The translations under genes were made by a program, and so were the position numbers. Source: Methanothermobacter marburgensis str. Marburg (lineage in GTDB: Archaea; Methanobacteriota; Methanobacteria; Methanobacteriales; Methanothermobacteraceae). From it: a stretch of DNA of 32,000 nucleotides. The number at the start of each line of letters is the position of its first letter. Positions within the stretch are counted from its first letter, which is position 1. Below the pieces are notes generated by a model. That model ran no database searches. It saw only the letters and a list, made by a program, of their open reading frames with translations, and was not told the origin of the DNA. The stretch covers positions 930,001-962,000 of the forward strand of contig NC_014408.1 in NCBI RefSeq assembly GCF_000145295.1, in the 5' to 3' direction. Below are positions 1 to 32,000 of the stretch, piece by piece.

Positions 1-227
1 TGGAATCAGAGATCCGTGAGGCAGGGACCATAGAGGAGGCCAGGAACATAATAGAGGAGAAGAGGGGCATAATATCCTTCATGTGGTGCGGTGATGAGGA
101 GTGCGGCATGGATGTTGAGGAGAAGGTCCGGGTGGATATCCTTGGGATACAGGAGGGTGGAAGCGGTAAATGCATGAACTGTGGTAGAGACGCCCCCTAC
201 AGGGCATACCTTGCCAGAACCTACTAG
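1..227 (+). CDS. proS: prolyl-tRNA synthetase, C-terminal end (5' part lies outside the window)
   Basis: Frame is open from the window edge (codons from nt 3) to TAG 225-227. It translates ...GKCMNCGRDAPYRAYLARTY*, a Cys-pair zinc-binding tail ending in a terminal Tyr, the hallmark C-terminus of archaeal/eukaryal-type ProRS. Confidence 0.65.
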   Translation, partial: ESEIREAGTIEEARNIIEEKRGIISFMWCGDEECGMDVEEKVRVDILGIQEGGSGKCMNCGRDAPYRAYLARTY

Positions 228-941
228 ATGGGAGATTGGATGAACGCAAGAATCCTTCTTGTCATCAGCCTGATATTCATCTTCGCATTTCTGAGCGGAG
301 GGATAGGCTACATCACACTGGGAGGCCCAGACCTTGCATCGGCCGTCAGCGATGGTAGTGCAGAGGTTATACAGAAGGGGAGCGCCGGTAACGTTCCGAA
401 TACTGTGGAAATAAGGAACACGGGGGATAAACCTGTACGGGTTGACAGCGGCACCCTGCTGGCCTCAAACACTTCGGGTGACCTTGTAATTGCCACAGAC
501 ACCCATGTGAGCCCCGGCTCTGCAGAGGATGTTCCCGCATACTCAGTGGAACCCGAGGAGAGGACCGTGCCGGGGGTTAAACTGAAACCCGCCGGTAAAG
601 CCCCGGCACTAATGGTGGATGTCCTCTCATCATCGAACCCTTCAGATCCGGCTGAGGCGTTCAACACACAGCTCAAGCTCTGGGTGCTTGCAAGGGGCGA
701 TGAACTCAACATATACCGTGGAGAGGTTTACGCCATGGTTAAAAAGAGGGATATGAGGTTCTACCAGCTCAGGGAGAACATCACAGCGGTGCGGTCAGAG
801 CTCATGGATGAGTACAGGCTCACAGAGGAACAGCTCTCAGAGCTGAACATCACCAGCCCAATCCTAAACCAGACAGAAAGTCCCTTTAAACTGTTCTCAG
901 TACTTGATGCCCTGAAGAACCAGATCGGAGCAAGACAATGA
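228..941 (+). CDS. hypothetical membrane-anchored protein
   Basis: 237-codon ORF abutting the proS stop (TAGATG). It has an N-terminal hydrophobic helix (ILLVISLIFIFAFLSGGIGYI), then a soluble domain with several N-x-S/T sequons. Its stop overlaps the next start (ATGA). ATG at 240, preceded by GGAG, is an alternative start. No family recognised. Confidence 0.6.
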   Translation: MGDWMNARILLVISLIFIFAFLSGGIGYITLGGPDLASAVSDGSAEVIQKGSAGNVPNTVEIRNTGDKPVRVDSGTLLASNTSGDLVIATDTHVSPGSAEDVPAYSVEPEERTVPGVKLKPAGKAPALMVDVLSSSNPSDPAEAFNTQLKLWVLARGDELNIYRGEVYAMVKKRDMRFYQLRENITAVRSELMDEYRLTEEQLSELNITSPILNQTESPFKLFSVLDALKNQIGARQ

Positions 942-1609
942 AGACCTGCGCCATAATACCTGTTTCAAGGTTTGCACATGCAAAGACACGGCTATCCCCC
1001 ACACTTTCACCGTCAGAACGGGAGGGGCTGCTCAGGGCCATGCTGATGGATGTTTCAGAGGCCCTCAGGAGACACGTTGACCGTGTGCTGGTGATCAGTG
1101 CAGATGCAGATGTCCTTGAATACGCCTACAGCCTTGGAGTCGATATACTTGAGGAGAGGGGTAGAAAGGACCTCAACGGTGCCCTGGAACAGGCTGCTGA
1201 GTTCTGCATACCCGAATTTGAGAGGGTCATGATAACACCCTCAGACATACCCCTCATAGGGAAAACCGATATCACTGAACTCCTCCACAGGGCATCCCAC
1301 TTTGATGTTGTGATAGCCCCTGCCAAGGGTGGCGGGACCAACACCCTGATATTCAGGCCAGGGTCCATGAGGCTGAGGTTTGGTGACTGCAGCTTCTTTG
1401 AGCATGTGAGTGAAGCTGAGAGTAGGGGTCTCAGCGTCTCAGTGTATGACTCATTCTACCTTTCACTGGACGTTAACACAGCAGAGGACCTCGGGGAGAT
1501 AATACTCCATGGAGAAGGGACCCATGCAAGGGAGTACCTCAGAAAGCTCAGTTTCATCGTGAGGCCCTCAAGGGGTTCTGACAGGCTTGAGGTTTCAAGA
1601 TCATTCTAG
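938..1609 (+). CDS. cofC: 2-phospho-L-lactate guanylyltransferase (F420 biosynthesis), CofC family
   Basis: 223 aa. The N-terminus CAIIPVSRFAHAKTRLSP..ER..LLRAMLMDV and the later PAKGGGTN are typical of CofC/MobA-like nucleotidyltransferases. ATGA overlap with the upstream gene. Confidence 0.7.
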   Translation: MKTCAIIPVSRFAHAKTRLSPTLSPSEREGLLRAMLMDVSEALRRHVDRVLVISADADVLEYAYSLGVDILEERGRKDLNGALEQAAEFCIPEFERVMITPSDIPLIGKTDITELLHRASHFDVVIAPAKGGGTNTLIFRPGSMRLRFGDCSFFEHVSEAESRGLSVSVYDSFYLSLDVNTAEDLGEIILHGEGTHAREYLRKLSFIVRPSRGSDRLEVSRSF

Positions 1610-1617
1610 GTGAGACC

Positions 1618-2397
1618 ATGATGGCTCTTTCAATCGCTGGTTTTGATCCATCAGGTGGGGCAGGGATCCTCGCCGATATCAAGACATTCTCTGCCCTTGG
1701 AGTTTACGGTGCAGGGGTTATAACTGCACTCACTGCCCAGAACGTGAGGAGGGTTTCGGGTGTAATGGCCGTGCCCCCTGAATTTGTTGCCGAGCAGATC
1801 GACCTTGTGATGGAGGACCTGAATATAGTGCACGCCAAGACAGGTATGCTCTACAGTGAGGAGATAGTGCTGACAGTTGCAGAGAAGATCAGGAAATATG
1901 ACTTACAGGTTGTTGTGGACCCTGTGATGGTGGCGGCATCCGGAGGCAGCCTATCTGCAGGTGGTTTTTCTGATGCGCTTAGAGATCATCTGCTCCCTGA
2001 GGCACTCATAGCAACACCAAATGTTGCAGAGGCAGAAAGGCTTTCAGGGGTCCCCATAAGAACCGTGGATGACGCAGTGAGGGCTGCAGGGGTCCTGGGT
2101 GAAATCTGCGATGTGATAATAACCGGGGGCCACCTGGGTGGTAATAATGTGCTCTGCATTGACGGTGACGTATCCGTCCTTGAGGGTGAACTGGTAGAGA
2201 GCAGGAACACCCATGGAAGCGGGTGCTCATTTTCAGCTGCAACCACTGCATACCTTGAGATGGGCCTTGAACTGGCTGATGCCCTTAGAAAGGCTGGGGA
2301 CTTTGTAAGGGAGGCCATAAGGTACGGGCACCATGGTACCCTCAACCAGTTCTGGATGTACGGTGAACAGGTTAGTGCTGAAGACCTGCACGACTGA
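1618..2397 (+). CDS. thiD: hydroxymethylpyrimidine/phosphomethylpyrimidine kinase
   Basis: 259 aa. ALSIAGFDPSGGAGILADIKTFSALGVYGAGVITALTAQN is the canonical ThiD N-terminus, with HGSGCSFSAA near the C-terminus. GGTGA SD 4 nt upstream of the ATG. Confidence 0.85.
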   Translation: MMALSIAGFDPSGGAGILADIKTFSALGVYGAGVITALTAQNVRRVSGVMAVPPEFVAEQIDLVMEDLNIVHAKTGMLYSEEIVLTVAEKIRKYDLQVVVDPVMVAASGGSLSAGGFSDALRDHLLPEALIATPNVAEAERLSGVPIRTVDDAVRAAGVLGEICDVIITGGHLGGNNVLCIDGDVSVLEGELVESRNTHGSGCSFSAATTAYLEMGLELADALRKAGDFVREAIRYGHHGTLNQFWMYGEQVSAEDLHD

Positions 2398-2711
2398 TTC
2401 AAAAGTTTCATATTATTCCTGTTACATAAGGCTGCAGAGGCTGCCTGTTTATCTGCAGGAAGGCAGAACCCAGCATATCATTCGATACCCATCACAAACT
2501 CTTTTTCATGGAAAAACTGAAAAATTCCACCTTCTTCTTCATCAAAGCACTGATTCATCCCTCAAAAAAATTATTTACTGAGAAGTAATTTACCTGAAAG
2601 TAAACTAATTTATTCCAGTTCCATGAACCAGAATAATTAAACTAGTCATGCCATGATAACTTGGATGAGAAGGATTGGGTGAAAACCAGAGCAAGGCCTG
2701 AAGGTAACCAG

Positions 2712-2716
2712 AAAAA
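2712..2716 (-). terminator. oligo-T tract just downstream of the purA stop
   Basis: The minus strand reads TAATTATTTTTCTGG after the purA stop. Oligo-T tracts act as archaeal termination signals. Lies in a 320-bp AT-rich convergent intergenic region. Confidence 0.3.
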
Positions 2717-2719
2717 TAA

Positions 2720-3742
2720 TTAGAGCAGCTCATCCCTGAGGTCAATGGTATCCTCAAGGGATGGACCCGTGGATATTATGGTGACCGGAACACCGGTTTC
2801 GGATTCTATTTCCTCTATGAAACGTTTCACTTCGGCTGAGAGGTCAGAGTACTCCCTGACACGTTCACATTGAGGGTAGAGTCTGTCGACACAGGTAACA
2901 GCGATCTGTGTGGCACCGTTGATCATGCAGGACTCCCTGGCCATCTCCATATCAAACAGGCCAATCCTCCTTCTTCTGCCGGTGACCGTCCCGTACTCCT
3001 CAAGACCGAGCTCCTCTGCCTCCTCCTGGCTGATCTCGGTAGGGAAGGGGCCCTCACCAACCCTTGTGATGTATGATTTGAAGACCGCTATGACCTCATC
3101 AACCCTTGTGGGTCCAATACCCACATCAGCCGCAGCTGTGCTTGCGGTGGTGTCCTTGCTTGTAACATAGGGATATGTGCCGTAGTAGAGTGAAAGACCG
3201 AATCCCTGGGATCCCTCCACAAAGACGTCCTCCCCCTCATCCAGGGCCTCGTTGACCTCCATGGGGACGTCTGTAAGGAAATCCTCCAGTTCACTCACAT
3301 CACGTGCAAGTTTCGCTGTCCTCATGACGCGGTCTGCGTTGGCGGGTCCGCATCCTGTACCCGTGCTCCCTATCTTCTTGGAGAGGTAACTGGATGACTG
3401 GTCCTGTTCCTTGTGCTTCTTCTCTATTATGGCGCACCTGTAGTCGACACCTGTCCTCTCTGCTACACTGTACTTTGAGAGATACTCCATTTCATGGAGG
3501 AAGACCTCAGGGTCAACCAGAACCCCGGCACCTATGAGGAGCCTTGCATCCTCATGGAAGAAGCCTGAGGGTGTGAGGCGGAGTCCGTACTTATCACCCC
3601 TGAATTCAACTGAATGGCCCGCGTTGGGTCCCACCCCTGCCCTTGCTATTATTGATGGCCTGTCATTGTAACATAGATAGGTTATGCATTTACCTTTACC
3701 TTCGTCACCCCATCCTCCTCCAACTAAAACGGTGCACGTCAT
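2720..3742 (-). CDS. purA: adenylosuccinate synthetase (short archaeal form)
   Basis: 340 aa. Contains [11 protein letters not shown] (P-loop), GPNAGH and [11 protein letters not shown], all AdSS signature segments. Confidence 0.9.
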
Positions 3743-3823
3743 ACTGATTCTCCTTAAAATTTCTGCCTCTCATATATTAAGGGGTATGCAATAAAAGTTT
3801 TTCCCAAAGTGCCACTGAGTTAC

Positions 3824-5152
3824 TCATACCTTCTTTCTTATTATCCTCTCAAAGAGCATGGGGGTGAATCTCCTCTGGAGTGCTATAAGGACATGCTGCT
3901 GGAGGGCCTCCTCCATGGTTTCAAGGGTCAATCTGTCCTCACCCTTCCTTATCCTCACGGCCTGGGCTATCTGGGCTATATCCCTTGCATGGGCAAAGGT
4001 TGGCTGGAGGCCCTCGCCTCCCTCGGTCATCGGCCTGTAGACCTTTGCAAACCTTTCAAGGACCTCAGGGTCGTATTCCTCCCCCATTGATTCAAGATTG
4101 CGCTTGAAGACCTCCACTATCTCATCCACACTGGGTTTTTCAAGGTGCACATGCAGCGGCGCCCTCCTGAGGTGGGCCTCGTCCATTATTGTTATGTCAA
4201 GGTTGGTTGAGAAGGCGGGTATGAAGTGTGTGTGGACGATTATCGGTGACCCCTTAACGTAGATCATGTCCTTCTTGTTCTCCAGTGGGACGATGAGGCG
4301 GTTCAGGAGGGCGTTGTGGTCCTCCTTCTGCCTTCCAAGGTCGTCGATGAGTAGCACCCCACCATTGGCCTTTATTATGGGGGATGTCTCATAGACACCC
4401 TTGTTGGGGTCAAATCTGGTTTCAAGTTTCTCACTTGTAAGTTCGGACCCTGTGAAGACAAAGGGGGCGTATATCTTAACCCACCTTGGGTCCTCTGGCT
4501 GTTCAGGGCATGCACGATGGAAGTCAGGGTCATAGAACTGTATGACCTGTTCACTGAACTCCACATACCGTGGTATGACCAGTGGAGGTAGAAGGTCTGA
4601 CATCTTGCTTGTTATGAAGGTTTTACCTGTACCAGGTGGCCCGTAGATGAATAATCCCTTACCACCTATCGCGCCCTCGATGAGTGTCTTCTTTGCGCTT
4701 TCATTTCCCACCACGTCACTGAAGGCCTTATCTATGACCTCCTGGGGGATCCTTATCGGGAATCTTCCCTCAAGCTGCCTGCCCATGATTTCAAAGTAGC
4801 GGTCATAGCTTACAGGTGCCATCCCCATGTACGGGTTCTCCCTGAGGAGTTTATCTGCCTGTTTCCTCCCCTGTTTCTTGATGGTGTAGGTTACACTGGG
4901 AAAGAGGAAGCCCCCACCTGTGGGGGCGCAGAGTTCATCCTTCTCCATCTCCTTGAGGCACTCCTCAAGTATGTCCACATGTAGACCTGTTATCTCATGT
5001 ATCCTGTTAACCTGTATGCTACCATAGGTTGCTATGATCTTCAGAAGGAGGTTTTTTATGAAGTTAACTGAGAGGTCTATCTCATCCAGTGTCTTTGGCT
5101 GTTTGAGCAGCTCAAAGAGTTCCTGCATTTTTTTATCATGGTAGTAATCCAT
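3824..5152 (-). CDS. AAA+ ATPase (ChlI/ComM/Lon-like helix-2-insert type) with a probable N-terminal winged-helix domain
   Basis: 442 aa. Walker A IYGPPGTGKTF; about 90-aa insert; Walker B-like GGVLLIDDLGRQ followed by NALLNRLIVPLENKK...HFIPAFSTNLD, laid out as in Mg-chelatase/ComM-type ATPases. N-terminal ~100 aa looks wHTH-like (inference). Strong SD AGGTGAGGAGTGG upstream of the ATG. Confidence 0.7.
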   Translation of the reverse strand: MDYYHDKKMQELFELLKQPKTLDEIDLSVNFIKNLLLKIIATYGSIQVNRIHEITGLHVDILEECLKEMEKDELCAPTGGGFLFPSVTYTIKKQGRKQADKLLRENPYMGMAPVSYDRYFEIMGRQLEGRFPIRIPQEVIDKAFSDVVGNESAKKTLIEGAIGGKGLFIYGPPGTGKTFITSKMSDLLPPLVIPRYVEFSEQVIQFYDPDFHRACPEQPEDPRWVKIYAPFVFTGSELTSEKLETRFDPNKGVYETSPIIKANGGVLLIDDLGRQKEDHNALLNRLIVPLENKKDMIYVKGSPIIVHTHFIPAFSTNLDITIMDEAHLRRAPLHVHLEKPSVDEIVEVFKRNLESMGEEYDPEVLERFAKVYRPMTEGGEGLQPTFAHARDIAQIAQAVRIRKGEDRLTLETMEEALQQHVLIALQRRFTPMLFERIIRKKV

Positions 5153-5187
5153 TCAACCACTCCTCACCTAAGAATCTGTCTCTCTGA

Positions 5188-5195
5188 TAATATAA
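5188..5195 (-). promoter_or_regulatory. candidate TATA box for the AAA+ ATPase gene
   Basis: Minus strand TTATATTA lies 36-43 nt upstream of the ATG at 5152, leaving room for a short SD-containing leader. Confidence 0.3.
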
Positions 5196-5390
5196 TAGGT
5201 TGGGTAACTTAAGCTTTGGCCATCAGTGAATCTACCACCGTACATTATGAGGAGCGGTTATGATTGTACCACTGCAGTTATGTGTTGCGCTAAGAGGAAT
5301 GCCTCAAAAAAGGAGTTTCTTAAGTTCTCACATGTAAATTTCAGTTCATCATATTTCAAAGCCATTGCTGACTGGGCCGTCCTATCTGGC

Positions 5391-5963
5391 TCACACACAT
5401 ATGAATTTCAGTTCATCGTCCAGTTCAATGTTTATCATATCCCTGTTGAGGTAGATCTCCTGTAGGATATCGTCTTCCATGTGGAGGACATATATGTCGG
5501 GCTCTATTTTTTCCATGAAGTCCTCAAATGTGTTATCTGCGAATTCTGTGAGTTTATCAACCACCGTCCCCATAACATTCACCGTGAACTCATATTCGGC
5601 TTCAAGGGGGTCTACGAATTCAAATACCATGTCCACGTCCAGCCAGCCCGGTTCCTGGAACGCCTTCGAGATGACTATGAAGTACTCCTTATCAACCGAG
5701 ATCGAGTCCCTCAGGTAGTCCCTTTTCTTTTCATAGATCCACCACATGAATGATCGGTGCGGCTCATGGTACCTCTCCTCTATGGCCTCCCTTACGAAAC
5801 GGTCCATGAGTTCAGGGAGTTTTTCTAGGAATACTGCCTCATAGAGTGTGTTGAAGACGGTTATGTACTCATCACGGAACCATATCTCCTCTATATGCCT
5901 GAGGTACCTCTCCATGATTGCCTGCTTTTTCTCATTATCCAGTTCAGCCAGTCTCAGAAACAT
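5391..5963 (-). CDS. hypothetical acidic cytoplasmic protein
   Basis: 190-codon ORF with no TM segment, rich in E/D/F/Y. No family recognised. The antisense ORFs are shorter and lack signals. Confidence 0.55.
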   Translation of the reverse strand: MFLRLAELDNEKKQAIMERYLRHIEEIWFRDEYITVFNTLYEAVFLEKLPELMDRFVREAIEERYHEPHRSFMWWIYEKKRDYLRDSISVDKEYFIVISKAFQEPGWLDVDMVFEFVDPLEAEYEFTVNVMGTVVDKLTEFADNTFEDFMEKIEPDIYVLHMEDDILQEIYLNRDMINIELDDELKFICV

Positions 5964-6265
5964 CCAAAGCCTCCTTTAATTTTGATGGGACCTCCCCTGC
6001 CCATCTGTGTGCTGCATAACCCCCATAATAAAGGTGAAAAAGTAAATAATTATCATATATAAGTTTTCTGGTGGTTCAGGTTACTCATGGAAGCTGAGAT
6101 GAGGGAAACGGATTAACTGCGTTAAACTTACCTATTACGAAGGTGATTCCAGGGTGTAAAGAATTTTTAACCGGAATTTGAAATGATATAATGGGGCTGT
6201 GCCGGGGATATGGATTGCCAGAAAGAAACCCGGTGCCCCCAAGCTCAGAAACAAAAAAATGAGAT

Positions 6266-6622
6266 ATGAAAGTCATATGTGAAAACTGCGGGAAAGAGAA
6301 CCCTGAAAACCGCAAATTCTGTTCAGAATGTGGAAAACGCATTAAAAAGAAAACTTCCATGGGCCGTGGAATAGAAGCCCCCTACCCCGGAAAATGTGGC
6401 ATGAAACCAGTTAATTACACCGCATCAGGGGCCCTTAGTGACCCCTGCAGCTATAGGAGTGGTCTCACAGCCAGTGAGTTCATATTTATACTTCTATTCT
6501 CACCACCAGCCGGCCTAATAGGATTCCTTGTATGGTACGGTAAAAAGCCAAGGAGGGCACGGCAATCCCTCACCATCGCCCTGGTGATGTTCCTTTTTTT
6601 CATGATCATATTCCTGTTCTAA
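6266..6622 (+). CDS. zinc-ribbon membrane protein
   Basis: 118 aa. The N-terminus MKVICENCGKENPENRKFCSECGKRI is a CxxC...CxxC zinc ribbon. The C-terminal half has two hydrophobic helices. Confidence 0.6.
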   Translation: MKVICENCGKENPENRKFCSECGKRIKKKTSMGRGIEAPYPGKCGMKPVNYTASGALSDPCSYRSGLTASEFIFILLFSPPAGLIGFLVWYGKKPRRARQSLTIALVMFLFFMIIFLF

Positions 6623-6630
6623 AATGCAAT

Positions 6631-7104
6631 TCAAATTTTAAAATGGGCCCCCTCCATTTCAAGAAGCCGCACCTTAAGATCAACACCGCCCTGGTAACCC
6701 CCGGGTTTTCCATCACTTCTTATGACACGGTGGCATGGGATGATAAGGGGAAAGGGGTTCCTGGCGAGTGCCCCCGCCACGCTCCTGGGCCCCCCTCCAG
6801 CAGCCCCCGCAACCTCAGCATAGGTCATGGTGGACCCACGGGGGATACCCATGACCACCCGAAGAACCCCCCTCTGATAGCCGGTGCATACCCTGAAATC
6901 AAGTACCGCTGGATCAAAGGGGACATCCTCACCATCAAGAAATCTGTTCAGCGAATCAAGTACCCCGGAGATGGACTCACATCCAGAATCTGTGGGGGAT
7001 ACATTAACACCAACATCCCTACCTCTGATAAAGAAAACACGCTGAACCCTACCACCTGCACATTTAAGGCCGATACACGCCAGAGAATGTCTCAGCATAT
7101 ACAT
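6631..7104 (-). CDS. ogt: methylated-DNA--protein-cysteine methyltransferase
   Basis: Active-site motif IIPCHRVI, preceded by MTYAEVA...GGPRSVAGALARNP. The ORF is open to a TTG at 7149, but that would abut the divergent kinase start. ATG at 7104 or 7098 is more plausible; the start is uncertain. Confidence 0.8.
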   Translation of the reverse strand: MYMLRHSLACIGLKCAGGRVQRVFFIRGRDVGVNVSPTDSGCESISGVLDSLNRFLDGEDVPFDPAVLDFRVCTGYQRGVLRVVMGIPRGSTMTYAEVAGAAGGGPRSVAGALARNPFPLIIPCHRVIRSDGKPGGYQGGVDLKVRLLEMEGAHFKI

Positions 7105-7148
7105 ACACTTAAATGTTCTAGATATTAAGGTATATATAGGGGAGTTCA

Positions 7149-9398
7149 ATGGACAGAAATCTCAAGATATTCCTCATAGCAGTAATAACCCTCTCATTCA
7201 TATCCCAGTTTTTAAGCTTCAAAAATGACCTTGTATCCCTTATAAATATCATAACAAACCTTGCCGCATTCCTGGGACTTCTATACGCCAGCATATACGC
7301 AAAAAAGGTCTACCCTCACCTCTACCTTACCCTGATACTCTTATCCGCTGGACAGTTCTTTTCATTCGTTGGTGACCTTACCTGGTTCATACTTGAAAGC
7401 ATACTACTACAGAGCCCCTTTCCCTCAGTTGCTGATGTGTTTTACCTCCTCTACTACCCCCTATTCGCTGCGGGAATATTCACTGTACCTGTAAGAAGGT
7501 ACTCCGACGTTAAATCACTCATCGATCTCCTCATAATCCTTGTGGCATCTGCATCAGCAGCCTGGGTTTTCCTTGTGAAGCCAACGGTACTTGCAGGGGG
7601 AAATCCAATGTATGTACTTGTAGCTGTCCTCTACATAGTGGGGGACCTGCTTATACTCTTCATGATAATGGATCTCATAATAAACAAGATGGGCAACTTC
7701 AGGTCAAGAACCATCTACATCTTCCTTGCAAGCATAGCGCTGCTACTCACAGCAGACATTTCATTCACCTATCAGACCATAACCGGAATCTATGCTAAGG
7801 GCACATTCCAGGACCTCTTCTGGGCATTCAGTTACATTATCCTCCTTGTTGCGGTTAATGAATTCTTCAATGAGGACTGGAACATGCCCACATACCTCAC
7901 AAGAAAGAGTTCAGTTGTTACATATATACCTTATGCATTCCTGGTCCTCTTCTACATTTTAACAGCCTACAGCCTAATTGAGACGGATGCTAAAAATTCA
8001 CCTGAACTTCTATTATCCCTTGGAATCATAATAGTCCTCTTTGTTGTAAGACAGCATCTCTCAATGAGGGAGAATACCATCCTGCTCAATGAGGTTGATA
8101 ATGAAAGAGAAAGGGCCGAGAACTACCTTGAGGTGGCGGGTTCCCTCATAATGGTGCTTGATGAGAATAGCCGCGTGAAACTCATAAACAGCAGGGGACT
8201 TGAAATCCTTGAATGTAAGCGTGGAGACGTTGAGGGTAAAAACTGGTTCATGGTCTTCGTACCCCCGGAGGATCGAAATTGGCGCGAGGGACTCTACAAA
8301 AAGAAGATCAGCTCCGGTGAGGGCGGCTACTATCTGACAGGGAACATAATAACATGTAAGGGTAATAGGAAGACCGTCGCATGGCACGTCAGGTTCCTCA
8401 GGGAAAACGGGGAGTTCATGGGGAGTATAATCTCAGGGGAGGATATAACGGAGGTAGAGAGGACCAGGAAGGCCCTTGAGATGAGTGAGAAGAGATACAG
8501 GGAGATATTCGAACTGGCGCCGAGCCCGATAATCTCACTGGAAGATGACCTCACCATAAGGGACTGTAACAACCGGACGGAATCCGTTCTGGGCTACCGG
8601 AAGGATGATTTGGAGGGAAGAGACCTCAGGGAACTTATACACCCTGAAGACTCAGGGGAGGATGTCGAGGGGATCCGGCGCCTCATCAAAGCCGATGGTG
8701 ATGTCATATACGGGAACCTCAAGCTCACACATGCCGGGGATGAACTGATCCTCATAGTGGAGGACCAGACAGATACAATCAGGTCCCTCAGGGAGAAGGA
8801 GCTGCTCCTCAGGGAGATACACCACCGCGTCAAGAACAACCTCCAGATAATATCAAGCCTCCTGAGTATACAGGAGCGTAAGCTTGAATCAGAGGAACTC
8901 TCAAGGCTCCTCAGGGAGAGCCGTGACCGTATAAGATCAATTGCCCTTGTCCATGAGCATCTCTACAGATCAACAGACCTCACAACCATAAGGATAAGTG
9001 ACTACCTCCTGAATCTCATCTCAAAGATAAGCCAGGGGCAGGTTGAGAAGGGTTCTCTCAGGATCAGGACAGATATAGATGACATTGAATTCAACCTTGA
9101 GACGAGCCTCCCCATTGGACTCATAGTCAATGAGCTTGTCAGCAATTCACTGAAGCACTCCGGTGCAGAGAACATCACCGTGGCATTAAAGGGGGTTGAT
9201 GGGATGTTTGAACTCGTAGTCTCAGATGATGGGGTTGGTGTCGAGTCACCTGATGCGCTGGAAAAGGCAGGTAGCATGGGATGGCACCTTGTAAATGCTC
9301 TTGCGAATCAGCTTGATGCTGAAATGAAAGTTGAAGCAAAGAAGGGCTTAACCGTCACCCTGAGGTTCAGGGAGCTTGGATACATAAAAAGGTACTGA
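7149..9398 (+). CDS. membrane sensor histidine kinase (multi-TM sensor, PAS region, HisKA_2 + HATPase_c)
   Basis: 749 aa. About 300 aa of repeated hydrophobic helices, then PAS-like segments. H-box EIHHRVKNNLQIISSLL (HisKA_2/HWE-type), N-box LIVNELVSNSLKH and G-boxes SDDGVGV and GWHLV. No response regulator gene is adjacent. Confidence 0.85.
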   Translation: MDRNLKIFLIAVITLSFISQFLSFKNDLVSLINIITNLAAFLGLLYASIYAKKVYPHLYLTLILLSAGQFFSFVGDLTWFILESILLQSPFPSVADVFYLLYYPLFAAGIFTVPVRRYSDVKSLIDLLIILVASASAAWVFLVKPTVLAGGNPMYVLVAVLYIVGDLLILFMIMDLIINKMGNFRSRTIYIFLASIALLLTADISFTYQTITGIYAKGTFQDLFWAFSYIILLVAVNEFFNEDWNMPTYLTRKSSVVTYIPYAFLVLFYILTAYSLIETDAKNSPELLLSLGIIIVLFVVRQHLSMRENTILLNEVDNERERAENYLEVAGSLIMVLDENSRVKLINSRGLEILECKRGDVEGKNWFMVFVPPEDRNWREGLYKKKISSGEGGYYLTGNIITCKGNRKTVAWHVRFLRENGEFMGSIISGEDITEVERTRKALEMSEKRYREIFELAPSPIISLEDDLTIRDCNNRTESVLGYRKDDLEGRDLRELIHPEDSGEDVEGIRRLIKADGDVIYGNLKLTHAGDELILIVEDQTDTIRSLREKELLLREIHHRVKNNLQIISSLLSIQERKLESEELSRLLRESRDRIRSIALVHEHLYRSTDLTTIRISDYLLNLISKISQGQVEKGSLRIRTDIDDIEFNLETSLPIGLIVNELVSNSLKHSGAENITVALKGVDGMFELVVSDDGVGVESPDALEKAGSMGWHLVNALANQLDAEMKVEAKKGLTVTLRFRELGYIKRY

Positions 9399-10337
9399 GT
9401 GATTCCCATGAAATTTCATGTAACAGATAGGATCCCATCAGCAACCCCTGAGATGCGCCCCGCTGATGTCCTGAGCCATATAAGGGAAAATAGTGGGGAA
9501 TATGACAGCATAGACTACGTCTACGTGCTTGAGGATGGTAAACTCAGAGGTGTTGTCTCCATGAGAGAACTGCTATCCAGTGATGGGAGGCTGGGGGACT
9601 TCATGCAGAGGAATATAATATCCTTAAACCCTGAAGATGACCCCTCCGATATACCCTACCTTGCACTTTCACATGGAATTAAGGCCATCCCTGTGGTTGA
9701 CCATGAAGGGAGATTCATGGGAGTGGTGACCCATGATGAGATCATAAGGATACTGAAGGTGGAGGCCGACCGGGACATCCTCCACTTCGGGGGAGTATTC
9801 CACAGGGTCATCGACCGGGACCCCGGGGCGATGAACATGGTCAGGTCAAGGGTCCCATGGCTCATTGTGGGGGTCATAGGGGGTACCATCACAGCAGCCC
9901 TCATAGGAAGCTTTGAGGATCTCCTATCAGAGTTCATAGCACTGGCATCATTCATACCCATAATGGTGTACATGAGTGATGCTGTTGGAACCCAGTCAGA
10001 GGCCCTCATAATACGTAAAATCGCCGTGGACCCGGCGATGAGTCCCCTCCTCTATATAAAAAGGGAGGTTATGGTGGCTGCAGGGATAGGAACCCTTTCG
10101 TCTGCATTTGCAGGTTTAATGGCGGGTTTATCAAGGATGAACCCATCACTGGGTTTAATCGTCTTCATATCCATGTTCTTCAGCGTCCTTGCAGCTGTCT
10201 TCATATCCACCGCATCCCCAATCATATTCAGGAGGCTCGGGTTTGACCCGGCGGTTGCAACCGGCCCCCTTGCAACCATACTCAGTGACTTCACAACAAC
10301 ACTGATATACCTGACCGTTGCATCATCACTACTATAG
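9399..10337 (+). CDS. mgtE: MgtE-family divalent cation transporter (CBS pair + MgtE membrane domain)
   Basis: 312 aa. CBS-like region, then RVPWLIVGVIGG..., SFIPIMVYMSDAVGTQSEALIIR and GPLATILSDFTTTLIYL, typical MgtE TM-domain motifs. GTG at 9399 follows the kinase stop directly. ATG at 9408 is an alternative start. Confidence 0.75.
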   Translation: MIPMKFHVTDRIPSATPEMRPADVLSHIRENSGEYDSIDYVYVLEDGKLRGVVSMRELLSSDGRLGDFMQRNIISLNPEDDPSDIPYLALSHGIKAIPVVDHEGRFMGVVTHDEIIRILKVEADRDILHFGGVFHRVIDRDPGAMNMVRSRVPWLIVGVIGGTITAALIGSFEDLLSEFIALASFIPIMVYMSDAVGTQSEALIIRKIAVDPAMSPLLYIKREVMVAAGIGTLSSAFAGLMAGLSRMNPSLGLIVFISMFFSVLAAVFISTASPIIFRRLGFDPAVATGPLATILSDFTTTLIYLTVASSLL

Positions 10338-10360
10338 AGCGATTTAGATGGAGGCCTTTC

Positions 10361-10747
10361 ATGGAACTGGAGGAGAAAATCAGGGAACTTGAGAGTGAGA
10401 TAAAGGAGAAGGATGGAAGAATCAGGGAACTGGAACTGAAGCTCGCCGAGTGCCTGGGACGCGTTGATGAGCTGAGGTCAGAGAAATCAGAGCTGCAGGA
10501 GGAGGTTAACAGGCTCCATGTGATGAAGCTTGACCTGAAGCTCAGGAACCTTCAGGAACTTGAGGATGAGAACAACCGCCTGAAGCACAGGATAGAGATA
10601 ACCAAGGGGCTCCTTGATGATGCCAGGGAAAGACTCGAGGTCCTTGAGGGTGTTGTGGATGAGTTTCTAAAGCAGGGGTTAACCGGGAGGTTAAGGGGGA
10701 GGGAACCTGAAGGTCTCATCTACTACAGGAAGAGGTTCGGAGACTGA
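10361..10747 (+). CDS. coiled-coil protein, function unknown
   Basis: 128 aa of heptad-like E/K/L/R sequence (ELEEKIRELESEIKEKDGRIRELELKL...). SD-like GGAGG lies 9 nt upstream. Confidence 0.5.
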   Translation: MELEEKIRELESEIKEKDGRIRELELKLAECLGRVDELRSEKSELQEEVNRLHVMKLDLKLRNLQELEDENNRLKHRIEITKGLLDDARERLEVLEGVVDEFLKQGLTGRLRGREPEGLIYYRKRFGD

Positions 10748-10879
10748 AACCCGGGCCATCATAATTGAAAAACCATCCACCCATTAGCCGAGATCTCCTT
10801 ACTTTTTTCACAGTTATAAGGAAAAAATGTATATCCACCATGTAACATAATAATACATCAGACGTCAGGAGTGATTTAT

Positions 10880-11740
10880 ATGGAACCATATGGTGGGGGA
10901 GATGGCCGTGTAAGGTGGGTGACACCTGAATGGCTCATGGAGAACCTGGAAAAGGTTGCCATAATCGACTGCCAGCCCAACATCCACGACTACATACTCG
11001 AACACATACCCGGGGCGGTATACCTCAACGAGGGCCTCTTCAGGGAGCCCAGGGGTATTGCACCTGCAATGTACATCCCATGGGATGCCGCAGAATCCAT
11101 ATTCCGGCAGGCTGGAGTTGAGAACAAACCGACAGTTGTATACACCGGCACCGGCGGATTTAAGGGCTGGGGTGATGGACTTGAGCAGACCATGGTGGCA
11201 TACAGTCTTGCAAGGTTCGGACATGAAGAGGTCCTTGTACTGAACGGGGGACTTGCAGAGTGGAAGAACGCCGGGGGAGAGGTTACAAAGGTCTTCCCTG
11301 AGGTCAGAGAATCAGAATTTTCTGTTAAAGTGCAGGGAGACTTCTACATAGAGTACCCTGACTTCAGGAGGATAAAGGATGATGATGACGTCCTGGTACT
11401 TGATGCAAGACCCCCTGAAGTCTATGAGGGTCAGGGACCCTGGATAAAACCCGGGCACATCCCTGGAGCTGTTAATCTCCCATGGGCCAGCCTCATGGAT
11501 GATGAAAATAAGACCCTCCTTAAACCAGAGGACGAGATAAGGGAACTCCTGGACTCTGTGGGTGCAACTCCCGATAAGAAAATCATATGCAGCTGTGGAA
11601 CCGGAAGGGAGGCAACCAACGAGTTCCTGCTCTTCAGATGGTACCTTGGATATCCCGATGTGAAAATATATGAGGGATCATTCACAGAGTGGACCCAGAT
11701 AGAGGACAACCCAACGGTAACGGGTCCAAACCCATACTGA
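10880..11740 (+). CDS. sulfurtransferase with tandem rhodanese domains
   Basis: Two rhodanese-like halves. The second carries the active-site loop [10 protein letters not shown], and GHIPGAVN-type segments occur in both halves. AGGAGTGAT SD lies before the ATG at 10880; the ORF is open from a GTG at 10871. Confidence 0.75.
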
Positions 11741-11752
11741 ACCCCCAAATTC

Positions 11753-11760
11753 TTTTTTTT
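11753..11760 (+). terminator. T8 tract after the sulfurtransferase gene
   Basis: TCTTTTTTTT lies 13 nt after the stop and overlaps the stop of the convergent CPBP gene. Confidence 0.45.
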
Positions 11761-12556
11761 AACTGAAATCTGTTTTAAGCTCGGATCCTGCAAAGAGGAG
11801 CACTCCAAGAGCTGCAGACACATTGAGTATCATGAGGAACACTCCCCCTGCGATCGTTGACTGGACAGGGAAGAGGAAATAGGAGAGGTTACCTGTTGTA
11901 TGGATTATCATGGCGGCCAGTATGCTCCCGGTTGAATTGTAAACCCATGTGTATATCACCGAGGCAGATATTATGAGGATCATGAAGCTCCAGAAGGGCA
12001 CCTGTGACTGGATACTGCCCTGTATGAAGAACAGCGGTATGTGCCAGAGGCCCCAGATTATCCCCACCATTATGGCAGCGTAGATGGGGGCATACCTCTC
12101 CTGAAGCCGTGGAAGGGCATAGCCCCTCCAGCCGAATTCCTCCTGCAGTGGACCTCCAAGGAAGAAGATGTAGAGGAATACAATAGGAACCAGCAGTGGA
12201 TTTGAGTTCCAGTAGAGGAAGGGCTGTGGATCGCCCCAGAGGACTCCCAGATAGAGTGCAAGAGCTGTAATGACCGGGAAAAGCAGTAAAATTATGGCCC
12301 ACCATATCCTGGGGAAATCACGTTTAATCCCCCTTCTCAGGAATGCAACAAGCTCATCCCTCCCCCCGTACCTGTAGGTCAGTATAATAGCAGCAAGAGT
12401 TGGCCCGAATGCCGCAGGGTTGTAGGGGCTCCTGAGAAAGGACTGGATGGGTTCAGGGAATGTGAAACCTGCAGAGATCATTGCAACAGGTATCCATAAT
12501 ATCCACGAAAACAGGAACGTCAATATAAAAAATTCCGATAGGCGTTCACTCCTCAC
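11759..12556 (-). CDS. CPBP-family (CAAX/Abi) intramembrane glutamic protease
   Basis: Multi-TM protein with all three CPBP motifs: LQEEFGWRG, WGLWH and IIHTTGN. I prefer the GTG at 12556 (AGGAGGAG SD 7 nt upstream) to the ATG at 12586. Confidence 0.8.
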   Translation of the reverse strand: MRSERLSEFFILTFLFSWILWIPVAMISAGFTFPEPIQSFLRSPYNPAAFGPTLAAIILTYRYGGRDELVAFLRRGIKRDFPRIWWAIILLLFPVITALALYLGVLWGDPQPFLYWNSNPLLVPIVFLYIFFLGGPLQEEFGWRGYALPRLQERYAPIYAAIMVGIIWGLWHIPLFFIQGSIQSQVPFWSFMILIISASVIYTWVYNSTGSILAAMIIHTTGNLSYFLFPVQSTIAGGVFLMILNVSAALGVLLFAGSELKTDFS

Positions 12557-12764
12557 AAGAATCTCCTCCTGAAGACACGAAATCATCCATGAAAATAACA
12601 GGGTATCTTAAATCACCTTCCATCAAGACACACATTATAGGTTCCACTGATACCGCATTTATAGTTTTTCCAGTTAAAATAAACCTTAACCTGAAAACCG
12701 GTACAATAACCCTCCCATCCACATTCATGGCCTCAGCCGTGTATGTGCAATCAACAATCCTCAT
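12546..12764 (-). CDS. candidate small protein (72 aa) inside the GerW/YtfI/CPBP operon
   Basis: The ORF fills the gap between two same-strand genes. GGTGGG lies 4 nt before the ATG at 12764. Its stop overlaps the CPBP start (GTGAGGAGTGA). A 64-codon ORF is also open on the opposite strand, so the coding call is tentative. Confidence 0.4.
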   Translation of the reverse strand: MRIVDCTYTAEAMNVDGRVIVPVFRLRFILTGKTINAVSVEPIMCVLMEGDLRYPVIFMDDFVSSGGDSCEE

Positions 12765-12777
12765 AAATCCCACCGGT

Positions 12778-13347
12778 TCATGAAAATTCCCTTAGTCCCA
12801 GAACAAATTCCCTGAAGGGTCTCTTTAAAAGAAGCATGATAAACACCAGAACAGGTTTCAGGGGTCTTAAACTCAGTTCAAGTTCAAAGTTTCCATTCAC
12901 ATCCCCACTGAAGAAATCAGGGGCCGCATTTATTTCAATATTCCTTAAAGATGACGTTAATGCTGAAATGGCCCATAAGTATCCTGTTATGATTGCGGTA
13001 TCTGAAGCCTCCCCAAGGCCCACTGAAACACTTATCCTAGCCCTCCTTATGGTGATGGATGACAGCAGGGCACCGATGAGATCCATTATACACCATCTGG
13101 CCTTTAACCCCAACAGTAAAACCTCTCTCAATGGCCTGGGCTTCGCTTCAACCATGGTTCCCTCCTTTATTTCGCTTTTAAACCTTTTACTTAAAAATTT
13201 CATCCCCCAGAGCATTAAACTTATCCTTAACTCAGTTCTTCCGGCATCCCTTACTCCGCTTAAAATAAGCCTGTAGGGCAATGCAAGGAGAACCAGGAGA
13301 AGTACCGCCAGAAAAATTAATGGCAGAACCAGAAGGAGCCCATTCAT
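12778..13347 (-). CDS. membrane-anchored protein, probable DUF2953/YtfI-like
   Basis: 189 aa. N-terminal TM helix (LLLVLPLIFLAVLLLVLLAL), then a soluble body. It starts 7 nt after the GerW-like gene, the same pairing as B. subtilis ytfI-ytfJ. The family assignment rests on architecture and context, not a motif. Confidence 0.55.
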   Translation of the reverse strand: MNGLLLVLPLIFLAVLLLVLLALPYRLILSGVRDAGRTELRISLMLWGMKFLSKRFKSEIKEGTMVEAKPRPLREVLLLGLKARWCIMDLIGALLSSITIRRARISVSVGLGEASDTAIITGYLWAISALTSSLRNIEINAAPDFFSGDVNGNFELELSLRPLKPVLVFIMLLLKRPFREFVLGLREFS

Positions 13348-13354
13348 TGTCTAT

Positions 13355-13743
13355 TCAGTCTCCACTCTCACCTTCAGGTTCACCCTTATCTGCAATCTCC
13401 TTTATTATGTCCGTGACAGTGGACCCAAGCTCCTGTATTATCCTCCCCGTGCTCCCGGCGCGGAGGTCAATGACCCTCACACCATCGGGCCTTTAACTCC
13501 CCTGAGAAGGACTATCACCGCAACGGGCTCGGCTCCTGCAGCCGCACCTGCCCCGCTTCCAGAGCCTCCCTCAGACTCTGAGGAGGTCCCCTCACCCATA
13601 CCAACCCCAAAGCCAACCCCCATCTTCATGAGGGGTATCAGCACCTTATCCTCCGTCTCGATGGCCTCACCCACAAGGTTCTTAACGTCCAGGAGACTGC
13701 GGAGCTCCTCAACGGTTGTTTTAATTGGTTCCTCAATTTTCAT
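13355..13743 (-). pseudogene. GerW/YtfJ-family protein, interrupted by an apparent 1-nt deletion
   Basis: Frame A (13743-13477) gives ...VGEAIETEDKVLIPLMKMGVGFGVGMGEG..Gly/Ser/Ala linker..PVAVIVLLRGVKGP then a stop. Frame B (13486-13355) continues DGVRVIDLRAGSTGRIIQEL...GESGD*. Together they match the full YtfJ family layout. The break sits in the run at 13487-13489. Confidence 0.7.
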
Positions 13744-13850
13744 TTTAAATCACATTAAACTATATGTATGTTCAACCATATCACAGTTTGCATCAAAACA
13801 CTTATATGGTTGGATCCATACTTATTCAATCTGGAGGCGGTAAAGTGGAT

Positions 13851-14327
13851 ATGAAAACAGTGATTTTAATTGCGGTGATTCTCATTGCTGGAGTATCAGC
13901 AGGAGTCTACATTCTCACCGCAACAGATGGTAACGATAAAACGGAAGTGAAAAATTTAAACGGGAAAAATCAGACCACAGGCACGGCCAGGATTGTAGCA
14001 ACCCAGAGGGGTCCTGAAACTGCAAGGCCCGGCTCAAATATTACAGTGACGTGTAAGATAAAAAATGAGGGTAAAGGACCGGCTAAAAACGTTAAGGTAT
14101 TGTCTCAGGACTTTGAAAGGTCCTTTGATGTCATAGAAGCGGGTGAAGAGGTGGAGTTTCAGGTCCAGATATACATACCGACCGAGGAGGAGGTTAAGGA
14201 GGACTTCGGGGAAAACGCCACACTATCGAACCCATTCTTCATAGGTGGTTTCAGCGTCACCTACACTGATTTAAGTGGAAAACACAGTTTAAATTCCAAT
14301 TCTCTGGAGATACCCCTCCAGATCTAA
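13851..14327 (+). CDS. signal-anchored protein with a CARDB-like beta domain
   Basis: GGAGG SD before the ATG at 13851. MKTVILIAVILIAGVSAGVYIL is the anchor. PGSNITVTCKIKNEGKGPAKNVKV...AGEEVEFQVQI resembles CARDB/adhesion-type domains. The upstream extension to 13764 was rejected. Confidence 0.55.
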   Translation: MKTVILIAVILIAGVSAGVYILTATDGNDKTEVKNLNGKNQTTGTARIVATQRGPETARPGSNITVTCKIKNEGKGPAKNVKVLSQDFERSFDVIEAGEEVEFQVQIYIPTEEEVKEDFGENATLSNPFFIGGFSVTYTDLSGKHSLNSNSLEIPLQI

Positions 14328-14381
14328 TTTATTTTACGAAAGAAAATAACTTGTATCATCTAAAAAATTAAAAGGAAAGAA

Positions 14382-14843
14382 TCAATCAGGTCTTCTGACG
14401 GGGAGTTGAACCTCCGTGAGAAGTTCAGATTCATCCACCTCCAGTGGACTGTTGAGGTAGACCTCGGTTATGGGACCTGCAATTTCATAGCCATTTTCAG
14501 TGGCATGATCGATGAGAGCATGGATGGCAGGGCCAACCTCACTGTATGGTCCCTCATGAAGCGTTGCAAGGACCCTGTGAGCAGGTAAATCCTTTATCTT
14601 AATTTTTTCAGAGGGCTCCGCCTCACCTGCAATGGAGACACCTATCTCATAGACGAGGTCCTCCTCACTGACATCCTCTGGACTGTTGTAGTAGGTCCCG
14701 TATACACGTCCCGTCATCTGCAGCCCGTTCCCCATGACCCACTCTGCAACTTCAGCAATGTACCGGGGTATACGGCCATAGCTACCCCTGCAGTCCATAT
14801 AGGCAACACGAACCCCCTCAACCATCTTCTCAGTTATCTCCAT
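14382..14843 (-). CDS. GyrI-like small-molecule-binding protein (stand-alone effector-binding domain)
   Basis: 153 aa. VRVAYMDCRGSYGRIP....W......GRVYGTYYNSPEDV.EEDLVYEIGV and the duplicated half (HRVLATLHEGPYSEVG...EVYLNSP) fit the GyrI-like/SbmC fold. GGGGGAGGT SD. Confidence 0.65.
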   Translation of the reverse strand: MEITEKMVEGVRVAYMDCRGSYGRIPRYIAEVAEWVMGNGLQMTGRVYGTYYNSPEDVSEEDLVYEIGVSIAGEAEPSEKIKIKDLPAHRVLATLHEGPYSEVGPAIHALIDHATENGYEIAGPITEVYLNSPLEVDESELLTEVQLPVRRPD

Positions 14844-14916
14844 GAAAGACCTCCCCCTAAAGTTATATTATGTCTATATATCAATGATAAAGGTTTATCT
14901 AATTTGTTACTCCCCT

Positions 14917-15336
14917 TCAGATCCTGATAAGCACCACACCCCCAACCACCATGAGCAACCCGATGGCCTTTGCCACCGTTACCCTCTCACCCAGAAGAAA
15001 TGCCGCAACTATCAGTGTGAACACCGGGAAGGCCGCAACCACAGGTACAACTATTGAAGCCTCCCCTGATTTTAGCGCATAATAATAGAATAGCTGCCCC
15101 AGAAGGGCTGCTGATATACCATCCAGTGCCAGGAAGAACCATCCCCTCGGATCCACATCTGAGAGAGCATCCAGTCCACCGCTTAACATGACCCATACGA
15201 GCATGACCATGGTTATGACAGAAGTTCTTATTGTAAGGGCGATCCCAGGGTTAACGCCTTCAAGTCCTATTTTGCTGAAAACTGGGGCCAGACCAAACAT
15301 CAACGCTGCAAGGAGCGCGAAAACAAGGTAGTTCAA
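14917..15336 (-). CDS. small EamA-domain (DMT superfamily) membrane transporter
   Basis: 139 aa, four hydrophobic helices, single EamA-like domain. TTG start at 15336 with GAGGTGAT SD 3 nt upstream. The first 11 codons lie inside the tandem repeat. Confidence 0.6.
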   Translation of the reverse strand: MNYLVFALLAALMFGLAPVFSKIGLEGVNPGIALTIRTSVITMVMLVWVMLSGGLDALSDVDPRGWFFLALDGISAALLGQLFYYYALKSGEASIVVPVVAAFPVFTLIVAAFLLGERVTVAKAIGLLMVVGGVVLIRI

Positions 15337-15473
15337 GACATCACCTCAAATGATATATGGGATTAACGCTGCAAGGAGCGCGAAAACAAGGTAGTTCAAG
15401 ACATCACCTCAAATGATATATGGGATTAACGCTGCAAGGAGCGCGAAAACAAGGTAGTTCAAGACATCACCTC
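15302..15473. repeat. 63-bp perfect tandem repeat, 2.7 copies
   Basis: Units at 15302-15364, 15365-15427 and 15428-15473 are identical by direct reading. Each contains the SD, the TTG start and 11 codons of the EamA gene. Confidence 0.95.
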
Positions 15474-15591
15474 TTGGATACGTATCATAACTATGGGATT
15501 TCCGATAAAAAAATCTTCAGGTAGGTAAGAGCATCAATGTTTATCTGCCTTCCAGACAGATAGAGAGATAGCTTAGTGTGTGGTGTTATAG

Positions 15592-16563
15592 ATGATACTC
15601 ATCGTTGGCGGAGCAGGTTATATCGGTTCACATGTCAACAAGTTCCTCTCAGAGAGGGGGTATGAAACCCTCATCCTGGATAACCTCACAAAGGGGCACA
15701 GGGAACATGTAAAATGGGGTGAACTCATTGAGGGTGACCTTGGTGACAGGAGACTTCTTAACAGGATCCTCACAGAATACGATGTTGAGGCAGTTATGCA
15801 CTTCGCGGCTTTCACAGATGTCGGGGAATCAGTGCAGAAACCAGGGGACTACTACAGGAACAACGTGGTGAACACCATGAACCTCCTTGATTCCATGCTG
15901 AAGAATGGGGTCGGGAGGTTCGTATTCTCCTCAACATGTGCCGTCTACGGCAACCCATCAGAAATTCCAATAACCGAGGAACACCCACTCAACCCCATAA
16001 GCCCGTACGGGAGGTCCAAACTCATGGTTGAGGAGATACTGAGGGACTACAGTGATGCATATGACCTCAGCTATGTGTCACTCCGCTACTTCAACGCAGC
16101 GGGGGCTGACCCTGAAGTAGAGATCGGGGAACTTCACGAGCCAGAAACCCACCTCATACCCATAGTACTGGACGCTGCAATGGGCCTGAGGGACTCTGTG
16201 AGGATCTTCGGTACAGACTACCCCACTCCTGATGGGACATGCATAAGGGACTACATACACGTTATGGACCTTGCAGACGCCCACTGGAGGGCCCTTGAAT
16301 ACCTTGAGGGTGAAAGAAGTGGGGTGTTCAACCTGGGAAACGGGAACGGATTCTCTGTGATGGAGGTCATAGAAACCTGCAGAGAGGTTACAGGGGCCAG
16401 TATAAGGGTCGTGGAGGATCAAAGAAGGCCAGGAGACCCACCTGAACTTGTTGGAAGTTCAGAAAGGGCACGTGAAATCCTCAGGTGGAGCCCTGTTTTC
16501 ACTGAACTGGAGGAGATCATTAAAACCGCATGGAACTGGCATAGAACCGCAAAAAATGATTGA
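15592..16563 (+). CDS. galE: UDP-glucose 4-epimerase
   Basis: 323 aa. ILIVGGAGYIGSH Rossmann motif, SSTCAVYG, catalytic YGRSK, and RYFNAAGA and DYIHVMDLA segments. Confidence 0.85.
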   Translation: MILIVGGAGYIGSHVNKFLSERGYETLILDNLTKGHREHVKWGELIEGDLGDRRLLNRILTEYDVEAVMHFAAFTDVGESVQKPGDYYRNNVVNTMNLLDSMLKNGVGRFVFSSTCAVYGNPSEIPITEEHPLNPISPYGRSKLMVEEILRDYSDAYDLSYVSLRYFNAAGADPEVEIGELHEPETHLIPIVLDAAMGLRDSVRIFGTDYPTPDGTCIRDYIHVMDLADAHWRALEYLEGERSGVFNLGNGNGFSVMEVIETCREVTGASIRVVEDQRRPGDPPELVGSSERAREILRWSPVFTELEEIIKTAWNWHRTAKND

Positions 16564-16586
16564 ACTCTCTTAAAATGGTGATGGAG

Positions 16587-24693: not shown

Positions 24694-25164
24694 TCACTTA
24701 ACAAATGCACCTATTATATCGCCCCTTGTTATGATACCCACCAGCTCATCATCCTCAACCACAGGAAGCCTCTTTATATCATGCCTGTCCATGAGTTCCG
24801 CGGCGTCAGAGACGGATGCATCGGGGTGCACCGTTACAACCCTATCCGTCATTATCTCCTCAACCCGCATCATGGCAGCCTTCCTGATTCCCTTTGCTAT
24901 CTCATCGTATTCATGTTTCATTCTAACTGGAAGTTCAAGCAGGTCCAGGGGTGATGGCATGAGGAGGTTCAGACTGGGTGAATGGACCTCAATCAGCCTC
25001 ATTATATCTCCCTCACTGATAACACCCACGAGTTTACCCTCATCATCAACAACAGGGGCCCCGCTGATCCTGTTCTCCCTCAGTATCCGTGCAGCATCAT
25101 GTATCTTACTGTTCCTCTTAACTGTTATGACCTCGGTCTGCATGGCATCCTTTACCCTTATCAT
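24694..25164 (-). CDS. CBS-domain pair protein
   Basis: Two CBS repeats (VITV....I.DAARILRENRISGAPVVD and VVTV.....SDAAELMDRHDIKRLPVVE). GAGGGGTGA SD 4 nt before the ATG at 25164; the ORF is open to 25197. Confidence 0.75.
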   Translation of the reverse strand: MIRVKDAMQTEVITVKRNSKIHDAARILRENRISGAPVVDDEGKLVGVISEGDIMRLIEVHSPSLNLLMPSPLDLLELPVRMKHEYDEIAKGIRKAAMMRVEEIMTDRVVTVHPDASVSDAAELMDRHDIKRLPVVEDDELVGIITRGDIIGAFVK

Positions 25165-25348
25165 TAACTCACCCCTCTTTAATATGTGGAGCATCACTTT
25201 TAAAAATAACAGTTACCGACGGATACCATGGACAGAATGGGATACCACGTTTCCAGGTAGCTAAAAGATCAGATAAAGGATGTAATTCACGGGGCCACAC
25301 ATCAAAAACAACAACACACATCAGAGACAGATATGAATACAGATTATA

Positions 25349-26539
25349 TCAATCCCTTCTAACCCTCCGGTATACGAGGTCCCCCGGTCGGACCCTGTCC
25401 TCCACTAGAAGACCCGCCCTGCCAGATTCAACACTTTCCACGGGATTGCCATCAACCTGAAGGGACTCAACACGCTGTATGAGGGCCCCCGTTGTTCTGC
25501 CCTGTATTATGATCTCATCCCCAACCTCAAGTGGCCTCCACAGTCTCACTTCGGCGGCCCCCACCTTCCTGTAGTAGTTAACAACCTCCCCCACATCCTG
25601 CTTCACATAACTGGAGACGTTACCCTTGCTACCGGTGTCTGGCTCAGAGAAGTATAACCCTGTACCAAACCCGCGGTTAAAGACACCTTCAAGTCTATCA
25701 AGCCACCTGGAATCAAAACTCCACTCACCTGAGAGGTGGGTGTCAATTGCCTCCCTGTACACCGATGTGACGGTCGCAACGTAATCCGCCGCCCTCCCAC
25801 GACCCTCTATTTTAAGGGCGTCGACACCGGCATCCAGCAGTTCAGGTATATGTTCAACCATGCAGAGGTCCCTCGGACTCAGGATGTAACTCCTTACATC
25901 ACCCCCCGGGGTCACCTCAAGGTCGAATTCTCCATCCTCAGATACCAGCCTCCACCTCTTCCTGCATGGCTGAAGGCAGTCCCCGCAGTTGGCACTTCTA
26001 CCATAAAGATGGGAGCTGAGGTAGCATCTCCCTGATATTGCTGTGCATAGGGCCCCATGGACAAAAACCTCGATTTCAATGGGTGAAGCTGCTGCAATCT
26101 CTGAGATCTCACGAAGGGAGAGCTCCCTTGAGAGTATGGCCCTTGTGGCTCCCATCTCCCCCAGTATCCTCAGCGTCCTTGTATTTGTAACATTCGCCTG
26201 TACACTGACATGGACGTCCAGGCCGCATTCAGATGCAAGTTCCACAGCCGCAAGGTCAGAGGCTATCACCGCATCAGCACCTGCAGAGTAAACCTCAGGG
26301 AATAATCTCTCAAGTCTCTCAATATCAGAGTCCCTGAGGGCCGTGTTTGTGCATACATAGAGCCCTGCGCCGTAGCTGTGGGCTACCTCCGCTGCTTCAG
26401 CAATTTCACCGATGCTGAAATTACCAGCCCTTGCCCTCATGTTACAGCCCTCAAGGCCCACGTAAACCGCATCAGCGCCTGACTTAAGGGCTGCCATCAG
26501 CGATGGGAAGTCACCGGCTGGTGATAGGAGCTCAGGCAT
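25349..26539 (-). CDS. peptidase U32 family protein
   Basis: 396 aa. N-terminus PELLSPAGDF..L.AAL.SGADAVYVGL and the U32 signature EVFVHGALCTAISGRCYLSS. Confidence 0.85.
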   Translation of the reverse strand: MPELLSPAGDFPSLMAALKSGADAVYVGLEGCNMRARAGNFSIGEIAEAAEVAHSYGAGLYVCTNTALRDSDIERLERLFPEVYSAGADAVIASDLAAVELASECGLDVHVSVQANVTNTRTLRILGEMGATRAILSRELSLREISEIAAASPIEIEVFVHGALCTAISGRCYLSSHLYGRSANCGDCLQPCRKRWRLVSEDGEFDLEVTPGGDVRSYILSPRDLCMVEHIPELLDAGVDALKIEGRGRAADYVATVTSVYREAIDTHLSGEWSFDSRWLDRLEGVFNRGFGTGLYFSEPDTGSKGNVSSYVKQDVGEVVNYYRKVGAAEVRLWRPLEVGDEIIIQGRTTGALIQRVESLQVDGNPVESVESGRAGLLVEDRVRPGDLVYRRVRRD

Positions 26540-26618
26540 TTAAACCACATTGGAAAGATTTATCGAAGCCAGAAAAAGTGAAGGACATCTTGATCACATT
26601 AAAATTTTTATACGGGAA

Positions 26619-28040
26619 CTAGAGGCAGGACCTCATTGCCTCATATTCATCTATATCTGAGGGAAGAGGTGTCGGGTAGTCCCCATCAAGGCATCCCGTG
26701 CAGAGGAACCCCTTTTTGATGCCTATAGATTCAACAAGTGACTCGATACTCAGATAACCCAGGGAATCAACCCCTATTATCTTCCTTATCTCCTCAACAT
26801 CCCTGCTTGATGCTATAAGCTCCTTACGGGTAGCCATGGCTATACCATAATAGCAGGGCGACTTTATGGGGGGGCATCCTATACGCAGGTGTATCTCCTC
26901 TGCCCCGGCATCCCTGATTATGTCAATGAGTGCCCTGGAGGTCGTGCCCCTCACTATGCTGTCATCGATGAGCACTATCCTCTTACCCTCAAGTTCCGAC
27001 CTTATGGGGTTCATCTTGAGTTTAACCGCTGTTTCACGTTCCTCCTGTGTGGGCATTATGAATGTGCGTCCAACGTACCTGTTCTTTATGAGCCCCTCAC
27101 CGTAGGGTATCCCTGATGCACGGGAGTAACCTATGGCGGCCGGAATGGAGGAGTCAGGTACAGGTACAACCACATCGGCATCAGCGGGGTGTTCACGGTA
27201 AAGGGCCTCCCCTATACTGAGCCGTACCCTGTAGACGTTGCGGCCGTCTATGACGCTGTCGGGTCTTGCAAAGTAGACGTACTCAAACATGCAGTGGGCC
27301 CTCCGGGTGTTGGGGGCATTGGCAACCCAGTAGGACTTGCCCCTGTTGAGGTGCAGTATCTCCCCTGGCTGAACATCCCTCACATGCTCGGCCCCTATAA
27401 CATCAAAGGCAACGGTTTCAGAGGCAACCATCTGGGTGTTTCCCTTCCTTGCAAATGCCAGGGGCTTTATACCAACAGGGTCCCTTATAACGTAGAGATC
27501 CCCATTGAAGAGGACCACGAGGGAGTAGGACCCGACAAGCTGCTCTGAAACCCTCTTTATGGCACCTATCATGTTGGGTCTTTTTTCATATTCCCTGCTC
27601 AGAAGGTGGCATATCACCTCTGAATCCGTGGTTGATATGAATGAGTGACCCTCATCCTCCAGTTCATCCCGAAGTTCCATTGAATTTATTATGTCACCGT
27701 TGTGGGCTATGGCGATTTTACCCCCCTGAAATTCGCTCCAGAATGGCTGAGAATTCTCAATCCTGGATTCACCGGTGGTTGAGTAACGGACATGACCTAT
27801 ACCAACAGTTCCATCGAGCTCATCCAGTTTCTCAGGGTTGAAGACGTCACAGACAAGTCCCATGCCCCGGTGGGTCAACATTTCGGAGCCATTGAATGTT
27901 GAGATCCCTGCGGATTCCTGCCCCCGATGCTGAAGGGCATAGAGTGCATAGTAGATCTGGGAGGCCACGCTGATGTTTTTATCCTGTGAGTAAATCCCTA
28001 CAATACCACATTTGTCTCTCACTTCAGATTCTCCCAACAA
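26619..28040 (-). CDS. purF: amidophosphoribosyltransferase
   Basis: 473 aa. Short propeptide, then CGIVGIY (Ntn Cys), a PRTase motif [12 protein letters not shown], and C-terminal Cys residues. The start is uncertain: TTG at 28040, or GTG at 28022 with a GGGAGA SD. Confidence 0.9.
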
Positions 28041-28061
28041 GAAGGTTTTAAGTTCCCGGGT

Positions 28062-28904
28062 CTAGGATGATTCATCATCGGTTTCAGTGAACACCAGGGC
28101 CGATTTAACTATTCTAAGCCACTCAACAGCATCCTCCCTTGATGGTGCCGCGATGAAGCCCTGGCCAAGGATTATGCCTTCAGGTTTGATGTGATCAGTT
28201 ACAAAATAAATCTTCTCAGGGTCATCTGGTTCCTCTCCAAAGGTTTCGCTCCAGAGTTCCCCTATTGAGAAGGTCTCAAGAAGTTCCTTATCTTTAATTT
28301 CAGAAAAACGAGTTTTGATCCGGGAATAATCCTCCTCGAGGACCTTTAATTTCTCCTCGAGGACCTTTATCTCCTCTTTGAGGGATTCTGCTTCCCTCTC
28401 ACCATCCTCAACTTCACCGAGGAGTTTAATATTTTCATCCCTGAGGGCACTGTTTTCGGCTACCAGTTCATTAAGCCTCTCCTGACACTCTTCAAGGCTC
28501 TCCTTCATGTTCCTCAGATTTTTCACACCTGAGAGTGTCTGGAGTCCGGCCCTTATGATGGCGTTTTCTATTTCCTCCCTTATGAGGTCAGGGTCGAGGT
28601 ACTCGACGTCATGACCATAGGGGAGTTTCATCCTCTCAATATGCCCAACGTGGCCCTTAAGGGCTTCGCGGAATTTATCAGCCAGTTCCCGTCCTGTCTG
28701 GTCAACGTCAGTGGCTATGAGGACAATATCCGCGCCCTCAACAGCCCTCATGGCTATTTCAAGGCTTGTTGTTGGCACTATGGATGATATGGTTATATGG
28801 TATTTGGCGCCGAGGGATACCCTCTGCAGTGCCCTTGAAACACTCTCAACGTCAGAGGCTCCCTCAACAATTATCCGCACATCAACAGGGCCCTTGTTAT
28901 CCAT
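28062..28904 (-). CDS. Toprim-domain protein with a central coiled coil
   Basis: 280 aa. IIVEGASDVESV ... VLIATDVDQTGRELA carries the Toprim E and DxD acidic residues. This is followed by about 90 aa of heptad-rich sequence. The ATG directly abuts the L37e stop (TAAATG). Confidence 0.65.
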   Translation of the reverse strand: MDNKGPVDVRIIVEGASDVESVSRALQRVSLGAKYHITISSIVPTTSLEIAMRAVEGADIVLIATDVDQTGRELADKFREALKGHVGHIERMKLPYGHDVEYLDPDLIREEIENAIIRAGLQTLSGVKNLRNMKESLEECQERLNELVAENSALRDENIKLLGEVEDGEREAESLKEEIKVLEEKLKVLEEDYSRIKTRFSEIKDKELLETFSIGELWSETFGEEPDDPEKIYFVTDHIKPEGIILGQGFIAAPSREDAVEWLRIVKSALVFTETDDESS

Positions 28905-29087
28905 TTATTTCAACCTTTGGCCTGTAATTTTTTTATTCTGCCAGCTGTAGCGCCTTATACGGCGTGATTTCCCGAAGCCGCATGCTGCACATACCTTCTT
29001 ACGCACGTGGTATGAGTTCTTACCGCAGCGCCTGCACCTTATATGGAGATTCTTGTTACGCTTACCAAATGATGGAGTACCTTTCAT
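28905..29087 (-). CDS. rpl37e: 50S ribosomal protein L37e
   Basis: [49 protein letters not shown] has the eL37 zinc-ribbon signature. GGAGGA SD. Confidence 0.9.
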
Positions 29088-29181
29088 GTTCTAATCCTCC
29101 TGAAAATCAGTTAAAACTTGTTAATTTAAATATATGCTTTCTTTATTCATATATAAATCAAAGCTGTATTCCCGGATCACC

Positions 29182-29427
<246 letters not shown>

Positions 29428-29456
29428 CTATCCTAGATTAAAATATGGTCAGATTA

Positions 29457-29464
29457 TATTTAAA
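29457..29464 (-). promoter_or_regulatory. candidate TATA box for the Sm/L37e operon
   Basis: Minus strand TTTAAATA lies about 30 nt upstream of the Sm start codon. Confidence 0.35.
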
Positions 29465-29562
29465 TCTAACTAACAAGCCAGAATCTTCCAGTCAGATACT
29501 CCATTTTTCTATTTTACTAGTATATAAGTTTTCTCACAACGATAATGGCATAAATCTTACTC

Positions 29563-29570
29563 TTTAAATA
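29563..29570 (+). promoter_or_regulatory. candidate TATA box for the PUA-protein gene
   Basis: TTTAAATA on the plus strand. The predicted start site, about 25-30 nt downstream, falls on the palindrome at 29598-29617. Confidence 0.3.
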
Positions 29571-29597
29571 AAGGTGATTGCAGATTAGAGGGTAAAC

Positions 29598-29617
29598 TGG
29601 TTTAATGGATTAAACCA
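29598..29617. promoter_or_regulatory. perfect 9-2-9 palindrome, candidate operator
   Basis: TGGTTTAAT-GG-ATTAAACCA read directly. It lies between the candidate TATA box and the PUA-protein start codon. Confidence 0.35.
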
Positions 29618-29653
29618 TATAGATATGTAAGGTTCTCATGAAATTTCCAGGGT

Positions 29654-30139
29654 GTGAATGTGAAGATCAAAAAGAGGTACCATATAAAGAAAAAGAAGAT
29701 GAAGGAGATTCTCGACCAGATAGGGGAATTCTCCCTGCTCATACCCAGAAAGGCCACCGTTGAGATAATAGAAACAGATGAAAACGACATAATACTCATC
29801 AATGGAGAGCCGCTCCTCATGTTCATGGATGAAAGGGTCGTTCCCACCCTGAGGGGAGCCATCCATATGAAGGATATAGAAAAGGGTTATGTGGTGGTTG
29901 ATATGGGGGCCGTGAGGTTCCTTGCAAACGGGGCCGATGTGATGAGTCCAGGCATAGTTGATGCTGACCCTGAAATTGAAAGAGATGACATCGTTATCGT
30001 GGTGGACGAAAAACACCGAAAACCCCTTGCAGTGGGAATAAGCCTCATAAGCGGACCTGAAATGATAGAAAATGACTCTGGAAAGGCCATCAAAACCATA
30101 CACCACATTGGAGATGCAATATGGAACCTAGAGGTGTGA
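29654..30139 (+). CDS. PUA-domain RNA-binding protein
   Basis: 161 aa. The N-terminal basic segment [16 protein letters not shown] is followed by a C-terminal PUA-like [39 protein letters not shown]. The start is GTG at 29654 or 29660. Confidence 0.6.
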
Positions 30140-30142
30140 AGG

Positions 30143-30838
30143 GTGGTTGAACTCAACCTTGATGCCGGTAACGTAATCTCAGGGGATGTTCACAGGGTGG
30201 GTATACTCGCCCTGGGGTCACACCTTGAGAACCACGGCCCGGCCCTCCCAATCGACACCGATGCCAAGATAGCATCATATGTGGCCCTGGAGGCGTCCCT
30301 CAGAACAGGGGCGAAGTTCCTGGGGGTAATCTACGGTGCAACCGAGTTTCCATACGTTAAGCACGGCATCCATATTGAAAGGGATGAACTTCTGGAAGGG
30401 GACCTGAAACCAGTCCTGAGAAAGGCCAGGAAACGCCTGAACATCGACGCAGCTGTTATCGTAAATGGTCATGGCGGAAACCAGCTTGAGGACTGCGTTG
30501 AGGATCTCATGGATGAACTTGACATGGAGATAATCTGGAATAACAGAATCGTTGAAATTGAGGGTCCCCACGCAGGAAGCGGTGAGGTGTCCGCTGGAAT
30601 CATACTGGGCATAGCGGACCTCACGAGACTCGGGGAATGCAGACCAGAACTGTATCCCGAAATAGGAATGATAGGCCTCAGGGAGGCCAGAGAGGCCAAT
30701 AAGGGGATTGATAGGGCCGCAAGAATCTGTGAAAAGGAGGGTATAAACCCTGACCCTGTTCTTGGCCAGAGAATACTTGATGATGCCATCGAGAGTGTCA
30801 TATCCGATGTCAGGGAGCTCCTGGAGATGCTACCATAA
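30143..30838 (+). CDS. arfB: creatininase-family hydrolase, probable FAPy deformylase ArfB (archaeal riboflavin/F420 pathway)
   Basis: 231 aa, GTG start. GILALGSHLENHGPALPIDTD carries the creatininase-fold metal-binding E..H...D pattern, followed by VNGHGGN. The ArfB assignment rests on family size and recollection of methanogen orthologues. Confidence 0.55.
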   Translation: MVELNLDAGNVISGDVHRVGILALGSHLENHGPALPIDTDAKIASYVALEASLRTGAKFLGVIYGATEFPYVKHGIHIERDELLEGDLKPVLRKARKRLNIDAAVIVNGHGGNQLEDCVEDLMDELDMEIIWNNRIVEIEGPHAGSGEVSAGIILGIADLTRLGECRPELYPEIGMIGLREAREANKGIDRAARICEKEGINPDPVLGQRILDDAIESVISDVRELLEMLP

Positions 30839-30858
30839 ATGGCTTCATATAACTCTTA

Positions 30859-32000
30859 ATGATGATAAATTTAACAAAAACCGCCCTGAAGGTACTTGAG
30901 GAGAGGTACCTCCTGAAGAACGAAAGGGGTGAGGTTGTAGAGACCCCTGAGGAGATGTTCAGGAGGGTTGCCCGTGCAGTTGCATCTGCAGATGAGATGT
31001 ATGGTTTCGACAGCTATGAGACAGAGGAACTCTTCTATTCGGTTATGCGGAATCTTGAGTTCCTCCCGAATTCACCCACCCTCATGAATGCAGGTACGCC
31101 CATAAACCAGCTCTCAGCATGTTTTGTCCTCCCTGTTGATGATTCAATTGAGAGCATATTCGAATCCCTCAGGAACATGGCAATAATCCACAAATCAGGG
31201 GGGGCGTTGGATTCTCATTTTCCAGACTCAGACCAAGGGGGGACACCGTTGCATCGACGATGGGCGTGGCCTCAGGTCCCGTGTCATTCATGAGGGTATT
31301 CGACGTTGCAGTTGAGGTTATAAAGCAGGGTGGACGGAGACGTGGGGCCAATATGGGGGTGCTCCATGTCAGCCACCCCGACATATTCGGATTCATAGAG
31401 GCCAAGACATCAGAGGGGCCCCTCAGAAACTTCAACCTCTCTGTTTCGGTCCCTGACAGGTTCATGGAGGACAGGAAGATTGACCTCATAAACCCCAGGA
31501 CGGGTGAAACCGTTGACTCAGTACCATCCAGGGAGATATTCAAGAGGATTGTGAAGGCCGCCTGGAGGTCAGGGGACCCCGGAATGATATTCGAGGACAG
31601 GATAAACCGGCGCAACCCGACACCCTCCCTTGGAAGGATAGAGGCAACCAACCCATGCATATCCAGTGACACCCTGATAATGACCTCAGAGGGTCCCCTC
31701 CCGGTAAATGAACTTGAGGGCAGAGCATTCATGGCGGTTGTCAATGGCTCAGAGTATCCCTCCACTTCAGGGTTCTTTAAAACAGGTTACAGAGAGGTTT
31801 TTGAGCTTAAAACCAGGGAGGGTTACAGTTTAAAGTTGACCCATGATCACCCGGTGCTCGTAATGGAGGATAAACCAGTATGGAAGGCCGCCTGCGACCT
31901 TGAAAGGGGTGATATGCTTGTTATGGACTCGGGGAGCAGTTTTAACTCAGGGGAGAGGTTCTCCACATTTCTCTCCCTCAAAAGTAATGGTTATGAGGAT
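30859..32000 (+). pseudogene. nrdJ: class II (adenosylcobalamin-type) ribonucleotide reductase, 3' end outside the window; apparent 1-nt deletion in a G run and an intein insertion
   Basis: Frame 1 gives MMINLTKTALKVLEERYLLK...FLPNSPTLMNAG...ACFVLPV.DS...IHKSGG. After the G7 run at 31198-31204 the homology continues in another frame: [34 protein letters not shown]...[12 protein letters not shown]...GDPGMIF.D.IN..NP...IEATNPC. An eighth G would restore [10 protein letters not shown]. Confidence 0.85.
31656..32000 (+). mobile_element. intein (N-terminal part) inserted at the catalytic NPCGE site of the RNR
   Basis: The extein stops at ATNP. The intein opens with [13 protein letters not shown] (block A, Cys1) and contains [11 protein letters not shown] (block B, TxxH). 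The expected GEQ continuation of the RNR motif is absent within the window. Confidence 0.8.

What the first reader, a model, noticed from the sequence alone, without database searches (positions are those of the whole stretch)
11759..13743. Sporulation-type GerW/YtfJ and YtfI-like pair wired to a CPBP protease in a non-sporulating archaeon
Seen: four same-strand genes with minimal spacing. First, a GerW/YtfJ-like protein (13743-13355; ...LIPLMKMGVGFGVGMGEG, a Gly/Ser/Ala linker, PVAVIVLL, DGVRVIDL). After a 7-nt gap comes a 189-aa N-terminally anchored protein (13347-12778). Next is a 72-codon ORF (12764-12546). Finally there is an 11-nt overlap (GTGAGGAGTGA) into a CPBP intramembrane protease whose GTG at 12556 has an AGGAGGAG SD. 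Known: in Bacillus subtilis ytfI (DUF2953) and ytfJ/gerW are an adjacent sporulation-expressed pair whose molecular function is unresolved. Methanothermobacter does not sporulate. Inference: the pair has a more general envelope or membrane function, here possibly as substrate or regulator of the co-translated CPBP protease. This is the second CPBP gene in 8 kb.
Basis: partly seen in the sequence, partly recalled or inferred. Interest (0 to 1): 0.65.

Follow-up and report, generated by a model that had tools for sequence, protein, structure and literature searches.

The report
Archaeal YtfJ–DUF2953–small-protein operon, first gene frameshifted
A methanogen carries a three-gene set related to a bacterial spore-protein pair of unknown function; the neighbouring membrane protease is only a genus-specific add-on, and in this strain the first gene is broken by a one-base deletion.

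Summary
The four same-strand genes, their spacing, the 11-nt overlap and the SD/GTG start are as described. The family calls hold: Spore_YtfJ, DUF2953 and Rce1-like/CPBP all pass Pfam cut-offs. A C4→C3 deletion at 13489-13487 splits it into 88-aa and 41-aa pieces. Six independent contigs share this allele, while four near-identical relatives and all other clades are intact.

The CPBP link is not general. It occurs in all three Methanothermobacter clades, whose whole neighbourhood is syntenic. It is absent from every other lineage sampled (36 metagenome loci plus five lineages from protein look-ups).

What travels with YtfJ is DUF2953 (71/76 loci) plus a small third gene (55/55), which here is the 72-codon ORF. 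That ORF is a real gene (dN/dS 0.24-0.34). It is probably a YtfJ paralogue lacking the glycine-rich loop (hhalign P=1e-4, 0/400 shuffles as good, matching predicted strand order).

These archaeal genes are already annotated as "GerW family". YtfJ expression in non-sporulating bacteria is already published. The function remains unknown. The finding is ordinary-to-modest, and the conserved third gene is the only new element.

The parts
13477..13743 (-). YtfJ/GerW-family gene, 5' fragment (88 aa, ends ..GVKGPMV*). It contains the N-terminal helix and the long Gly-rich beta-hairpin.
   Evidence: Gene callers annotate the 88-aa product as PF09579 in L003, L006, L007, L008, L010 and L011.
13487..13489 (-). 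Frameshift site: a CCC run where intact alleles have CCCC (one-base deletion).
   Evidence: the window and L003/L006/L007/L008/L010/L011 have GGCCCGAT; L004/L005/L009/L012 have GGCCCCGAT; the C3 allele always sits on the window-type upstream haplotype.
13355..13480 (-). YtfJ 3' fragment in the shifted frame (41 aa from GTG 13480; MRVIDLRAG...ESGD*). Its GTG overlaps the upstream TGA as GTGA (13480-13477).
   Evidence: Called as a separate 41-aa gene in L011 and present as P0149.
12778..13347 (-). DUF2953 (YtfI-like) protein, 189 aa. It has an N-terminal hydrophobic anchor (res ~4-24) followed by a basic stretch, and an invariant DTAIITGYLW motif.
   Evidence: PF11167, 35.4 bits vs 22; alignment; dN/dS 0.27-0.32.
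12546..12764 (-). Third gene: a 72-aa all-beta protein with an acidic, Cys-containing tail (..GGDSCEE). It is the positional homologue of a small gene that follows DUF2953 in all lineages, and is probably a loop-less YtfJ paralogue.
   Evidence: always called; no Pfam hit; 72-79% identity between clades; dN/dS 0.24-0.34; hhalign vs YtfJ: prob 57%, P=1.1e-4, 0/400 shuffles reach it; AF2 pLDDT 78.
12563..12570 (-). AGGAGGAG Shine-Dalgarno-like element inside the small ORF, 6 nt upstream of the CPBP GTG.
   Evidence: sequence.
11759..12556 (-). CPBP/Rce1-like intramembrane protease, 265 aa from GTG 12556. It has the EEFGWR, LWH and HTTGN motifs and overlaps the small ORF by 11 nt.
   Evidence: PF02517, 71.5 bits; motifs; start supported by orthologues; dN/dS 0.06-0.11.
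13744..13850 (.). Divergent intergenic region between YtfJ and the CARDB-like gene. It contains a TATA-like TACATATA about 19-26 nt upstream of the YtfJ ATG and is a candidate promoter region (not verified).
   Evidence: sequence; a similar sequence is present in L001. This is inference only. The sigma-70 scan does not apply to archaea.

Best explanation
The locus is the Methanothermobacter version of a three-gene operon conserved across Methanobacteriales.

Its three genes are:
1. A soluble YtfJ/GerW-family protein built around a long beta-hairpin with a Gly-rich tip.
2. A DUF2953 (YtfI-like) protein held in the membrane by one N-terminal helix. The rest of it is predicted to face the cytoplasm.
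3. A small all-beta protein that is most likely a YtfJ paralogue without the Gly-rich loop.

Inferred mechanism: the two hairpin proteins assemble on the cytoplasmic domain of DUF2953, forming a membrane-proximal complex. Its biochemical activity is unknown.

In the genus Methanothermobacter a catalytically competent CPBP protease gene has been appended to the 3' end of this operon. It is translationally coupled in two clades and separated by 29 nt in the third. It is not part of the conserved module.

In the strain sequenced here (CP069376.1) a real, inherited one-base deletion splits the YtfJ gene. The module is therefore impaired or dispensable in this lineage.

Shown: family membership, gene order, conservation, purifying selection and the frameshift allele. 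Inferred: the complex, the topology, homology of the third gene to YtfJ, and co-transcription.
For: - Families.
- Gene order YtfJ-DUF2953-small ORF in three Methanothermobacter clades. The same order holds in Methanobacterium-like, Methanobrevibacter and three other lineages.
- Survey of 80 metagenome loci: DUF2953 follows in 71/76 and a third ORF follows in 55/55.
- CPBP occurs only in Methanothermobacter loci, by HMM and by motif screen, with positive controls recovered.
- dN/dS is below 0.35 for all four genes.
- Third gene vs YtfJ: the hhalign score rises with profile diversity in the same register. Score is 32.6, against a maximum of 19.9 (column shuffles) and 31.7 (block shuffles), with 0/400 reaching it.
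- The AF2 element order matches. Small protein: E18-31/E34-49 then E52-57. YtfJ: E33-50/E62-80 then E89-93.
- Frameshift. The 88-aa allele is present in NCBI, ENA and Logan data.
- Topology: no signal peptides, and the basic residues lie after the DUF2953 helix (sequence plus the positive-inside rule).
- Consistent bacterial data: GerW is soluble in spores (PMC4366231). A DUF2953 protein is found in the B. cereus spore inner membrane (PMC8624511). YtfJ is enriched in the insoluble fraction of Faecalibacterium (PMC13020158).
Against: - There are no expression, interaction or phenotype data for any archaeal member.
- Third-gene homology to YtfJ is only moderately supported. hhalign probability is 57%, there is no Pfam hit, and plain HMMER shows no cross-hits between the two families at E<1e-3.
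- The YtfJ model has low confidence (pLDDT 62). Neither model matches any solved fold, so structure gives no functional clue.
- Some YtfJ genes occur without DUF2953 (L002, L062, L071, L083), so YtfJ can act without it.
- My sampling was seeded from Methanothermobacter sequences and is biased towards Methanobacteriales.
Confidence: 0.6

Rival explanations
1. One reading: the YtfJ/DUF2953 pair (or the small protein) is a substrate or regulator of the co-translated CPBP protease, at least in Methanothermobacter.
For: - An 11-nt overlap with an internal SD occurs in two clades.
- The CPBP keeps all catalytic motifs and is under strong purifying selection.
- Only the CPBP-linked small proteins end in Cys-containing tails (..GGDSCEE..GGDCIEE..GPCDPHTL..PLCLC). 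Third-gene products in CPBP-less lineages have no C-terminal Cys.
- Loss-of-function indels in YtfJ and in the CPBP co-occur in one reactor population.
Against: - The CPBP is absent from every non-Methanothermobacter locus: 36 metagenome loci with at least 900 nt downstream, plus five lineages from look-ups.
- The thermautotrophicus-type clade has a 29-nt gap rather than an overlap.
- The whole neighbourhood (GyrI-like, EamA, rhodanese, MgtE) is syntenic in the genus, so adjacency may simply be inherited.
- The Cys position is not fixed (-3, -4, -6, -1), so there is no CaaX box.
- CPBP genes are common here; a second one lies 6 kb away.
Confidence: 0.2
2. In this strain the operon is a decaying remnant: the YtfJ frameshift abolishes function and the remaining genes are on the way to loss.
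For: - The frameshift removes the third strand and the C-terminal helix.
- Related reactor contigs carry an additional 2-nt deletion splitting the CPBP into 221 + 50 aa.
- Bacillus gerW mutants show no phenotype (PMC4366231), which is compatible with dispensability.
Against: - DUF2953, the small ORF and the CPBP are intact in the window.
- The split is recent: contigs are 99.2-100% identical, so there has been no time for decay to show.
- The GTG of the 3' fragment overlaps the stop of the 5' fragment (GTGA, 13480-13477). Termination-reinitiation could therefore yield two fragments that might complement each other (inference).
Confidence: 0.3
3. The frameshift is an assembly or sequencing error, and the strain really has an intact 129-aa YtfJ.
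For: It lies in a short homopolymer. A second frameshift 4.5 kb away (in the 645-aa gene, around 18000-18075) is found only in this assembly.
Against: The same C3 allele is present in six other contigs from at least two independent projects: PRJEB21266 short-read metagenome assemblies and Logan assemblies of SRR22315765/67. It always sits on the same flanking haplotype. The 88-aa product occurs in NCBI, ENA and Logan.
Confidence: 0.06

Closest known systems
Bacillus subtilis ytfI-ytfJ (gerW), a sigma-F forespore pair
   Same: The two Pfam families are the same (DUF2953 + Spore_YtfJ) and the genes are adjacent. One protein is soluble with a Gly-rich variable region and the other is a single-anchor membrane protein. 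The function is unknown and there is no clear knockout phenotype (PMC4366231; both genes are in the SigF regulon, PMC3097244).
   Different: - The archaeal YtfJ scores 44 bits against the sporulation equivalog TIGR02874, well below its cut-off of 116.3.
- The host does not sporulate.
- The gene order here is YtfJ then DUF2953 then a third small gene. From memory (not verified here), the Bacillus operon is ytfI then ytfJ. If so, Bacillus ytfJ would correspond positionally to the archaeal third gene.
- No third gene has been described in Bacillus.
YtfJ-family proteins of non-sporulating bacteria (Fibrobacter succinogenes Fisuc_0582, Faecalibacterium duncaniae C7H5G3, Ruminococcus flavefaciens)
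   Same: These are family members expressed in vegetative, non-sporulating cells. In Faecalibacterium the protein is enriched in the insoluble fraction (PMC5442110, PMC13020158, PMC3672088).
   Different: They are bacterial, and their gene neighbourhoods were not examined here. No partner proteins are reported.
CPBP / Rce1-like intramembrane glutamic proteases (e.g. Methanococcus maripaludis MmRce1)
   Same: The Pfam PF02517 domain and the EExxxR, FxxxH and HxxxN motifs are present.
   Different: The score is 65.5 bits against the MmRce1 equivalog cut-off of 425, so this is not an orthologue. The substrate is unknown, and the operon context with YtfJ/DUF2953 is genus-specific.

Membership tests
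Spore_YtfJ (Pfam PF09579) | Score above the Pfam gathering cut-off | tested here: met
   50.1 bits vs 25, residues 28-107, on the frame-repaired 129-aa sequence. The intact orthologues carry PF09579.
Spore_YtfJ (Pfam PF09579) | Intact open reading frame in this window | tested here: not met
   A one-base deletion at 13489-13487 splits the gene into 88 + 41 aa.
GerW/YtfJ sporulation equivalog (NCBIfam TIGR02874) | Score above the equivalog cut-off (116.3 bits) | tested here: not met
   44.2 bits. This is a distant family member, not the sporulation orthologue.
GerW/YtfJ sporulation equivalog (NCBIfam TIGR02874) | Forespore-specific (sigma-F) expression in an endospore former | not testable with these tools
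   The host is a Methanothermobacter, which does not form spores (established knowledge). No expression data are available.
DUF2953 (Pfam PF11167; YtfI-like) | Score above the Pfam gathering cut-off | tested here: met
   35.4 bits vs 22, residues 109-145. The motif DTAIITGYLW is invariant in the alignment.
ytfI/ytfJ-type gene pair | DUF2953 and YtfJ genes adjacent on the same strand | tested here: met
   A 7-nt gap in the window. DUF2953 lies immediately downstream of YtfJ in 71/76 assessable metagenome loci and in all look-ups except L002.
CPBP / Rce1-like (Pfam PF02517) | Score above the gathering cut-off, with the catalytic motifs EExxxR, FxxxH and HxxxN/D | tested here: met
   71.5 bits vs 22.4. 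EEFGWR...LWH...HTTGN are present.
MmRce1 equivalog (NCBIfam NF041656) | Score above the equivalog cut-off (425 bits) | tested here: not met
   65.5 bits.
Third gene as a YtfJ-family member | Significant sequence or profile similarity to Spore_YtfJ | tested here: inconclusive
   No Pfam or NCBIfam hit and no HMMER cross-hit. hhalign gives prob 57%, P=1.1e-4, score 32.6, with 0/400 shuffles reaching it. The predicted strand order is concordant.
YtfJ-DUF2953 module functionally coupled to CPBP | CPBP gene co-occurs with the module across lineages | tested here: not met
   The CPBP is found only in Methanothermobacter loci and is absent from all other lineages sampled.

The most novel reading that the evidence does not exclude
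The YtfJ/YtfI 'spore' pair would really be a three-component, membrane-proximal assembly: a YtfJ hairpin protein, a loop-less YtfJ paralogue and a DUF2953 scaffold. It would be shared between endospore-forming Firmicutes and the pseudomurein-walled Methanobacteriales, and so have a general envelope-related role. In Methanothermobacter the Cys-containing acidic C-terminal tail of the small subunit would be processed by the appended CPBP protease in a CaaX-like manner. That would give the first natural substrate for an archaeal CPBP.
Probability: 0.1. Interest if true: 0.6.

Novelty: new member of a known kind. Interest (0 to 1): 0.33.

Why it matters
YtfJ/GerW and YtfI are among the conserved "sporulation signature" proteins whose function has resisted genetics. 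The published germination phenotype was retracted by later work (PMC4366231).

The pair sits in a stable three-gene operon throughout a non-sporulating archaeal order, under purifying selection. This shows the module is not sporulation-specific. It also points to a previously unnoticed third partner, which could guide interaction and structural studies in both domains.

Natural intact and frameshifted alleles exist in near-isogenic Methanothermobacter strains (KEPCO-1 type versus CP069376.1 type). This offers a ready-made comparison.

The protease link that made the finding look exciting is, however, only a genus-level neighbourhood feature. The presence of these families in methanogens is already recorded in public annotation.

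Tried and rejected
- **Exhaustive HMMER search with the small-ORF profile** (1.84 billion representatives). It found only Methanothermobacter relatives plus RCC1-repeat pilin-like proteins (P0139-P0144). The latter were rejected as spurious: the match is to a repeated beta-strand motif, and Pfam shows RCC1/N_methyl domains.
- **Foldseek against PDB** for the YtfJ model (best E 0.12, TM ≤0.28) and the small-protein model (best E 0.39). Neither gave an informative match.
- **PDB sequence searches** with the YtfJ, DUF2953 and third-gene profiles. Nothing significant was found.
- **tblastn of YtfJ against the plasmid collection**, intended to see bacterial contexts. There was no match, so the Bacillus gene order could not be verified with the tools.
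- **Sigma-70 promoter and terminator scan**. This does not apply to an archaeon and gave counts equal to shuffles.
- **Programmed frameshifting or phase variation at the C-run.** Rejected because the intact C4 form is ancestral in all clades, the run is only 3-4 bases long, and the C3 allele is tied to one haplotype.
- **Genome-contig scan**. It returned only two loci because single-sequence patterns reach only close relatives.
- **First hhalign attempts with shallow alignments.** These were non-significant (prob 1.3% and 6%). Only the 10-lineage alignment gave a usable signal.
Full report
**Observation**

On the minus strand of the window lie four closely packed ORFs. A 189-aa ORF runs 13347-12778 and a 72-codon ORF runs 12764-12546. 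A CPBP ORF ends at 11759. Its GTG at 12556 is preceded by AGGAGGAG (12570-12563) and overlaps the small ORF by 11 nt (GTGAGGAGTGA).

The GTG start is the one supported by orthologues, which begin at the equivalent residue (VRSERLSEFF / LKSERISDF / MENDRISDFF).

The first gene is not as described. The span 13743-13355 is 389 nt and reads as an 88-aa ORF ending ..GVKGPMV* (13743-13477). The remainder continues in another frame (..PDGVRVIDLRAG..ESGD*).

After hand repair the product hits Spore_YtfJ (50.1 bits, cut-off 25). The 189-aa protein hits DUF2953 (35.4 vs 22) and the last gene hits Rce1-like (71.5 vs 22.4). The "second CPBP" is the TPR + Rce1-like gene at 18532-19794.

**The frameshift**

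Look-ups of the identical DUF2953 protein returned ten near-identical contigs.
- The window and six contigs read GGCCCGAT. These are L003, L006, L008 and L011 from the PRJEB21266 reactor metagenomes, and L007 and L010 from Logan assemblies.
- Four contigs read GGCCCCGAT and encode an intact 129-aa protein. These are L004, L005 (CP042937.1, Methanothermobacter sp. KEPCO-1), L009 and L012.
- All more distant clades are intact.

A haplotype table shows the C3 allele always sits on the window-type upstream haplotype, which fits a single origin. L003/L006/L008 switch to the KEPCO-1-type haplotype downstream of about 13250. This is either recombination or assembly chimerism. These contigs also carry an independent 2-nt deletion that splits the CPBP.

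The 88-aa product is on record from NCBI, ENA and Logan. The deletion is therefore a real allele, not an artefact of this assembly (CP069376.1).

The GTG of the 3' fragment overlaps the TGA of the 5' fragment (GTGA, 13480-13477). Reinitiation could therefore produce both pieces. That is an inference.

**What travels with YtfJ**

YtfJ homologues are widespread in Methanobacteriales and already carry "GerW family sporulation protein" names. Neighbourhoods were read at increasing distance.
- Three Methanothermobacter clades keep YtfJ-DUF2953-small ORF-CPBP with the same flanking genes: GyrI-like, EamA, rhodanese and MgtE. The thermautotrophicus-type clade has a 29-nt gap instead of the overlap.
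- Outside the genus the order is still YtfJ-DUF2953-small ORF (67-134 aa, no Pfam hit).
- The next gene there is a PAS kinase, an amino-acid permease, a histone, or a gene on the opposite strand.

A scan of metagenome contigs with the YtfJ profile gave 80 loci. I scored them with HMMs built from my own alignments.
- DUF2953 follows YtfJ in 71 of 76 assessable loci.
- A same-strand ORF of at least 55 aa starts within -40 to +130 nt of the DUF2953 stop in 55 of 55 assessable loci.
- The 17 ORFs not recognised by my HMM share the same motif.

A CPBP was found only in the one Methanothermobacter locus. A model-independent motif screen (EExxx[RK]...xxxH...Hxxx[ND]) over 854 ORFs in 111 loci gave true positives only in Methanothermobacter. 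Both window CPBPs were recovered as controls.

The conserved unit is therefore a trio, and the CPBP is a genus-specific neighbour. A minority of YtfJ genes stand alone, some with a CGCGCEEEEE tail.

**The 72-codon ORF**

It is 72-79% identical between clades in which DUF2953 is only about 54% identical. Its dN/dS is 0.24-0.34, so it is a genuine coding gene.

Across lineages its products share the pattern G.R.(I/F)(V/Y)P... then ...P(I/V)A..V.E...Y. This mirrors the two long strands of YtfJ (..DK.LIP(V/L)..M... and ..EP(I/V)A(M/V).V).

Profile-profile comparison improved steadily as diversity was added, always in the same register:
- prob 1.3%
- prob 6%
- prob 57%, P=1.1e-4, score 32.6

The controls are clear. 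No column shuffle (max 19.9) and no 8-column block shuffle (max 31.7) reached that score, 0 of 400 in total. Comparison with the unrelated DUF2953 profile scored 9.7.

The AlphaFold models agree in element order:
- Small protein: pLDDT 78, with 83-94 over residues 1-50. Short strands, then a long hairpin (18-31/34-49), then strand 52-57.
- YtfJ: pLDDT 62. A long hairpin (33-50/62-80) with the Gly-rich tip, then strand 89-93 and a helix.

I regard homology as probable (about 0.6), not proven. Pfam, NCBIfam and plain HMMER do not connect the two families. Neither model matches a solved fold.

**Likely mechanism**

None of the three proteins has a signal peptide. DUF2953 has one N-terminal hydrophobic helix followed by a basic segment. 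By the positive-inside rule, this places its conserved domain (DTAIITGYLW motif) in the cytoplasm.

I infer a complex on the cytoplasmic face of the membrane, in which the two hairpin proteins bind the DUF2953 scaffold. Bacterial observations are compatible with this:
- GerW is soluble in spores (PMC4366231).
- A DUF2953 protein is found in the B. cereus spore inner membrane (PMC8624511).
- YtfJ is enriched in the insoluble fraction of Faecalibacterium (PMC13020158).

The biochemical activity remains unknown.

The CPBP retains all catalytic motifs and is strongly constrained (dN/dS 0.06-0.11). Its coupling to the trio is probably co-transcription of a neighbour. One hint for a real link is that only the CPBP-linked small proteins end in Cys-containing tails. 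However, the Cys position is not fixed.

**Comparison with known systems**

The closest known system is the B. subtilis sigma-F pair ytfI-ytfJ/gerW (PMC3097244, PMC4366231).

The archaeal YtfJ is a Pfam family member but fails the sporulation equivalog TIGR02874 (44.2 vs 116.3 bits). The CPBP fails the MmRce1 equivalog (65.5 vs 425).

A non-sporulation role for YtfJ is already implied by published expression in Fibrobacter, Faecalibacterium and Ruminococcus, and by the existing archaeal annotations. No paper in the held library discusses the archaeal genes or a third partner.

**Verdict**

This is a new member of a known kind. The useful additions are the conserved third gene, which is probably YtfJ-like, and the natural frameshift allele.

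Noticed in passing
window 15302-15473: A perfect 63-nt tandem repeat, 2.7 copies at 100% identity. It spans the 5' end of the EamA-family gene (14917-15336) and its upstream region. L004 and L005 carry about one extra 63-nt unit here, so copy number varies between near-identical strains.
   Followed up: partly
window 16587-18523 (+), frame switch near 18000-18075: A gene that encodes one 645-649-aa P-loop-containing protein in relatives is split here into 531/540-aa and 171-aa ORFs. tblastn with the L014 orthologue changes frame. The truncated product was found only in this assembly (CP069376.1), so, unlike the YtfJ allele, it is not independently corroborated.
   Followed up: partly
window 18532-19794 (+): A second CPBP: a 420-aa protein with N-terminal TPR repeats and a C-terminal Rce1-like domain (EELLFR...HGISN). 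It lies 6 kb from the operon CPBP.
   Followed up: partly
L003/L006/L008, equivalent to window 11955-11956: Reactor-metagenome contigs carry a 2-nt deletion (ATAT to AT) that splits the CPBP gene into 221 + 50 aa. The same contigs are haplotype mosaics: window-type upstream of about 13490 and KEPCO-1-type downstream of about 13250. This reflects either recombination or assembly chimerism.
   Followed up: partly
L062, L071, L083, L084 (also L002, L063, L068, L108): Stand-alone YtfJ paralogues without an adjacent DUF2953. One group ends in a Cys-rich acidic tail (..CGCGCEEEEE), reminiscent of the ..GGDSCEE tail of the Methanothermobacter small protein.
   Followed up: no
window 13764-14327 (+): A divergently transcribed CARDB-like protein with an N-terminal hydrophobic anchor (Pfam CARDB 24.8 bits). 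It is conserved next to YtfJ in all Methanothermobacter clades but not elsewhere.
   Followed up: no
P0139-P0144 (library hits, not in the window): The small-ORF profile weakly matches the repeats of bacterial RCC1-repeat proteins that have type IV pilin-like N-termini (GKT[IV]K.IS...C[VI]IASDD..YCWG). This was judged to be convergent beta-strand similarity amplified by repetition.
   Followed up: yes
window 10821 and 11760 (relative to L003-L006): Small indel polymorphisms between near-identical strains: a 31-nt insertion upstream of the rhodanese gene in L003/L006, and an A8 versus A7 run between the convergent CPBP and rhodanese genes.
   Followed up: no
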